Origin: Deinococcales bacterium
GTDB lineage: Bacteria; Deinococcota; Deinococci; Deinococcales; JAAFIG01
DNA: 64,000 bases
Assembly (NCBI GenBank): GCA_031414595.1
Contig: JANNVX010000088.1
Span: forward strand, 128,001-192,000
Direction of reading: 5' to 3'
The position numbers were made by a program, and so were the translations under genes. Numbering within the stretch: the first letter of the stretch is position 1; each line of letters starts with the position of its first letter. The notes under the pieces were generated by a model, which was given only the letters and a program-made list of their open reading frames with translations, searched no databases and was not told where the DNA came from. Positions 1 to 64,000 of this stretch are shown here, piece by piece.

Positions 1-15
1 CGTAGCCTAAACAAG

Positions 16-37
16 CAACGTAGAACCAATGTAGAAT
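16..37 (-). promoter_or_regulatory. 11-bp direct repeat pair, putative SARP/AfsR-type operator
   Basis: CAACGTAGAAC-CAATGTAGAAT tandem, an inverted half copy TCTACGTT at 53-60, and a minus-strand TAGGCT -10-like hexamer just leftward; adjacent to a BTAD regulator gene. Confidence 0.45.
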
Positions 38-121
38 CAAAGTGCATTCCAATCTACGTTAGACTTTTGGCATCGTGATTTTTGAGCAATTCGTTAAAAA
101 ATCTCATGCTAGGATACTCGA

Positions 122-3004
122 GTGATACAGTTTCTAGGGTTTGCGAAGTCTCAAAAAACCACCTTGGTCAACGAGTATGTCACCTATTTCATGACTTTTT
201 TAGCTTCTCGAGAAGGCTGGGTGACTCGAGAAGAATTGGCGCAGTTGCTCTGGGAGGGTGCGGATACGGCTGGACAATTAACGCGCTTACGGCAATTGCT
301 GTACCGCGTTAAATTACTTGGTTTTGCCGAACACCTTGAAGTCAAAAGAAGCCAGTTGCGCTGGAAATCTGATTGCGACCTGCGTATTTTTAAGAAAGCC
401 ATGCTCGAGCGTCAGTGGGAACTGGCGGTCAATACTTATCAAGGTAGTCTGCTCGAGGGAGTTGAAGTCTTTGAGTCACCAGAATTTGGGGCTTGGTTGC
501 AATTTGAACGCGAACACCTGAGTAGCGACTTTTGTCGAGCCACACTTGAATTAGCCGAATTACAACCAAATAACGCTTTGGATTTACTCGAGCAAGCCTA
601 TGATGTCGAGCCTCTGAATCAGACGTTGTTGGCTGCTTTACTGGGTCATGCTGACCTAAATTTTATACGTTTGCAACGAATCTGGAAAAAACATCTTCAG
701 CACTTGACCGAACTTGAATTACAACCTGAAGTTTCGCTTGTAGCCTTGGTCAGTCGCCTAGAATCGGGGTTTGGGTTGCCCGTAGCTGTACCACAACGCC
801 ATTTGCCGCTAACCCAACCCGAACTTCAACCGACCACGACCTTTGTTGGGCGTTTAGCCGAACTCGAGACTTTACAAACTTGGTTTCAGACCAGTCCAAC
901 TCAGAATAAACTCGGGCATTCGCGTTTACTAACCATTGTTGGTCTGGGCGGCACTGGAAAAACCCGTTTGGCTCAGGCGTTTTGCGCTCAGTTAAGTACG
1001 GCTTCAAATCTGGTATTTGTATCGCTTGCCAGCACTGATAGGCTCGAGTTAGTGCCGCAAGCGATTCTTGGGAAATTGCAGCTTTTATCTAAAACCGATG
1101 CCAAAGCCACACTGCTAGAACACCTAAAAACGTATCGGGGTTTGTTGGTACTTGATAACACCGAGCAAATAGAGGGTATACAAGACCTCGTTGCCCAGCT
1201 TTTGGGGTCATGCCCAGAAATGTATATTTTGTGTACGACAAGAGCTATGCTTGGTTTGCAATCAGAAATGGTTTTGCAACTGCAAGGTTTTCCCGCTCCA
1301 GTCATAAACAGTGCCTTTGAATTTCAGGATGCCATGATTTGTTTTGTCTCGGCTGCCCGAAGGCGCAAGCCAGAATTTAGCTTAAACCACGAGGATTACT
1401 CTGTGTTTTTGCGTTTACACCAAGCCGTTGCGGGTTTGCCACTTGGTTTTGAATTGGCTGCCAGTTGGATTTTTGGTTTGAGTCTCGAGGCAATTGTAGA
1501 GATGATTGAAACAGGTCTAATGCAGCTTCAATCAAGCGCCGCCGATGTGCCGCCGCGTCAGCGCAGTTTCAAAGCTGTGTTTGATGGCAGTTGGCGCTTA
1601 TTAAACAGCCAACAACAAAGTGGTTTAGCAGCCGTGTCGGTACTGCGTGGATTATTTGACCTCGAGATGGCACAAAAGGCGATTGGGGTAACATTACCAA
1701 CCCTGATGGCGCTGATTCAAAAGTCGCTCTTAAAACGCGAGGGCAATTTGTTTTACTTGCACGAATTGGTGCGCCAATACGCCGAACAGACCCTAAGTCC
1801 GACACAACGCCAAGAAATTCTGAATGGCTTACTCGAGTACAGTGTCCAGTATTCGCAGTTCTACAAAGTCAATTCAGCCCGTTCACACTATCTGCATTTG
1901 CGTTCATTAACCATCGAACTATACGATAATTTGCGTTTGGCATTGGAATTTGCACTCATTTCTAACCGCTCTAAAGCCATTTGCTTGATGACCGATTTAA
2001 GTGGATTTTGGACGGTTCAAGGCAAATTAAACGAAGCCAAGATTTGGTTCGGACACATCACCGAACACGACCTAAGTCAGGTTGATCTTGATACTCGGCT
2101 TGGTTTCCTGATTCAAAAAACCAACCTACTGGTCAATCTTTGTGGATATGAAGAAAGTCTCGAGCTTTTAGCGCAACTCAAATTCGCCGTTGAGAAATCT
2201 CCAAATAAGGTCTACGCAGCCGAGTATCATTTATGTGCTGGACTTAATTTTTATAGCCGAGCCAAGTTTGAAGATGCACTGCACAATTTAGAGCAAGCTG
2301 AAGAATTGTTTAGAACCACCGACGAAAAACGTCACGGCTATGCTTTGTATTTGCTTGGAACAGTCTGCCAACCTTTGAAGCAATCAGAGCGCGGCAAAGA
2401 ATGTTTACGCTTAGCCATCGAAGAAACAAGAAATTGTGATAGCAATAGTGTTCTAGCCGCAGCCATGAGTATTTTAGCCAATACCTATTTTCAAGAAATC
2501 CAAGATGATGTCGCGCTTTTGACCTATCAGCAATCTTTGGTGATTGCTAAAAAACTCAAAGATGGCAACCGAATCGCTTATATTTTGTCTGGAATTGGAC
2601 AAATTTTCAAAAAACAACAGCGTTATCTCGAGGCGCGTAAACATTTCCAAGAGGCTTTACAATACGCCTACCGAGCCAGACACTCAGCTTATTTTTACAG
2701 GATTTTTTTGTTTCTTGCCGAAGTCGAAATTTATTCAGACTCCACAACTGCCCTACAATATGTTGGGTTTTTTAGGCACAACTACCTGCGTTTAGTGGCG
2801 GTTTTGGGCGATGCAATGCAAAGCACCATCGAGAATTTATATGCCATCAGTGGTTTTTCGCCCTCTCACTGCCAACTTCTCGAGCAGCAAGGTGCTAAAT
2901 TAGGTGCAGACGAAGTGTTTGAAATGGCGATGCAAAACCGTGTTCAAGACACACCTGTACTGCCCCCGCCATTCTCGAGCCACAGCGCATTATCGGTAGT
3001 ATAA
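122..3004 (+). CDS. AfsR/SARP-like regulator: wHTH-BTAD, NB-ARC (STAND) ATPase, C-terminal TPRs
   Basis: N-terminal 'TREELAQLLW...LRQLLYR', BTAD 'YQGSLLEG..EF.AWL..ERE', Walker A GLGGTGKT, Walker B LLVLDN, GLPL motif, HELVRQY, TPR-like C-terminus. Confidence 0.9.
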   Translation: MIQFLGFAKSQKTTLVNEYVTYFMTFLASREGWVTREELAQLLWEGADTAGQLTRLRQLLYRVKLLGFAEHLEVKRSQLRWKSDCDLRIFKKAMLERQWELAVNTYQGSLLEGVEVFESPEFGAWLQFEREHLSSDFCRATLELAELQPNNALDLLEQAYDVEPLNQTLLAALLGHADLNFIRLQRIWKKHLQHLTELELQPEVSLVALVSRLESGFGLPVAVPQRHLPLTQPELQPTTTFVGRLAELETLQTWFQTSPTQNKLGHSRLLTIVGLGGTGKTRLAQAFCAQLSTASNLVFVSLASTDRLELVPQAILGKLQLLSKTDAKATLLEHLKTYRGLLVLDNTEQIEGIQDLVAQLLGSCPEMYILCTTRAMLGLQSEMVLQLQGFPAPVINSAFEFQDAMICFVSAARRRKPEFSLNHEDYSVFLRLHQAVAGLPLGFELAASWIFGLSLEAIVEMIETGLMQLQSSAADVPPRQRSFKAVFDGSWRLLNSQQQSGLAAVSVLRGLFDLEMAQKAIGVTLPTLMALIQKSLLKREGNLFYLHELVRQYAEQTLSPTQRQEILNGLLEYSVQYSQFYKVNSARSHYLHLRSLTIELYDNLRLALEFALISNRSKAICLMTDLSGFWTVQGKLNEAKIWFGHITEHDLSQVDLDTRLGFLIQKTNLLVNLCGYEESLELLAQLKFAVEKSPNKVYAAEYHLCAGLNFYSRAKFEDALHNLEQAEELFRTTDEKRHGYALYLLGTVCQPLKQSERGKECLRLAIEETRNCDSNSVLAAAMSILANTYFQEIQDDVALLTYQQSLVIAKKLKDGNRIAYILSGIGQIFKKQQRYLEARKHFQEALQYAYRARHSAYFYRIFLFLAEVEIYSDSTTALQYVGFFRHNYLRLVAVLGDAMQSTIENLYAISGFSPSHCQLLEQQGAKLGADEVFEMAMQNRVQDTPVLPPPFSSHSALSVV

Positions 3005-3046
3005 GCTATTCAAATGAATCTCAATTTTGGGAATAGGCGGTGAATT

Positions 3047-3319
3047 GTGAGATTTACGGTTCTCGAGGCTTTTGTTGTTGGCGGAAGATACACAGTATTG
3101 ATCGTTAATGCTCTAACTCAGGATTGGCGAGTCAAAATAGGCTCAGCAATGGTGTTTGAACTGGATGGCAAGCAGCGTCGAGTTTCTATTCAAAGTGTTG
3201 ACATCCCTCGTTATTCAGACGGCTCAACTGACAAAATCGGGTTTATAATTTCTGAACGCGAGTTGCAAAAAGCTGAATTGCGTCTCACGGTCGGAGTTAC
3301 CTTGACACTCGAGAATTGA
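3047..3319 (+). CDS. hypothetical small beta-rich protein
   Basis: 90-aa ORF with GTG start after AGGCGG; no recognisable motif. Confidence 0.55.
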   Translation: MRFTVLEAFVVGGRYTVLIVNALTQDWRVKIGSAMVFELDGKQRRVSIQSVDIPRYSDGSTDKIGFIISERELQKAELRLTVGVTLTLEN

Positions 3320-3404
3320 AATTCAAATAAGTAATTGTGCGGTGTCCAATTTTTTTTTGGTATTCTTGAGCCGTGACTTACGCCTTTGATTTTATTTTAT
3401 TACC

Positions 3405-3433
3405 TTGACAGATGTTATTTTTTGAGCTATCAT
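3405..3433 (+). promoter_or_regulatory. sigma70-type promoter
   Basis: TTGACA-17 nt-TATCAT upstream of structured leader and DUF3800 gene. Confidence 0.75.
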
Positions 3434-3440
3434 CTTTTTA

Positions 3441-3496
3441 GACGCTTATCTAAGCTCTAATTCCGAGGCTCGCGTGAAAACGCGGGCTTTCGTGTT
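3441..3496 (+). ncRNA. putative structured leader/ncRNA upstream of DUF3800 gene
   Basis: GAGGCTCGCGT-GAAA-ACGCGGGCTTT hairpin (GNRA loop, G-U pairs) beginning just after the predicted TSS. Confidence 0.5.
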
Positions 3497-3507
3497 ATAT
3501 TTCCTAA

Positions 3508-4251
3508 ATGCACTATGTTGTTTATCTCGATGAATTCGGGCATATTGGACTATTCATCAGCCGACAAGATGCAAAGTACAATACCAGCCCAATTTTTGGA
3601 TTAGGTGGTCTGGTTTTGCCAGTTGAACGAGTCAGAGAATTTGCAACTTGGTTTTATCAACTTAAATGTAAATTACTTGCATTTGAAATACAACGAGATG
3701 GCATTCCAGCTTATCGTTGGGAGAAAAAAGGTTCAGCCTTGTATACACCCCAAAATATCCTGAAGTATCGTGAATTGCGCCAAGCAACCTTTCGTTTACT
3801 CAATAAAATTCGCTCAGAATCTGGAATGGTTTTGTATGTTGGTTTGCAAAAAGAAATTGGTATTGAGCAGCAGGACGCAAAGAAATTGTATCGGGCGGTT
3901 CTTGCCGAAATAATCAAGCGAATGAGCCAGTTCTGCGAACAAAAACAAGCGACGTTTATGGTAATTCTTGACCAACAAGACGGACTAGATTTCCGCGCTC
4001 AAATCGTAGAAGAAGCGTCTTTGCAGATGTTTGCACAAGGGCGAACTCAGATGATAGAACCACCCTTACAAGCCGAAAGCCACTTGTTTCAAACTTTGCA
4101 ATGTGCTGATTGGTTATGTGGCTTAATTGGGCGAGTTGCAGCCTATAAGGTCTTACCAAAAGAATACCCCGAACTAGAACCTATGGAAAAATTCTTTGAT
4201 GAACGTCTAAGACAAGTCTCACCCAGAAGTGGAATACGTCAAGTGAAATAG
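3508..4251 (+). CDS. DUF3800 domain protein (RNase H-like fold)
   Basis: N-terminal 'VYLDEFG', C-terminal 'ES...LQCADWLCG' signature. Confidence 0.85.
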   Translation: MHYVVYLDEFGHIGLFISRQDAKYNTSPIFGLGGLVLPVERVREFATWFYQLKCKLLAFEIQRDGIPAYRWEKKGSALYTPQNILKYRELRQATFRLLNKIRSESGMVLYVGLQKEIGIEQQDAKKLYRAVLAEIIKRMSQFCEQKQATFMVILDQQDGLDFRAQIVEEASLQMFAQGRTQMIEPPLQAESHLFQTLQCADWLCGLIGRVAAYKVLPKEYPELEPMEKFFDERLRQVSPRSGIRQVK

Positions 4252-4276
4252 AAAAATTAGTTTTCTCGAGGTACTT

Positions 4277-5704
4277 ATGATAAAAACCCGTATTGCTCCA
4301 AGTCCAACCGGCGACCCACACGTTGGCACAATTTACCAAGCGCTGTTCAACCGTGTTTTTGCTCATCAGAACGGTGGCAAATTTATTCTGCGAATCGAAG
4401 ACACTGACCGCACCCGTTTTAACCCAGAATCGCAAAAGCGTCTGCTCGAGATGCTTGATTGGGTGGGGCTTCCCGCCGATGAATCACCAACCCTTGGGGG
4501 ACCGGCTGGCAGTTATATTCAAACCGAGCGTGTGGCGAATCATCAAAAATATGCCATGCAGATGCTCAAAGCGGGCAGTGCCTACCGAGCTTTTGATACC
4601 GCGCAGCAACTCGAGGAGCGCCGTAAAATTGCCGAAGCTGCCAAAGCCAGTTACCGTGGTTATGACCGCCGTGACCGTGACCTGACACGCGCCGAATCCG
4701 AGGCTCGAGCCACAAGCGGTGAGCCATTTGTGATTCGTATTAAAGCACCTCTGACTGGCGAAGTGATTGTCCAAGACCGTCTGCGCGGTGCGGTGGTCTT
4801 TAAGGCTTCGGAACTCGACGATAAAGTGCTACTCAAAGCCGATGGAATGCCAACCTATCATTTGGCGGCGATGTCCGATGACCATGACATGGGCGTGACC
4901 CATGTGATTCGCGCCGAGGAATGGCTGACCAGTTCGCCGATTCATAAACTGATTATTGAGGCGATGGGCTGGACTGAACCCGAATGGATTCACACGCCGC
5001 TTTTGCGAAATCCAGATAAATCTAAGCTCTCCAAACGAAAATCAAACACCAGTGTTGAAAGTTACAAAGAAATGGGCATCACCCCAGAAGCCTTGGTCAA
5101 TTACCTTGGGATGATGGCGTTTAGTATGCCCGACGGACGCGAATTGTTTAGTTTTAACGACCTGCTCGAGTCCTTTTCTTGGGAGCGAGTGTCTTTGGGT
5201 GGACCTGTTTTTGATATTGCCAAACTGACATGGCTAAATGGGCGCTACATCCGCGAGATTCTCAGTCTCGAGGACGTGGTGCAAAGAGCCAAACCTTATC
5301 TCGAGCAGGCTGGGTATGACTTGTCGGACACCAAAAAACTCGAGAAAGTAATAGAGGCACTGCGACCAAGGTTTGATATTTTTGCTGATGTACCTGAGAA
5401 AGCCGCCTACTTTTACCAAGACATTGTTTTTGATGACAAAGCCCGTGCCAAACTCGAAGAGGGGAGAGGACACTTGGCGGCACTCTTGCCTCTGCTCGAG
5501 AATGCAGCTTGGACTTGGGATGTTCTCGAGCCAATGATTAAGGGTTATGCTGAGAACGCTGGCGCAAAACTTGGCGCAGTGATGCAGCCAATTCGGGCTG
5601 CCTTAACTGGTAAACTCGAGAGTCCGGGCATGGGCGAACTGCTCGAGGCTTTGGGTAAAGAACTTTGTTTGGCACGAATTAAAACCGCCATAGGAGACTT
5701 ATGA
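4277..5704 (+). CDS. gltX: glutamate--tRNA ligase
   Basis: TRIAPSPTGDPHVG (HIGH), LRIEDTD, KLSKR (KMSKS) motifs. Confidence 0.97.
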   Translation: MIKTRIAPSPTGDPHVGTIYQALFNRVFAHQNGGKFILRIEDTDRTRFNPESQKRLLEMLDWVGLPADESPTLGGPAGSYIQTERVANHQKYAMQMLKAGSAYRAFDTAQQLEERRKIAEAAKASYRGYDRRDRDLTRAESEARATSGEPFVIRIKAPLTGEVIVQDRLRGAVVFKASELDDKVLLKADGMPTYHLAAMSDDHDMGVTHVIRAEEWLTSSPIHKLIIEAMGWTEPEWIHTPLLRNPDKSKLSKRKSNTSVESYKEMGITPEALVNYLGMMAFSMPDGRELFSFNDLLESFSWERVSLGGPVFDIAKLTWLNGRYIREILSLEDVVQRAKPYLEQAGYDLSDTKKLEKVIEALRPRFDIFADVPEKAAYFYQDIVFDDKARAKLEEGRGHLAALLPLLENAAWTWDVLEPMIKGYAENAGAKLGAVMQPIRAALTGKLESPGMGELLEALGKELCLARIKTAIGDL

Positions 5705-6117
5705 TTACCGACCTTGGACACACGGCATTTCGGGTACATGATTTACCAGCTTCGCTCGAGTTTTACGGTAAACTTGGGATTTATGAATCGTTTCGCTTGA
5801 ACCACACCGATGGTTCTCTGATACTGGTGTACCTCCATGTTGGCGGTGATAGATTTATCGAGCTTTTCCCGGGAGGGGAATCCCCCAAAGTGCTGTCGGG
5901 GAGTTTTATGCACCTCTGCTTGGTTTCAGATAACATCCATGAAGATGTTGAGAAATTGCGTTCACAAGGTATAAAAATAACTTCTGAAGTCAGTCTAGGA
6001 CTCGATTATAATTTACAAGCATGGCTGGCAGACCCAGATGGCAACCCGATAGAACTGATGCAGTTATCCGAAGATTCACCACAGCGAAAAATAACTCGGG
6101 AGGCTGCCAAGCAGTAG
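5701..6117 (+). CDS. VOC/glyoxalase family protein
   Basis: HTAFRV..SLEFY, HLCL, DPDGNPIEL motifs; overlaps gltX stop. Confidence 0.88.
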   Translation: MITDLGHTAFRVHDLPASLEFYGKLGIYESFRLNHTDGSLILVYLHVGGDRFIELFPGGESPKVLSGSFMHLCLVSDNIHEDVEKLRSQGIKITSEVSLGLDYNLQAWLADPDGNPIELMQLSEDSPQRKITREAAKQ

Positions 6118-6154
6118 ACAAGAAGACTCGAGAATTGAGCATTTTTTGGAGTTT

Positions 6155-7216
6155 TTAAGCGCCAACTTTCATTCTAAATTCGTGTGGACTGGTGGCAGCC
6201 GAATAACCTGTATTAAAATCTATCAGTCCTTCGCGGTGCAGTTCGGTCAGGTGGTCGTCAAACGGTATCATGCCGCTTTGTTTGCCGTCTTGAAGCGCAT
6301 CTTTGAGTTTGCTCATGCCGTCTTCGTCTTTGATTAAGTCTTTGACATAAAGTGTGCCACGCATGATTTCTACGGCAGCCACCCGTCCTTGACCATCAGC
6401 TTTGGGCAGTAAACGTTGTGATATAACCGCGACGATTGAATCGGCAAAAAGTACCCGTGCAATGCCGCGTTCTTCTTGGGGGAATAATTCGAGAATTCGG
6501 TTGACGGTGCGAATCGTGTCCATGGTGTGCAATGTACTTAAGACCAAATGCCCAGTCTGTGCGGCACTGATGGCGGCTTGGGCGGTGGCAAAGTCACGGA
6601 TTTCACCAATCATGATTACGTCTGGGTCTTGGCGCATGGCAGCCACAAGCGCTTCGGAGAAACTTGGGGCATCGTGTCCGACTTCGCGTTGCACAACAAC
6701 ACTCTGGTGGTTGCTGTGCAGGATTTCGATGGGGTCTTCGATGGTGACAATCATTTCGGCTCGAGTGCGGTTAATGTGGTCTAAAATTGCCGCGAGGGTG
6801 GTGCTTTTGCCACTGCCTGTCGGACCTGTGACCAGAATAATGCCGCGTTTATGGACAGCCAATTCTGCAATGGTATTAAATGGAAGCTCGACATTGGCGA
6901 GGCGGCTGGTGTCGTTGCTGATAATCCGTAAAACCATGCTGACACTGCCGCGTTGCCTGAACATATTGACCCGAAAACGTGCCACACCGGGGATGCTGTG
7001 GGCAAAATCCACTTGGTTTTTATCCAAGAATTTGGCGCGTTGCTTTTCGTTTAGCATGGTTGTGACCAGACTTTCCATCAGTTGGGCAGTTAAAGCTGTC
7101 GGCATCAATGGTTTCATATGCCCATTGAGTCGCACATGAGGTGGGATGCCTGCGTGTAAATGAATGTCCGAAGCGCCACTTTTTACGCATTGGGTCAGCA
7201 TGTCATCAAAAGTCAT
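6155..7216 (-). CDS. pilT: PilT/PilU family type IV pilus retraction ATPase
   Basis: ASDIHL, GPTGSGKSTT, TIEDPIE, RQDPDVIMIGEIRD, TGHLVLSTLH. Confidence 0.92.
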   Translation of the reverse strand: MTFDDMLTQCVKSGASDIHLHAGIPPHVRLNGHMKPLMPTALTAQLMESLVTTMLNEKQRAKFLDKNQVDFAHSIPGVARFRVNMFRQRGSVSMVLRIISNDTSRLANVELPFNTIAELAVHKRGIILVTGPTGSGKSTTLAAILDHINRTRAEMIVTIEDPIEILHSNHQSVVVQREVGHDAPSFSEALVAAMRQDPDVIMIGEIRDFATAQAAISAAQTGHLVLSTLHTMDTIRTVNRILELFPQEERGIARVLFADSIVAVISQRLLPKADGQGRVAAVEIMRGTLYVKDLIKDEDGMSKLKDALQDGKQSGMIPFDDHLTELHREGLIDFNTGYSAATSPHEFRMKVGA

Positions 7217-7298
7217 GGTTTAGTGTACCTAAAAAAACGACGCAAGACTCACAGTAGAGGAGACTTTTAGTCTCGAGTCTAGGAAGATACTCGAGCAA

Positions 7299-8348
7299 CT
7301 ATGAACGGATGTACTCGAGTAGCAACTTAGAAGTCTCGAGCAGTGCATTGATATGGGTGCGTTCATAGGAATGACTGGCATCGACGCCAGGTCCTATCAG
7401 GGCGCAACGGGCATCGAGTCCGGCGCTCCAAGCGGCACTGGCATCCGAGGTGTAATACGGATAAATGTCTATTTTTAAGTCAACTCCAGCTCGAGTGGCA
7501 GCTTGACGCAAGGCTTGACCAAGATTATGGTCGTATGGTCCGCTCGAGTCTTTGACACAAAGGGTACAGTGCATTTCGCTGCTGGCTTGCCCATCGCCAA
7601 TGGCTGCCATGTCTACGGCAATCACATCGGTCACATCGGTGGCGACTGTGCCAGCCGCACCATGTCCGACTTCTTCGTAATTGGTAATCACGAAATCCAC
7701 TCGAGCAGGTAGTTTCTTTTTTTCACTCAGTAACTCTTTGGTCACAGCCAGTAGAATGGCTACGCCAGCTTTGTTATCTAAGAATCTTGATTTAATATAA
7801 CCACTGTCAAAGACTTCGGTGCGTGGTTGCCAACTGACAAAATCGCCTACGCCGACCCCCAAGGCTCGAGTGTCCGAAGCACCAATTATCGCCCGTCCGT
7901 CGAGGATGGCATCAAGTCGTACTTCTAGGGTTTCGGAACTGCGTTTATTCTCGGACAGCGCCGAACCCCAAACGTGGGTCGATTGACGTACATTGACCAC
8001 TGTGCCAGACAGCACTTGCCCCGATTGGGTATGAACTTGGCAGTATTCGCCTTCGACTGTTCCCCAGTCGTAGCCGCCAAGCATGGACAAACGTAAACGA
8101 CCATTGTATTTGATCTCTTTGACCATTGCGCCCAAGGTGTCCATATGGGCAAGCACGGCTCGAGGGTTGCCTTTGCCAGTTCCAATGCTCCATTTTAATG
8201 CACCTTTATGCGAAAAAATTGGTTTTGCGCCCAAAGCAATCAATTCACGCTCGAGCCAAAGCAGGGCTTCTTGGGTAAAACCCGTCGGTGAAGGAATATC
8301 AAGCAAATCGCGTAACGATTGCAACATTTTTTGGGAGTCGAGCGCCAT
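7299..8348 (-). CDS. M42 family metallopeptidase
   Basis: PSPTG, AHMDTLG, LDNKAG, EEVG, SHSYER; start moved to MALDSQ (TAGAAT just upstream). Confidence 0.9.
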   Translation of the reverse strand: MALDSQKMLQSLRDLLDIPSPTGFTQEALLWLERELIALGAKPIFSHKGALKWSIGTGKGNPRAVLAHMDTLGAMVKEIKYNGRLRLSMLGGYDWGTVEGEYCQVHTQSGQVLSGTVVNVRQSTHVWGSALSENKRSSETLEVRLDAILDGRAIIGASDTRALGVGVGDFVSWQPRTEVFDSGYIKSRFLDNKAGVAILLAVTKELLSEKKKLPARVDFVITNYEEVGHGAAGTVATDVTDVIAVDMAAIGDGQASSEMHCTLCVKDSSGPYDHNLGQALRQAATRAGVDLKIDIYPYYTSDASAAWSAGLDARCALIGPGVDASHSYERTHINALLETSKLLLEYIRS

Positions 8349-8409
8349 TTGTTTTATTCTACAAAATTTAGGAACAGCAAAACGATTTTTTTGCACATGG
8401 CGGCTATCG

Positions 8410-9372
8410 TCAGGCGGTTGCCTTGTTATAGGTAAGCAAGTCGCTAAGTCTTCGTTGCAAAGCCTGCCAAGCCTCGAGTAATGCCGGTGGTTCATCAACC
8501 TGTACCATACAACCCAAGCCCAATAGCATTGCTGCAAATGCCTCGAGATTACTTCGTTCGCAACGCAACCGTGTCCCACCATTTTCGGCTTGAATTTGAG
8601 TCCCCCAACTCGAGATTCGTCTGCCTAGAATATCGGGTGGATACTCGAGCCAGACAGAGATTTGATGGTTTTTTGGTGTATCGAACATCGTCTGTTGTAA
8701 GAGTGCAATCGCATCAATTGGAGCTTTTGGCGTAAATGTAGTCTCGAGCAATTCAAGGTCTTTAATGCGGTCAAGTCGAAAAATACGGGTATCCTGGCGC
8801 AATTCGCACCAACCAAAGGCGTACCATCGTCCGTTCCAATGCAAGACCTGCGAAATCTGCACACGGCGCAAAGAAGGTTCGTTCTTGCTGCTGTACGAAA
8901 GTTGCACCACCCGATTTTGCCGAGCCGCTTGTAACAAGGTTCTGAGGATTGCTACGTCGGTATTGACCACCCACGGGGCAGCATCCATCTGCAATGATTG
9001 CTCGAGGGTTTGGATTTGTTCACGGATGCTGTCCGGTAAAACCCGTTGTAATTTGGCATGAACAGTTTGCGCCGCAGGGGTTAAATTTTCTAAGCCAAGA
9101 CGTTGAAGTGCCTGTAAACCCAATGCCACGGCAAAGGCTTCCTCGCTCGAGAACATCATCGGAGGAAGCCTAAATCCAGCTTTTAAGCGGTACGAACCAC
9201 CCACACCACGCAGCCCTTGGACTGGAATCCCCAAATCTTGTAAACGCAGAATATAGCGCTGCACACTGCGCGGGCTGACCTCGAGCCGCCGCGCCAATTC
9301 TACCCCAGAGATGCTTTCATAGGATTGTAAAAGCTCGAGTACCGCCAATACCCGCATCGAAGGATCGTACAT
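8410..9372 (-). CDS. YafY/DriD-like HTH-WYL-WCX transcriptional regulator
   Basis: ELARRLEVSPRSVQRYI HTH, GVGGSYRL, WYAFGWCELRQDTRIFRLDRI WYL motif. Confidence 0.92.
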   Translation of the reverse strand: MYDPSMRVLAVLELLQSYESISGVELARRLEVSPRSVQRYILRLQDLGIPVQGLRGVGGSYRLKAGFRLPPMMFSSEEAFAVALGLQALQRLGLENLTPAAQTVHAKLQRVLPDSIREQIQTLEQSLQMDAAPWVVNTDVAILRTLLQAARQNRVVQLSYSSKNEPSLRRVQISQVLHWNGRWYAFGWCELRQDTRIFRLDRIKDLELLETTFTPKAPIDAIALLQQTMFDTPKNHQISVWLEYPPDILGRRISSWGTQIQAENGGTRLRCERSNLEAFAAMLLGLGCMVQVDEPPALLEAWQALQRRLSDLLTYNKATA

Positions 9373-9389
9373 GCTGGTAGTATGACTTA

Positions 9390-9416
9390 AAATTACGACA
9401 AGTCCTGACGTAATTT
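9390..9416. promoter_or_regulatory. palindromic operator between WYL regulator and dinB
   Basis: AAATTACGAC-N7-GACGTAATTT imperfect inverted repeat in the divergent intergenic region. Confidence 0.6.
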
Positions 9417-9446
9417 GGCATTATGCTCTGTTTGGAGGTAATACCT

Positions 9447-9932
9447 ATGAATATGTCCACAACCGAACAAGCCTTTTTCTCACCAGAACAATTTCTGTAC
9501 CACTTCCAAGGTCATCGGCAACTGACCCGCAGTACAATAGAAGCCTTTCCAGATGACCAGTTATTCACCTTCAAAGCCGCTTCAAATATGCGACCCTTTG
9601 GCGAGATGGCATGGGAAATGCACCTCACCAGCCAAATGACCTTAAGCGGGTTGCAAAGCGGCGTTTGGAACGAACCAGATTGGAAAAAGCCTGCCGATAA
9701 AACCGTGCTACTCGAGGCATGGGATGAACTGACTGAGCAACTAAACCAGCAATTCACACAAATTCCACTCGAGCAGTTTCAAAAAACCCATGTCCTGCCT
9801 TGGTTTCCAATGACTGGCTTGGTTGCGTTACTGTACAACATAGACAACGAAATCCATCACCGAGGACAAGGTTATGTGTATTTACGGGTCTTGGGGATAG
9901 AACCACCACTGTTTTATCAGCGCCAGATGTAG
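9447..9932 (+). CDS. DinB/YfiT family protein
   Basis: MRPFGEMAW, NEIHHRGQGYVYLRVLGIEPP motif; GGAGG RBS. Confidence 0.9.
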   Translation: MNMSTTEQAFFSPEQFLYHFQGHRQLTRSTIEAFPDDQLFTFKAASNMRPFGEMAWEMHLTSQMTLSGLQSGVWNEPDWKKPADKTVLLEAWDELTEQLNQQFTQIPLEQFQKTHVLPWFPMTGLVALLYNIDNEIHHRGQGYVYLRVLGIEPPLFYQRQM

Positions 9933-10071
9933 TTTGTAAGGCTCAAGTCAAGTGCGGAATTGGCTCGAGCCAATTTCCGCGAAATGTATTCAAACTCTTT
10001 GAAAATGAGTAAGACAAATCTAGTAACACTGGATTATCCTTGTCCTCAGCACATTTAGACAAGGAGTACAT

Positions 10072-11034
10072 ATGATTTTACAACAACATTTAGAAAATTC
10101 TGGGTTTGGTTATCGTTCCACGGCTGCCGATGTGGTCAAAGGAATCGATTTAACAGGCAAAACGGCGGTCGTCACAGGTGGTTACTCTGGAATCGGCACT
10201 GAAACAGTACGGGCTTTGGTTGGTGTCGGCGCACAGGTGATTGTTGGGGCGCGTCGTCCTGATGTGGCACAGACCAACCTGGCTGGTATGCCAAGAGTCA
10301 CGATTCTTGAGCTTGACCTTGGAGCGCCAGAGTCCATAAATTCGTTTAGCTTGGCAGTGTCATCACGCCTCACCCAACTGGACATGCTAATTAATAACGC
10401 GGCAATCATGGCAAACCCACTAACTCGAGACCAGCGCGGCTTTGAAAGTCAGTTGGCAGTCAATCATCTTGGTCATTTTCAACTCACCGCCCGTTTATGG
10501 AGATTGTTATGTGCAGCCCCGAGTGCAAGGGTGGTTACGCTGACCTCATCGGCTCATGGTGGCAATGGACTCGAGGTTAACGACCTAAACTTTGAAACTC
10601 GAGCTTATGAAAAGTGGACTGCTTATTCCCAAGCCAAATCTGCCAATGCACTTTTTGCACTTTCTTTAGATAAAAGAGGTCAGCCGCATGGTGTGCGTTC
10701 CTTTGCAGTAGACCCCGGTGGTATTGACACACCACTGCAACGCCACATGGCTGACGAAGAAAAAATTGCCATGGGTTGGATGGACAAAGACGGCAAGCTA
10801 AATGATTTACTCAAAACAGTCGAACAAGGTGCGGCAACCACCATCTGGTGCGCTACATCTTCGGTACTGAACGACATGGGTGGTGTCTACTGCGAAAATT
10901 GCAATATCGCCCAACCGTGGCAAGCTGGCAATCCGCCGATGATAGGTGTTCATCCTCACGTCCGCGACGAAGCACTGGCAGAGGCGTTATGGAAAAAGTC
11001 CGAAGATTTACTCGGCGAAAAGTTTCCTGGCTAA
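10072..11034 (+). CDS. short-chain dehydrogenase/reductase (retinol-DH-like)
   Basis: TGGYSGIG, LINNA, VNHLGHF, YSQAK catalytic YxxxK. Confidence 0.92.
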   Translation: MILQQHLENSGFGYRSTAADVVKGIDLTGKTAVVTGGYSGIGTETVRALVGVGAQVIVGARRPDVAQTNLAGMPRVTILELDLGAPESINSFSLAVSSRLTQLDMLINNAAIMANPLTRDQRGFESQLAVNHLGHFQLTARLWRLLCAAPSARVVTLTSSAHGGNGLEVNDLNFETRAYEKWTAYSQAKSANALFALSLDKRGQPHGVRSFAVDPGGIDTPLQRHMADEEKIAMGWMDKDGKLNDLLKTVEQGAATTIWCATSSVLNDMGGVYCENCNIAQPWQAGNPPMIGVHPHVRDEALAEALWKKSEDLLGEKFPG

Positions 11035-11047
11035 AGGAGTATCCATT

Positions 11048-11476
11048 ATGAAAAGTATAGAAAATCTGAATACAGGCGGTACTTCACGAAAAATTGCCCG
11101 AAACGTTTTTATTGGATTTGCGGGATTCAACGGGTTAATCGCAGTTCTTCTCGGGGTGATGACCTTGGTCAATATGCAGGGTGTTTTTGAAGGCTTTGGA
11201 ATCACCTTTACTCGAGAATTAAATTCAATTGGATTACCTGCGGCTGGGCTGCTGATTTTAGTTGGTGTACTGGTTTTTATCAGCATTTATTGGCTTGTGC
11301 AGGGAAAAATCGAAGGGATTTTAGTTCCTGTTGGACACGCTGCCTTTCTATTCGTCTTGGGATTTATGGCTTTGGCTCGGCTTGGCGCAACCGATATTCT
11401 TTTGATTGATAGCATCCGTGGTTTCTTGGCGATGGTCGCGGGTTACTTTGCTTATCAAGAAATGAGGCAAGGATGA
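11048..11476 (+). CDS. hypothetical 4-TM membrane protein
   Basis: AAGGAG RBS; four hydrophobic segments; operonic with SDR and AraC. Confidence 0.75.
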   Translation: MKSIENLNTGGTSRKIARNVFIGFAGFNGLIAVLLGVMTLVNMQGVFEGFGITFTRELNSIGLPAAGLLILVGVLVFISIYWLVQGKIEGILVPVGHAAFLFVLGFMALARLGATDILLIDSIRGFLAMVAGYFAYQEMRQG

Positions 11477-12378
11477 CCGAAATTGTTCAACTCAAAACTA
11501 TTGCCGAATTACACCGATTTTTTGGCGTGGACAAACCACTCCATCCATTGATTTCAATTTCTTGGCACAAAGCAGACCAAAAATTTAGTTTTGGAGAAGT
11601 TCGTGTAACAAGTGATTTGTACCATATCTCGCTGAAAGGCGATATGCGCGGCGCATTTACTTATGGGCGCAATTCTTACGATTTTGAAGAAGGAACATTG
11701 GTCTTCACTGCACCCGGGCAAGTGGCATCTTTTGGGCAATCAGATTTTGAAATGACCAATTCGGGATGGTCGCTGATGTTTCATCCTGATTTAATCAGAA
11801 AATCCGAATTGGGACGCACGATTAAAGACTATTCGTTTTTTGATTATGCGGTTCATGAGGCGCTGCATGTTTCCGAAAAAGAAAGCAGCATTTTAACTGA
11901 TTTGGTTAAAAAAGTGGAAATAGAACTGCAACAAAACATTGATGACCATTCTCAGGATTTAATGATTGTGATGCTCGAGGCAATCTTAAAGTATTGTCGT
12001 CGCTACTATAATCGTCAATTTCATACACGGACAAACCTAAATAAAGACCTGATTGTTCGGTTTGAAGCCTATCTCGAGACGTATTTTGCATCACAAGAAC
12101 TGCTCGAGCGCGGGCTACCAACCGTGACGCAATGTGGTGAAGCCTTGAACATGACTGGTTCTTATCTGAGCGATTTGTTGAAACTCGAGACTGGTAAAAG
12201 TGCTTTAACCTACATCCATGCGTATGTGATTGAAGCGGCAAAAACATTGTTGCTGGGAACAAATGATTCGGTTGGTGAAGTGGCGTACCGACTGGGTTTT
12301 CAATACCAGCAGCACTTCAGCAAGCTATTTAAGTCTAAAACAGGGGTTAGTCCATCGGACTTTCGCAATACAAATTGA
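11473..12378 (+). CDS. AraC family transcriptional regulator
   Basis: YGRNSYDFEEG, FHPDLI, C-terminal 'YLSDLLK..TG...EVAYRLGFQYQQHFSKLFK' double HTH. Confidence 0.92.
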   Translation: MTEIVQLKTIAELHRFFGVDKPLHPLISISWHKADQKFSFGEVRVTSDLYHISLKGDMRGAFTYGRNSYDFEEGTLVFTAPGQVASFGQSDFEMTNSGWSLMFHPDLIRKSELGRTIKDYSFFDYAVHEALHVSEKESSILTDLVKKVEIELQQNIDDHSQDLMIVMLEAILKYCRRYYNRQFHTRTNLNKDLIVRFEAYLETYFASQELLERGLPTVTQCGEALNMTGSYLSDLLKLETGKSALTYIHAYVIEAAKTLLLGTNDSVGEVAYRLGFQYQQHFSKLFKSKTGVSPSDFRNTN

Positions 12379-12580
12379 CAATTTGGTTGTAGCATAGCAA
12401 GACAATTCAGGCTCAATAGTTGTGATTGGCGCTTGGATGGTTCAGGATATGTATATTTTAGTACTGATGTAGATGCGTTTATTACTAGGTAGAATTAGGA
12501 GTGTTCGCAATCGTTATGGATTTAATTTCCCGAGGTACGTTTCGGGGAATTATTGTTTGAGAGCTTGGTATGCTTGTTTT

Positions 12581-12685
12581 ATGATTTCAGTTCTGATTCC
12601 AGCCGCAGGCAGTGGCGAACGCCTCGGCTTAGACGCGAAGGCATTGCTCGAGTTAAATGGGCTAACCCTTCTCGAGCGGGCGATT
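12581..12685 (+). pseudogene. 5' fragment of ispD (duplicate of 22718-22822)
   Basis: Encodes MISVLIPAAGSGERLGLDAKALLELNGLTLLERAI; about 14 differences in 105 nt versus intact ispD, mostly synonymous. Confidence 0.9.
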
Positions 12686-12695
12686 CAATGCTATC

Positions 12696-12816
12696 CCAAT
12701 TGCTCGGGTAGCATTGCGACCATTGGCTGTGGTTGTGCCGCCCAGTCTCGAGAATAGTTTAATTCGGGCAAGTGGCTTTAATCCTAGTGGCACAAGCGAA
12801 GGCAGTTTGAAAGTGG
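12696..12816 (+). repeat. orphan fragment of lipoprotein internal repeat (copy 1)
   Basis: Near-identical to ~18045-18165 and ~21525-21610 (…CGACCATTGGCTGTGGTTGTGCCGCCCAGTCTCGAGAATAG…). Confidence 0.9.
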
Positions 12817-12899
12817 TGTGAAGAAAGTGACCAGAAGAATTTTGTGGTCTCGAGTAGGATGGTATTGGAAGTTTAGGCTCGAGAATTAAGGGAGGTTTT

Positions 12900-14468
12900 A
12901 TGTTCAATGTTCAAAGAATGAAATGGATTATTTTACCGTTATGCTTACTGATTGTGACGGGATTAGCACAGCAAATGGTGCAATTGCCAGAACCTGATCT
13001 AAATGCTTTTCCAGTACCGATTGTCAAAGCTAATATAAAGAAATTAGCTGAATATCCTATCGACACGAATTTAACCCAATTCCATTCATTAAAACGTGAA
13101 ATTAGTATGGATTTACTTGCTATTGGCGAACATGTATTTTTTGCAGATAATAATACAGTTTATCGAATTACAAACAGTGAAAAACGTATACTGACTTTTA
13201 ATGAACCGTTGACTCGAGTTATTACAGATTGGCAAACTCGTTTATTTGTGATGACCCAGAAACAGTGGATATTTATTTTTGATGTAAATACATTAAAACT
13301 ACTAACAAAATTCCAAGTTAAATATGACCAAGAAATAAGTGATTTTGTTTATCTACCTAAAGACATTATTCTAGTGGGTTTCAATCTTTGGAAAGATGAG
13401 TCACGAAAAACCCCCCATCCATTGGCTGCTATTGCCTACTCTCCAACTGGGAAAGTGGTTTGGAGTATCAAAAACACCGCTAAAATTTTTACGGATTTTG
13501 ATGAACGTCGTTTCTTTGAGGTTTTGCAAGTTGGAACTCGAGGATTTGTCGCAAATTGTTGTAGTTTTCCTACTCAAGTAAATAGTTACGAAGGGGCTTT
13601 GAAAACCGCATTTATATATGAAAATAAAACAGGTAAATTAAAACTCTTAGAACTCAGTCGTGGAACGCAAGAACCAAATCCACCTCAGTTTACATCTGGT
13701 ACTACAAATCCTGATTTGTATGCTAATTCTAAAGCTTCCATAAATATAAGTGAATTTAAGATTCTTGATGCGAGATATAAGTTTTCAGATGTTTATTCCC
13801 ATATTTCGGAAAAATTCTCTAAGCTCGCTCCAACTTGCGATAATTTGTTTAATTCAATGAAGTGGAATTACAAACGCAGCCCTGATATTTATAGCGAAGC
13901 AATAGTATTGCTAAATTTACTATTTTCTGATGAGGTTCTATTTTTTTCATATACTTTGCCAAACATATGTGGCTCTGTCACCTCTGGTTTTGATGTAGCA
14001 AAGAAAACGTTTTTTGGACACGAAAAATATATATCTTGCTTAAACAATAGTATTGAGGATTTTGCCAATGGTACTAAAAAGATAATAAATAAAATCCTGA
14101 CAAAAAACAAAAAATTATTTATTAACTTATATGACTCAACTATCATAGAAATAAATGATAAAAACTCATTAAAGACAGCTTGTTTATGGAAATTTGATAA
14201 GAAATACACTAAGGAGGACGGAAGTTCATTTATTGATTTCAAAACTTATAAAATTTCATCAAAAACATATGGAAATGAAAATTGGTTTGTTTCTATCAAT
14301 AAAGATATGCTTACTCAGATAATTTTAGTAGGTAGCCCAAAAACTGAAAATATAACTCAAATAAATGCCTATGAGATTGACATAAAAGGAGATTCATTAC
14401 TTATGGTTAATAACTTTCTATATTCAAACTCAGGTCGTAAAATTTCCATCTATGGGGTAAAAAAATGA
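12900..14468 (+). CDS. secreted protein, conserved N-terminus / variable C-terminus (paralog A)
   Basis: GGAGG RBS, signal peptide (..GLA-QQ); first ~230 aa clearly similar to next gene; AT-rich C-terminus. Confidence 0.8.
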   Translation: MFNVQRMKWIILPLCLLIVTGLAQQMVQLPEPDLNAFPVPIVKANIKKLAEYPIDTNLTQFHSLKREISMDLLAIGEHVFFADNNTVYRITNSEKRILTFNEPLTRVITDWQTRLFVMTQKQWIFIFDVNTLKLLTKFQVKYDQEISDFVYLPKDIILVGFNLWKDESRKTPHPLAAIAYSPTGKVVWSIKNTAKIFTDFDERRFFEVLQVGTRGFVANCCSFPTQVNSYEGALKTAFIYENKTGKLKLLELSRGTQEPNPPQFTSGTTNPDLYANSKASINISEFKILDARYKFSDVYSHISEKFSKLAPTCDNLFNSMKWNYKRSPDIYSEAIVLLNLLFSDEVLFFSYTLPNICGSVTSGFDVAKKTFFGHEKYISCLNNSIEDFANGTKKIINKILTKNKKLFINLYDSTIIEINDKNSLKTACLWKFDKKYTKEDGSSFIDFKTYKISSKTYGNENWFVSINKDMLTQIILVGSPKTENITQINAYEIDIKGDSLLMVNNFLYSNSGRKISIYGVKK

Positions 14469-15910
14469 AATGGATTATTTGTTTACTGTGTTTGTTTATG
14501 ACTAGCCTTGCACAACAAGCAGTACAAATACCAGAACCAAATTGGAATGCTTTTCCAGTCCCAATCGTAGATGCAACCACTCAAAAAATAGCTGAATTCC
14601 CAATAGATACCAGCTTGACTCAGTTTCAATCTTTGAAACGCGAAATTAACACTGATGTTCTATTTTTAGGAAATCATGCTGTATTTGCTGCGAATAAAAC
14701 TGTTTACCAAATAACCAATGGTCAAAAGCGTAGTCTCGAGTTTGCAGAGCCTTTGTTTCGAGTGATAACAGATTGGCAAAGCAGATTGTTTGTTATCACC
14801 CAAAAACGATGGGTTCATATTATTGATGTCAACACCTTAAAAACATTAGTCAAGTTTCAAGCGAAGTATGACCAAGTGTTAAGTGATGTTGCGTACTTAC
14901 CAAATAATGTTGTCCTAGTTGGTTTTAATTTCTGGGGTGACAATAACCGAAAAATAAGAAATCCAATTGTAGCGGCGGCTTACAATATGAATGGTAAAGA
15001 AATTTGGAACATCAAGAACACTTTGAACGCTAACCCTGTGGATTCAGATCATTTTTCGTATGAATTTGAAATTCTACAAGTGGGGACTCGAGGATTTATA
15101 GCCAATTGCTGTAATGCACCTAAAGATGACATTCAAGAAGGCTTTGTTTATGAAAGTAAAAACGGTCAAGTTAAAGTCAAGAATGTTACTTACCAAGGAC
15201 CGCCAGGGGCGTTTTTTGGAGGTAAGTATGTGAATTTAGATGACCCAGATACTTATTATGGACGTGTAGCAGGAGTTAGTATTGTTGATCTATACAATTT
15301 TAAGTTTCTAGTTAATCAAATAGGTTTGCCAGATGCTTATTCTACTATTCCAGACATAGAAAAAGGATGTAAGGCACTGGGACTAGACCCTATTAGATCG
15401 GTGACAAAAAGTTATCACTTGAGTTCTTGGTACAACAAAGATTGTAGTGGAAAACTATATATTTTTGATAGAGTCAAAAATAGGTATTTAGATTGGAGTA
15501 AGCCTCAAAATTGTATGAGAGAAAAATATGGTGACAGGCAAGGATCAAATGTAAATGAAATAAAAATTCGTGGAGTTTCTTATTTTATTGATCCTTTTAC
15601 TTTTTCTTTCTCTAAAATAGTTAAAGATGAGATTTCAACCTCTTGTATTTATAGTTTTGATAAAACAATTTTTCCAACAGATGAATGGAAAGAGCATTCC
15701 ATAAATTTATATAAATGGTCAAATGATTCATTTTTAATAAGAATTGAAAATAGAATTTTAGAAAACAATTCCCAAGATAACTTAATTTATTCAAATTCCT
15801 TGCAAAAATTACTAAAAATAAAGGCAAAGAGGCAATCCGTGATTCAAGGTGATTTTTTACTTGAAATTGACCAGAAATTAAATCTCAAGCGATATAAGGT
15901 GGCAAAATGA
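14465..15910 (+). CDS. secreted protein, conserved N-terminus / variable C-terminus (paralog B)
   Basis: Signal peptide (..SLA-QQ); shared PEP..NAFPVPIV, RVITDWQ.RLFV, LQVGTRGF.ANCC blocks. Confidence 0.8.
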   Translation: MKWIICLLCLFMTSLAQQAVQIPEPNWNAFPVPIVDATTQKIAEFPIDTSLTQFQSLKREINTDVLFLGNHAVFAANKTVYQITNGQKRSLEFAEPLFRVITDWQSRLFVITQKRWVHIIDVNTLKTLVKFQAKYDQVLSDVAYLPNNVVLVGFNFWGDNNRKIRNPIVAAAYNMNGKEIWNIKNTLNANPVDSDHFSYEFEILQVGTRGFIANCCNAPKDDIQEGFVYESKNGQVKVKNVTYQGPPGAFFGGKYVNLDDPDTYYGRVAGVSIVDLYNFKFLVNQIGLPDAYSTIPDIEKGCKALGLDPIRSVTKSYHLSSWYNKDCSGKLYIFDRVKNRYLDWSKPQNCMREKYGDRQGSNVNEIKIRGVSYFIDPFTFSFSKIVKDEISTSCIYSFDKTIFPTDEWKEHSINLYKWSNDSFLIRIENRILENNSQDNLIYSNSLQKLLKIKAKRQSVIQGDFLLEIDQKLNLKRYKVAK

Positions 15911-18195
15911 AAATTAGTGCATATATTTTAGTTGTACTCTTAGCTCTATCTTCATGTGGACAGTATAATTCTCAAAACGACACAGTAATTACTGAAAATG
16001 ATTTTAGGATTTTTGGTGATGAAAAATCTTCTTTGGATTCAGAAAGCAATTCAAATTCTTTGTTCACCCAAGCAAATACAAAAAGTATAGGAACTGGTCC
16101 TTTTTCTAAGACTACGCTCAGTTCTTCGCAATCATTTAATTGGGCAAAAATGACATTAAAACTACCCAAAGTCAATTCCGAAAAATTAATACAAGATGGG
16201 AAACGTTTTTGCGAAATAAAATCCATAAATGCAAAAGTAAGAAATATTCTCGCTCCTGCAACAAAAGAAAACCCAACCCCCAATCCTATGTCTGTCGAGT
16301 TTTCTCGTCAAAATCCGCAACTATATACAGGATTTAATGACTTAGATATTGGAGTTGTGTATAACACTGCTGTCTTTGAACGCAATGCTGAAAATACAGC
16401 TTGTGTACGAACACCATATGCCCCAAATTATGATTTAGAGATTAATAAATGGGTGGTTTTTTCACACAATTCTGACGGTAATCAAGGTATCGTTGAATTT
16501 AGCGCACAAGAAAATGATTCTATAGACCTAGAGTTTTGGATTCAAAAACTTAAATTTCAAAGTCCATACAATCAAAAAACTGTTTTTGCTATAAAAGTTT
16601 CTCGAGGAAATGCGGTTGCTCTGCAAGCTAGGGTTTTTAGTGGGAATTTTGTATTTAAGGAAGCTATAAAAAGGGTTTTTTCGATGGCTCAAACCGCAGG
16701 TTTTCAGCGACTATACGGTGATTCAAGCGTCAATATCGTTTTAGATAAGATACAGATTGGAATTCTAAAACCAATTTATGGTGTTGCACAATGGAATTTG
16801 CTAATTAGAGACCTTAATAATCCACAAAAAAATAATTATGGAACGGGTATAAGACCCATTCCTGCTGGGTCACTCCCTAAACTTGCAACTGACCCTAAAT
16901 CAAGTGATATTGCTCAAGTCACTGATATTCAAAGTTCCACATCAAGAAATTTCTCAGAAGATGCTGGAGTCACAACAACTTCTGCTGATAGTCGCCAAAT
17001 TTCAATTAAACTTTTGCCCGAAGCTGCGATTGATGGTCTTGAGAGTCCATTCAAACTAATTTCTGCCTTAAACCCTGATGGCACTTACCCAACCAAACTG
17101 TACAAAGTGGGTAATTCTGGTCGTGCGCCGTTGGCGTATAAGATTCCAGAACCAAAATGGCTCGAGTCAGACCCTACACAACAAGGAATTATTCCTGCTG
17201 GTGCAGACAAGCAAGTTAAGTTTAAGATTAAGGCAGGAGCAGATGGATGTCCAAAAGCACCATTTAAGATTGCTCGTCCGTTTTTTAGGTTCTTTCGTTT
17301 GCAAGATACAAAAGTGCAATCCACAGCAGAGAATGATCCTTCAATGGCTTCTAATCAAACGCCTTTTGCTGTTCCAAAAGATGCTGTTTTTGATGGGAGT
17401 AGTTTAGATCGTACTGCGACATTTCATACATTGGTAGTCTGTGCCACAGCCGAGTTAAAACCAGACGGCTTTGATACCACGGCAATAATTGTAAAAACCG
17501 ATAAACCAACCAATCTAACCTTTAAGAACAGTGGCAGACCCGTTCAAGGCGATTTGAAAGATATTTTCAAGTATGATGGTAGCGAAGAAAAAGCCTTTAC
17601 ACCTGCTGAGTTAAAAATGGTTAAAGACCTAACTGACTTGGATTTTGAACTTACGGTCAAAGCCCTTGGTAATGTTGGATTATCAAAAATCATTGCCACT
17701 GTGGACGGCAAAACAGCAGGTAAGTTACCTGTTCGGGCAGTTGGAACGATTGTTATTCAAGCTGTTTGCAAAACGCCCGGTACGCATAAGTTTGAGTTGA
17801 CTTTAAATGCCAAGAATGATCCAGTTGTTGACGAACGAAAACGTATTGTTCCTGTTACATTACAATGTCCTACAGCCAGTATTCAAACTTCACCCACACC
17901 CATTTCCTTAACAGGCAATGTCGGCTCGAGTACAAACACCCAAAACCTCACCATTTCCAACACTGGCGACCTTGATTCCACCCTCGAGTACAAACAATTC
18001 TTTGTGTCTGAGAACATCCTCGACTCGAGCTTACTAAATCCAAGTCCAGTTGCTGGGGCTGCTTTACGACCATTGGCTGTGGTTGTGCCGCCCAGTCTCG
18101 AGAATAGTTTAATTCGGGCGAGTGGGTTTAATCCCAGTGGCACAAGCGAAGGCAGTTTGAAAGTAGTTACGGCTGGTATTCCAGTCTCGAGTTAG
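15907..18195 (+). CDS. large lipoprotein (YrpD-like N-domain, Ig-like repeats), probably 3'-truncated
   Basis: Lipobox LSSC; stops at the end of the shared repeat, where the 19370 paralog continues. Confidence 0.75.
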   Translation: MKISAYILVVLLALSSCGQYNSQNDTVITENDFRIFGDEKSSLDSESNSNSLFTQANTKSIGTGPFSKTTLSSSQSFNWAKMTLKLPKVNSEKLIQDGKRFCEIKSINAKVRNILAPATKENPTPNPMSVEFSRQNPQLYTGFNDLDIGVVYNTAVFERNAENTACVRTPYAPNYDLEINKWVVFSHNSDGNQGIVEFSAQENDSIDLEFWIQKLKFQSPYNQKTVFAIKVSRGNAVALQARVFSGNFVFKEAIKRVFSMAQTAGFQRLYGDSSVNIVLDKIQIGILKPIYGVAQWNLLIRDLNNPQKNNYGTGIRPIPAGSLPKLATDPKSSDIAQVTDIQSSTSRNFSEDAGVTTTSADSRQISIKLLPEAAIDGLESPFKLISALNPDGTYPTKLYKVGNSGRAPLAYKIPEPKWLESDPTQQGIIPAGADKQVKFKIKAGADGCPKAPFKIARPFFRFFRLQDTKVQSTAENDPSMASNQTPFAVPKDAVFDGSSLDRTATFHTLVVCATAELKPDGFDTTAIIVKTDKPTNLTFKNSGRPVQGDLKDIFKYDGSEEKAFTPAELKMVKDLTDLDFELTVKALGNVGLSKIIATVDGKTAGKLPVRAVGTIVIQAVCKTPGTHKFELTLNAKNDPVVDERKRIVPVTLQCPTASIQTSPTPISLTGNVGSSTNTQNLTISNTGDLDSTLEYKQFFVSENILDSSLLNPSPVAGAALRPLAVVVPPSLENSLIRASGFNPSGTSEGSLKVVTAGIPVSS
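17893..18191 (+). repeat. ~300-bp lipoprotein internal repeat (copy 2)
   Basis: Near-identical to 21371-21669; encodes PTPISLTGNVGSSTNTQNLTISNTGDLDSTLEY…. Confidence 0.95.
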
Positions 18196-19286
18196 CGAAT
18201 TTGCCAAACGCGAATAGTATCATTTGAGCCTCCATACGCAATTCTCGAGGAATCTGGACTAAATTCAACACCAGAGCTTAATTCAAAATTCGGAAATTCA
18301 CGAATTTTCTTACCCGTTTGAACATCCCACAACCAAAGTGAACCCCTAGTTGTACTGTCTTCGTTTTTACTTCCAATAAGTACCAAACGACCATCTGGAC
18401 TAAACCGATGAATTGGTGTCCAGTTTTTTTGTGTCTTAAAAACTCGAATTAACTTTCCGTTACGCCAATCATAAATAGCGGGATACTGAACAGCTTTTCG
18501 AGTAATTTCATCTACTTCATTTGATATATAGCTCGCAATCATGGTGTCGAACTTTGGATTTAGAAGAATACCCTGTGACATTCCACCTTTCAAGGTAACG
18601 GTTTTTACTATTTTTAGTGTTTTTACATCAACAAAATTCATATAACTAGAGTCTGCGTAAATAATTTGTTTACTATCAGGAGTGAACACAATACCATCAC
18701 AGCTAAGTTCTTTTAGGTCTGTGGCTGGGTATTCTTGTGCAGTATTTTTATAGTCTGCTTTTAACAAAGTTTTTATAATTGGTTTTCCTGACTTTAGGTC
18801 AATTAAATCTAATTCACCATGTTCCATTACCACATCAATGCTGTAATACTCTGGAGCAACGGGAGTGATGGCAATCAAATTTTTGTCGGAGCTTATATTT
18901 ACATATTTACGAAAAGCAGAACCTAACTTCCAAGTTGGAGTATATGTCCAAACGAGTTTTCCTGTTCTCGCATCAATCATGTGAAGTGATTCAGAATAAT
19001 CGGGATTATTTAAGTAATAGTCTTTATTTTTTAAGAATTGAACAGAACCCATTGCTTTACCTTTGAGTTCTTGGGGTAATTTGAGGGTTTTTGTTAGATT
19101 GCCAGTCAGCATGTTATAGCTTCTGATACCATCTTCCATAATGTAAGTGTAAACACTTTTTCCATCTGAACTAAAACCGGAAACACCATAGGCGTTTTTT
19201 ATGATGAGTTCTCGAGGGGCGCTTAGACTAGGCAAAATCAAGCCTAAAATAGCGCTGATTCCCAGTACCATAGCAAATAATTTCAT
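18192..19286 (-). CDS. secreted WD40/beta-propeller protein
   Basis: Signal peptide; FSSDGKS, FTPDSK, FSPDGR, LWDVQTGK, FSPDSS..DTIRVW repeats; TAAAAT-N7-ATG start. Confidence 0.85.
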   Translation of the reverse strand: MKLFAMVLGISAILGLILPSLSAPRELIIKNAYGVSGFSSDGKSVYTYIMEDGIRSYNMLTGNLTKTLKLPQELKGKAMGSVQFLKNKDYYLNNPDYSESLHMIDARTGKLVWTYTPTWKLGSAFRKYVNISSDKNLIAITPVAPEYYSIDVVMEHGELDLIDLKSGKPIIKTLLKADYKNTAQEYPATDLKELSCDGIVFTPDSKQIIYADSSYMNFVDVKTLKIVKTVTLKGGMSQGILLNPKFDTMIASYISNEVDEITRKAVQYPAIYDWRNGKLIRVFKTQKNWTPIHRFSPDGRLVLIGSKNEDSTTRGSLWLWDVQTGKKIREFPNFELSSGVEFSPDSSRIAYGGSNDTIRVWQIR

Positions 19287-19369
19287 AGGTCTAATTTTAC
19301 ACAAGTTAGTTTGGTCAGCATGTGAAATTTCAACATGAGAATAAGAAACCGAATGCTAAGCTAACGTTT

Positions 19370-22300
19370 ATGAAGAGATTTCTGCTTGCCGTTTTTCTAC
19401 TTGCCTTATTTGTAACTGCTTGTGGTGGTGTACCACAGTCTGTTCAGAACAGACCTATCGAATCTTATCTTGACCCCAACACAAAACTAGAGGACAAAGA
19501 AAGTCTGCTACAGATTTTGGCACTTGTTACGCCCGAAGCCAGAGACGACATTACTTTTTTAACAGCCAAAGGGAGTGTTTACAGCACTTCGGAGCAAGCA
19601 CGCAAAGCGGGTGCGCTTCTTAAGCCTGCGGGTGAGAATATTTTTGAGTTGCCTGATGGTAGTTTTAGGGCATTTCCAGCTTCTGGTGAATCGCCGAATA
19701 ATCAAAATCTGACCGCAACAGGTGAGCCGTTTAGTGCATTGGATGATTGCTACAGAAAAGGCATAGGTGAAAAGTCTGGACCGATACGTCGGATTACTCA
19801 TGCTCAAGGTACAAAACAAGCACCAACAAACTGGATGAAAGTAACACTTTATTTGCCAAAAGCAGCAGAGGCTAATGGATTTAAGCAACGAATTGCAGAC
19901 GGTAAAACCATGAAGCCTGTGTACAATGCTCCCTTTATTTATGCTGGTGGTTGGGGAAATAAAGGAAGCGGGCAGAGTTATGTAGATGCTGGTTTTCAAA
20001 TGAGTACGGGTGATAAAAATAACGACGCGAGTGACGAATGGACACTGTTTGTAAAGGCTTCTGGAGTTGTATATCTGGATAAAGAATATAGCAAGTTGGG
20101 TCAAGTTTCAGATAAGAAAGAATACCGATTTGCTGGTGGTTCAACAGTTGACTTGACATTTTTTAATTTGAGCGATTTGTTGATTGCAACTGCAAAAGAA
20201 CAGGGTAGTAACCGTTCTCGAGTTATCGCTTTGAGGTTAGCCAATAATTCCAGATGGAGTGGCGATGGTATTGGTAACTGGTACAAAATGATGACAACAA
20301 TTGGACAAGGACGTGTAGAACCAAGTGAACCCGTTCAAAAGTTGGATTCCGTAGGTTTCTTAAAAAATGCCGCCATTAAAAATATGGAAATTGGCTACAT
20401 AGATTGGGGCGTTTTAGACAAGATACTTCGCCGTGAAATTCCAGAAGGAGAAGCTAATGTATTTGGGCGGGACAATGTTACCATCGAACCTCGGGTGGGG
20501 AATGGAAGTAAAGATCAACGGAAAAAATTTATGAACTCAGGGGAATTTACTGATTGTAAATTCCCAGATGACCGAGCCGCTAATGATTTTCGCTTTGATG
20601 TTACTGGAAATACAAATCTGATTTACGATAAAGCTGTTCAGGTTGTTAAGACCAGTGACGGCGAGCTTACATCCATAGACTTGCGAACACCAACGAGTCT
20701 TCAACTTGCAGAAGACAAACTTCCTGTTTCAAAATCAGCTTGGATTCCTGCAATACCTAACCAAACGGATCAACCATTACCAAGTGCTACACCTGATATT
20801 ACAGTAAAATTAAAAGGCAAACCTAAAGCATCAGGGTCAACAGTTAAGACTCTGTTCTTTCAAAACTACGGCAGTCTAAATTCGCTACTCGAGTTCAGGG
20901 CTTATCCAATTGGACAAGTTGATACTGATACAAATTTGCAAAAAGCACTTGATAGAAAAGGACAAACGGGAATTGTTCTGTGGGGCAATAAAAGTACCAA
21001 CGCCAATGAATTAGAAGACATAGCTTCACTCTCTCAATTGGCAACTAAACCCCCTAAGTCTCCGTGGGCGGATGGCTTATATGCCGCTCGTTCGACAGTC
21101 AATTTACGTCGTCCTAATAACATCCGTATGACACGCGGAATAGACCAAACTAAACTTGAGATTGAGGCAACCTGCCCAGAAAAACCTGAATCCACACCAT
21201 ACAAGGCGCGTTTCCCAATTATTTACAGCACAGGCTTGGCTGATGATGGTGTAACACCAGAAACCCCTGCAAACCAAAAATTCTCAACAGTGGATGATGA
21301 GCCTCAAAAAAGAGTTATGTGGGTCAACCTCGAGCTAGAATGTATTGTACCCGCCAAGATTGCAATTAACCCCACACCCATTTCCTTAACAGGCAATGTC
21401 GGCTCGAGTACAAACACCCAAAACCTCACCATTTCCAACACTGGCGACCTTGATTCCACCCTCGAGTACAAACAATTCTTTGTGTCTGAAAACACGCTCG
21501 ACTCGAGCTTACTAAATCCAAGTCCAATTGCTGGGGCTGCTTTGCGACCATTGGCTGTGGTTGTCCCGCCCAGTCTCGAGAATAGTTTAATTCGGGCAAG
21601 TGGCTTTAGCCCAAGCAGCATCAGTACAGGTGAATTAAAAGTGCTGACAGAGGGTACACCAGTCTCGAGTACCGTTTCTGTTTCGTATTTCTGCTCGAGT
21701 GCTGGGACTTTTACGCGGTATATCAATGTGGTCTATAAAACTGGTGCAACTGATGAAGCTGGCATTGAAATTCTCGAGAATGCCGTGGTGAGTGTAGAGG
21801 TGACTTGCGTAAGTGTGGAGAAACCAAAAATACTAATTAGTAAGACACAAGTAAATATTAAAGCAGAACTCAATTCATACAATAAAATTCCATTGATTGT
21901 TAAGAATATTGGTACAGGAATACTTGAGTACAATGGTGGTATTGGTATTGGAAATCGGAGGTTAAATTCTGGTGAAGCAGAAGAAATAAATATCACATTT
22001 TTCTGTGGAACGTTCGGTGATTCAGCATCAGATTACATAATACAGTCGAATGACACGGAAAACATAATAACGTTTTTAGAAATTAAATCACAGTGTTTCG
22101 GTGATTTTGTCCTAAAAGATCAGCCTTTAGTGTATTTTTACGCTGGTGGTGGAGATGATGCAGTATATCAATCATTAAATCCTAAATATCCTTTATACTG
22201 TGGAGGTGATTTATATGCTACGTTCGCAATAAACTACCCTTCTATACGTATTTCCTCGAGTGATTATAGATTTTTTATATCTAATTTATTCAATTTACCT

Positions 22301-22669
22301 TTTGATTATCAAAGTATACTAGCAGACCCAAGCATTCTAAAGGTCTCAAAAGACTCAAACTATCAAAATTTTAAATGGTTTATTTTTGATGTCGAATATA
22401 CTCCTTATTTCAGAGAATATTGGCTGCCTCCAGTACACGGTGATGAGTGTGGTACTCAAGACCGTTTTACCGAGTATTACAGACTAAATGATGAATTAAA
22501 TACAAATTTGCCAATTTATTTTCAAAAAATTATTGAAGAGTATGTAGAAAATCTACCTCAGAATGTTACTTTAACTAATCTAAAGTATGGTGAAAACTGC
22601 AAAGTATACGTTGACCGCTCAACACGATATGCTTTATGCGCCGATATTGTGTATCACCTTGAGAAATAA
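19370..22669 (+). CDS. large lipoprotein (YrpD-like domain, Ig-like repeats, variable AT-rich C-terminus)
   Basis: Lipobox VTAC after MKRFLLAV; PFIYAGG..VDAGFQ motif; N.G...LEY Ig-like repeats. Confidence 0.8.
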   Translation: MKRFLLAVFLLALFVTACGGVPQSVQNRPIESYLDPNTKLEDKESLLQILALVTPEARDDITFLTAKGSVYSTSEQARKAGALLKPAGENIFELPDGSFRAFPASGESPNNQNLTATGEPFSALDDCYRKGIGEKSGPIRRITHAQGTKQAPTNWMKVTLYLPKAAEANGFKQRIADGKTMKPVYNAPFIYAGGWGNKGSGQSYVDAGFQMSTGDKNNDASDEWTLFVKASGVVYLDKEYSKLGQVSDKKEYRFAGGSTVDLTFFNLSDLLIATAKEQGSNRSRVIALRLANNSRWSGDGIGNWYKMMTTIGQGRVEPSEPVQKLDSVGFLKNAAIKNMEIGYIDWGVLDKILRREIPEGEANVFGRDNVTIEPRVGNGSKDQRKKFMNSGEFTDCKFPDDRAANDFRFDVTGNTNLIYDKAVQVVKTSDGELTSIDLRTPTSLQLAEDKLPVSKSAWIPAIPNQTDQPLPSATPDITVKLKGKPKASGSTVKTLFFQNYGSLNSLLEFRAYPIGQVDTDTNLQKALDRKGQTGIVLWGNKSTNANELEDIASLSQLATKPPKSPWADGLYAARSTVNLRRPNNIRMTRGIDQTKLEIEATCPEKPESTPYKARFPIIYSTGLADDGVTPETPANQKFSTVDDEPQKRVMWVNLELECIVPAKIAINPTPISLTGNVGSSTNTQNLTISNTGDLDSTLEYKQFFVSENTLDSSLLNPSPIAGAALRPLAVVVPPSLENSLIRASGFSPSSISTGELKVLTEGTPVSSTVSVSYFCSSAGTFTRYINVVYKTGATDEAGIEILENAVVSVEVTCVSVEKPKILISKTQVNIKAELNSYNKIPLIVKNIGTGILEYNGGIGIGNRRLNSGEAEEINITFFCGTFGDSASDYIIQSNDTENIITFLEIKSQCFGDFVLKDQPLVYFYAGGGDDAVYQSLNPKYPLYCGGDLYATFAINYPSIRISSSDYRFFISNLFNLPFDYQSILADPSILKVSKDSNYQNFKWFIFDVEYTPYFREYWLPPVHGDECGTQDRFTEYYRLNDELNTNLPIYFQKIIEEYVENLPQNVTLTNLKYGENCKVYVDRSTRYALCADIVYHLEK
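21371..21669 (+). repeat. ~300-bp lipoprotein internal repeat (copy 3)
   Basis: Near-identical to 17893-18191. Confidence 0.95.
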
Positions 22670-22717
22670 ACTTTTTTGTTCTTGAATCAGCAATTCCTAG
22701 GGTAACTTGGAGAACAT

Positions 22718-23377
22718 GTGATTTCAGTTCTTATTCCAGCCGCAGGCAGTGGCGAACGCCTTGGCTTAGGTGCAAAAGCCCTACTCGAGTTAAATGGGCA
22801 AACCCTTCTCGAGCGTGCCATAAAAGCTTTTTCTGACATTGCAGATGAGATTATTGTCGCCTTGCCAGAAAATTATCTCGAGTTACCATTGCAAAATGCG
22901 CGTGCTGTGGCGGGTGGCTCGAGTCGTCAAGAATCGGTGCAGAACTTACTGAAAGCTGCAACTGGCGATGTGGTTCTCATCCACGATGCCGCTCGTCCAT
23001 TTTTGCCTAGAGCCGTGATTGAACGAGTTCTCGAGGGCGTAAATTCAACTGGTGCAGCAACGGCTGCACTGCCAGCTTCGGACACCTTGGTTCTCGAGAA
23101 CAACGGCTTGTGGGGCAGTCTGGTGGATCGCTCGAGTATTCGGGCTGTGCAAACGCCGCAGGGTTTTAAGCGTGATTTGTTGCTCGAGGCACATAAAAAA
23201 GCACTTCTTGAGGGCGTGACTGCCACCGACGATGCGGGATTGGTAGCGCGGCTTGGGTTGCCTGTGGCACTGTGTCTTGGCGATGAACGACTTTTTAAGG
23301 TCACAAGGGCTGGCGATTGGGCGTTGGCTCGTGCCTTTGCACCTGTTTGGGATGCTGATAAACTAAGTAATGCGTAA
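22718..23377 (+). CDS. ispD: 2-C-methyl-D-erythritol 4-phosphate cytidylyltransferase
   Basis: IPAAGSGERLG, GGSSRQESV, IHDAARP, VQTPQGF, TDD, KVT. Confidence 0.96.
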   Translation: MISVLIPAAGSGERLGLGAKALLELNGQTLLERAIKAFSDIADEIIVALPENYLELPLQNARAVAGGSSRQESVQNLLKAATGDVVLIHDAARPFLPRAVIERVLEGVNSTGAATAALPASDTLVLENNGLWGSLVDRSSIRAVQTPQGFKRDLLLEAHKKALLEGVTATDDAGLVARLGLPVALCLGDERLFKVTRAGDWALARAFAPVWDADKLSNA

Positions 23378-24203
23378 TGGTATTAAAGAATTTGCTCCCG
23401 CCAAAATCAATCTTGGTTTGGCGGTTACAGGTCGGCTCGAGAATGGCTATCACACCTTGGAAACGTTGTTTTGTACCTTGGATGTCGGCGACACGCTAAC
23501 CCTCGAGCCAACTGAATTGGGAATAGAATTATCTGTCATCGGCGCAGATTTGCCTGTCACTTCGGAAAACTTGGTCTACCGCGCTGCCCAAGTCTATCTC
23601 GAGGCGGCTGAGATAAAAGCGGGAGTACGTTTAACCCTCGAGAAGCGCTTACCGATTGCGGCTGGGCTTGGTGGTGGCTCGAGCGATGCGGCGGCTTGTC
23701 TGCGTGGTTTGCAGCGCTTATACCCAAGTAAAGTGAATTTACATAGTCTTGCTAAAAACTTAGGGGCAGATGTGCCTTTTTTGATTCGTGGTGGCGCGGC
23801 TAGGGCATCGGGCATCGGCGAGATTCTCGAGCCTGTGGCGCTACCTAAAATTCATGTGGTCTTGGCAAACCCAATGGTCGGTATTACTGCCAAAGAAGCC
23901 TATTTGGGTTTGCAAGGGCATTTTGGCTCGAGATTAGAGATGCCAAGTATTCTCGAAGCGCTGAGCAGGGGAGATGTGCCATCCTACCGCAATGACCTTG
24001 AATTGCCAGTCATCAAAGCGTACCCGATTGTCCAAGACGTAAAAAATGCACTTTCTAAAGCTGGACTATTTGCTGTACTGATGAGTGGTTCGGGCAGCAC
24101 TTGTTTTGGTTTGGCGCACAGTCAAACAGAAGCTGCTCGAGTGGCTAATGCCTTGCAACTCGAACAGCCAAATTGGTGGGTCAGGGCAGCCTCAAACCTT
24201 TGA
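23370..24203 (+). CDS. ispE: 4-diphosphocytidyl-2-C-methyl-D-erythritol kinase
   Basis: APAKINL, PIAAGLGGGSSDAA, LGADVPF, MSGSGS. Confidence 0.96.
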   Translation: MRNGIKEFAPAKINLGLAVTGRLENGYHTLETLFCTLDVGDTLTLEPTELGIELSVIGADLPVTSENLVYRAAQVYLEAAEIKAGVRLTLEKRLPIAAGLGGGSSDAAACLRGLQRLYPSKVNLHSLAKNLGADVPFLIRGGAARASGIGEILEPVALPKIHVVLANPMVGITAKEAYLGLQGHFGSRLEMPSILEALSRGDVPSYRNDLELPVIKAYPIVQDVKNALSKAGLFAVLMSGSGSTCFGLAHSQTEAARVANALQLEQPNWWVRAASNL

Positions 24204-24206
24204 GAT

Positions 24207-25325
24207 TTACTTGCTTTCAATTTCGACTTGCACCGCGTTAAATTGGGTGTTTTTGATTTCAAGCATCACAAATGGGCTGGTGATGACTTGCGAAACCATT
24301 CGGTCTGGGCTTGGGGAGATGGTTTCGATCAGCAGATTAAGGATGTTCCCCTCGAGTGTGGCGCTTTTGTAACGTATGCTGTAGCCACCAGTTGGACGTT
24401 GCCCTAAGAATACCGTGACCATACGGCTTTTGCTAAAATCAATTTTTGGAGCAGTTGGTAATGGGATTTGATTGCCAGCCACCATTTTCCATGTCTTTAG
24501 GAAATCGGCTTCGTTGTCATCAAAGCGGGTCAGTAAGTCGCCTTGGCTGTATTCTGAATTGCTGCCTGTCTCGAGGGTCGAAATAATTGGGATGATCAGG
24601 CTGGTGCTGACTGGTGGTTTTGGGGTAACTGGGATTGGGTTGGCTGGGGTAATTCCAGTTCCAGCCACTGGTTTGACAATCGCGGCACTGCGCGGCACAC
24701 CGTACTGCACTGCCAAAACCGAGCGTTTGTAAGTGCTTGGGGCTGGGTCTAAGTTTAGGCGACTTTCTGGAACTTCGCCTTCGATTAAGGTCGCAAGCAG
24801 CAATTCGCCTTTTGGTGTTAAGTATTTACTGAGTGCTAAGGCTTCTTCGCTCGAGAGTAAGCCAGCCCCCAACGGCGACAAACGCGGTGTGGGTTTGAAT
24901 TGGGCAGCTTCTCCGACTTTGATATTGCGGGTAATCGTGAACCATTTTGTGCCATCAAAATAATAAACACTTTGCAGGTTGCGTTTAGCCCGAACTTGGA
25001 TTTGGTCGCCAATAAATGCGCCTTCAAAAGCATTGAGGTTTTGAAGCTCGAGTTTTAAGGTGTTAGAGCCATTGACTGCCAAAGTGCGTGGCACAACAAA
25101 ACCATTTAAGGCAATGGTCACGGGTTTACTTAATTCGAGTCTGCCATTGTTCCATAACAGTGTTTGTGGGTCGCCACTAAAAACCCCGTAACGTTCGCTG
25201 GTTTTGGTGTTGTACAAGGAAATGTCAGAAAAGGTGTAACTGCTACTGGCGGGTGGTTGTTGTCCAATAACACTTCCAAGTCCAAGGGCGGTAGCGATGG
25301 CTAAAAAGGGGAGTAGTGGTTTCAT
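24207..25325 (-). CDS. secreted protein with C-terminal PrcB-like domain
   Basis: Signal peptide; C-terminal 'IDF....VFLGQRPTGGYSI...QVITSPF'. Confidence 0.75.
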   Translation of the reverse strand: MKPLLPFLAIATALGLGSVIGQQPPASSSYTFSDISLYNTKTSERYGVFSGDPQTLLWNNGRLELSKPVTIALNGFVVPRTLAVNGSNTLKLELQNLNAFEGAFIGDQIQVRAKRNLQSVYYFDGTKWFTITRNIKVGEAAQFKPTPRLSPLGAGLLSSEEALALSKYLTPKGELLLATLIEGEVPESRLNLDPAPSTYKRSVLAVQYGVPRSAAIVKPVAGTGITPANPIPVTPKPPVSTSLIIPIISTLETGSNSEYSQGDLLTRFDDNEADFLKTWKMVAGNQIPLPTAPKIDFSKSRMVTVFLGQRPTGGYSIRYKSATLEGNILNLLIETISPSPDRMVSQVITSPFVMLEIKNTQFNAVQVEIESK

Positions 25326-25405
25326 GAGTCATATCCTAATCTAGTTTGCGTTTAGTAGATGTGGATTCACTCATCAAACCCCAAGGTTTCTTTTAGTTAG
25401 GCTAC

Positions 25406-27577
25406 TCAGTTCTCGAGCCAAGTCAGTTGCAATTTGTTCAAAAACAAGGCTTCTTGCGATCCACTCGAGAAAATCTCATTAAATTGGGCTGGGCTGCATG
25501 TTCGCTCGATTTTTTTAGCATAAACCCGTTCGAGTAAAGAAAGGTAATGCCTAACCTCGTAATCTTTTGCCAGCTCGAGCGGACTGGCAGACTCATCGGC
25601 GGGTAGAATCCCGTAACCATGATTGCGACGATACAACCTGATTCTTTCGCCCTTCTGCCAAGTTCGTCCAGCTTCGAGCATTGCTTCATACGCCGCTTCG
25701 CGTAATTTGGCGCGACTGGCTTGATATTCCTGAACAGTTTTTCGCAAACGCACCCGAGTGGCAAGTTCTTTTGCCACAAAGCCTCGAGATTCAATTTTTC
25801 TGCAAGTCTCAAGGTAAATCTGGCGAATTTTATCTGGCTTGTCATGCAGCGCTGCTTCAGCAATTTGCTGGGTAAAAATCTGCATAACAGGTTCAAAACG
25901 GCTCGAGTGAAAATTCACCCCACGCAATTGGACTGTGCCATCGGTTCTAAGCAGTGCATAGTTTTTTATATCATGCGAAAGCATGGCAGGGTAAAGGTCG
26001 TCGAACTCGAGGGTGATGCCTTCGGGTAGAGAATCGGAAATGTTTTTGACCAAGGCTCGAGAAGTGGCTTCGTCCATTTCGGAGGCAAAGAAAACTCCGT
26101 CTGTGTCGGCTTCTAGTAATTTTACTTTGGCATCTCGTAACTGTTTAATCACCTGCTCGAGAATATCCCTGCCCGTCTGGGTGATTTTATCGGCGGCGTG
26201 GCGGTCGGCAAATAAAGCCATTTGTCCAGCCCCCAAATACCCATAAGCGCTGTTTAGCACTAATTTTAGAGCAGACGACATCGCATCGTGGTGGGTGTTT
26301 TTGGTTTCTTTTGACAAGCGTTTATGTTCGAGGCGGCGCTCTAACATCTGTTTGACCAACGAAAGCAGTACGCCCATTTCATCACAACTCGAGCCAATGT
26401 TAAACGCCCGCATCACACTTGGGTAAAGAGAAGCAATATCGGCTTTGACCACGTTTTTTGCCAGTCCAGCATAAAATAAAAAGACTGCCCCGCCCTCGTG
26501 CGGTTTTTCCAAATAGGCGCAATCAGAACTTGGTAAAGCCTGACCAGCCTGCAAGTACGCCCGAACCAGCATCGGCTCGAGAATACCGGTGGCAGTTCCA
26601 GCACTGGAAATCCGTTCATAACGCCGAGGTGCAAGTTTAGACAGCGCAAAACTGGCGGGCATCAGTTTTTGACTGAGCCTGTCCACTTCACGCACATCCT
26701 CTAAAGCGTATGCCCTGACCAAATCTGGATTTTTGGTGTACTGAGCCGCGATACTCGAGCCTTCAAGGTAAACTCGGTTCGGCGAAGCCAAGCCGTAATG
26801 TTTTGCCACATCTTTAAGGCGGTGACTTGGCAATTCCCGAGTTACAAAATCATGTCGCCAAACCGCGTCGAGCGTATCTATAATTTCACGCCCTGCCACG
26901 CTGTAGCGCTCACCTTCACGGCGCAGCACTTTTGGGGTGCGCCCAAGTGTTAAGGCAATTCCATGAACTGCTGCTCGAGCCTCGAGAAACGGCATGTCAA
27001 AGCCATTAATATTGTGGTTCTCGAGTACATCAGGGTCGCGTTCACCAATCACCGAGACCAAATCCGTAATTAAGTCGCTTTCCGTCCCTTCAAGCAGCAC
27101 TTCAAACCCACTCGAGTCACGCACCGCAATTAAAAAAATCTGTCCATCCTCGGGTTTTAAGCTGGTGGTCTCGAGGTCAAATTGCAAACGTTTAAGTTCA
27201 AAAAACTCAAGTCCCTTAAAATAAGTTCGCCCAGAAGCCATTAAATACTGCTCATTCAAGCCAACCGAGTAAAAATTCGGATGTTCACGAGTCAACCCAA
27301 GTACCCGCCGTAACTTAAGCCAGTTCTCGCATCTGACCAAGTATTTGTATGTCCCAGACCCCGGTAACTCGAGCATCTGCAAACCCTGCTTTTCCCAATT
27401 TGGCTCTACTTTTTTGGCATAGACCCAAGGCACAAATCGGTCAGTCTCGAGCAAAAGCTGCCCGCCCACACGTCGCCAAATTTGCACCAAGCCATTTGGG
27501 GCTGTCTCTACCGAAACAATCCCCGAAGTCTCATCCCACCCCTCGAGCCAGTGTATTTGCGAAAACCCTGTATCCAT
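25406..27577 (-). CDS. polB: family B DNA polymerase with 3'-5' exonuclease
   Basis: ExoI FDLET, ExoII NINGFD, ExoIII YALED; polymerase motifs DIASLYPS, KLVLNSAYG, DTDG. Confidence 0.9.
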   Translation of the reverse strand: MDTGFSQIHWLEGWDETSGIVSVETAPNGLVQIWRRVGGQLLLETDRFVPWVYAKKVEPNWEKQGLQMLELPGSGTYKYLVRCENWLKLRRVLGLTREHPNFYSVGLNEQYLMASGRTYFKGLEFFELKRLQFDLETTSLKPEDGQIFLIAVRDSSGFEVLLEGTESDLITDLVSVIGERDPDVLENHNINGFDMPFLEARAAVHGIALTLGRTPKVLRREGERYSVAGREIIDTLDAVWRHDFVTRELPSHRLKDVAKHYGLASPNRVYLEGSSIAAQYTKNPDLVRAYALEDVREVDRLSQKLMPASFALSKLAPRRYERISSAGTATGILEPMLVRAYLQAGQALPSSDCAYLEKPHEGGAVFLFYAGLAKNVVKADIASLYPSVMRAFNIGSSCDEMGVLLSLVKQMLERRLEHKRLSKETKNTHHDAMSSALKLVLNSAYGYLGAGQMALFADRHAADKITQTGRDILEQVIKQLRDAKVKLLEADTDGVFFASEMDEATSRALVKNISDSLPEGITLEFDDLYPAMLSHDIKNYALLRTDGTVQLRGVNFHSSRFEPVMQIFTQQIAEAALHDKPDKIRQIYLETCRKIESRGFVAKELATRVRLRKTVQEYQASRAKLREAAYEAMLEAGRTWQKGERIRLYRRNHGYGILPADESASPLELAKDYEVRHYLSLLERVYAKKIERTCSPAQFNEIFSSGSQEALFLNKLQLTWLEN

Positions 27578-27677
27578 TTATCTAAAAACAGAATAAAACC
27601 CAACTGTGCGAAGAAAGTGAGGAGGGGGAGCAGGGTGAAAAGGTGAAAAGGTTAAAAGGTTTCTCCTTCCTCTGCCC

Positions 27678-29123
27678 TTACTGCCCTTGCCCAAGCGAAA
27701 ACCCGGGTTCGCCATCAAAAGTGCATAAATTCTCGATTTTAATAAAGTCTAAGCCCTCGAGTGCCACCCGTCCGAGCAACCGAACAATGTCTTCATGGCT
27801 GATTGATAACCCTTCTGGCACAGTGAATCTGCCGCGCCAATGGTCGGTTCTAAAGGTTTCTGGGAAGCCTCCGGGCCAGACTTTTACGCCACGGTTGGTA
27901 ATCATCGTCAGTTTCAAATGTTCTAAATTTGCCCGTTGGAGTTGTACCGCCAAATCCTCGGCGGTCTGTCCACGCCAATTGACAAAGACATCCACACCAA
28001 CGGTTTCTTTGCGGGCGGGTAAACGGCGCACCAGCTTGGCGTGGGGTTGACGTTCTAAGTCGGCGGCTGCAAAATGGGTGACGGGTAGGTGTTGTGGTTC
28101 ACGCCCGAGGTTGGCAATCAGGGCATCAGCAAATTCTTGTGTACCAACTTTTTTCTGGCTCGAGTCGGCTTCAAAAATATCGGCGGTGTGGTGTCCTTCC
28201 TCGAGCGTCACCAGCCAAGCATTTTTGATTTTAGCGGCTACTTCGGGTTGTCCAATATGCACCAGCATCAGCACCGCCGCGTTCAGTAAGCCACTCGGGT
28301 TAGCGATGTCTTGCCCAGCAATGTCTGGGGCGCTGCCGTGAACCGCTTCAAACATCGCAACCTCATCACCAATGTTGGCACTTCCCGCCAAGCCGACACT
28401 GCCCGTCACTTCGGCAGCGATGTCGGATAAAATATCGCCGTACAAATTTGGGGCTAAAATCACATCAAATCGGTCTGGGTTCTCGGCTAAACGGGCTGCA
28501 CCAATGTCTACAATCATGTGTTCTTGGCTAATTTCGGGGTACTCTGCGCCAAGTTCGTCAAAAACCTTATGGAATAAACCGTCGGTCAGTTTCATAATGT
28601 TGTCTTTAGTCACGCAAGTGATGTGTTTACGCCCGTGTCGCCGAGCGTATTCAAAGGCATAGCGCACAATCCGTTCTGTGCCGGGTCTCGAGATGAGTTT
28701 TAAGCACTGCACCACTTCATCGGTTTGGCGGTGTTCGATACCCGCATACAAATCCTCTTCGTTTTCGCGGACAATCACCAAATCAATTTTCTTATGCTTG
28801 GTACTGACAAATGGCGCAAAACTTTGGCACGGGCGGACATTGGCATACAAACCCAAGGTCTTACGAATCGTCACATTCAGGCTCTTAAAACCCCCACCTT
28901 GCGGCGTGGTAATCGGGCTTTTAAGAAAAACCTTGGTGCGGCGCAAACTTGCCCAAGAACTCGGTTCAATCCCACTCGAGTGACCACGTTCATAGACCGC
29001 TTTGCCAATCGCAATTTCTTCGAGTTCAAGCTGCGCCCCGGCTGCATCTAAAATTCGCAAAGTCGCCTTCATGATTTCAGGACCAATGCCATCGCCGTGC
29101 GCTACAGTAATAGGAATTTTCAC
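27678..29123 (-). CDS. icd: NADP-dependent isocitrate dehydrogenase (Thermus-type, C-terminal extension)
   Basis: GDGIGPEI, TPQGGGFKSLNVTIRK, KDNIMK, NLYGDILSD, FEAVHGSAPDIAG. Confidence 0.94.
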   Translation of the reverse strand: MKIPITVAHGDGIGPEIMKATLRILDAAGAQLELEEIAIGKAVYERGHSSGIEPSSWASLRRTKVFLKSPITTPQGGGFKSLNVTIRKTLGLYANVRPCQSFAPFVSTKHKKIDLVIVRENEEDLYAGIEHRQTDEVVQCLKLISRPGTERIVRYAFEYARRHGRKHITCVTKDNIMKLTDGLFHKVFDELGAEYPEISQEHMIVDIGAARLAENPDRFDVILAPNLYGDILSDIAAEVTGSVGLAGSANIGDEVAMFEAVHGSAPDIAGQDIANPSGLLNAAVLMLVHIGQPEVAAKIKNAWLVTLEEGHHTADIFEADSSQKKVGTQEFADALIANLGREPQHLPVTHFAAADLERQPHAKLVRRLPARKETVGVDVFVNWRGQTAEDLAVQLQRANLEHLKLTMITNRGVKVWPGGFPETFRTDHWRGRFTVPEGLSISHEDIVRLLGRVALEGLDFIKIENLCTFDGEPGFSLGQGQ

Positions 29124-29192
29124 GGTTTTAGCCTAACGATTCTCGAGCTTTGCAATACCAAGCTAAGTCACAATTGTGGTGGGTCGGCAACC

Positions 29193-29747
29193 TTAACCAC
29201 CCAAAATATCAGCTTGTTTTTGCTCCAAGGTTTTATCTACTTTTTGAATGTGTTCATCGGTAATTTTCTGCACATCGGCTTCGCCACGTTTGACATCATC
29301 TTGGCTGGCAAGTTTGTCTTTCTCGAGTTGCTTTACGGCTTTATTGGCATCTTGGCGGACATTGCGAATCGCAACTTTGGCTTCCTCGGCGTATTTATGG
29401 GCGGTTTTCACCAAGTCCTTACGGCGTTCTTCGGTTAGTGACGGAATCGTAATATAAAGCGCATCGCCTTTATTGGCGGGGTTTAACCCAAGGTCAGAAT
29501 CGCGGATGGCTTTTTCGATACCACTTAAGCTGCCACGGTCAAACGGTGTGACCACCAGTGTTCTCGAGTCCGGCACAGTAATATTTGCCATTTGGTTAAT
29601 CGGCATCTCCGAGCCGTAATAATCCATGGTTACTTTTTGCAGCATTCCGGGGTTGGCTCGTCCGGTGCGAAGCACACTTAAATGATGCTCCAAGGCTTCG
29701 ATGGCTTTGCTCATGCGGGTTTTCGCGTCAGATATAATTTCTTTCAT
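29193..29747 (-). CDS. frr: ribosome recycling factor
   Basis: [24 protein letters not shown]. Confidence 0.97.
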
Positions 29748-29778
29748 AACGCGCTATTCTACCTGAAATCTTTCTAAA

Positions 29779-29809
29779 AAAAAGAAGCCCAATAATTGGG
29801 CTTCTTTTT
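29779..29809. terminator. intrinsic terminator after pgk
   Basis: AAAAAGAAGCCCAA-taa-TTGGGCTTCTTTTT hairpin with U-tracts. Confidence 0.85.
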
Positions 29810-29816
29810 AGTATTT

Positions 29817-30980
29817 TTACTCGAGTGCTGCCACACCGGGCAAGATTTTCCCCTCGAGCAATTCAAGGCTTGCGCCGCCACCCGTGGAGATATGGTCTAT
29901 TTTATTGGCATAGCCCGTTTCGTTAATTGCCGCTACACTGTCGCCGCCACCAACCACCGTAAAGGCATTCTGGATTTTAGCCAAGGCTGCTGCTACCGCA
30001 TTTGTACCACTGGCGAAAGCTGGAAATTCAAAGACCCCCATTGGTCCGTTCCAAAAAACCGTTTGGGCATTCTCTAGCGCCGCAGCAAAGACTTTTTGGC
30101 TTTCAGGTCCAATATCCATGCCTTCCCAATCGTCGGGTATGGCATTGGTGGCAAAAATCTGCGTGTTTGCGTCTGCCGCAAATTTATCGCCTGCCAAGGT
30201 ATCGGACGGCAACACAATTTTAGAGCCGAACTGCTCGAGTAAGCGCTTGGCAGTCTCCAAAAAATCATCTTCATGGATGCTCTTGCCGATTTTGCCACCC
30301 ATGGCTTTGACAAAGGTGTACGCCATGCCCCCACCAATCAGCATTTTATCCACTTTGGGCAGCAGGTTCTCGATGACTTTGAGTTTATCCGAAACCTTTG
30401 CTCCGCCAATAATCACCACATAAGGTGAAACAGGATGCTCGAGCAGTTTGGTTAATTGCACCATTTCTTTCTCGAGCAGTAAACCTGCCGCATGAGGAAG
30501 CAACCCAGCCACACCAGAAACACTTGAATGCGCCCGATGAGCGCTTCCAAAAGCATCTAGTACAAAGGCATCACCAAGCGCAGCTAGTGCTGAATTTAGA
30601 GTCGCATCATTTTTTTCTTCGCCAGTTTCAAAACGCACATTCTCGAGTAGTGCCACCTGTCCAGCTTGTAAATCCGACAAGGCTTGGACGGTCTCAGGGC
30701 TGGCAGGAGTTGACCGAACATACAAGACACTCTTGCCTAATGCCTTCTCGAGAACTGGAACAACAGGTGCAAGTCGGTATTTTTCATCCACACCTTTAGG
30801 ACGACCAAAATGCGACATTAAAATAACGGCTGCGCCACGCTCAAGCAGCCAATTGATGGTCTCGAGACTGGCTGTAATTCGCGTGTCATCTGATACCACA
30901 CCGTTATCAACTGGTACATTGTAATCTACACGCACCAAAACACGTTTACCAGCCACTTCTAAAGAATTTAGGGTTTTCAT
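29817..30980 (-). CDS. pgk: phosphoglycerate kinase
   Basis: [44 protein letters not shown]. Confidence 0.97.
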
Positions 30981-30990
30981 AAATAGCTCC

Positions 30991-31105
30991 TAGTTTTTAG
31001 CTGTTAGCTTCTAGTTCATTAGGTTTTTGAAGAAGTCTTAAAGATACAGTTTGTATAATCCAAAAACCTTTCGAGCTAACAGCTAGAAACTAGAAGCTAA
31101 CAGCT
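30991..31105. repeat. inverted-repeat element built from 7-nt units in gap-pgk spacer
   Basis: AGCTGTTAGCTTCTAGTT (30999-31016) / AACTAGAAGCTAACAGCT (31088-31105) perfect 18-bp IR plus inner AGGTTTTTG/CAAAAACCT. Confidence 0.75.
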
Positions 31106-31107
31106 TA

Positions 31108-32235
<1,128 letters not shown>

Positions 32236-33318
32236 TCACGCTTCGAATTCGTTTGCAATGGTTGGTGGTACAACCAGCACACTCAGCACCAAACCCGTAA
32301 AAGCCGCCATAACCATTGTCCCAGTCCAGAATTCAAGCTCAAGCGCTATGCCTTCGCGTAAGTGGCGCACCAGAAAATGCCCACCCCAAATAATAATTGG
32401 TAGCACTACTGCTAAAGCGCGAAACTCGAGAACCCGTTTGCAAGACGGTTTGTATAGCGCGACAAAACCATCGGCGAATAAACCCGCTACTGCCATGGCA
32501 AAAACAGCTTGCCAATTGACTGAACCACCAATCACGGTCATGCCAATGGTGTTTAGTGTAAACAGTAAAGTAAACGCCCCAAAAGGAGTTTTCCAACGTC
32601 GGAGTAGCAGTAAAACAGGTGTGAGGAGAATAACGTTGCTAAACAATATCCCCATGTTGGCAAAATTAGAAGCGATGTTAAAGGTTGTACTTCCTCGAAT
32701 TCCACCAATCCAATTCATATAATTATTTCCATCTGGCACATTGGTTAAACCCCAAGCGTGCAGTTGAAAAAAAGTAGCAAAGGAAAAAGCTGCTAAACTG
32801 CTCAGTAACACAGGTAGAAACTCGAGGAATTTGGGGGCATACCCAAGAGTTGCCCATCCTGAACGTAACGGACTTGTGACCAACAATGTGCCACCACATA
32901 GCAGCAGCAAATGACTTGGCGAGAGCAGCGCTGCATTGCCAACTTCGATACCAAAAACCGAATGCCAAATCATGTCGCTAATGCCACCAAGTCCAAAAAT
33001 AGCAATGCCAAGTAATCCCAGTTCGTACCCAATCGGGATAGCCGCAAAACTGGTTCGTCCTAGGCGGATTTGCTTAAAAACCAACCACATTGTCCAAAGT
33101 GCCGAAACAGAAAAGCCAGCGTATAAAATCGCGTGCCAAGGTGTAAAGAAACTTTCGATTGTGCCACGCAGATTGCTATGGGCAAAACCATCAATAAAAA
33201 CCCCAGTGATTAACCAAAGTCCTAATCCAATGGTGATCAGGTTTTCGTTCCAACTTGCTTGGGCGCGACCTAGGGGCATGGCTCGAGAAGAGGCAGGAAT
33301 GTTAGCGTTAGCGTTCAT
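32236..33318 (-). CDS. polytopic membrane protein of unknown function
   Basis: About 9-10 hydrophobic helices; DGFAH, FFTPWH, DMIWH, LLSPSH motifs. Confidence 0.8.
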   Translation of the reverse strand: MNANANIPASSRAMPLGRAQASWNENLITIGLGLWLITGVFIDGFAHSNLRGTIESFFTPWHAILYAGFSVSALWTMWLVFKQIRLGRTSFAAIPIGYELGLLGIAIFGLGGISDMIWHSVFGIEVGNAALLSPSHLLLLCGGTLLVTSPLRSGWATLGYAPKFLEFLPVLLSSLAAFSFATFFQLHAWGLTNVPDGNNYMNWIGGIRGSTTFNIASNFANMGILFSNVILLTPVLLLLRRWKTPFGAFTLLFTLNTIGMTVIGGSVNWQAVFAMAVAGLFADGFVALYKPSCKRVLEFRALAVVLPIIIWGGHFLVRHLREGIALELEFWTGTMVMAAFTGLVLSVLVVPPTIANEFEA

Positions 33319-33383
33319 AAGACAATGTACTCGAGAATCGAGTTTCAGTGTTAAATCCGTTTATGTTTTTATATACCTAAGAA

Positions 33384-33410
33384 AAAACTCGAGAAGCTGC
33401 CTCGAGTTTT
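33384..33410 (-). terminator. hairpin terminator with CTCGAG stem
   Basis: AAAACTCGAG-aagctgc-CTCGAGTTTT. Confidence 0.6.
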
Positions 33411-33452
33411 CAAAAAGCCTTGTATATGGCTTTTAATTGGCTACACCAAGAA

Positions 33453-33719
33453 CTATTCTTTGGTTTTGAATAATCCAAGGGTTTGAGCGCCAAAAACAAT
33501 TCCAGCCCCAGCTGCCGCCACAATTGCAATCTGTCCAATCAGCGCCAGTAAACTGGCAATAATTGGGGCAAGTAGCGCATTGGCAAGCACGCCAGCTACT
33601 GCGCCGCCAACCACGGCAATACCAAGGTGTTGTGGCTTAGAGAGTTTAAGTTGCAATATCGCAAGGGCAATTCCTGCACCTGCACCGATGAGAAGAGCTA
33701 AAACTAAGGGTAAATTCAT
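33453..33719 (-). CDS. small membrane protein (GlsB/YeaQ-like)
   Basis: AGGAGG RBS; three Gly/Ala-rich hydrophobic segments. Confidence 0.75.
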   Translation of the reverse strand: MNLPLVLALLIGAGAGIALAILQLKLSKPQHLGIAVVGGAVAGVLANALLAPIIASLLALIGQIAIVAAAGAGIVFGAQTLGLFKTKE

Positions 33720-33813
33720 AAGAAACCTCCTATTTACAGTACGTTGTTTTTGGTGAGAAAGTTCCAAGTTCTGGATACTTTCTTTTGTTAGCATACCCCG
33801 TTAGTCTAATGCC

Positions 33814-35516
<1,703 letters not shown>

Positions 35517-35681
35517 TTAAAAATAGGGGAGGCGTGACCCGTAAAGCTCTAAGTCCTGAGCTATGAAAGGCTTCCCCAAAGCCTCGGTAAGGGTATTGTG
35601 ACATCAAACTGCCAAAATGGGCTAGACTGTCGTTATCTATTTTCGTAACCGCCAAAAGCGGTTGACCTTGCAAGGGGGAAT

Positions 35682-38351
35682 ATGCCCGTACTATCAATTG
35701 GAGACCGTCGCCTCGGAGCAATACTTTTACAACTTGGGTATGTATCAGACACAGACTTACAACGTGCTTTGGAAAAACACGCCGAACTCGGTGGTCGTTT
35801 AGCCGATATTTTGATCGACAATGGGATTGTCAATGAACGACGAATTGCCAGAGCCATCGAAGATGAACTTGGGTATCCTTTGGTCAATTTGGTGCTGCTC
35901 GAGCCAGAACCAGAAGTAACCGCCTTAATAGACGGCAATAAAGCCCAAGAACTGATGGCGTTTCCCTTTAAGTTCGAGAATGGCAAATTGCGGGTCGCCT
36001 TTGTTGACCCACTGAACACCATGGCAATAGAAGCCATCGAAGATGCCACAAATTGTGTTGTAGACCCGCACCAAGCCCTGCGTGACCATATTAAATGGGC
36101 GATTGCCACCTATTACCCCGAATTGGGTTTGGATATTCCAGAACTCGGTAAGTTGTCCAGCCCCGAAGAAGAACGGCTTGGCAATCGTTTGGCGCGTAAA
36201 GGGGTCATCACCGATGGGCAACTCGAGGAAGCTCTGGCGCTCCAAGAGCCAAATGGCGAACCGATAGGCAAAATTTTGGTGCGCTTAGGCTACTTACCCG
36301 AAGTCGAATTGTTTCGGGTGCTTGCCGAACAAGCCAATGCGCCGTTTATTGAAGATAGTATTTCCTTGGCTGTGCCAGAAGAAGTCTCGAGTTTACTGCT
36401 GCGTACCGATGCAGTGCGTTTTCAAGCCGTGCCAATCAGCGATGATGGCGTGACAATCACCATTGTTTGCCCTGAGCCAAAACGCCAACCAGACATTCAA
36501 GCCTTGTTCAAAAAACAAGTGCGAATTTCAATGATGGCACCTACCCAAGTCGAAGCCTTGATTGACCGTATCTATGTGTTCAAAGGGCAGGTAGGTACAA
36601 CTTTAATCATAGATGGTAAAATTAACCGTGAACAACTTGCCGAAGCGCTTAAAATCCAACGCAAAGAGGGGAAGTCCAAACCGCTTGGTGAAGTCCTTGT
36701 AGAACTCGGCTATGCCAGTTCCGATGAAGTAGACCGCGCCCTTGCCAAGCAAAAAACGGGTGGTGGTCGTCTCGAGGATACGCTGGTGCAGTCTGGCAAA
36801 CTCTCCCCAGAAATGCTGGCGAAGTCCTTGGCAGTGCAATTGGGCTATGAATTTGTCAATCCCGGGCAAGATGCCCCAGACCCCGGAGTGATTACCTTAA
36901 TCCCCGAAAATCAAGCGCGGCGTTATACACTTTTTCCTTATAAGATGCAGGGCAATGCACTGCAAGTTTTAATGAAAGACCCACGCAATGTCTTTGCCAT
37001 AGACGACTTAAAACTGATGACTGGGCGCGAGATTATTCCCGTCGTCGCCATCGAAGGCGATATTCAAAAACTGATTGACCGAGCGTATGGTGCAAGCGGA
37101 ATAAACGCCGATGAGTTAAATAAAGAACTGGCAGCCCTTGGTTCTGGTAGCAGTGGCAAAGTCGAAGAAATAGACTCGAGTTTAGACGATAACGCTGTGG
37201 TTCGCACGGTTGATCATGTCATCCGTGAAGCGATTCTGGCAGAGGCTTCGGATATTCACATCGAACCCACCCCAGACTTGGTGCGGGTTCGTTTTCGCAT
37301 AGACGGTTCGCTCAAAGAAATCACCACCCTGCCGAGGGCGAGTGCCAACAGTATTGCCGCCCGTATCAAAATCATGGGCGGCTTGGATATTGCTGAACGC
37401 CGCGTACCCCAAGATGGTCGGGTTAGTTTTAAGTCTAAAGGCATCAACTGCGATTTGCGTCTTTCTACCCTTCCCGTCAAATACGGTGAAAAAATTGTCA
37501 TGCGTGTGCTGCAAAAAGCTACCAACATTCCAGAAATCGAGGATTTGGGTTTCTCAGATTATAACTTAGAACGCTACAAAGACCTGATTCAAATCCCTTA
37601 CGGAATCTTTTTAATTACTGGTCCGACAGGTTCTGGTAAGTCCTACACGACCTTCTCGAGCCTAAAACGAATTGCTACCCCAGATATTAATGTCACCACC
37701 ATTGAAGACCCTATCGAATACGAAATTCCAGGCTTAAACCAATCACAAGTCAATAATGCGGCGGGTATGACTTTTGCGCGGGCGCTTAGGTCTTTTTTGC
37801 GGCAAGACCCAGACGTTATTATGGTCGGCGAAATCCGTGACACTGAAACCGCTAAAATTGCGGTTGAAGCTGCCCTGACAGGACATTTGGTGGTCGGAAC
37901 ACTCCACACCAATGATGCGGCTGGTGCAATTACTCGTCTCGAGGAAATGGGAGTAGAACTTTTCAATGTTTCGGCTTCCTTAGTTGGGGTACTAGCTCAG
38001 CGTTTAGTGCGTAAAGTCTGCAAAGACTGCAAACAAGAACTGCCCGCCGACCCTGAAGTGCTACGCCGCCTCGGAGTCAGTGAGGAGCAAGTGGTCGGAC
38101 GTACCATCGTTAAAGGTTTGGGCTGCAACAAATGCAGTGATACAGGTTATAAAGGTCGTATGGCAATCCACGAATTGATGGTGGTGGACGATCATGTTCG
38201 CAAGGCAATCATTGAACATAAAACTTCGACTGAAATCAGACAAATTGCCAGAGAAAAAGCTGGGCTTGTGACCTTAATGGAAGATGGTCTCGAAAAAGCC
38301 CTGCAAGGTAAAACCACGCTTGAGGAAATCGCCAGCGCAATCTCTGACTAA
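35682..38351 (+). CDS. pilB: type IV pilus assembly ATPase (PilB/Thermus PilF-type) with multiple MshEN/GSPII-N domains
   Basis: Repeated RLGxxLxxxG motifs, GPTGSGKS, RQDPDVIMVGEIRD, CxxC..CxxC zinc site. Confidence 0.95.
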   Translation: MPVLSIGDRRLGAILLQLGYVSDTDLQRALEKHAELGGRLADILIDNGIVNERRIARAIEDELGYPLVNLVLLEPEPEVTALIDGNKAQELMAFPFKFENGKLRVAFVDPLNTMAIEAIEDATNCVVDPHQALRDHIKWAIATYYPELGLDIPELGKLSSPEEERLGNRLARKGVITDGQLEEALALQEPNGEPIGKILVRLGYLPEVELFRVLAEQANAPFIEDSISLAVPEEVSSLLLRTDAVRFQAVPISDDGVTITIVCPEPKRQPDIQALFKKQVRISMMAPTQVEALIDRIYVFKGQVGTTLIIDGKINREQLAEALKIQRKEGKSKPLGEVLVELGYASSDEVDRALAKQKTGGGRLEDTLVQSGKLSPEMLAKSLAVQLGYEFVNPGQDAPDPGVITLIPENQARRYTLFPYKMQGNALQVLMKDPRNVFAIDDLKLMTGREIIPVVAIEGDIQKLIDRAYGASGINADELNKELAALGSGSSGKVEEIDSSLDDNAVVRTVDHVIREAILAEASDIHIEPTPDLVRVRFRIDGSLKEITTLPRASANSIAARIKIMGGLDIAERRVPQDGRVSFKSKGINCDLRLSTLPVKYGEKIVMRVLQKATNIPEIEDLGFSDYNLERYKDLIQIPYGIFLITGPTGSGKSYTTFSSLKRIATPDINVTTIEDPIEYEIPGLNQSQVNNAAGMTFARALRSFLRQDPDVIMVGEIRDTETAKIAVEAALTGHLVVGTLHTNDAAGAITRLEEMGVELFNVSASLVGVLAQRLVRKVCKDCKQELPADPEVLRRLGVSEEQVVGRTIVKGLGCNKCSDTGYKGRMAIHELMVVDDHVRKAIIEHKTSTEIRQIAREKAGLVTLMEDGLEKALQGKTTLEEIASAISD

Positions 38352-38360
38352 GTTCAGGTG

Positions 38361-38389
38361 AATCCACCAGTCAAACTGGTGGATTTTTT
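38361..38389 (+). terminator. intrinsic terminator
   Basis: AATCCACCAGT-caa-ACTGGTGGATT followed by T run. Confidence 0.9.
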
Positions 38390-38423
38390 ATGCCCGAAAT
38401 TACGGTAGACTGATACTGGGAAT

Positions 38424-41279
38424 ATGACAGCCACCGCCGTCACAACTGTTCATTTGTCAACTTTAGGGCAACACCGTCTCGAGGGTCGTTCATTTACTCG
38501 CCCAAAAGCCGTGGCGTTTTTGACCTACTTACTGTTTGAAGGTCGGCAAAATCGGCATTTTCTGGCAGATTTTTTCTGGCAAGATGCCGAAGACCCAATG
38601 AATAGCCTACGCAATCAAATTTTTCAGCTTAAACCTTTTGTCGCAGATGCCCTAGTAACCTCACGGCAAAGCATCGAATTTATTGGAACTTGTGATGCCC
38701 TCGAGCTACTGCATTTACTCGAACTGGGGCAATTAGAAGCAGCCATAGCACTTTATCAAGGCGAATTTCTAGCTGGTTTTGAAGCACCGGACAACATCGA
38801 ACTGGCTGCATGGCTCAAAACCACCCGCCAATTTATTAAACGCCAAGTTCTCGAGGCTTATTTACAACTCTGCGAAAAGGCTTTAGCGCAAAAAAACCTT
38901 GACCAGATAGAGCCATACCTCGAGCAAGCCCAGAATGTACTGAATTTGGGCAGCACCGACTTAAAATCGTGGTTTACCCGACGAGTTGAGGACTTACAAA
39001 GTCGTATCCAAGAACAACAAAAACAAGTTACCCCCCATAATTTAATACCTTCCAGCAGCGAATTTATTGGACGAAGCCAAGAAATCAGTACAATTTTAAT
39101 CAATTTTCAAAATCAAGCCCAGTTGCTAACCCTGTTTGGCTTTGGCGGCATTGGCAAAACTACGCTTGCGCTCGAGACTGCCCGAACTGCTTTGCAGACC
39201 CAACAATACTTAGACGGTATTTACTTTATTGCCTTAGAAACAGCCCAAACCGAAAACGATTTACTGGCTCGAGTCGTCACGACCCTAGAAATAACTTTAC
39301 AAACCAGTCAGCCGATGCTTGAGCAGATTAAAACCTTTATTGGCGTTAAATCCATGTTGCTGGTTTTAGACAATTTCGAGCAACTGACCGAACAAACCCA
39401 CTTAATCGCCGAATTACTCGAGAACAGCCCAAATCTGCGTGTACTTTGCACCAGCCGTGAAGTGCTTGGCTTACAAGCCGAACATGTCTACCCGATTTCT
39501 GGACTCGAGACTACAAATATCAGTAGTGGCGCAGTGCAACTCTTTACCACTCGAGCCGCCGAAGAGTTTTCGAGCCAAGAACTTGAAATTATTTTAGAGA
39601 TTGTCCGAGTCTTACAAGGTATCCCATTAGCCATAGAACTGGCAGTCCCACAATTAAAGACTTTTAGTTTGCTCGAGTTACAAGCTGCCTTGCAAAAAAG
39701 CATGGATGCCCTACAAAGCCAAACCACCGAACTACCCGAGCGTCAACGCAGCATCCGAGCCGTGTTTTTACATTCATGGGCATTACTGAGCCAAGCCGAA
39801 CGCCAAGGCTTACAGCGCATGGCAGTTTTTAAGAACGGCGCAAACCGCCATGCGCTCTTAACCATAGCCCAAATTAGTCTATCGCAGATTGCCAATTTAA
39901 TAGATAAATCCTTTGTGCAACGGGCTGGACAACAACGGTACACGATTCATCCGCTTATTCTCGAGTACACTTTGGAGCTACTACAAGCCGACTCGGAATT
40001 TGCACCGATGCTAGGTAAGCACGCGTTTTTTTACCTAGACCAAATTGGCAACGAATTACCAAAAATTAGGGGAGCAGAAGCGGCGGCTGTGATGCAGAAA
40101 ATAGAAACTGATTTTGACAACCTAAAAGCAGCTTGGGCATGGGCGCTCGAGAATAAGGATTTTCCTCGAATAGCGGCACTCGAGGAAATGGTGGTCTACT
40201 TTGACCAGAAAGCACTTTTTTTTCAGGGGATAGAGTTTTTTGAAGAAGCGAATAGCAAACTTAAAGATGTTGTAAACCAGCCGTTGATGCTAAGTGGAAT
40301 AGCCATTGGAATTGCTTGGTTAAATTACCGTTTGGGGAACGCTGAGAAAGCAAAAATGTATGCAGAGTGTGCAGTTGAGTGTGCTAAAAGCGAGCTAATT
40401 TTAGGAAAAAATAATCTATCAAAAGCGTTCAATATTTTAGGAAGTATTGCATCATTAGATTATGAACACACAGCAGCATTGAATTATTTTAATGAAGCGG
40501 TTCGATATTGTGACTCTGATAATCTTAAAATTAGGAAAGTGACGCTTCTTTTAAGGATAGCAGGAATTTACCGAGAACTCGAGGATTTTGAAGGGTTTTG
40601 GGAAGTTTGGGAGTCTGCTTATGCAATAAATCAAGAATTGAATCTCGATACTTTAAGAGTTTTAGTGACCATACAAAAAGCAAACTTCATACTTTACTAT
40701 GTTTCAAAAGAAGAAATTATAAAATTTATACCTGAAATGATCGAAGTTTATAATCTAACTCGAAGTAGTTCTGTTAATGGTCAACCTTATTTTGAAGTTT
40801 TAATTTGCCAGTGTTATTTAGCTGTCAAAGATTTGAAAAATGCGGAATTCTGGCTTCAAAAGTTCATCCTAAGAGATACGTCTCAAATGAATCACCAGCT
40901 CAACTTTTTCTCGCAATCACTATTCGGAAAAATTGAAATACTGAAAGGGAATCGTAAAAATGCCAAAGACATATTGATCAACATTTTCTTTGTTCCCTTT
41001 GAAAGACACAATATTTTAACATTCTTTATGACTTCGGTTAGCTTAGTTGACTTACTCCCAGAGGTTTATAGCAACGATTTTCGGGATTTAGTAAAACTGG
41101 TCATCACTCATAAAGCGATGACCAGTCAGAAGATTTTAGTTAAGCAGTATTTGAAAGAAGAGTCTTTTGATGTGAGACTGGAATTACTTCAAGAGACTTC
41201 TGACCAGCAAATAGAATCTGCTCAACAGCGTATTATTGGTATGTTACGGACCACCGCCGTAGTTAGTAGGGTCAGCTAG
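38424..41279 (+). CDS. AfsR/SARP-like regulator: wHTH-BTAD, NB-ARC ATPase, TPR sensor
   Basis: 'LADFFW...NSLR', 'LYQGEFLAG', GFGGIGKT, LLVLDNFE, GIPLAIELA, HPLILEY, TPR C-terminus. Confidence 0.9.
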   Translation: MTATAVTTVHLSTLGQHRLEGRSFTRPKAVAFLTYLLFEGRQNRHFLADFFWQDAEDPMNSLRNQIFQLKPFVADALVTSRQSIEFIGTCDALELLHLLELGQLEAAIALYQGEFLAGFEAPDNIELAAWLKTTRQFIKRQVLEAYLQLCEKALAQKNLDQIEPYLEQAQNVLNLGSTDLKSWFTRRVEDLQSRIQEQQKQVTPHNLIPSSSEFIGRSQEISTILINFQNQAQLLTLFGFGGIGKTTLALETARTALQTQQYLDGIYFIALETAQTENDLLARVVTTLEITLQTSQPMLEQIKTFIGVKSMLLVLDNFEQLTEQTHLIAELLENSPNLRVLCTSREVLGLQAEHVYPISGLETTNISSGAVQLFTTRAAEEFSSQELEIILEIVRVLQGIPLAIELAVPQLKTFSLLELQAALQKSMDALQSQTTELPERQRSIRAVFLHSWALLSQAERQGLQRMAVFKNGANRHALLTIAQISLSQIANLIDKSFVQRAGQQRYTIHPLILEYTLELLQADSEFAPMLGKHAFFYLDQIGNELPKIRGAEAAAVMQKIETDFDNLKAAWAWALENKDFPRIAALEEMVVYFDQKALFFQGIEFFEEANSKLKDVVNQPLMLSGIAIGIAWLNYRLGNAEKAKMYAECAVECAKSELILGKNNLSKAFNILGSIASLDYEHTAALNYFNEAVRYCDSDNLKIRKVTLLLRIAGIYRELEDFEGFWEVWESAYAINQELNLDTLRVLVTIQKANFILYYVSKEEIIKFIPEMIEVYNLTRSSSVNGQPYFEVLICQCYLAVKDLKNAEFWLQKFILRDTSQMNHQLNFFSQSLFGKIEILKGNRKNAKDILINIFFVPFERHNILTFFMTSVSLVDLLPEVYSNDFRDLVKLVITHKAMTSQKILVKQYLKEESFDVRLELLQETSDQQIESAQQRIIGMLRTTAVVSRVS

Positions 41280-41384
41280 GGTGACTCCTAACAGGCTTGA
41301 AGCACCAAACATCAGAGCAAGCAAAGCTAAAGTAACAACCAAGGGCTTTGTGAGTTGCATGAGAACTAATTTTAAATTTTTCAT
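41244..41384 (-). CDS. 46-aa secreted prepeptide (signal peptide + DPTNYGGGP), not in ORF track
   Basis: AAGGAGGTG RBS then ATG; MKNLKLVLMQLTKPLVVTLALLALMFGASSLLGVTLA|DPTNYGGGP*. Confidence 0.8.
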   Translation of the reverse strand: MKNLKLVLMQLTKPLVVTLALLALMFGASSLLGVTLADPTNYGGGP

Positions 41385-41426
41385 AAACACCTCCTTCGGC
41401 TATACTTAGCCGAAGGAGGTGTTTAT
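41383..41426. promoter_or_regulatory. perfect 20-bp inverted repeat covering the prepeptide RBS
   Basis: ATAAACACCTCCTTCGGCTA-tact-TAGCCGAAGGAGGTGTTTAT. Confidence 0.8.
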
Positions 41427-41482
41427 TTGCAATCGTCGCGGCTTCTAAAACGTTTACTGTTTAACAGAGTAGGAAGAATAGA

Positions 41483-41935
41483 TTAGGGTCCACCACCAAA
41501 GTTTGTTGGATTACCAATATCATCACCCATTTTAGCAACAGGCAACTCGAGCAATTCGCCTTTCGCGTTGACCAATTCAAATTGCCCTTCAACTGGATTT
41601 GAAGTTCCAGCCGCTTCGCCCGGAATAACATACAGCCACCAGCCTTTGTAGACAATTTGTTGTTGGGCTTTGTCTGGGTTTCCGCCGCGTGTAATTGTGC
41701 TTAGGTCGCCTTGGTTCACGCCGCTTCCAGCTTTGGGTGTGCCAATTAATGGACTCCATTGCAAAATGAATTCCTGCATATAACCGGGGAATTGGTCGCC
41801 CCACGGGATGTACTTGTGGAATGGGTCGGTTTGCATTGGGCGGTACAAGTACACGGTTTGGTTTGTGCCAGTGACCAAGTGTGTGCCGTCACTCGAGACT
41901 TGGATAATGACTGTTTGGGCTGCTTCGTCTGCCAT
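41483..41935 (-). CDS. COG4315/Lipoprotein_15-like repeat protein without signal peptide, ending in NPTNFGGGP
   Basis: LV....TVYLY, W.PL...KAGSGV....L.TITR, Q.VYKGW.LY pattern; GAGGTG RBS. Confidence 0.7.
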   Translation of the reverse strand: MADEAAQTVIIQVSSDGTHLVTGTNQTVYLYRPMQTDPFHKYIPWGDQFPGYMQEFILQWSPLIGTPKAGSGVNQGDLSTITRGGNPDKAQQQIVYKGWWLYVIPGEAAGTSNPVEGQFELVNAKGELLELPVAKMGDDIGNPTNFGGGP

Positions 41936-42107
41936 GTTTCACCTCTGGGTTAGATTTTATTGCTTTTAGAGTCTATCAGAAATAGAACGGAAAACGGATT
42001 GCTCGAAGTGAACGAGGTTGCAAAATCACAAGAATAGATTCACAAACAACGTAATCGTGAATAAAATCACAAAATAGGCACTGCTTTTCTTGATATGCTT
42101 ACTAGCC

Positions 42108-43460
42108 ATGAATATTGAAAATGCCAAGACAGAACTGCTCGAATGGCTTGCCATTCCTAGCATCAGCACCCTTTCCGAACGCGCCCCCGAAATGCGCCAA
42201 GCTGCCGAATACCTGCATCAAAAACTAAGTAGTCTTGGCATTACCTCGAGTATCCTCGAGACGGCTGGACATCCCGTGGTGTACGCCGAACACCTCAAAG
42301 CAGACTCTAGCGCCCCAACGGTTTTATTGTACGGACATTACGATGTTCAACCCACCGACCCCGAAAACGAATGGACAACCCCACCGTTTGCCCCAGAAAT
42401 CCGAGACCAAGCCATTTATGCTCGAGGCAGCACCGACGACAAAGGACAAGTCTGGGCGCATGTGGCAGCTTTAGAGCATCACCTAACGACCCACGGAAAA
42501 TTGCCTGTCAACCTTAAAATTTTAATCGAAGGCGAAGAAGAAATCGGCAGCCCTAACCTTAAACCTTTTGTCCAGTGGAATGCGGCTAAACTCGGCTGTG
42601 ATGTGGTGGTGATTTCCGATGGCAGCATGTTCGCGCCAAACGTCCCGACCCTGACGACTGGACTGCGTGGATTGTGTTATCTCGAGGTGCATGTTCAAGG
42701 CGCAAAACAAGACCTGCATTCGGGCGGCTACGGCGGTGCAGTCGCCAACCCAATTCAAGCCCTCGCCCAGATTATTCAGAGCCTTCGCAATGGCAACGGC
42801 GAGATTCTGATTCCAAGCATATATAACGATGTGCGCCCTGTCCCACCAGAAGAACTCGAGGGCTGGAAGCGTTTACCTTTTGATGAAGCAGCCCTGATGA
42901 AATCTGTGGGAGTCAGCGCCCTGCCCGGTGAAACCGGATACTCTGTCCTCGAGCGGCTCTGGGCAAGACCGACCTTAGAGATTAACGGCATCTGGGGCGG
43001 ATTTAGTGGCGAAGGACAAAAAACTGTGCTGCCCGCTAAGGCTGGCGCAAAAATCAGCCTCAGACTTGTGCCAGACCAAGAACCAGACCAAATTTTTGAA
43101 TTGGTCAAAAACCATATTCATAGCCTCGAGTTACCCGGCGTGACCGTCAGGGTTAAAAAACTACACACTGGTAATCCAGCGCTGGTGGACGCAAACAGCC
43201 CCGCCGCCCAAGCTGCGATTGCCGCCCTGTCTCGAGCTTACCCAAATGTTAAGCCATCCTTGGTACGGACTGGCGGTACAATCCCAGTGGTTTCGGTTTT
43301 CCGCGAAGTGCTAAACGCACCTGTATTACTGGTGGATTACGGCTTACCAGATGACGGAGCGCACGGACCAAATGAACGTTTTACGCTCGAGTGTTTTGAA
43401 AAAGGCATAGAAACCAGTATTTACTTATACGAAGAACTGGCAAAACTCGAGAAACGCTAA
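42108..43460 (+). CDS. M20 family dipeptidase
   Basis: YGHYDVQP, ARGSTDDKG, EGEEEIGS, DLHSG, AHGPNE. Confidence 0.93.
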   Translation: MNIENAKTELLEWLAIPSISTLSERAPEMRQAAEYLHQKLSSLGITSSILETAGHPVVYAEHLKADSSAPTVLLYGHYDVQPTDPENEWTTPPFAPEIRDQAIYARGSTDDKGQVWAHVAALEHHLTTHGKLPVNLKILIEGEEEIGSPNLKPFVQWNAAKLGCDVVVISDGSMFAPNVPTLTTGLRGLCYLEVHVQGAKQDLHSGGYGGAVANPIQALAQIIQSLRNGNGEILIPSIYNDVRPVPPEELEGWKRLPFDEAALMKSVGVSALPGETGYSVLERLWARPTLEINGIWGGFSGEGQKTVLPAKAGAKISLRLVPDQEPDQIFELVKNHIHSLELPGVTVRVKKLHTGNPALVDANSPAAQAAIAALSRAYPNVKPSLVRTGGTIPVVSVFREVLNAPVLLVDYGLPDDGAHGPNERFTLECFEKGIETSIYLYEELAKLEKR

Positions 43461-43522
43461 GCGTATACGGGAAAAATAAAAAAACAGTAAACTCTTACGC
43501 ACTCCCCCCGCCGCAAGCGACG

Positions 43523-43544
43523 ACCCCCTCGAAAAAGAGGGGGT
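43523..43544. terminator. hairpin between convergent genes
   Basis: ACCCCCTC-gaaaaa-GAGGGGGT followed by TT. Confidence 0.55.
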
Positions 43545-43589
43545 TTAGGGTTGCTTGTTTTGAGTTGTTTTTAGGTTTTTCTGTGGGTA

Positions 43590-45464
43590 TTAGGAAGGTA
43601 AACCAATTGAGTTTTGTGGAACATCTATTGTGCGCCGAACTCGCTCAACTGCTTCCTTGACCGTTTCGCCAGTAATAATTTCATTCTCGAGCAGGGCGTT
43701 AGCCACATCGTGCATGGCTTGGGCATATTGTTTCATGACCGTCTTGGTGTTGGCATACGCCCTGTCTAAAATATCTTTGATGTCTGCATCTATCATTCGG
43801 GCAGTTTCATCTGAAACTTCGGAACGATTGACCAACTGATCGCCCAAGAAAACAGGTCCACTGCTTGCGCCACCCCAAGCGATATTCCGTAATCTATCGC
43901 CCATGCCCCACTCGAGAACCATGCGCCGAGCCAGTTGCAAAGTGCGCTGGAAATCGTTTGACGCACCAGCCCCAACGTAGCCAATAAATTCTTCTTCGGC
44001 AGCCCGACCAGCCAATGCCGCCGCCAGCGTTGCTTCAGCGCGTTGTTGGGTCATCTCGAGCATTTCTGATTCGTTTTCGGGAGCGAACATCGCCACACCT
44101 AGAGTTCTACCACGCGGCACAATACTGACCTTGACAGGTTTCATGGCGTAGGGCAGGACTTGAGAAATCACGGCATGACCAGCTTCGTGGTACGCCGTAG
44201 CGCGTTTCATTTCGTTGGAAATCATCATGCTGCCATGCTCGAGACCAAGCGTAATTTTATCAAATGCCCTCGAGAAATCCATCATTTTGATGATGTTCGC
44301 CCCGCGTCTGGCTGCCTCGAGTGCAGCTTCATTAGCAAGGTTTTTGAGGTCAGCCCCGCTCATGCCCGGAGTCATTTTGGAAAGCATTTCGACGTTGACA
44401 TCTGGGTCAATTGGTTTATTCCGCATATGAACTTGGACAATTTGTTCGCGTTCTTTCATGGTCGGTAAATCCACTGTGACTTGACGGTCAAAACGCCCCG
44501 GACGAAGAAGCGCCGAATCGAGAATATCAGGGCGATTGGTTGCCGCCATAATAATCACGGATGTTTGCTTATCAAAACCATCCATTTCAGTCAGGATTTG
44601 ATTCAGGGTTTGTTCGCGTTCATCATGACCGCCACCAATACCCGCGCCGCGTTTACGACCAATGCTGTCAAGCTCGTCAATAAAAATAATGGCTGGCGAG
44701 GCTTTACGCGCATCATCGAACAAACTCCGAACTCGAGACGCACCAACACCGACAAACATTTCCATGAATTCGGAAGCTGAAACGGTGAAAAATGGCACAC
44801 CAGCTTCTCCTGCCACCGCTCGAGCCAACAGCGTTTTACCAGTACCGGGAGGTCCAACCAGCAACACGCCTTTTGGAATTTCTGCCCCAACTGCATGGTA
44901 CTTACCGGGATTCTTAAGAAAATCCACAACCTCGATTAACTCGCGCTTGACCTCTTCGTGACCCGCCACATCGGGGAACATGGTACTGACTTTTTTCTCT
45001 TTACCGTACTGCTTGGCTCGAGACTGCCCGAACTGCATGACCTGCCCTTGAGCGCCTTGCCCACGCATAAAAATAAACCAGAAAATACCGAGCATCAAAA
45101 GTACAGGTAAAAACGCGGTCAGTAAACCAAGCCACGGCGAAGGATTCTGTGCCTGAATTGCCACATTGTTTTTCTTTAAAGTTGGCATCAAATCTGGGTC
45201 TCGAGCCTCCACCGAAGGCAATAAGGTACTAAAGGTGCTGAGTTCAACTGACCTATCGCCAATCAAGATTCGTTCAATTTGTTTGGTTTTTAGATCAAGC
45301 CGATTCTCGGTAATCGAAACACTTTCAACTTTACCCGCTTCGACAAGCCCAAGAAACTGTGAGTAACTGATTTGCCGTCCGCCAGAACCACCAGGGTTAA
45401 AAGCATTAAAAGCAAAGAACAACGCGATAATAACAAGGAAAATAACAAACGGATTAATTTTCAA
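43590..45464 (-). CDS. ftsH: ATP-dependent zinc metalloprotease FtsH
   Basis: Two TM helices, [38 protein letters not shown] start after AAGGAG. Confidence 0.95.
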
Positions 45465-45579
45465 CGGAGGTGCCTCCTTCAAAGGCGGAGAGGGGAAAAG
45501 CAAAGCTAACAGCAACAATATACAACGTGGTCTGTGAGGAACAATGTACTCGAGACCGTAAAAATGCTAAAATCATCCA

Positions 45580-46140
45580 ATGACGTTGGCTGCCACACAA
45601 CTGATGACTGCCGAAATGCTCGAGGTGCTGCCCAACGATGGGCGGCGTTTGGAGCTTGTGAAGGGAGAATTACGAGAACTTATGGCAAGTGGAGGAGACC
45701 ACGGTGATGTGACGATGGAACTTTCGTGGCGACTAGCACGAATTGCTTTTGAGGATAAACTCGGTAAGGTGTTTGCAGCAGAAACTGGTTTTATTGTGGA
45801 CAGAAACCCAGATACGGTACGAGCGCCAGATATTGCCTTTATGTGTAAAGAACGAATCGAACTGATGGGTGGTATTCCCAAAGGGTACATTCCACTTGCC
45901 CCAGACATAGCTGTTGAAACCATTTCACCAAACGATTTGTATACCGAAAGCCACGCAAAAGCCATGATGTGGCTTGAATTTGGTTCAAAACTGGTCTTGG
46001 TTCTTAATCCTAGAAAAGCAAGTATTACTGTATACCGAGCAAACTCTGTTCCTATCGAATTAAAACCAGAAGACAGACTTGAGTTTGTAGATATTCTGCC
46101 AAGATTCTCCGTCCGAGTCGGCGAGATTTTTGGAATATAA
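45580..46140 (+). CDS. Uma2 family endonuclease-fold protein
   Basis: ELVKGEL, RAPDIAF, APDIAVETISPND. Confidence 0.9.
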   Translation: MTLAATQLMTAEMLEVLPNDGRRLELVKGELRELMASGGDHGDVTMELSWRLARIAFEDKLGKVFAAETGFIVDRNPDTVRAPDIAFMCKERIELMGGIPKGYIPLAPDIAVETISPNDLYTESHAKAMMWLEFGSKLVLVLNPRKASITVYRANSVPIELKPEDRLEFVDILPRFSVRVGEIFGI

Positions 46141-46144
46141 ATCA

Positions 46145-48703
46145 TCAGTTTGCCAACCTCGAGCCAAAATTAAAGCGCCCATCGGAATAATCCACCACTA
46201 AACTCGAGTTATCTGGCACTTCGCCGCCCAGAATCCGTTTAGCAATTGGAGTCTCGAGTTCGCGCCCAATGGTGCGTTTGAGTGGTCTAGCCCCATACGC
46301 TGGGTCGTAACCCATGCCCGCAAGATGGTCTTTGGCTAGGTCGGAAAGTTCTAAGCTAACGCCGCGTTCAAGCAGTCTCGAGCGTAACCCGTTGAGTTGA
46401 ATATCCACAATGTCACGCATTTGATGCACACTTAAAGCATCAAAGACCACAATCTCATCTACGCGGTTTAAGAACTCTGGGCGGAAATGCTGGGTCAAGA
46501 GTTTTTGTACATCCTCACGCACCCCACGGGTCACACCACCATTTTTGGCTGCCTCGAGAATCATCGGGCTTCCAAGGTTACTGGTCATGATAATCACAGT
46601 GTTGCGAAAATCCACGGTTCGCCCTTGCCCATCGGTTAAGCGCCCATCATCAAGCACTTGCAGCAGGGTATTAAAGACATCGGGATGGGCTTTTTCGATT
46701 TCGTCTAAGAGAATCACCGAGTACGGACGACGGCGCACGGCTTCGGTCAGTTGTCCACCTTCGTCATAGCCGACATAGCCCGGAGGCGCACCGATTAAAC
46801 GGCTGACACTGTGTTTTTCCATGTACTCGGACATGTCAAGCCGCACCAGCGCATCTTCGGTGTCAAACAAAAATGCAGCCAGTGTTTTTGCCAGTTCGGT
46901 CTTGCCGACACCGGTTGGTCCTAAAAACATCAGGCTACCAATCGGGCGCTTTGGGTCAGACAAACCAGCTCTTGAACGACGAATCGCATCCGAGACCGCC
47001 CGAACCGCTTCTTCTTGACCAATCACCCGAAGGTGTAACTCTGACTCGAGACGAAGCAGTTTTTCGCGTTCACCCTCGAGTAATCGCGCCACAGGAATTC
47101 CCGTCCAACGCGCCACAATCTCGGCAATGTCGTGTTCGGTCACTTGGCTCGAGGCAAATTTGGCGCTTTTTAATTTCTTCTCGAGATTTCGCACTTCCAT
47201 TTCTAAAGCGGGCAGTGTGCCATATTTTAACTCGGCGGCTTTGGAAAGGTCGTACTCGCGTTCGGCACGTTCAATCTGTACCCGTACCGAATCGAGTTGT
47301 TCACGGGCATCTTTGAGTTTTAAGAGTTCGGCACGTTCAACTTCCCACTCCGAGCGTAAACCTGCCGTTTTTGCGGTCACATCCTGCAATTCACGTTGTA
47401 AATCCTCGAGCCGACGCGCCGAATCCTCATCCTTTTCTTTTTGCAGCGCTTGTTGTTCGATTTCCAGTTGCAATTTGCGCCGCTCGAGCGTGTCTATTTC
47501 TTCGGGGCTGGATTCAAGCTGCATTCGCAAACGGGCGGCGGCTTCATCAATTAAATCAATGGCTTTATCGGGAAGCTGCCTGTCGGCGATATAGCGGTTA
47601 GAAAGTAAAGCGGCTGCCACCACCGCAGGGTCAGTGATTTCAACATTATGATGCACTTGATAGCGTTCTTTGATGCCGCGTAAAATGCTGATCGTATCCT
47701 CAACACTTGGTTCATTGATATACACAGGCTGGAAACGTCGCTCTAAGGCTGCGTCTTTTTCGATTTCACGGTATTCTTTTAAGGTTGTTGCTCCAATCAA
47801 ATGCAGTTCGCCGCGTGCTAACGCGGGTTTAAGCATATTGCCCGCATCGGGGCTACCTTCGGATTTACCCGCGCCAACAATCGTGTGCAGTTCATCAATA
47901 AAAAGAATAATCTCGCCATTGGCTTTTTCGACTTCAGAAATTACCGCCTTTAAGCGTTCCTCGAACTCGCCTCGGAATTTTGCCCCAGCCAGCAGTGTAC
48001 CTATCGCTAAACTGACAATTCGTTTGTGTTTTAAGCCGTCCGGCACATCACCTTTGACTATTCGTTGGGCTAGACCTTCGGCAATGGCGGTTTTACCCAC
48101 CCCCGGTTCGCCAATCACCACAGGGTTATTTTTAGTTCGACGCAACAAAATCTGCATCACTCGACGAATTTCCTCATCACGCCCAATCACTGGGTCTAGC
48201 TTGCCATCTCGAGCCTGAGCCGTTAAATCCAGCCCGTACTTCTCGAGGGCTTCAAAGGTTGTTTCGGCTGTTTTGGTGTCCACTTTACGACCTCCTCTAA
48301 TTTTCTCGAGCGCCGTTCTTAAATTTGCTGCGCTTGGTAAATCGTGACTGATAAATTGTTCACGCATGGCAACAAAAAGTGCGTCCAAGCCAATAAACGA
48401 ATCTTGTAATTCTTTAACAATAACTTCGGCTCGTTCTAAGCCTCGAGCAAATTCTTGGGATGCAAATTGCCCCGCGTTTTGTGAAGTTTTAGCTTGGGCA
48501 TTGAGGAATTTCTCTAAACTATTTTTAGCAACTTGGGCGTTTCCACTGGCTAACTCGAGCATCCGCAGTATAGGCGTGTCCCCCTCGAGAGCGGCTAACA
48601 AGACATGCGCTGGTAAAAGTTGGGAATTACCAATGGCTTGGGCTTTGGTCTGGGCAGTTTGTAAAGTTTGTAGTGCAAGTTCGGTATATCGTTCTGGGTT
48701 CAT
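46145..48703 (-). CDS. clpB: chaperone ClpB
   Basis: Two AAA modules ([16 protein letters not shown]), coiled-coil middle domain, [13 protein letters not shown]. Confidence 0.96.
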
Positions 48704-48750
48704 AGTTACCTCGAGAGCCAAGAGAGAGGGTAGTGGCTTAACATAATGAC

Positions 48751-48780
48751 ACAATAAAACTTGAGTGCAGTCTTGTCAAG
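48751..48780 (-). promoter_or_regulatory. clpB promoter overlapped by HAIR (HspR operator)
   Basis: CTTGAGT-N7-TGTCAAG (HAIR consensus CTTGAGT-N7-ACTCAAG) overlapping minus-strand TTGACA-17-TATTGT. Confidence 0.75.
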
Positions 48781-48851
48781 TTTATTGCAATACAATTACT
48801 CGAGATAACCCACTTGAAAGCTGTCGTGCCGAATTAGAATTCTGACCAAGC

Positions 48852-48888
48852 CAAAAAAGCGCCAAGCAAATTGCTTGGCGCTTTTTTG
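48852..48888. terminator. intrinsic terminator
   Basis: CAAAAAAGCGCCAAGCA-aat-TGCTTGGCGCTTTTTTG. Confidence 0.9.
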
Positions 48889-48897
48889 AGTTTTTTC

Positions 48898-49281
48898 TTA
48901 TTTCTTTTTCTTTTTCTTTTCAGGACCGCCGCCCATCCCACTGGTGGTTCGGTCTTTGGCATCGCGCATAAAAGCGCGGAGTTTGGCTTCAAAAGCAGGT
49001 GCTTGCTTGCCGATGCGTTTGGGCTTCGGGATTTCTTCGGGTGTGTCTTGGAGTTCTTTGATGCTTAAATCCAAGCGTCCTTTTTCGTCCCTACCTAGAA
49101 CTTTCACGGTTATTTCTTGTCCATCGCGTAAGTGTTCAGAAACTGACCGCACAAACTCATGTGCGATTTGCGAGATGTGAACCAAACCAGTCTCGCCAGT
49201 ATCTTTTATTTCCACAAACGCGCCGAAATCGGTAACTCGCGTGACTTTTCCTTCTACCACTGCCCCAGACTCAATTGACAC
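48898..49281 (-). CDS. S1 RNA-binding domain protein (YabR/YugI-like)
   Basis: GKVTRVTDFGAFV, GLVHISQI, LDLSIK; AGGAGG RBS. Confidence 0.9.
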   Translation of the reverse strand: MSIESGAVVEGKVTRVTDFGAFVEIKDTGETGLVHISQIAHEFVRSVSEHLRDGQEITVKVLGRDEKGRLDLSIKELQDTPEEIPKPKRIGKQAPAFEAKLRAFMRDAKDRTTSGMGGGPEKKKKKK

Positions 49282-49417
49282 TCGGTGTAGCCTCCTTTGA
49301 TAACGCCCGCTTTTGAAAAAGTTTCATAGCTTTTGACATTGCTTACAGTTTAACACAAGTTTAGAGGAATGCGTGATACATCTTTTCTCTTGTGTGTTAG
49401 CCCAACACCTGTTATAG

Positions 49418-49468
49418 TCTTGCCTCGCGCTGTGTCAAAGCGGTGTGATTTTATGTCTACAAGGAGGT
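49418..49468 (+). promoter_or_regulatory. possible S6:S18 autoregulatory leader
   Basis: CTTG-CC can pair with CAAG adjacent to the GGAGG SD of rpsF; inner TCGCGC/GTGTGA stem. Confidence 0.35.
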
Positions 49469-49477
49469 GAAATAATT

Positions 49478-49789
49478 ATGGCAAATTATGACTTAAATGT
49501 GTTACTCAACCCTAACCTTGACCAGAGCCAAATCGCTGTGGAAAAAGAGTACATCGAGAATGCAGTTAAAAACGGTGGTGGAAGTGTTTCCCAACTCGAC
49601 GAGTGGGGCAACAAGAAACTGGCTTACCAAATCAAAAAGGATTCGCAAGCCTACTTTTTGGTCTACCGCTTAGACCTTCCCGAGAATGCAACCAACACGA
49701 TTCAAACATCGTTGCGTTTACGCGACCATGTGCGTCGCGTGATGGTGGTAAAACAACGTCCGGAATGGAAGACCAAAAAATCGGCTTAA
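49478..49789 (+). CDS. rpsF: 30S ribosomal protein S6
   Basis: YDLNVLLNP, WGNKKLAYQI, VRRVMVVK. Confidence 0.95.
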   Translation: MANYDLNVLLNPNLDQSQIAVEKEYIENAVKNGGGSVSQLDEWGNKKLAYQIKKDSQAYFLVYRLDLPENATNTIQTSLRLRDHVRRVMVVKQRPEWKTKKSA

Positions 49790-49879
49790 GGTACTTTGCT
49801 CGAGCAGCCCCTAACGCATACTCGAGATTATTCGCAAATCACTAGCATTACGAGCAAACCGCTCGAGAAGAGGAAGAAC

Positions 49880-50758
49880 ATGGCAAGAGGCTTAAATCAC
49901 GTTTATCTGATGGGCGCATTGGCAAAAGACCCAGACTTGCGTTATACCCCAAGCGGCATTGCTGTGGCGGATTTAACCGTGGCTGGCGAAGATAACGTCA
50001 TGGGCAACGATGGTCGCTCACGGGTACTGCCTTGGTATCATCGGGTCAGTATTCTTGGACAACAAGCCGAGCGCATGACCGATGGCAACTTAAAAGCTGG
50101 CGATCCTGTGCTGGTCGAAGGTTCTTTGGAATTTCGCACTTGGGAAACGCCCGAAGGACAAAAACGCAGTGCGGTCAATGTCAAAGCCTTACGGGTCGAG
50201 ATTGCCCAATACGGAACTCGAGCCGAACCACTTGTGACCGATAGTGTCGGCGGTAAACGCCTAACCAACGCCCTAAACGAAGTCGTCCTGATTGGCAATT
50301 TAACCCGCGATTCAGAGCTTCGCTACACCCCATCTGGTGATGCTGTTACCACCATTTCCATTGCAGTAAACGAATCATGGAAAGACAAGACTGGTAATTG
50401 GCAAGAAAAAACCCATTATGTCGAGGTTAATTTGTGGCGCGACCTCGCCGAAGCCGCCGGAGAACTGAAAAAAGGCGATCCGATTATGGTTTTGGGCAGA
50501 CTGGTCAATGAATCTTGGACTGACCGAGAAGGTAATAAAAGATCAACCACCCGAGTTGAAGGAAGACGTATTGAAATACTGGCTCGCGGTCCTGGAACTG
50601 CTGGTAATTCCGGAACCACCTCGAGTGCCAACCGCCAAGCCGGCGGATTTGCACCAGCGCGACAAGCAGCCCCGCAAGCTGACGCAGGGTCCCGTGCGAG
50701 ACCAGACATTGATGACGGCTTACAAGATTTCCCACCAGAAGAAGATTTACCATTTTAG
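49880..50758 (+). CDS. ssb: single-stranded DNA-binding protein, Deinococcota double-OB type
   Basis: MARGLNHVYL; two LRYTPSG OB folds; acidic tail DFPPEEDLPF. Confidence 0.97.
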   Translation: MARGLNHVYLMGALAKDPDLRYTPSGIAVADLTVAGEDNVMGNDGRSRVLPWYHRVSILGQQAERMTDGNLKAGDPVLVEGSLEFRTWETPEGQKRSAVNVKALRVEIAQYGTRAEPLVTDSVGGKRLTNALNEVVLIGNLTRDSELRYTPSGDAVTTISIAVNESWKDKTGNWQEKTHYVEVNLWRDLAEAAGELKKGDPIMVLGRLVNESWTDREGNKRSTTRVEGRRIEILARGPGTAGNSGTTSSANRQAGGFAPARQAAPQADAGSRARPDIDDGLQDFPPEEDLPF

Positions 50759-50767
50759 GAGTTTTAT

Positions 50768-51130
50768 ATGCCCGCAGGTAAACCCAACAATCGAAATAGC
50801 GGTTCCAGGGACCGCAATTCAGACCGTAATTCTGACCGCAACGACCGCGACAATGACCGTGGCGATAAACGCGGCGGAGCGGCAGCCGGCGGTAAGAACG
50901 CCAAGCGTCCTCGCAAGCCAAAAGTTGACCCATTCAAGACTGGTGAACTCGAAGTGACCGATTACCACGATGCCAAAATGTTGCGCCGTTTTATTTCCGA
51001 CACTGGGCGCATCTTGCCGCGTCGTCGGACTGGGGTCAACGCCAAGAACCAACGCCGTTTAGCCTTAACCATCAAACGCGCCCGTATGATTGCCTTGTTG
51101 CCATTCACCGACAAGCTCGTTCGGAAATAA
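50768..51130 (+). CDS. rpsR: 30S ribosomal protein S18 with N-terminal extension
   Basis: [29 protein letters not shown]. Confidence 0.95.
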
Positions 51131-51142
51131 GGAGGAATCATC

Positions 51143-51598
51143 ATGTCTAAGAATGCAAAAGTGATTCTTCTCGAGCCAGTTACTAAGCTCGGCACAACCG
51201 GTAACATCATCGAAGTCCGCCCCGGATATGCCCGTAACTTCTTAATTCCACGCGGCTTGGTTGCCTACGCAACCCCAGCTAACTTGAAGAACCTCGAAAT
51301 GCAACTCCGCGCCAAAGTCAAGCGCTTAGAAGCGATTAAAACCGATGCCGAGAAATTGGCAGGACAATTTGCAGAAATTGTTGTGGAATTAAAAGTCAAA
51401 GCTGGCGAAGGCAAAATTTACGGCGCTGTGACCAATCAAATGGTTGCCGATGCCGTCGAGCAACAAACAGGTTTAGCCATTGACAAGCGCAAAATTGAAA
51501 TGGGCAAAGCCATCAAGGATTTGGGCGAATACGGCGTGGTTTACAAGCCACACCCAGAAGTGCCGATTCCATTGAAGTTGAATGTAACCGCAGTTTAA
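51143..51598 (+). CDS. rplI: 50S ribosomal protein L9
   Basis: VILLE..LG, GYARNFLIP, GKIYGAVT. Confidence 0.96.
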   Translation: MSKNAKVILLEPVTKLGTTGNIIEVRPGYARNFLIPRGLVAYATPANLKNLEMQLRAKVKRLEAIKTDAEKLAGQFAEIVVELKVKAGEGKIYGAVTNQMVADAVEQQTGLAIDKRKIEMGKAIKDLGEYGVVYKPHPEVPIPLKLNVTAV

Positions 51599-51610
51599 TT
51601 TGTGCATTAC

Positions 51611-51642
51611 AATGCCCCTCGAGTCAATTCTCGAGGGGCATT
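51611..51642 (+). terminator. terminator hairpin with CTCGAG stem
   Basis: AATGCCCCTCGAG-tcaatt-CTCGAGGGGCATT. Confidence 0.75.
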
Positions 51643-51685
51643 CATTTGGTTCTTTCAAAACTCGAGAAATACGCTAGAATTAGGT

Positions 51686-52588
51686 ATGCAATCACGATTT
51701 ATCAACCCATTCACAGATTTTGGTTTCAAAAAAATCTTTGGCGAAGAAGCCAGTAAGCCATTGTTGCTCGACTTCTTAAACGCCTTACTGCCAGCCCAGC
51801 ACCAGATAAAAGACCTCAGTTTTAAGAATCTCGAGCAACTCCCAGAAACAGAAAGCCAACGCAGGGCTGTCTACGATATTTACTGCGAAAGTGATAGCGG
51901 TGAACGGTTCATTGTCGAATTACAACGATTACACCAAGCCTATTTTAAGGATAGAACTATTTACTACAGCACTTTTCCAATCAGAGAACAAGCCGAAAAA
52001 GGCAATTGGAATTACAGGTTAAATGCGGTTTACTGCATTGGAATCCTAGATTTTACCTTTGACGACTTTGAGCCAGAACCCATTAAAAGCGAAGTAATAC
52101 AAACCGTTAATCTAAAAAATCAGCATAACCAAGTCTTCTACGATAAACTCACGCTGATTTACCTCGAGATACCGAACTTCAAAAAGACCGAAAGTCAACT
52201 CGAGACGCGCTTAGATAAATGGTTGTACTTTATCAAAAACCTAGAATATCTCGAGAGTATCCCCGAGATATTTAAGGATGTGGTCTTTACCCAAGCCTTT
52301 GAAGCCGCAAAAATGGCGAATTTGGGATCAGTAGAATTATACGGGTACGAACAGAGTCTAAAAATCATGCGTGATAATTACTCGACTTTTCAGTACGCGG
52401 TGGATACTGCGTTAGCCGAAGGGCGCGAAGCGGGACTTGCCGAAGGACTTGCCGAAGGCGAAGCCAAAGGCGAACGGCAAGCTAAGCTCGAGATTGCTAA
52501 AACCCTGCTCAGGCAGGGCATGACCAAGGAACAAGTTGGGGCGATAACTGGTTTAGAAACAACTGACTTAAAGTTTGGTGAGTCCTGA
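51686..52588 (+). CDS. Rpn family PD-(D/E)XK nuclease
   Basis: INPFTDFGFKKIFG, YDIYC...FIVELQ, DKWLYF, C-terminal (GLAE)n-G..EIAK..GMT repeats. Confidence 0.92.
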   Translation: MQSRFINPFTDFGFKKIFGEEASKPLLLDFLNALLPAQHQIKDLSFKNLEQLPETESQRRAVYDIYCESDSGERFIVELQRLHQAYFKDRTIYYSTFPIREQAEKGNWNYRLNAVYCIGILDFTFDDFEPEPIKSEVIQTVNLKNQHNQVFYDKLTLIYLEIPNFKKTESQLETRLDKWLYFIKNLEYLESIPEIFKDVVFTQAFEAAKMANLGSVELYGYEQSLKIMRDNYSTFQYAVDTALAEGREAGLAEGLAEGEAKGERQAKLEIAKTLLRQGMTKEQVGAITGLETTDLKFGES

Positions 52589-52619
52589 AAAAATTAGTCA
52601 GCATTGCAAAATCCGAAAA

Positions 52620-52749
52620 CTCGAGCAGAGCGATACAAACCTAGAAGTGGCTAGTTTAGTTCGGGTAGCCCATGAACTCGAGTTTGATGTGACGATTCGG
52701 CTCGAGCCAAGGCAAGCAGGGGTGGTGCTTGAAGTGAAGTTTTAAGAAG
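52620..52749 (+). pseudogene. 3' remnant of XRE-type antitoxin gene (copy 1; repeat of 57816-57945)
   Basis: Encodes LEQSDTNLEVASLVRVAHELEFDVTIRLEPRQAGVVLEVKF*, similar to the C-half of 55346-55756. Confidence 0.7.
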
Positions 52750-52898
52750 TTTTAGTATAATAACGACAAACGGAAGTGCCGATTACTTTGAAGTTAAACG
52801 TAATGGCTACTTAAAGTTAAATGCAGTACAATACCCCTCGAGAATTCCCAAGGAATATTTACTATATACATCAAAATTTCAGTTCAGGAGAGTAGATA

Positions 52899-54143
52899 AT
52901 GCGTGTATTTGCGTATATGCCTAATGCAATTTTGGTAAATGTTGATCTTCCACAGGGTATTTCAAATACCGATTCCGAGCTTTCTCGAGCAATCTTTTCT
53001 TTGGATTCAGAAAATATTTTTTTGTCAATACCAGAATCGGAAAGAAAAAGCCTGTTTACATCGTTGCATACAACATATGAAAGGTGTCAATATCATTATC
53101 ATCGCTACCAAGAAATTGAATTATTTTTATCAACAACGCGCAAAAGTTTACCCATAGAGATTTCATATGACGCGTCACTTAAGTATATGTATTTTGAAAT
53201 ACAAGCTTTATTCGGCTCTATTCGTCTGTTTTTAGACGAAATAATTTACATTATTGCTCGCAAGGAAGGAAATACACATGATGAATCTTTTTCTGGGGAT
53301 TGGGCTGTAAATAATGTTTTCAAAACCTCACCTCCAATAGCCATTAGGCATGTTCCCGAAATTGTCCATGCCGCTCACTTTGAAACTTGGTACTCAAAAT
53401 TAAACGGCTACAGAAACGCTTTCTATCATCATGGGTGGAATTTTTCTAGTGGTCACTCAGATACCAATGATTTAAGCTCTCGAGCAAGTTCACCTCAACA
53501 CAATGGTTTTTTTGTTCCAGATTTAGATTCAGTCAAACGAAACAGTAAGCCGTTCCAATGGACTTGGAATGATAAAACTCAAATTTTGGATGTTGTAGCT
53601 GATGTAAAGAGTGAATTTAAAAGATTTATAGAAGGTTTAGTTTTTACCGTTTGGGCTATTGCCAAACAAGACTACAGCAATGCAGTACCAATACTTGAAC
53701 AGCCTAATATAATCGTTACTTTTCCATTTCCTTGCGTACTTTTATACCAAAGTAATGTTGTTATTCCAGTCTTCACAAAACTCAATAAAGCTGAGTCATA
53801 CACTCATTTTCAAGATATTGCTGCTGCCAATGATGCAAAAGTTGAAATTATACAACTAAGAAAAAATAAACTTTTCGACCCTAAAATTGAATATTTTACA
53901 GTTGGAATATCAGAGCTAGAACGATTAAATTTTCACGAAGAACACGAAAATTCTAGGCTTCAGATAGTGGTTGACGCAGAATTCGATAGTGTCGGAAATC
54001 TTAAAGACGGTTTAGGTACATTTGTTGACCTTATGAGCCTAGCAGAAGCAAAAAAAGATATTGCAGTCAAGCCATTAAGTTTTTATGTTCCCGAGATTAA
54101 TCCTGAAGTTGTATATATCTGGAGAAAAATTACGCATTTGTAG
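52899..54143 (+). CDS. AT-rich hypothetical protein with putative HEPN RxxxxH motif
   Basis: Helical N-domain containing 'KLNGYRNAFYHH'; AGGAG RBS. Confidence 0.65.
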   Translation: MRVFAYMPNAILVNVDLPQGISNTDSELSRAIFSLDSENIFLSIPESERKSLFTSLHTTYERCQYHYHRYQEIELFLSTTRKSLPIEISYDASLKYMYFEIQALFGSIRLFLDEIIYIIARKEGNTHDESFSGDWAVNNVFKTSPPIAIRHVPEIVHAAHFETWYSKLNGYRNAFYHHGWNFSSGHSDTNDLSSRASSPQHNGFFVPDLDSVKRNSKPFQWTWNDKTQILDVVADVKSEFKRFIEGLVFTVWAIAKQDYSNAVPILEQPNIIVTFPFPCVLLYQSNVVIPVFTKLNKAESYTHFQDIAAANDAKVEIIQLRKNKLFDPKIEYFTVGISELERLNFHEEHENSRLQIVVDAEFDSVGNLKDGLGTFVDLMSLAEAKKDIAVKPLSFYVPEINPEVVYIWRKITHL

Positions 54144-54175
54144 CTCCTCGAGTTTTTCCATGCTCATCCAACGCG

Positions 54176-54245
54176 GCTCTTACTCAAGTAGCAGATTTGC
54201 TTTTGCCCTTTGCCTCGAGCTTTGTGCTTTGGCTGGTGGCTCGAG
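54176..54245. repeat. inter-cassette degenerate repeat (copy A; others 55233-55285, 56223-56279, 56824-56874, 58376-58419)
   Basis: Shared core TTGCTCGAG.ATC.GATTTTGCTTCTGCCCT..CCTCGAGCTTTGTGC. Confidence 0.75.
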
Positions 54246-54286
54246 AACCAAATTCTAATTCTTAATTTATGGTGTACGATATTCCC

Positions 54287-54484
54287 ATGAGCTTAGTTGA
54301 ACTCAAAGAAAATACTAAAAAACTTGAAAACGCTGAACTTCTCGAATTTGCCCGTTGGATACGAGAACTCGAGGCGGATGCTTGGGATGCACAAATTGCG
54401 GCTGACCTTGAGGCTGGTCGTTTTGATGCGCTGCTCGAGTCGGTTAAAGCAGATATTGACGCTGGACTTGTAAAAGCCCTGTGA
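54287..54484 (+). CDS. putative antitoxin (copy 1)
   Basis: 'FARWI...DAWDAQIAADLEAGRFD.L' small protein overlapping a ParE-like toxin. Confidence 0.8.
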   Translation: MSLVELKENTKKLENAELLEFARWIRELEADAWDAQIAADLEAGRFDALLESVKADIDAGLVKAL

Positions 54485-54741
54485 ATCACTTTACTCGCCC
54501 GAGTTTCTGGGATTTTTATAGTTAGCTACCACCAGAAATTCAGATATTGGCAGACAAAAATTATACGTTGCTGAAAGAAAATCCTCGCCATCCCAGTTTG
54601 CAATTAAAACCCATTGGGCGTTTATGGTCAGTCAGGATTACCGATGATTACCGCGCCCTTGGCTTGGACGATAAAATTGGAATTGTCTGGTTTTGGATAG
54701 GCAAACACAAGGAGTACGAGCGCTTGCTTAAACGAGGTTGA
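54481..54741 (+). pseudogene. ParE/RelE-like toxin with premature stop (copy 1)
   Basis: TAG at 54523-54525 where copy 2 has CAG; otherwise near-identical to 56513-56773. Confidence 0.85.
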
Positions 54742-54805
54742 ATTCTCGAGCCTCACGCCTAAAACTGGTGGCTTGGGCTAGTTTTTGAGGTTTCTCGAAT
54801 CAAAC

Positions 54806-54828
54806 AAAAACCCGCCATTGCTGACGGG
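54806..54828 (-). terminator. intrinsic terminator of small membrane-peptide gene
   Basis: Minus strand CCCGTCA-GCAA-TGGCGGG-TTTTTG. Confidence 0.8.
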
Positions 54829-54850
54829 GTGTAGCTTCTCTGGTTTTTGG

Positions 54851-55018
54851 TTACTTGAGGATGCTCATAATCGCGGCAATTACGCCAGCAATCAGTGTCA
54901 CAATGGCTGCCCAGAACTGCAAGTCTCGAGTGGCTTTTTTACGGCTTTGTCGAATTGCTTTGTGTTTACCTTGCGGTTTAACACGTTTTCTGGTACGCTT
55001 CTTGTGTGGAATAATCAT
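54851..55018 (-). CDS. small basic protein with C-terminal TM helix, type I toxin-like
   Basis: AAGGAGGTG SD; K/R-rich N-terminus then FWAAIVTLIAGVIAAIMSILK; exact start uncertain. Confidence 0.65.
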   Translation of the reverse strand: MIIPHKKRTRKRVKPQGKHKAIRQSRKKATRDLQFWAAIVTLIAGVIAAIMSILK

Positions 55019-55345
55019 CACCTCCTTTAACAGAGGTAAATTACCCGCACCCTCTGGTACAGGGCGCGGGTTTCTCCGTTTTACGGGTTTGCCCACATTC
55101 CCTGTGGGTCAACCATCAACCCAGAGAAGCTACGCAAGGAGCATAACATTATCGTGTCGAGTTTTGAAGAGCTTTGTTGAATCGTAAAGCATAGCGTGTG
55201 GGCTTGCCACAACTAACCACACATCTGCTACCGCTCTTGCTCGATTATCGGATTTTGCTTCTGCCCTCTCCCTCGAGCATCGTGCCTAACAAAAGCGGTT
55301 TAGAGTTTTCCAAGTTAGTCTACATGGTGGATTTGCGAGGCTCGT

Positions 55346-55756
55346 TTATCGGTGAATCATTGTCTCGAGAATTGGGGTTTTGTCATTTGGTACAAACGCA
55401 ATTTTTAATTGACAATCTAGTGCTTCGGCAATTCTTGCTAAGGTGACAAGTTGTACATTGCCATCTGAGTTTTCAATCCCAAGAAGCTGTGTGTGTGCCA
55501 TTCCAGCTTTGGTGGCAACACTGCGAAGGCTAATTTTGCGCCGACCACGCGCCTCGAGTAGTAAATTTTTAAGTGAGGCAGCCGTAAATATTGTGTCTGC
55601 CATGTCTGTCGCTTTTTCCAATGCAGCTTGATCGAGCTTAATCGAGGTGCGTTTTTTGAGCGGAGTTATTGGTAGGTTCGGGTCTAGCAATGCTAATTCT
55701 GCTAGGGCATCCTGCGGATTCATCCAAGGTGTGGCTGCTTTGCGGTTGCGGGTCAT
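55346..55756 (-). CDS. XRE-family HTH antitoxin
   Basis: 'ISLRSVATKAGM..TQL..IEN..GNVQLVTLARIAEALD'. Confidence 0.8.
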   Translation of the reverse strand: MTRNRKAATPWMNPQDALAELALLDPNLPITPLKKRTSIKLDQAALEKATDMADTIFTAASLKNLLLEARGRRKISLRSVATKAGMAHTQLLGIENSDGNVQLVTLARIAEALDCQLKIAFVPNDKTPILETMIHR

Positions 55757-56172
55757 GGTGTTCTCCTTGTGCGTTTAGCACGTTTGCTGGTTGGGAAAAT
55801 TTCTTGGTTTCTACGCCAAGCTACGGCTATCAGTGCGGTACGCTCGAGCAAATTCTGGCTTGGTGTGTTACCCCGTTTCGTTTCGGCGGCACACAGATGA
55901 AATTCTTGTTCATCGGCGCGGTATAAGTACACTCGAGCGCCACCAGCTTCGCCTCCTCGAGTGCGGGTTTTGAGTTCGAGAATTGGTAAACCAATCATGG
56001 TCTCGAGATAACGGCATTGTGTTCCATTTTGTCGGAGGTCAAAAACCATTGAGCCAATGGCGAGCAAGGCTTGGTTTCGTTGTGCGTCTCGTAAATCAAG
56101 CAAATCGTCTATGAAAGGTGGGAATCCATTCATATCATTCGGTTCGTAGGGATAACGAAGCACCGATAACAT
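55753..56172 (-). CDS. RelE/HigB (Gp49-like) toxin
   Basis: 'LPILELK...GGARVYLY' motif; upstream of and overlapping XRE gene. Confidence 0.7.
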   Translation of the reverse strand: MLSVLRYPYEPNDMNGFPPFIDDLLDLRDAQRNQALLAIGSMVFDLRQNGTQCRYLETMIGLPILELKTRTRGGEAGGARVYLYRADEQEFHLCAAETKRGNTPSQNLLERTALIAVAWRRNQEIFPTSKRAKRTRRTP

Positions 56173-56318
56173 AGACTGGTAGTATAAGGCATACCATTGG
56201 ATTATTCAACTTTGACCGCACTGCCCTTGCTCGAGCATCTGATTTTGCTTCTGCCTCGAGCTTTGGCTGGCGACTCGAGTACCAAAATCTAATTCTTATT
56301 TATGGTGTACGATAACCC

Positions 56319-56516
56319 ATGAGCTTAGTTGAACTCAAAGAAAACACTAAAAAACTTGAAAGTGCCGAACTTCTTGAATTCGCCCGTTGGATACGAGAAC
56401 TCGAGGCGGATGCTTGGGATGCACAAATTGCGGCTGACCTTGAGGCTGGTCATTTTGATACGCTGCTCGAGTCGGTTAAAGCAGATATTGATGCTGGACT
56501 TGTAAAAGCCCTGTGA
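56319..56516 (+). CDS. putative antitoxin (copy 2)
   Basis: Near-identical to 54287-54484. Confidence 0.8.
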   Translation: MSLVELKENTKKLESAELLEFARWIRELEADAWDAQIAADLEAGHFDTLLESVKADIDAGLVKAL

Positions 56517-56773
56517 ATCACTTTACTCGTCCAAGTTTCTGGGATTTTTACCATCAGCTACCACCAGAAATTCAGATATTGGCAGATAAAAATTATGCTT
56601 TGTTGAAAGAAAATCCGCGTCATCCAAGTTTGCAATTAAAACCCATTGGGCGTTTATGGTCAGTTAGGATTACCGATGATTACCGCGCTCTTGGCTTGGA
56701 CGATAAAATTGGAATTGTCTGGTTTTGGATAGGCAAACACAAAGAATACAAACGCCTGCTTAAACGTGGTTGA
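56513..56773 (+). CDS. ParE/RelE-like toxin (copy 2, intact)
   Basis: FWDFY..LP.EIQ.LADK...LLKENPRHPSL, WSVRI..YRALG, WFWIG.H.EY. Confidence 0.85.
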   Translation: MNHFTRPSFWDFYHQLPPEIQILADKNYALLKENPRHPSLQLKPIGRLWSVRITDDYRALGLDDKIGIVWFWIGKHKEYKRLLKRG

Positions 56774-56928
56774 ACTCTTTCGCCTCACGCCTACAAATGA
56801 CAGTACAGACCAATTACTACACCATTGCTCGAGTATCTGCTCTTGCTTCTACCCTCGCCTTGAGCTTTATGCTTATGCTTTGCAAAAAGTGGCTTAAGAT
56901 TTCCAAGCATAAACCCTTCCACCACACG

Positions 56929-56962
56929 TTGACAATTTCTCATAACAACAATATCATTGTCA
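56929..56962 (+). promoter_or_regulatory. promoter with overlapping inverted repeat
   Basis: TTGACA-17-TATCAT; TGACAAT...ATTGTCA arms overlap the -35 and -10. Confidence 0.7.
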
Positions 56963-56964
56963 TT

Positions 56965-57420
56965 ATGATTCCACCGTTCACCAAAACAGGTTTATTACCC
57001 GCAGGTGAACACTTGGCAACTTGGGAAGAAATTGTTGCCCATTACGGAACAAATTCGCACCGATTACGTTTACTAGCAGGATTACTTGAAGCCATAGAAG
57101 CACTGCAAACAGCCCAAAGTGACTGGATTCTAATAAACGGAAGTTTTGTGACTGACAAAGAATACCCAAACGACATAGATTCTTGTTACGACGACCAGAA
57201 CCTAGACTATGACCTACTCGAGCAACTAGAACCCAGCCTACTTGAATTTGACAATGCCAGAGCCGCCCAAAAAGCCCGATTTGGTTGTGAATTCTTCCCT
57301 GCTCGAGCCGTAGCAGATAGCGCAGGCAAGACTTTTCAGCACTTTTTTCAATTTGACCGTTACAACCAAGCCAAAGGAATTATCAAGCTCGAGCTAAAGC
57401 AAAAAGGAGGCAACCCATGA
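56965..57420 (+). CDS. DUF6932-like nucleotidyltransferase-fold protein (putative toxin)
   Basis: MIPPF...GLLPAGEH, NGSFVT.KEYPNDID motif, KGII. Confidence 0.8.
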   Translation: MIPPFTKTGLLPAGEHLATWEEIVAHYGTNSHRLRLLAGLLEAIEALQTAQSDWILINGSFVTDKEYPNDIDSCYDDQNLDYDLLEQLEPSLLEFDNARAAQKARFGCEFFPARAVADSAGKTFQHFFQFDRYNQAKGIIKLELKQKGGNP

Positions 57421-57812
57421 TTCAAAACGAGTTGCAGTACCGCGTCACCAACGCCAGATTACGCGAATTTCAAACCGCCCAGCAGAGCCTTGAACTAGAC
57501 GGCATCAAAGGTAAAGCACTTGAAGTGCGACGCAAAGCCGTAGCAAGCATAATTGCTGAACTGAGCCTAGAACTCGAGGCATTCCAAGCCATAAAAACCC
57601 AAGGTGTACCAAGCAGTTTAGGCAGTCTCGAGCAAATACCAGACGACCTGATAAAAGCCAGAATTGCGGCTGGATTCACCCAAGCCAGCCTTGCTAAAAC
57701 CCTGCACTTAAAACCACAACAGATTCAGAGGTACGAAGCCACAAGATACGCCAGTGCCAGTTTAGCAAGGGTTCTCGAGGTGGCAAGGGTGTTGCAAGAC
57801 AAGGCAAAATAG
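57417..57812 (+). CDS. XRE HTH protein (putative antitoxin)
   Basis: MIQNELQY, LIKARIAAGFTQASLA..L..KPQQIQRYEAT.Y. Confidence 0.85.
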   Translation: MIQNELQYRVTNARLREFQTAQQSLELDGIKGKALEVRRKAVASIIAELSLELEAFQAIKTQGVPSSLGSLEQIPDDLIKARIAAGFTQASLAKTLHLKPQQIQRYEATRYASASLARVLEVARVLQDKAK

Positions 57813-57815
57813 TTT

Positions 57816-57945
57816 CTCAAGCAGAGCGATACGAACTTAGAAGTAGCCAGTTTAGTTCGGGTAGCCCATGAACTCGAGTTTGATGTGACAATTCGGCTCG
57901 AGCCTAGGCAAGCAGGTGTGGTACTCGAAGCGAAGTTCTAAGAAG
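57816..57945 (+). pseudogene. 3' remnant of XRE-type antitoxin gene (copy 2)
   Basis: 130-bp near-duplicate of 52620-52749. Confidence 0.7.
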
Positions 57946-58454
57946 CTACGTTACCCAGAAGTGCCAATCCAATTGAATTTAACATACGGCTGCATATAAA
58001 CAGAATGTTTGGTACAATGCCATTCGAGAATTCTCGAGGGGTTTTAGTGAAAAAATACTCTAAAAAAGTCCGTGAATCACTGCCTCGAATATTATGGGAA
58101 TTCGCTAGATCCCACGATTCTGTCACTATTTTTGAGCAAAACCAGCCCAAGTTTGAATATAAGTATTTATGGTCAAACATGGTAATCTGCTGGGAATATA
58201 AAATCCATTTCTGGGCAGCACTCGATATTCTTAAAGGACATCGTATCCTCATTAGCAGAGGTCAATTTTACCGAGGATTGAAGAAAAGAAGCAAAAGCGT
58301 GTAGTGCGAGATATGCCCACAACTCCACGCCCGCTAAACTACACCATGTTCACTTAACGCCGCTTTCGCCTCTACCTTCTGCCCTTTAGCCTCGAGCTTT
58401 GTGCTTGGGCTGGCTCGAGGTACGAATCAATTCTCGAGTTCAAACCATCTTCAT

Positions 58455-59636
58455 TCAGAGTCGGCTGCGCGGGTCAAGTGCATCTCGCAGACCGTCGCCT
58501 AAGAAGTTGATACTCAGGCTGGTCAGTAAAATAAATAGTCCGGGCCAGAATACGGTAAACGGATTTTGGAAAATCGCTTCTTGCGCCCCAGAAAGCATGT
58601 TTCCCCAACTGGCGGTCGGTTCTTGAATCCCAAAGCCTAAAAAACTCAAGGCAGCTTCGGAGACAATCGTGTTACCGACATCTAACGTGACTTGCACAAT
58701 AATCGGGGCGATGGCATTAGGCAATAAGTGCGAGAGCATAATCCGCCAATCGCTCGAGCCTAATGCCCGGGCTGCATCGGTAAATTCACGTTGCCGTAGA
58801 CTCAGCACCAGACCACGAATCACTCGGGCTGTGCCAAGCCAACCAAAAAGTGTCAGCACAAAGATAATTAAAACAATCGAACGCGACTGTCCAAAAAAGG
58901 TGTTCAGTACGTCGCCAAGTGGTACTTCTGGATTGGCTAGTAAGCCTGCCAAAATCAGTAAGAACGGGATATTCGGTAAACTGAGCATCACATCAATCAG
59001 TCTCGAGATGGCATTGTCTATATCTATAATGATGGCTTTGTAGAAGGCATTGTATGCCGCAAAAGCGGCTAAGCCCCCACCAATTAGCCATGCCACCACC
59101 GCTAAAACTCCAGTAAAGGTAGCGGCAAATTGCGAGGTGATTTGCAGTAAGAAGAAAATCAAGACCGCCCAGACCAACCAACGTAAACCAGTCCGCCAGA
59201 TAAAACTCGAGCCTTCAGCATTTTTGCGTTCATTCCATAAGGGGCTACCAACACCCACCGACATCAACCACGGAATACCACTGTAGTAACCAGCCACCAA
59301 GCCCATGATGACACCAATAATGGCAGATAGAAAAGCCACCACAATACCAACCAAGAGTGAGACCCGTCCGGCGTACAAAACTCGAGAAAAGACATCGCGT
59401 CCAAGCCCATCTGTTCCCATCCAATGTGCGACTGACGACCCAGCATAAAGGTTCGAGGAATCTATTTTGTCTGGTGCATAGGGTGCAATAAATGGGGCAA
59501 AAATAGCCACCGAGAACAACAGCATTAAGACCACACCAGAAACCATGGCTGCACGGTGCTTGGTGAAACGTCGCCAAATTTTAGTGTTGGAGCTTTCGTC
59601 TTTCTTTAGTTTTTCTGGAATAGTAGCAATAGACAT
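58455..59636 (-). CDS. oppC: oligopeptide ABC transporter permease (OppC/DppC-like)
   Basis: HWMGTDGLGRD, EAA motif REFTDAARALG, EAALSFLGFG, GDGLRDALDPR. Confidence 0.9.
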   Translation of the reverse strand: MSIATIPEKLKKDESSNTKIWRRFTKHRAAMVSGVVLMLLFSVAIFAPFIAPYAPDKIDSSNLYAGSSVAHWMGTDGLGRDVFSRVLYAGRVSLLVGIVVAFLSAIIGVIMGLVAGYYSGIPWLMSVGVGSPLWNERKNAEGSSFIWRTGLRWLVWAVLIFFLLQITSQFAATFTGVLAVVAWLIGGGLAAFAAYNAFYKAIIIDIDNAISRLIDVMLSLPNIPFLLILAGLLANPEVPLGDVLNTFFGQSRSIVLIIFVLTLFGWLGTARVIRGLVLSLRQREFTDAARALGSSDWRIMLSHLLPNAIAPIIVQVTLDVGNTIVSEAALSFLGFGIQEPTASWGNMLSGAQEAIFQNPFTVFWPGLFILLTSLSINFLGDGLRDALDPRSRL

Positions 59637-59648
59637 AATTTTTAGTCC

Positions 59649-60839
59649 TTAATTGTAACGAATGCGTGGGTCAACGAGGGCGTAGGCTAAATCGGTCAGC
59701 AAATTGGCTGCCAGAGTCACAATACTGAGCATCATTAAAATCACCATGGCGACGTTGTAATCTTTTTTAACCACACTATCAAGCAGTGCCGTTCCCATTC
59801 CGGGCCAATTAAAAACAGTTTCGGTTAGCACTGCTCCGTTTAGAATCCCGGGGACAGATAAACCCACCAGTGTCACAATCGGAATCAGCGCATTTCTAAG
59901 GGCGTGTTTGTAAATTACAATCCGTTCAGATAAACCTTTTGCTCTTGCGGTGCGTACAAAATCTTGGTTGATCACCTCGAGCAGACTGGCTCGCATAAAC
60001 CTAGTCCAGCCAGCGATTGAAATAATAGATAAAGCCACCGCAGGTAAAACCAAATGGTGCAAACGGTCAAGTAACCAAGCCCACCAAGATTGTGCCGTCA
60101 CTTCCTGCCCAACGCTCTGCCCTTGGGAAACATAATCGCCTTTGGTAACAGACGGGCGAATCCCAGCAGGTAAAGTAAATTCTTTGGGAATCTCGAGTTT
60201 GGTGGCTTCGTCATAAACGCCAATCGTGATAAACGATGTGCCTTCTCGAGTTTCTACCCTTTGCACTTGACCCGTGACATCAAATTGCTTGGTACTTTCG
60301 ATGTACTGAGTCACGCCTTCGGTTTGCATACCGCCTGTGGGAAAAATCTTAAAAGTCACACCAAATAAAATCAGCATCATGATTCCAAGCCAAAAGACTG
60401 GCACACTAAAACCGACAAATGATAAAAAGGTGGTCACATAATCGAGTAAGCTGTACTGCCGTACCGCCGCATAAATTCCAATTGGAATACCAATAAAAAG
60501 GGCAATAAAAAAGGCGGTTGCCGAAAGGGTGATGGTATTGCCTAAGCGCTGTTCAAAAACAAAATTGGCGGCTGGTTCATAGCCGTTTTCCCTTGATAAG
60601 CCAAAATCAAGCCGCACCGCTCGATTTAACCACTTGCCATACTGCACATACCAAGGTTGGTCTAAGCCGTATTCGCGGCGCAACCTGAGAATATCGGCTT
60701 GGGTTATTTTTGGGTTGGCTAGTCTGAGTTCATCAATAAAATCGCCCGGTTGCAATTGAATCAAGCCAAAAATTGCCATCGAGACTGCCAGTAAAATTGG
60801 GACCATGGCAATGATCCGCCGAGATGCGTATAGGAACAT
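59649..60839 (-). CDS. oppB: oligopeptide ABC transporter permease (OppB/DppB-like)
   Basis: YGLDQP..VQY, DFVRTARAKGL, HALRNAL, ETVFNWPGMG, VDPRIRY. Confidence 0.9.
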   Translation of the reverse strand: MFLYASRRIIAMVPILLAVSMAIFGLIQLQPGDFIDELRLANPKITQADILRLRREYGLDQPWYVQYGKWLNRAVRLDFGLSRENGYEPAANFVFEQRLGNTITLSATAFFIALFIGIPIGIYAAVRQYSLLDYVTTFLSFVGFSVPVFWLGIMMLILFGVTFKIFPTGGMQTEGVTQYIESTKQFDVTGQVQRVETREGTSFITIGVYDEATKLEIPKEFTLPAGIRPSVTKGDYVSQGQSVGQEVTAQSWWAWLLDRLHHLVLPAVALSIISIAGWTRFMRASLLEVINQDFVRTARAKGLSERIVIYKHALRNALIPIVTLVGLSVPGILNGAVLTETVFNWPGMGTALLDSVVKKDYNVAMVILMMLSIVTLAANLLTDLAYALVDPRIRYN

Positions 60840-60916
60840 ACGCCATTTTACTCATAGATGGCTGTCTTGTGTGGCAAAATTGCGCCGAAGTACCTAAAAA
60901 GGCTAGATTGTAGGGC

Positions 60917-62017
60917 ATGACCCAGATTATCAGCGTCTCAACTCGAGCCGAACGCAAACAATGGATAGACTATCCGTACCAAAAGTACCGTCATCATCCA
61001 ACATGGGTTCCGCCAATGCTGATCCAAGAATGGGACGACACCGACCCTAAGAAAAATCCCTTCTATGACCATGCCGAGGTTGAGCTTTTCATTGCATTAG
61101 ACAACGGTAAAGTGGTTGGACGTATCGCTGCGATTCTCGATAAGAGCTTTAATCAGTACCGCAACGAAAACACAGTGTTGTTCTCGAGCCTAGAAGCCGA
61201 TAATGCTAGTGTTTTTAAGGCATTGCTCGAGCAAGTCGAAAACTGGGCGCGGTCTCGAGGGGCGAATAATATCAAAGGTCCGAGTAAAATTGCCCAAAAC
61301 GACATGCACGGCTTTCTGGTGGACAATTTTGATGACCCGCCCGCCGTCATGATGAATTACAACCCGCTTGAGTACATTGCTTGGTCAGAAGCGGCTGGGT
61401 ACAGTAAGTACGAGGATACCTTTGCTTGGAAAATGACTGTCGAACAAGGGCTGCCAGAACGGGTTGGGCGAATTGCTGAACGGGTCAAGAAGAATTTGAG
61501 GGTGACTCTGCGTCCACTTAATTTTAAGAAAATGAACGAAGAAGTGGTTCATATCCGAAAAATCTACAACAGCGCTTGGAGTCGTAACCTTGGCTTTGTG
61601 CCGTGGACGGAAAGCGAAATAGACCACTTAAAAAAGCAACTCGGGCAAGTTGCCGACCAACAAATTAGTTTTATGGCAGAAATAGACGGCAATCCCGTCG
61701 CCTTTAGTTTGGTCTTGCCAGACTTAAACCAAGCCCTGCCCGGAACTGGCGGTAAACTCCTGCCATTTGGTATTTTTAAGTTGCAGTTTTTTAAGTACAC
61801 TCGAATGCGCCTTGTTGCCCTTGGCATTTTAGATGAATACCACGGTAAAGGTTTAGATGCGCTGCTGTATGCCGAGTCATTCTGGCGCGGACAAAAGAAA
61901 TACTCGAGTGGCGAATTTGGCTGGACTTTAGAGAGCAACGACGGCATCAACAACGGTATGAAAGCCCTTGGTGCGATACCATATAAGCGCTACCGTATTT
62001 TCCAAAAGAAACTCTAA
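60917..62017 (+). CDS. YghO-like GNAT-fold protein
   Basis: WVPP, KNPF, VVGRIAAI, MMNYNP..Y, WTLESN, YKRYRIF. Confidence 0.8.
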   Translation: MTQIISVSTRAERKQWIDYPYQKYRHHPTWVPPMLIQEWDDTDPKKNPFYDHAEVELFIALDNGKVVGRIAAILDKSFNQYRNENTVLFSSLEADNASVFKALLEQVENWARSRGANNIKGPSKIAQNDMHGFLVDNFDDPPAVMMNYNPLEYIAWSEAAGYSKYEDTFAWKMTVEQGLPERVGRIAERVKKNLRVTLRPLNFKKMNEEVVHIRKIYNSAWSRNLGFVPWTESEIDHLKKQLGQVADQQISFMAEIDGNPVAFSLVLPDLNQALPGTGGKLLPFGIFKLQFFKYTRMRLVALGILDEYHGKGLDALLYAESFWRGQKKYSSGEFGWTLESNDGINNGMKALGAIPYKRYRIFQKKL

Positions 62018-62021
62018 AGGC

Positions 62022-62315
62022 ATGACCATGAGCCAACTTGAAGATGAAGCCGCCTTAAACGCAGCTTGGGCAATCCTCAAAAAACACCAGATACCAGATG
62101 GATTATTGGGTGTATTTTACCTCGAGACAAGGGAACATTTTGTGCTGCTTTACGAAGAAGAGAACTGTGAATACCAAGAATGGGTACGCTTAGAAATTGA
62201 CAGCCTAACCAACCTGCCGCAAGATGTACTCGAGGAAGCCGCCCAGCGCTTGGTCAAACGAATAGCCATTACCCGCCGTCGGTTCATTGACCCACGTAAA
62301 AGCCTAAAGGCTTAG
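62022..62315 (+). CDS. hypothetical protein
   Basis: ORF directly following the GNAT gene. Confidence 0.6.
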   Translation: MTMSQLEDEAALNAAWAILKKHQIPDGLLGVFYLETREHFVLLYEEENCEYQEWVRLEIDSLTNLPQDVLEEAAQRLVKRIAITRRRFIDPRKSLKA

Positions 62316-63595
62316 ATTCGCATTTCTTCCAGCACATCCCAATAGTTAGGAAAGGTTTTACTGGTACATTTTGGGTCAAGAATTGTGACCCCAACTTGTT
62401 TTAAGCCAATCAAAGCAAAGCTCATTGCCATGCGGTGGTCATCATAGGTTTGCACTCGAGCAGGGGAGACCTTACCTGGATAAATCACAAATCCATCTTC
62501 TTCCTCGAGTGCCTGTATGCCAAGGCGCTTGAGTTCAGTCACCACGGCTGCCACCCGGTCGGTTTCTTTTTTACGGATAAATCCAATTCCAGTCACTCGT
62601 GTTGGACTGTCGGCAAAGACTGCTACTGCCGCTAAAGTTTGGGCTGTATCTGAAATTTGGCTCATGTCTATTGTCTCGAGTCCGCGTAAGTGCGGTGTAC
62701 CAATCACTGTGGTTTCGGTTTCGGTCATCTGAACTGTGCAACCCATCTGCTCGAGTATTCGCACAAAGGCTAAATCGCCTTGCAAGCTGCTTGAACCGAG
62801 TCTGGGAACGGTTACTCGCCCACCCGTAATGGCGGCGGCGGCAAACAAGTAACTGGCGGCACTGGCATCTGGCTCGACCAAATAAGCGGCTGGCTGATAG
62901 CGACTGGGCTTAACCACAAAACGCTCAAAGTTATAAGTCTCGAGTTCGACCCCAAAGGCTTGCATAGCTTGGGCAGTGACGGCTAAGTACGGCTTAGAAA
63001 CCAATTCGCCTTCGACAATCAGTTCCAAGCCTTGTTCAAAATATGGGGCGCTCATCAGTAAACCACTCAGGTATTGGCTGGATAAATCACCACGGATTCG
63101 TACTGAACCACCACGAATTCCATTTGCCATAACTCGAATTGGCGGGCAACCTGTGCTTTGAATACTCGAGACATCACCACCGATTTGATTTAGCGCATCT
63201 ATTAATGGCTGGAGTGGACGTTGACGCATGGCTTCGACACCATCAATCACGTATTTGCTTTGTCCTAAAGTCACAAGTGGGGCTAAAAACCGAGCGCTTG
63301 TCCCAGAATTCCCAATAAAAAGCGGCTGGCTCGAGGCTTGCAAGATTCCACCCGTACCATGCACCGTAAAACCCTGATTGGCTTCGTCCTCGAGAACCTG
63401 TACGCCCAATTGTCGCAGGGCTTGCGCCATGTACAAGGTGTCATCACTAAAAAGCGCCCCAGCAATCTGACTCTCGCCGTTTGCCAAAGCCGCAATTGGC
63501 AGTACCCGATTGGTATAACTTTTCGAGCCGGGCGGGGACACCGTGGCATGTACGGGTTTAGAAAACGGAATCATCTCGAGGGCATCAGGTAACAT
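62312..63595 (-). CDS. aroA: 3-phosphoshikimate 1-carboxyvinyltransferase
   Basis: PGSKSYTNR, GNSGTSARF, SSQYLS, KETDR, DDHRMAMSF, KTFP. Confidence 0.96.
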   Translation of the reverse strand: MLPDALEMIPFSKPVHATVSPPGSKSYTNRVLPIAALANGESQIAGALFSDDTLYMAQALRQLGVQVLEDEANQGFTVHGTGGILQASSQPLFIGNSGTSARFLAPLVTLGQSKYVIDGVEAMRQRPLQPLIDALNQIGGDVSSIQSTGCPPIRVMANGIRGGSVRIRGDLSSQYLSGLLMSAPYFEQGLELIVEGELVSKPYLAVTAQAMQAFGVELETYNFERFVVKPSRYQPAAYLVEPDASAASYLFAAAAITGGRVTVPRLGSSSLQGDLAFVRILEQMGCTVQMTETETTVIGTPHLRGLETIDMSQISDTAQTLAAVAVFADSPTRVTGIGFIRKKETDRVAAVVTELKRLGIQALEEEDGFVIYPGKVSPARVQTYDDHRMAMSFALIGLKQVGVTILDPKCTSKTFPNYWDVLEEMRI

Positions 63596-63685
63596 CGAAT
63601 GACAGGATAACAAACTTATCTGGTCGTTGCTAAGGTTCAAATAGCAATTTCCAAAGCACAAAACCTAAAAAGCCCTCCAAAAACC

Positions 63686-63721
63686 CATGCGACGCTCATG
63701 CGACGCTAGGTTTGGTAAGTT
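63686..63721 (+). promoter_or_regulatory. 11-bp tandem direct repeat upstream of -10, SARP-type activator site
   Basis: CATGCGACGCT x2, then 8 nt, then TAAGTT (with TG extension). Confidence 0.55.
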
Positions 63722-63903
63722 GATCTCACTTCGAGAACACCATTCTACAGCACTGACCCGTGTAGCTCGGATCGAAAGTTTGGAATCAATGTTATGTGCT
63801 TGTACGACGGAGGTGAGGATTACTCAAGAAACCACAGCACCCAAGCATTCCGCTCGAGTCTCTTTTTAAGGCTGACCAGAACATGAAACACCTGGAGGTA
63901 CGC

Positions 63904-64000
63904 ATGATGGAACAACCCAAACGTTTGACCCCGTGGCTGTTGCTGCTGTTGGTGGCTTGCGGTGGCGGGGGAAACCCAGGAACAAAAGTGAACATTGGCG
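63904..64000 (+). CDS. lipoprotein, 5' part (runs off window)
   Basis: GGAGGT RBS; MMEQPKRLTPWLLLLLVAC-GGGG lipobox. Confidence 0.7.
   Translation, partial: MMEQPKRLTPWLLLLLVACGGGGNPGTKVNIG

Follow-up and report, generated by a model that had tools for sequence, protein, structure and literature searches.

An AfsR-like STAND regulator convergent with a small Gly-Pro-ended protein: a candidate peptide-tail sensor module in Deinococcota

In the RRNPP systems of Bacillota (Rap-Phr, NprR-NprX, PlcR-PapR and AimR-AimP), a cytoplasmic TPR receptor lies beside the gene of a 40-50-aa pre-peptide, the extreme C-terminus of which is the active part. TPR grooves also serve as carboxylate clamps in eukaryotic chaperone and import systems, where Hop (EEVD-COOH) and PEX5 (SKL-COOH) read a short disordered tail together with its free carboxylate. 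The agrBDC cassettes of staphylococci and the comQXP cassettes of Bacillus are polymorphic blocks that span the gene of the peptide signal and the sensor part of its receptor between conserved flanks; in these systems a histidine kinase in the membrane senses a peptide that carries post-translational modifications. In Streptomyces, the large SARP regulator AfsR is regulated through phosphorylation and activates afsS, a small gene downstream of it, and to our knowledge no GP-COOH partner of AfsR has been described. The FxSxx-COOH systems (Haft; Kaur et al. 2020, eLife; PMC7159879), according to the accessible text of the latter, consist of fast-diverging small proteins with a conserved C-terminal peptide that is thought to be cut off, linked to NB-ARC/TPR-type proteins. 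What the TPR sensors of AfsR-type “bacterial NLRs” detect is an open question, and an October 2026 preprint (10.64898/2026.09.02.748808), in its accessible portion, treats the natural activating signal of AfsR as unidentified and engineers around it.

We analysed a window of 64,000 nucleotides from a Deinococcales genome (G000), in which an AfsR-like regulator converges with a small protein, p150, and a short open reading frame (sORF) on the strand of p150 runs into the 3′ end of the regulator (Table 1). Altogether, the peptide-tail/STAND sensor module formed by these genes is real and probably new.

Table 1. Features of the locus, in window coordinates
Feature	Position	Strand	Remarks
AfsR-like STAND regulator	38424..41279	+	951 aa
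Variable C-terminal sensor module of regulator	40344..41279	+	aa 641-951
Block differing between strains as one unit	40224..41573		sensor module, sORF, hairpin, tail-coding end of p150
sORF, 46 codons	41244..41384	-	signal-peptide-like N-terminal 37 residues, then DPTNYGGGP
Perfect 20-bp palindromic hairpin, 4-nt loop	41383..41426		unique in the genome
p150 tail GNPTNFGGGP and stop	41483..41515	-	hypervariable except terminal GGP
p150, 150-aa protein	41483..41935	-	member of the GP-COOH group, without signal peptide

The regulator consists of a winged-helix-like N-terminus (residues ~10-90), BTAD helices (~91-200), an NB-ARC NOD (~215-520) and TPR-like helical repeats (~526-900). In Pfam searches NB-ARC reached 40.9 bits (cut-off 23.5), and BTAD (PF03704; 20.4 bits, cut-off 22.1) and TPR_12 (20.7 bits) fell slightly below cut-offs that orthologues of the regulator exceed; among 14 orthologues, BTAD was matched in four (best E 2e-17), TPR_12 in 12 and the OmpR-type winged helix PF00486 in none at E<=0.01. 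The AF2 model (pLDDT 80.8) has a β-β-α3-β-β N-terminus, with residues 10-86 at pLDDT 81-89, and we read this fold of two strands, three helices and two strands as a winged helix; residues 1-120 alone gave no PDB match. Structural similarity search using Foldseek returned the STAND-TPR protein 6mfv, plant NLRs and Apaf-1 as the best matches of the model. By sequence, the best solved-structure match is AfsR itself (8k60/8jke), found by a profile of the 14 orthologues with an E of 5e-29 over residues 102-527. The TPR region in this profile resembles the peptide-binding TPRs of LGN/Pins, kinesin light chain and Rap, the Rap matches being weak (Rap3T E 9e-8, RapH 2e-7). A BTAD followed by an NB-ARC STAND NTPase and C-terminal TPRs is the layout of large SARP/AfsR-like regulators, in agreement with the STAND (SARP-NB-ARC-TPR) receptor called in a first-pass annotation. 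It is not AfsR proper, with 32.8 bits against a cut-off of 1430 for the NCBIfam equivalog NF053617. Nor does it belong to the RRNPP family, where the TPRs are joined directly to an HTH or phosphatase with no NTPase, since here BTAD and the NB-ARC NOD precede the TPRs. Assignment to the TPR proteins of FxSxx-COOH systems was considered separately and rejected (NF040586, 42.7 bits against a cut-off of 300). The regulator is one of 19 STAND paralogues in the genome.

The convergent protein p150 begins with MAD, lacks a signal peptide and contains two β-rich repeats with a Y-[RK]-G-W-x-L-Y motif. It has no Pfam (E<=0.1) or NCBIfam match, and its AF2 model (pLDDT 69, falling below 50 in the disordered tail at residues 133-150) has no Foldseek match in the PDB at E<=0.001. 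A p150 profile gave 366 library matches at E<=1e-3. The GP end is found in 63 of the 67 matches of <=225 aa and in none of the longer multi-repeat proteins that the profile also retrieves, which by their motif we take to belong to COG4315. Two alignments, of 16 and of 54 members, show no variation at G149 and P150, and among 11 genus-level orthologues no other 8-column window varies as much as the tail (1.05-1.23 bits vs a mean of 0.36). We define the GP-COOH family by a single domain of 140-220 aa, the Y-[RK]-G-W-x-L-Y motif, a disordered tail, a Gly-Pro end and a convergent STAND neighbour, all of which p150 possesses. As judged from its members' sequences, the family is cytoplasmic and so far undescribed; the tails are disordered and hypervariable, and all of them end in Gly-Pro-COOH. 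A reading of p150 itself as a secreted repeat protein of COG4315/PF03640 was rejected (no Pfam match, no signal peptide). The upstream RBS GAGGTGA is conserved, and a metatranscriptome contig from a 95%-identical relative covers positions 41741-41942. The hexamer TTGTGA occurs three times upstream of p150, with spacings of 27 and 14 nt, 56-97 nt upstream of a -10-like TAGACT.

Across Deinococcota, a convergent STAND regulator abuts or overlaps the 3′ end of the p150 homologue in 35 of 41 distinct loci, each with a single-domain, GP-ended homologue, or in 35 of the 38 with enough flank. The unpaired loci stop at a contig edge (three) or have no STAND within 6 kb (three); in three Deinococcus genomes, p150 genes are arrayed in tandem without a STAND in the surrounding 6 kb. 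Among cultured species, at least Deinococcus petrolearius (L044) has the pair, and it recurs in numerous other genomes of a genus that we take to be Deinococcus. The first-pass annotation had cast the sORF as the main partner of the regulator and missed p150, which is the widely conserved one. In G000, seven of 8,820 ORFs of at least 99 aa end in GP; four of them are p150-like, each convergent to one of the STAND paralogues. We propose that these constitute four paralogous ligand-and-sensor modules, one of them in the window. In two other modules, the p150 and STAND genes are separated by the gene of a divergent glutaminyl cyclase that has no signal peptide, and the p150 tails of these modules carry Q or E at -7 (QKIGAGP, ESYASGP), which fits release of a pyroglutamyl heptapeptide. 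The neighbour survey of the loci found no conserved protease or exporter beside the pair, and no other conserved biosynthetic, transporter, metallopeptidase or radical-SAM gene. For SBP_bac_5, the family of peptide-binding proteins such as OppA and DppA, the genome has 15 matches.

Comparison of G000 with its relative G004 revealed 86-87% identity of the regulators over residues 1-500, 74% over 501-640 and 15-24% over 641-951; in this last part G004 is closer to G007 (51-62%). At the DNA level, 150-nt windows of the same two genomes are 78-89% identical at 38424-40223 and 89-94% at 41574-41935, vs 45-66% with many gaps at 40224-41573. In a second genus, g5, the sensor breaks in the same way at about residue 610. 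By alignment, then, in two genera the last ~300 sensor residues vary sharply and the first ~610-640 residues are conserved. Within genus g1, DPTxxxGGP tails with a sORF go with sensor module A (G000, G003 and G005) and the tail PGVPNYGGP goes with module B (G004 and G007); as g1 has these two module types only, the co-variation rests on few independent events. Genus g5 offers an exception, as the tails of G016 and G017 are fairly similar and their sensor modules just 20-42% identical. Co-variation of peptide and TPR sensor had been put forward earlier as a check on the pairing, and it was found in that the tail DNA and the sensor module differ as one block. This block resembles pherotype cassettes, which suggests that ligand tail and sensor are swapped together between strains.

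The 46-codon sORF and its 36-nt overlap with the regulator, both described in the first-pass annotation, were confirmed. Its ATG lies at 41384 and its stop codon at 41246-41244, and an upstream GTG at 41390 would extend it to 48 codons. Basic residues (K2, K5 and K13) mark the N-region of the product, and a hydrophobic core of ~24 residues and T-L-A precede the tail. This composition agrees with the Sec signal peptide proposed earlier, the call being made by composition and the -3/-1 rule only. A six-frame scan of the genome yields 38,269 ORFs of 30-80 aa; 464 satisfy a crude signal-peptide rule, 14 end in GP, and the sORF is the sole one to end in GGP. Set against its orthologue in the sister genome G003, the sORF shows 16 synonymous and 13 non-synonymous changes (dN/dS 0.27); over the 34 codons free of regulator overlap dN/dS is 0.24, vs 0.68 and 1.25 in the other two frames. 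By this measure the sORF is a selected gene under purifying selection, not a chance ORF, and it has the anatomy of an exported pre-peptide, with export predicted. Gene callers list the peptide and two relatives in public collections (P0158-P0160). The signal-peptide part is conserved and the tail hypervariable up to an invariant GGP (DPTGYNGGP in G003, GDPPGLNGGP in P0160). The p150 gene lies just upstream, and its end, NPTNFGGGP, is of the same kind, identical to the sORF tail at seven of nine residues, for which five of the seven codons differ synonymously.

The sORF was seen intact in context in only three genomes, plus one database peptide. The G005 copy is 5′-truncated (tail GDPGIPTGGP), and none is present in G004, G007, G011, G016 and G017, so the expectation of a conserved sORF beside homologous regulators did not hold. 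In genus g5 it occurs in G015 only, with the tail NGPSTVNGGP, a signal peptide without evident similarity, and GAAGGAGGTGA, a consensus RBS, 6 nt before the ATG in an unstructured leader with no hairpin. The p150 tail of G015, GGPTSLNSGP, resembles that of its own sORF; three of its four sister genomes have p150 tails of a PP[WY] type, unlike G015, and the fourth ends in GGHIPVYGGP.

Between the two convergent genes lies a hairpin that is unique in the genome. The strong RBS noted earlier does exist, as AAGGAGGTG 4 nt before the ATG of the sORF, but it is sequestered: together with the A and U of the AUG, it makes up the 3′ arm on the sORF strand, and would be inaccessible whenever the transcript extends over the 5′ arm too. 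The folded 111-nt stretch with the hairpin has -39 kcal/mol (z -6.7), and in both G000 and G003 a hairpin of ~-35 kcal/mol sequesters the RBS and the start codon. Its 5′ arm, CACCUCCUU, is identical to the 3′ end of the genome's own 16S rRNA. A U-rich run follows on the plus strand, so that the hairpin probably acts as a terminator of the regulator transcript. In G003 the hairpin is kept with its loop reverse-complemented, which creates a promoter-like site, TTGCAA-18-TATACT, on the sORF strand; with the -10 in the loop, the mRNA would start inside the 3′ arm and the RBS would be freed.

The best overall explanation, which we give about an even chance, is that the p150 tail is read by the TPR sensor and that the sORF provides a secreted copy as a signal. 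In this reading the regulator is a transcription factor of the AfsR type, in which a nucleotide switch (NB-ARC) links the DNA-binding SARP head to the TPR sensor. The C-terminal half of this sensor would recognise the flexible p150 tail, with its free Gly-Pro carboxylate, either on p150 or once released as a 7-9-mer. This would free the NB-ARC switch and change transcription. The sORF, which would join a Sec signal peptide straight to a second copy of the tail, may be exported and cleaved by signal peptidase to place DPTNYGGGP outside the cell; after re-uptake the peptide from neighbours would act on the same sensor, adding a kin- or quorum-sensing layer to the intracellular circuit. Binding, proteolytic release, export, import and regulatory output are the steps that we infer, and the quorum-sensing reading is plausible. 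The convergent order would hold the tail DNA and the sensor-module DNA within ~1.3 kb, so that they could recombine as one specificity cassette. Of the RRNPP-like quorum or kin circuit on an AfsR scaffold proposed in the first-pass annotation, the AfsR-like scaffold, the selected sORF with pre-peptide anatomy and the co-variation thus stand, but the receptor is not of the RRNPP family.

SARPs usually activate adjacent biosynthetic genes. The STAND protein may likewise be a cluster-situated activator of p150 and the sORF, in which case these would be RiPP-like precursors of a secreted or modified peptide, a processing, modification or export enzyme would be among the candidates to read the GP-COOH tail, and the TPRs would sense an unrelated signal. 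The glutaminyl cyclase of two modules hints at such peptide maturation, and the nearest NCBIfam NOD models, all far below their cut-offs, include RiPP and FxSxx-COOH TPR proteins. The threefold TTGTGA upstream of p150 could be a binding site; however, its spacings and its distance from TAGACT are unlike those of SARP sites, which show 11 or 22-nt phasing over the -35. We consider this reading unlikely, as the loci share no further biosynthetic, protease or transporter gene near the pair and it leaves the joint variation of sensor module and tail unexplained. It is nevertheless compatible with tail reading by the sensor, because autoinduction loops combine both.

The sORF might instead be no signal at all, but either a small protein that spans the membrane once and keeps its anchor uncleaved, or a partial duplicate of the p150 3′ end that is decaying in the regulator 3′ UTR; the p150-STAND pair alone would then be of importance. 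Its hydrophobic stretch is of anchor-like length, its RBS and AUG sit in a very stable hairpin that is also terminator-like for both convergent genes, the deletion in G005 took the hairpin and the first ~11 codons, and most relatives lack it. This alternative is improbable in view of the low dN/dS outside the overlap, the three intact alleles with conserved signal-peptide part and diversified tails keeping GGP, and the uniqueness of the sORF in the genome. Moreover, the version in the other genus has a dissimilar signal peptide and an accessible consensus RBS, and the promoter-like site in G003 would bypass the hairpin.

A conflict or immune module, with the STAND protein as NLR-like guard, p150 as decoy or guardee targeted by an invader protease and the hypervariability as an arms race, is very unlikely. 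In its favour, hypervariable sensor ends would suit immunity or conflict as well, the genome has 19 STAND paralogues, many prokaryotic STANDs are anti-phage sensors (PMC13581612, accessible text) and fast-evolving small proteins with a conserved C-terminal peptide go with NTPase conflict systems (PMC7159879, likewise). Against it, the N-terminus carries what looks like a DNA-binding SARP head instead of an effector of the nuclease, protease or pore kind, the accessible text of PMC13581612 places transcription regulators, AfsR included, in non-immune STAND clades, the scanned loci had neither phage nor mobile genes beside them, and a secreted tail copy has no obvious role in a guard model.

For tail reading by the TPR sensor, the gene order, the invariant C-terminal signature and the co-varying block provide a genetically encoded candidate ligand that can be tested with synthetic peptides, and the p150 family, new and widespread, acquires a hallmark and a probable partner. 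Should the secreted mini-peptide work as proposed, peptide-TPR cell-cell signalling would extend beyond Bacillota. More tentatively, and with less than an even chance, we envisage a hitherto unrecognised peptide code of Deinococcota, in which peptides of 7-9 residues ending in Gly-Pro-COOH would be read by NLR-type (AfsR-like) transcription factors, either while attached to dedicated precursor proteins or after release from them; some lineages would also secrete them from a minimal gene that joins a signal peptide to the tail. Ligand tail and sensor module would move together as a recombining pherotype cassette. If true, large SARP regulators would have their first natural class of ligands, and RRNPP-like kin or quorum sensing would exist outside Bacillota.

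Compared to RRNPP systems, the locus shares a cytoplasmic TPR protein next to a putative pre-peptide gene of similar size, the presumed importance of the extreme C-terminus and a presumed peptide specificity that diversifies. It differs in its SARP-type head and NB-ARC ATPase switch, in its occurrence in Deinococcota, in its convergent genes and invariant terminal Gly-Pro, and in that the widely conserved partner is a folded cytoplasmic protein of 150 aa, not a secreted pro-peptide. With AfsR and the large SARPs of Streptomyces it shares the BTAD/NB-ARC/TPR order, despite the low score against the AfsR model. Like the FxSxx-COOH systems, as far as the source cited above describes them, it links a small, fast-diverging protein defined by its C-terminal peptide to an NB-ARC/TPR-type protein; here the motif is x-G-P-COOH, there is no metallopeptidase or radical-SAM neighbour, and the partner has a predicted DNA-binding output. 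The tail, with its invariant last residue and free carboxylate, recalls the ligands of TPR carboxylate clamps by analogy, with no homology claimed. As in agrBDC and comQXP, ligand and receptor specificity appear to be exchanged together, here with a cytoplasmic STAND sensor and with convergent gene order holding the block together.

The first-pass annotation had paired the AfsR-like STAND regulator with a secreted 9-mer from a 46-codon ORF (sORF). The main partner, which that annotation overlooked, is the product of the neighbouring gene, p150. Only the sORF and p150 end in PTN[FY]GGGP among the ORFs of the genome. Their tails are identical at 7 of 9 residues, and 5 of these 7 use synonymously different codons, which argues that the likeness is old and maintained.

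Features of the regulator-p150 region (window coordinates)
Feature	Position	Strand	Description
BTAD/NB-ARC/TPR paralogue	113-3004	plus	963-aa open frame
Type IV pilus/T2SS ATPase	35682-38351	plus	889 aa; three MshEN/GSPII-N-like domains; separated by 72 nt from regulator start
Regulator	38424-41279	plus	951 aa
sORF	41244-41384	minus	46 codons; ATG 41384, stop 41246-41244; overlaps regulator 3' end by 36 nt
Perfect 20-bp hairpin	41383-41426		3' arm on sORF strand = AAGGAGGTG + first two AUG bases; z -6.7
p150	41483-41935	minus	150 aa; next gene upstream of sORF; ends GNPTNFGGGP
M20-family peptidase	42090-43460	plus	divergent from p150
FtsH-like protease	43590-45518	minus	after M20-family peptidase

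The sORF lies exactly where it was first placed, with the overlap first reported, and its product has the described layout: MKNLK at the start, a hydrophobic stretch of ~24 residues, GVTLA and finally DPTNYGGGP. Of the 38,269 six-frame ORFs (30-80 aa) in the assembly of 4.49 Mb, 464 satisfy the crude rule used as signal-peptide screen, 14 are GP-ended and the sORF alone is GGP-ended. Comparison with the orthologue in the sister genome G003 revealed 16 synonymous and 13 non-synonymous changes (dN/dS 0.27; 0.24 over the 34 codons free of regulator overlap), against dN/dS of 0.68 and 1.25 in the other two same-strand frames. The sole GGP end together with the lower dN/dS argues that the sORF is not a chance ORF. 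The length of the hydrophobic stretch favours, and this ratio disfavours, the alternative that the sORF is a duplicate in decay or codes for a membrane protein, which we hold to be improbable. In public collections, the peptide and two relatives are called as genes. Searches against Pfam and NCBIfam found no family for it, a match to LsrD (E 0.046, 12.9 bits vs 500) being noise. An origin as an internally deleted p150 that kept the signal peptide of p150 was rejected, as the Deinococcota p150 proteins examined start with MAD or MS and have no signal peptide. A single RNA-library contig (run X17, 202 nt, 95% alike) covers the 5' half of p150, spanning only 41741-41942, and none was found on the sORF; the runs are stored as contigs, so an uncovered stretch is meaningless.

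The strong ribosome-binding site first credited to the sORF is indeed present as AAGGAGGTG just 5' of the ATG, but it sits in the 3' arm of a hairpin, the 5' arm of which, CACCUCCUU, is identical to the 3' end of the 16S rRNA of the same genome. The hairpin is followed by a U-rich stretch on the plus strand and therefore probably terminates the regulator transcript; if so, the sORF would lie antisense within the 3' UTR of the regulator. A mobile repeat element was excluded, as the hairpin is single-copy in the genome. G003 keeps the hairpin, with the 4-nt loop and closing pair reverse-complemented (on the sORF strand, AAGTAT in the window's genome and ATACTT in G003; loop 41403-41406, L030 about 6100-6131). 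This yields TTGCAA-18-TATACT on the G003 sORF strand with the -10 within the loop, one site found against 0.7 expected by chance. Judged by its consensus match, this site would start transcription within the 3' arm, with the ribosome-binding site left free. The -10-like hexamer TATACT points toward the sORF in G003 and lies on the opposite strand in the window's genome; flipping of the palindrome loop may toggle a promoter.

Among the genomes seen in context, the expected convergent signal-peptide sORF beside the regulator is intact in three (the window's, G003 and G015) and truncated in G005. Intact copies with a conserved signal-peptide part were found in the window's genome (DPTNYGGGP), in G003 (DPTGYNGGP) and as the JGI metagenome peptide P0160 (GDPPGLNGGP). 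In G005 of the same genus the hairpin and the first ~11 codons are deleted, and the leftover frame is still GGP-ended; G004 and G007 have no sORF. In a second genus, g5, only G015 has one, encoding MKKLSRVLAVFAVLGLGVMA-GVQKGIITPPIAPNGPSTVNGGP, with a signal peptide of no evident similarity to that of the window, GAAGGAGGTGA 6 nt 5' of the ATG and an unstructured leader. The p150 tail of G015, GGPTSLNSGP, resembles its own sORF tail; of the four sister genomes, three have PP[WY]-type tails, to which it bears no resemblance, and one has GGHIPVYGGP. Inspection by eye of the other GP-ending ORFs at 25 additional loci revealed no further sORF with a signal peptide and a GP end. A 151-nt metagenome contig (run X5) matches the sORF signal-peptide region over 51 nt (41268-41318) with one mismatch; beyond the match its sequence is different, and its reverse complement appears to code for ...PTGGP, a hint that more alleles of the sORF tail exist in nature.

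p150 has no Pfam or NCBIfam match and no signal peptide. Its AlphaFold2 model is β-rich (pLDDT 69, moderate) with the last 18 residues disordered, and this moderate model gave no Foldseek match in the PDB at E<=0.001. Upstream of p150, a scan for direct repeats of the SARP type gave three copies of TTGTGA spaced 27 and 14 nt apart, which is unconvincing. A profile of 16 homologues retrieved 366 proteins at E<=1e-3 from 1.84 billion cluster representatives. A Gly-Pro end was found in 63 of 67 proteins of <=225 aa (60 from these 366 plus 7 close relatives) and in none of the longer multi-repeat matches; hence the name GP-COOH family. The terminal Gly and Pro show no variation across alignments of 16 and 54 members; among 56 tails, position -7 is occupied by Pro in 27 and by Gln or Glu in 10. 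A few members have signal- or lipoprotein-like N-termini; among these, P0046, P0050, P0065, P0105 and P0125, from unknown organisms, share similar tails, GG-x-K-[VIT]-[NY]-N-x-GP. In the literature searched, mostly outside subscription journals, no description of the family or its STAND pairing was found: papers retrieved for C-terminal Gly-Pro, GP-COOH or GGP-COOH were unrelated, and the pairing is absent from those found on Deinococcus SARP/BTAD/NB-ARC proteins, RRNPP with STAND/NLR, and glutaminyl cyclase with quorum sensing.

The family was matched in 129 of the 301 Deinococcota genomes sampled, counting G265, an unpublished genome used for this tally alone. A single-domain GP-ended homologue was examined at 41 distinct loci. 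At 35 of them a STAND gene is convergent, its stop adjoining or overlapping that of p150. Three others reach a contig edge, and three (in G123, G168 and G108, which we take to be Deinococcus) carry tandem p150 genes with no STAND within 6 kb. In loci of presumably the same genus (L025, L026, L065-L082), usually two tandem p150 paralogues with distinct tails (e.g. ...AEQQGP, ...LPGPFLGP) precede a convergent STAND. The cultured species Deinococcus petrolearius is among the carriers of the pair (L044). Multi-repeat relatives in other phyla have neither the GP end nor a STAND. A metagenome scan yielded 19 loci, one of GP type with a STAND (L086) and the remainder multi-repeat relatives; close relatives with more sORF alleles were sought there and not recovered.

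There are 19 STAND paralogues (>=600 aa) in the window's genome. Of 8,820 ORFs with >=99 aa, 7 are GP-ended; four of these are p150-like, each convergent to one of the four STAND paralogues nearest the window's. Two of its p150-like genes, with the tails TPPAGIGP (G000:C30:6083-9526) and TPPPGFGP (G000:C75:49280-52779), are highly divergent, and a STAND paralogue lies convergent to each; the p150-like gene of C75 has diverged beyond the reach of the family profile and was identified by motifs and its GP end alone. For the further paralogue in the window, no GP-ended convergent partner was seen. The regulator could be co-transcribed with the 889-aa ATPase, which resembles Thermus PilF and whose G003 orthologue has T2SSE and three MshEN stretches. 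The M20-family peptidase is kept in G003 and is not beside the pair in other genera; neither it nor the FtsH-like protease is conserved with the module.

In the regulator, NB-ARC scores over the Pfam cut-off, and BTAD and TPR_12 are just under theirs in the window copy and over them in orthologues. A profile of 14 orthologues matches AfsR (8k60, 8jke) at E 5e-29, and its TPR part matches LGN/Pins, kinesin light chains and Rap proteins. The AlphaFold2 model (pLDDT 80.8) comprises a strand-strand-three-helix-strand-strand N-terminus, BTAD helices, the NB-ARC nucleotide-switch region and about 13 helix pairs; Foldseek returned a STAND-TPR protein, plant NLRs and Apaf-1. Because PF00486 was sought in the regulator and not detected, the putative DNA-binding head at the N-terminus is assigned from the fold of the model.

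The proposed co-variation of peptide and sensor was seen in this genus: tail, sORF and sensor C-terminal module differ jointly between the window's genome and G004. The two regulators are 86-87% identical over aa 1-500, 74% over aa 501-640 and 15-24% over aa 641-951, the last part of G004 being closer to that of G007 (51-62%); judged by these identities, the regulator is a mosaic. At the DNA level, identity is 78-89% over 38424-40223, 45-66% with many gaps over 40224-41573 and 89-94% over 41574-41935, so that the divergent block is exactly the sensor C-terminal module, sORF, hairpin and tail-coding end of p150. In the window's genome, G003 and G005, sensor module A is accompanied by DPTxxxGGP-type tails and the sORF; in G004 and G007, module B is accompanied by a PGVPNYGGP tail and no sORF. 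Across an alignment of 11 genus-level p150 orthologues, no 8-column window varies more than the tail (1.05-1.23 bits against a mean of 0.36), which is flanked by the invariant GGP. Four g5 genomes show the same sharp sensor boundary (76-93% identity over aa 1-610, 20-60% beyond ~610) and differing tails; there the tail-module match is not strictly one-to-one. The hallmark of the agr and comQXP pherotype loci is likewise a polymorphic block that takes in both ligand and sensor.

In 2 of the 301 sampled genomes, an anecdotal linkage, a divergent glutaminyl cyclase (PF05096, without signal peptide) lies between p150 and STAND; the tails beside it, QKIGAGP and ESYASGP, carry Gln or Glu at -7, which fits release of a pyroglutamyl heptapeptide. 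One is a second module of the window's genome, on the same contig outside the window (G000:C88:280356-284749; L021 3429-7738), with a p150 paralogue (QKIGAGP), the cytoplasmic cyclase and a convergent 1023-aa STAND, a gene order shared with a Trueperaceae MAG (L024/L043); the other is in G027.

We propose that the GP-COOH tail, on p150 or freed as a 7-9-mer, would be read by the C-terminal half of the TPR sensor and flip the NB-ARC switch, with the sORF as the source of an exported copy of the same peptide. If signal peptidase cut after T-L-A, the product would be DPTNYGGGP; its first residues match the [ND]-P with which the variable part of the p150 tail opens. Here we infer binding, cleavage, export and import alike, and rate the mechanism as a whole as evenly poised. 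Uptake of the peptide might add a kin or quorum layer, which we regard as doubtful; the genome has 15 SBP_bac_5 matches. Co-folding of p150 with the sensor (aa 500-951) scored 0.05 (mark 0.32), which speaks neither for nor against binding. A plain regulator-target pair whose tail is read by other enzymes seems unlikely, set beside the joint divergence of tail and sensor module. An immune guard-and-decoy module is very unlikely.

Compared with known systems, the regulator shares the domain order of AfsR, yet it is not AfsR (32.8 vs 1430 bits); the natural signal of AfsR itself is still treated as unidentified in a 2026 preprint (10.64898/2026.09.02.748808). The module is reminiscent of FxSxx-COOH systems, although it falls below their cut-off and lacks their neighbour genes. 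As for the RRNPP-like circuit of the first-pass annotation, the receptor does not have the architecture that defines RRNPP, whereas the module, in its proposed mechanism, would work like RRNPP.
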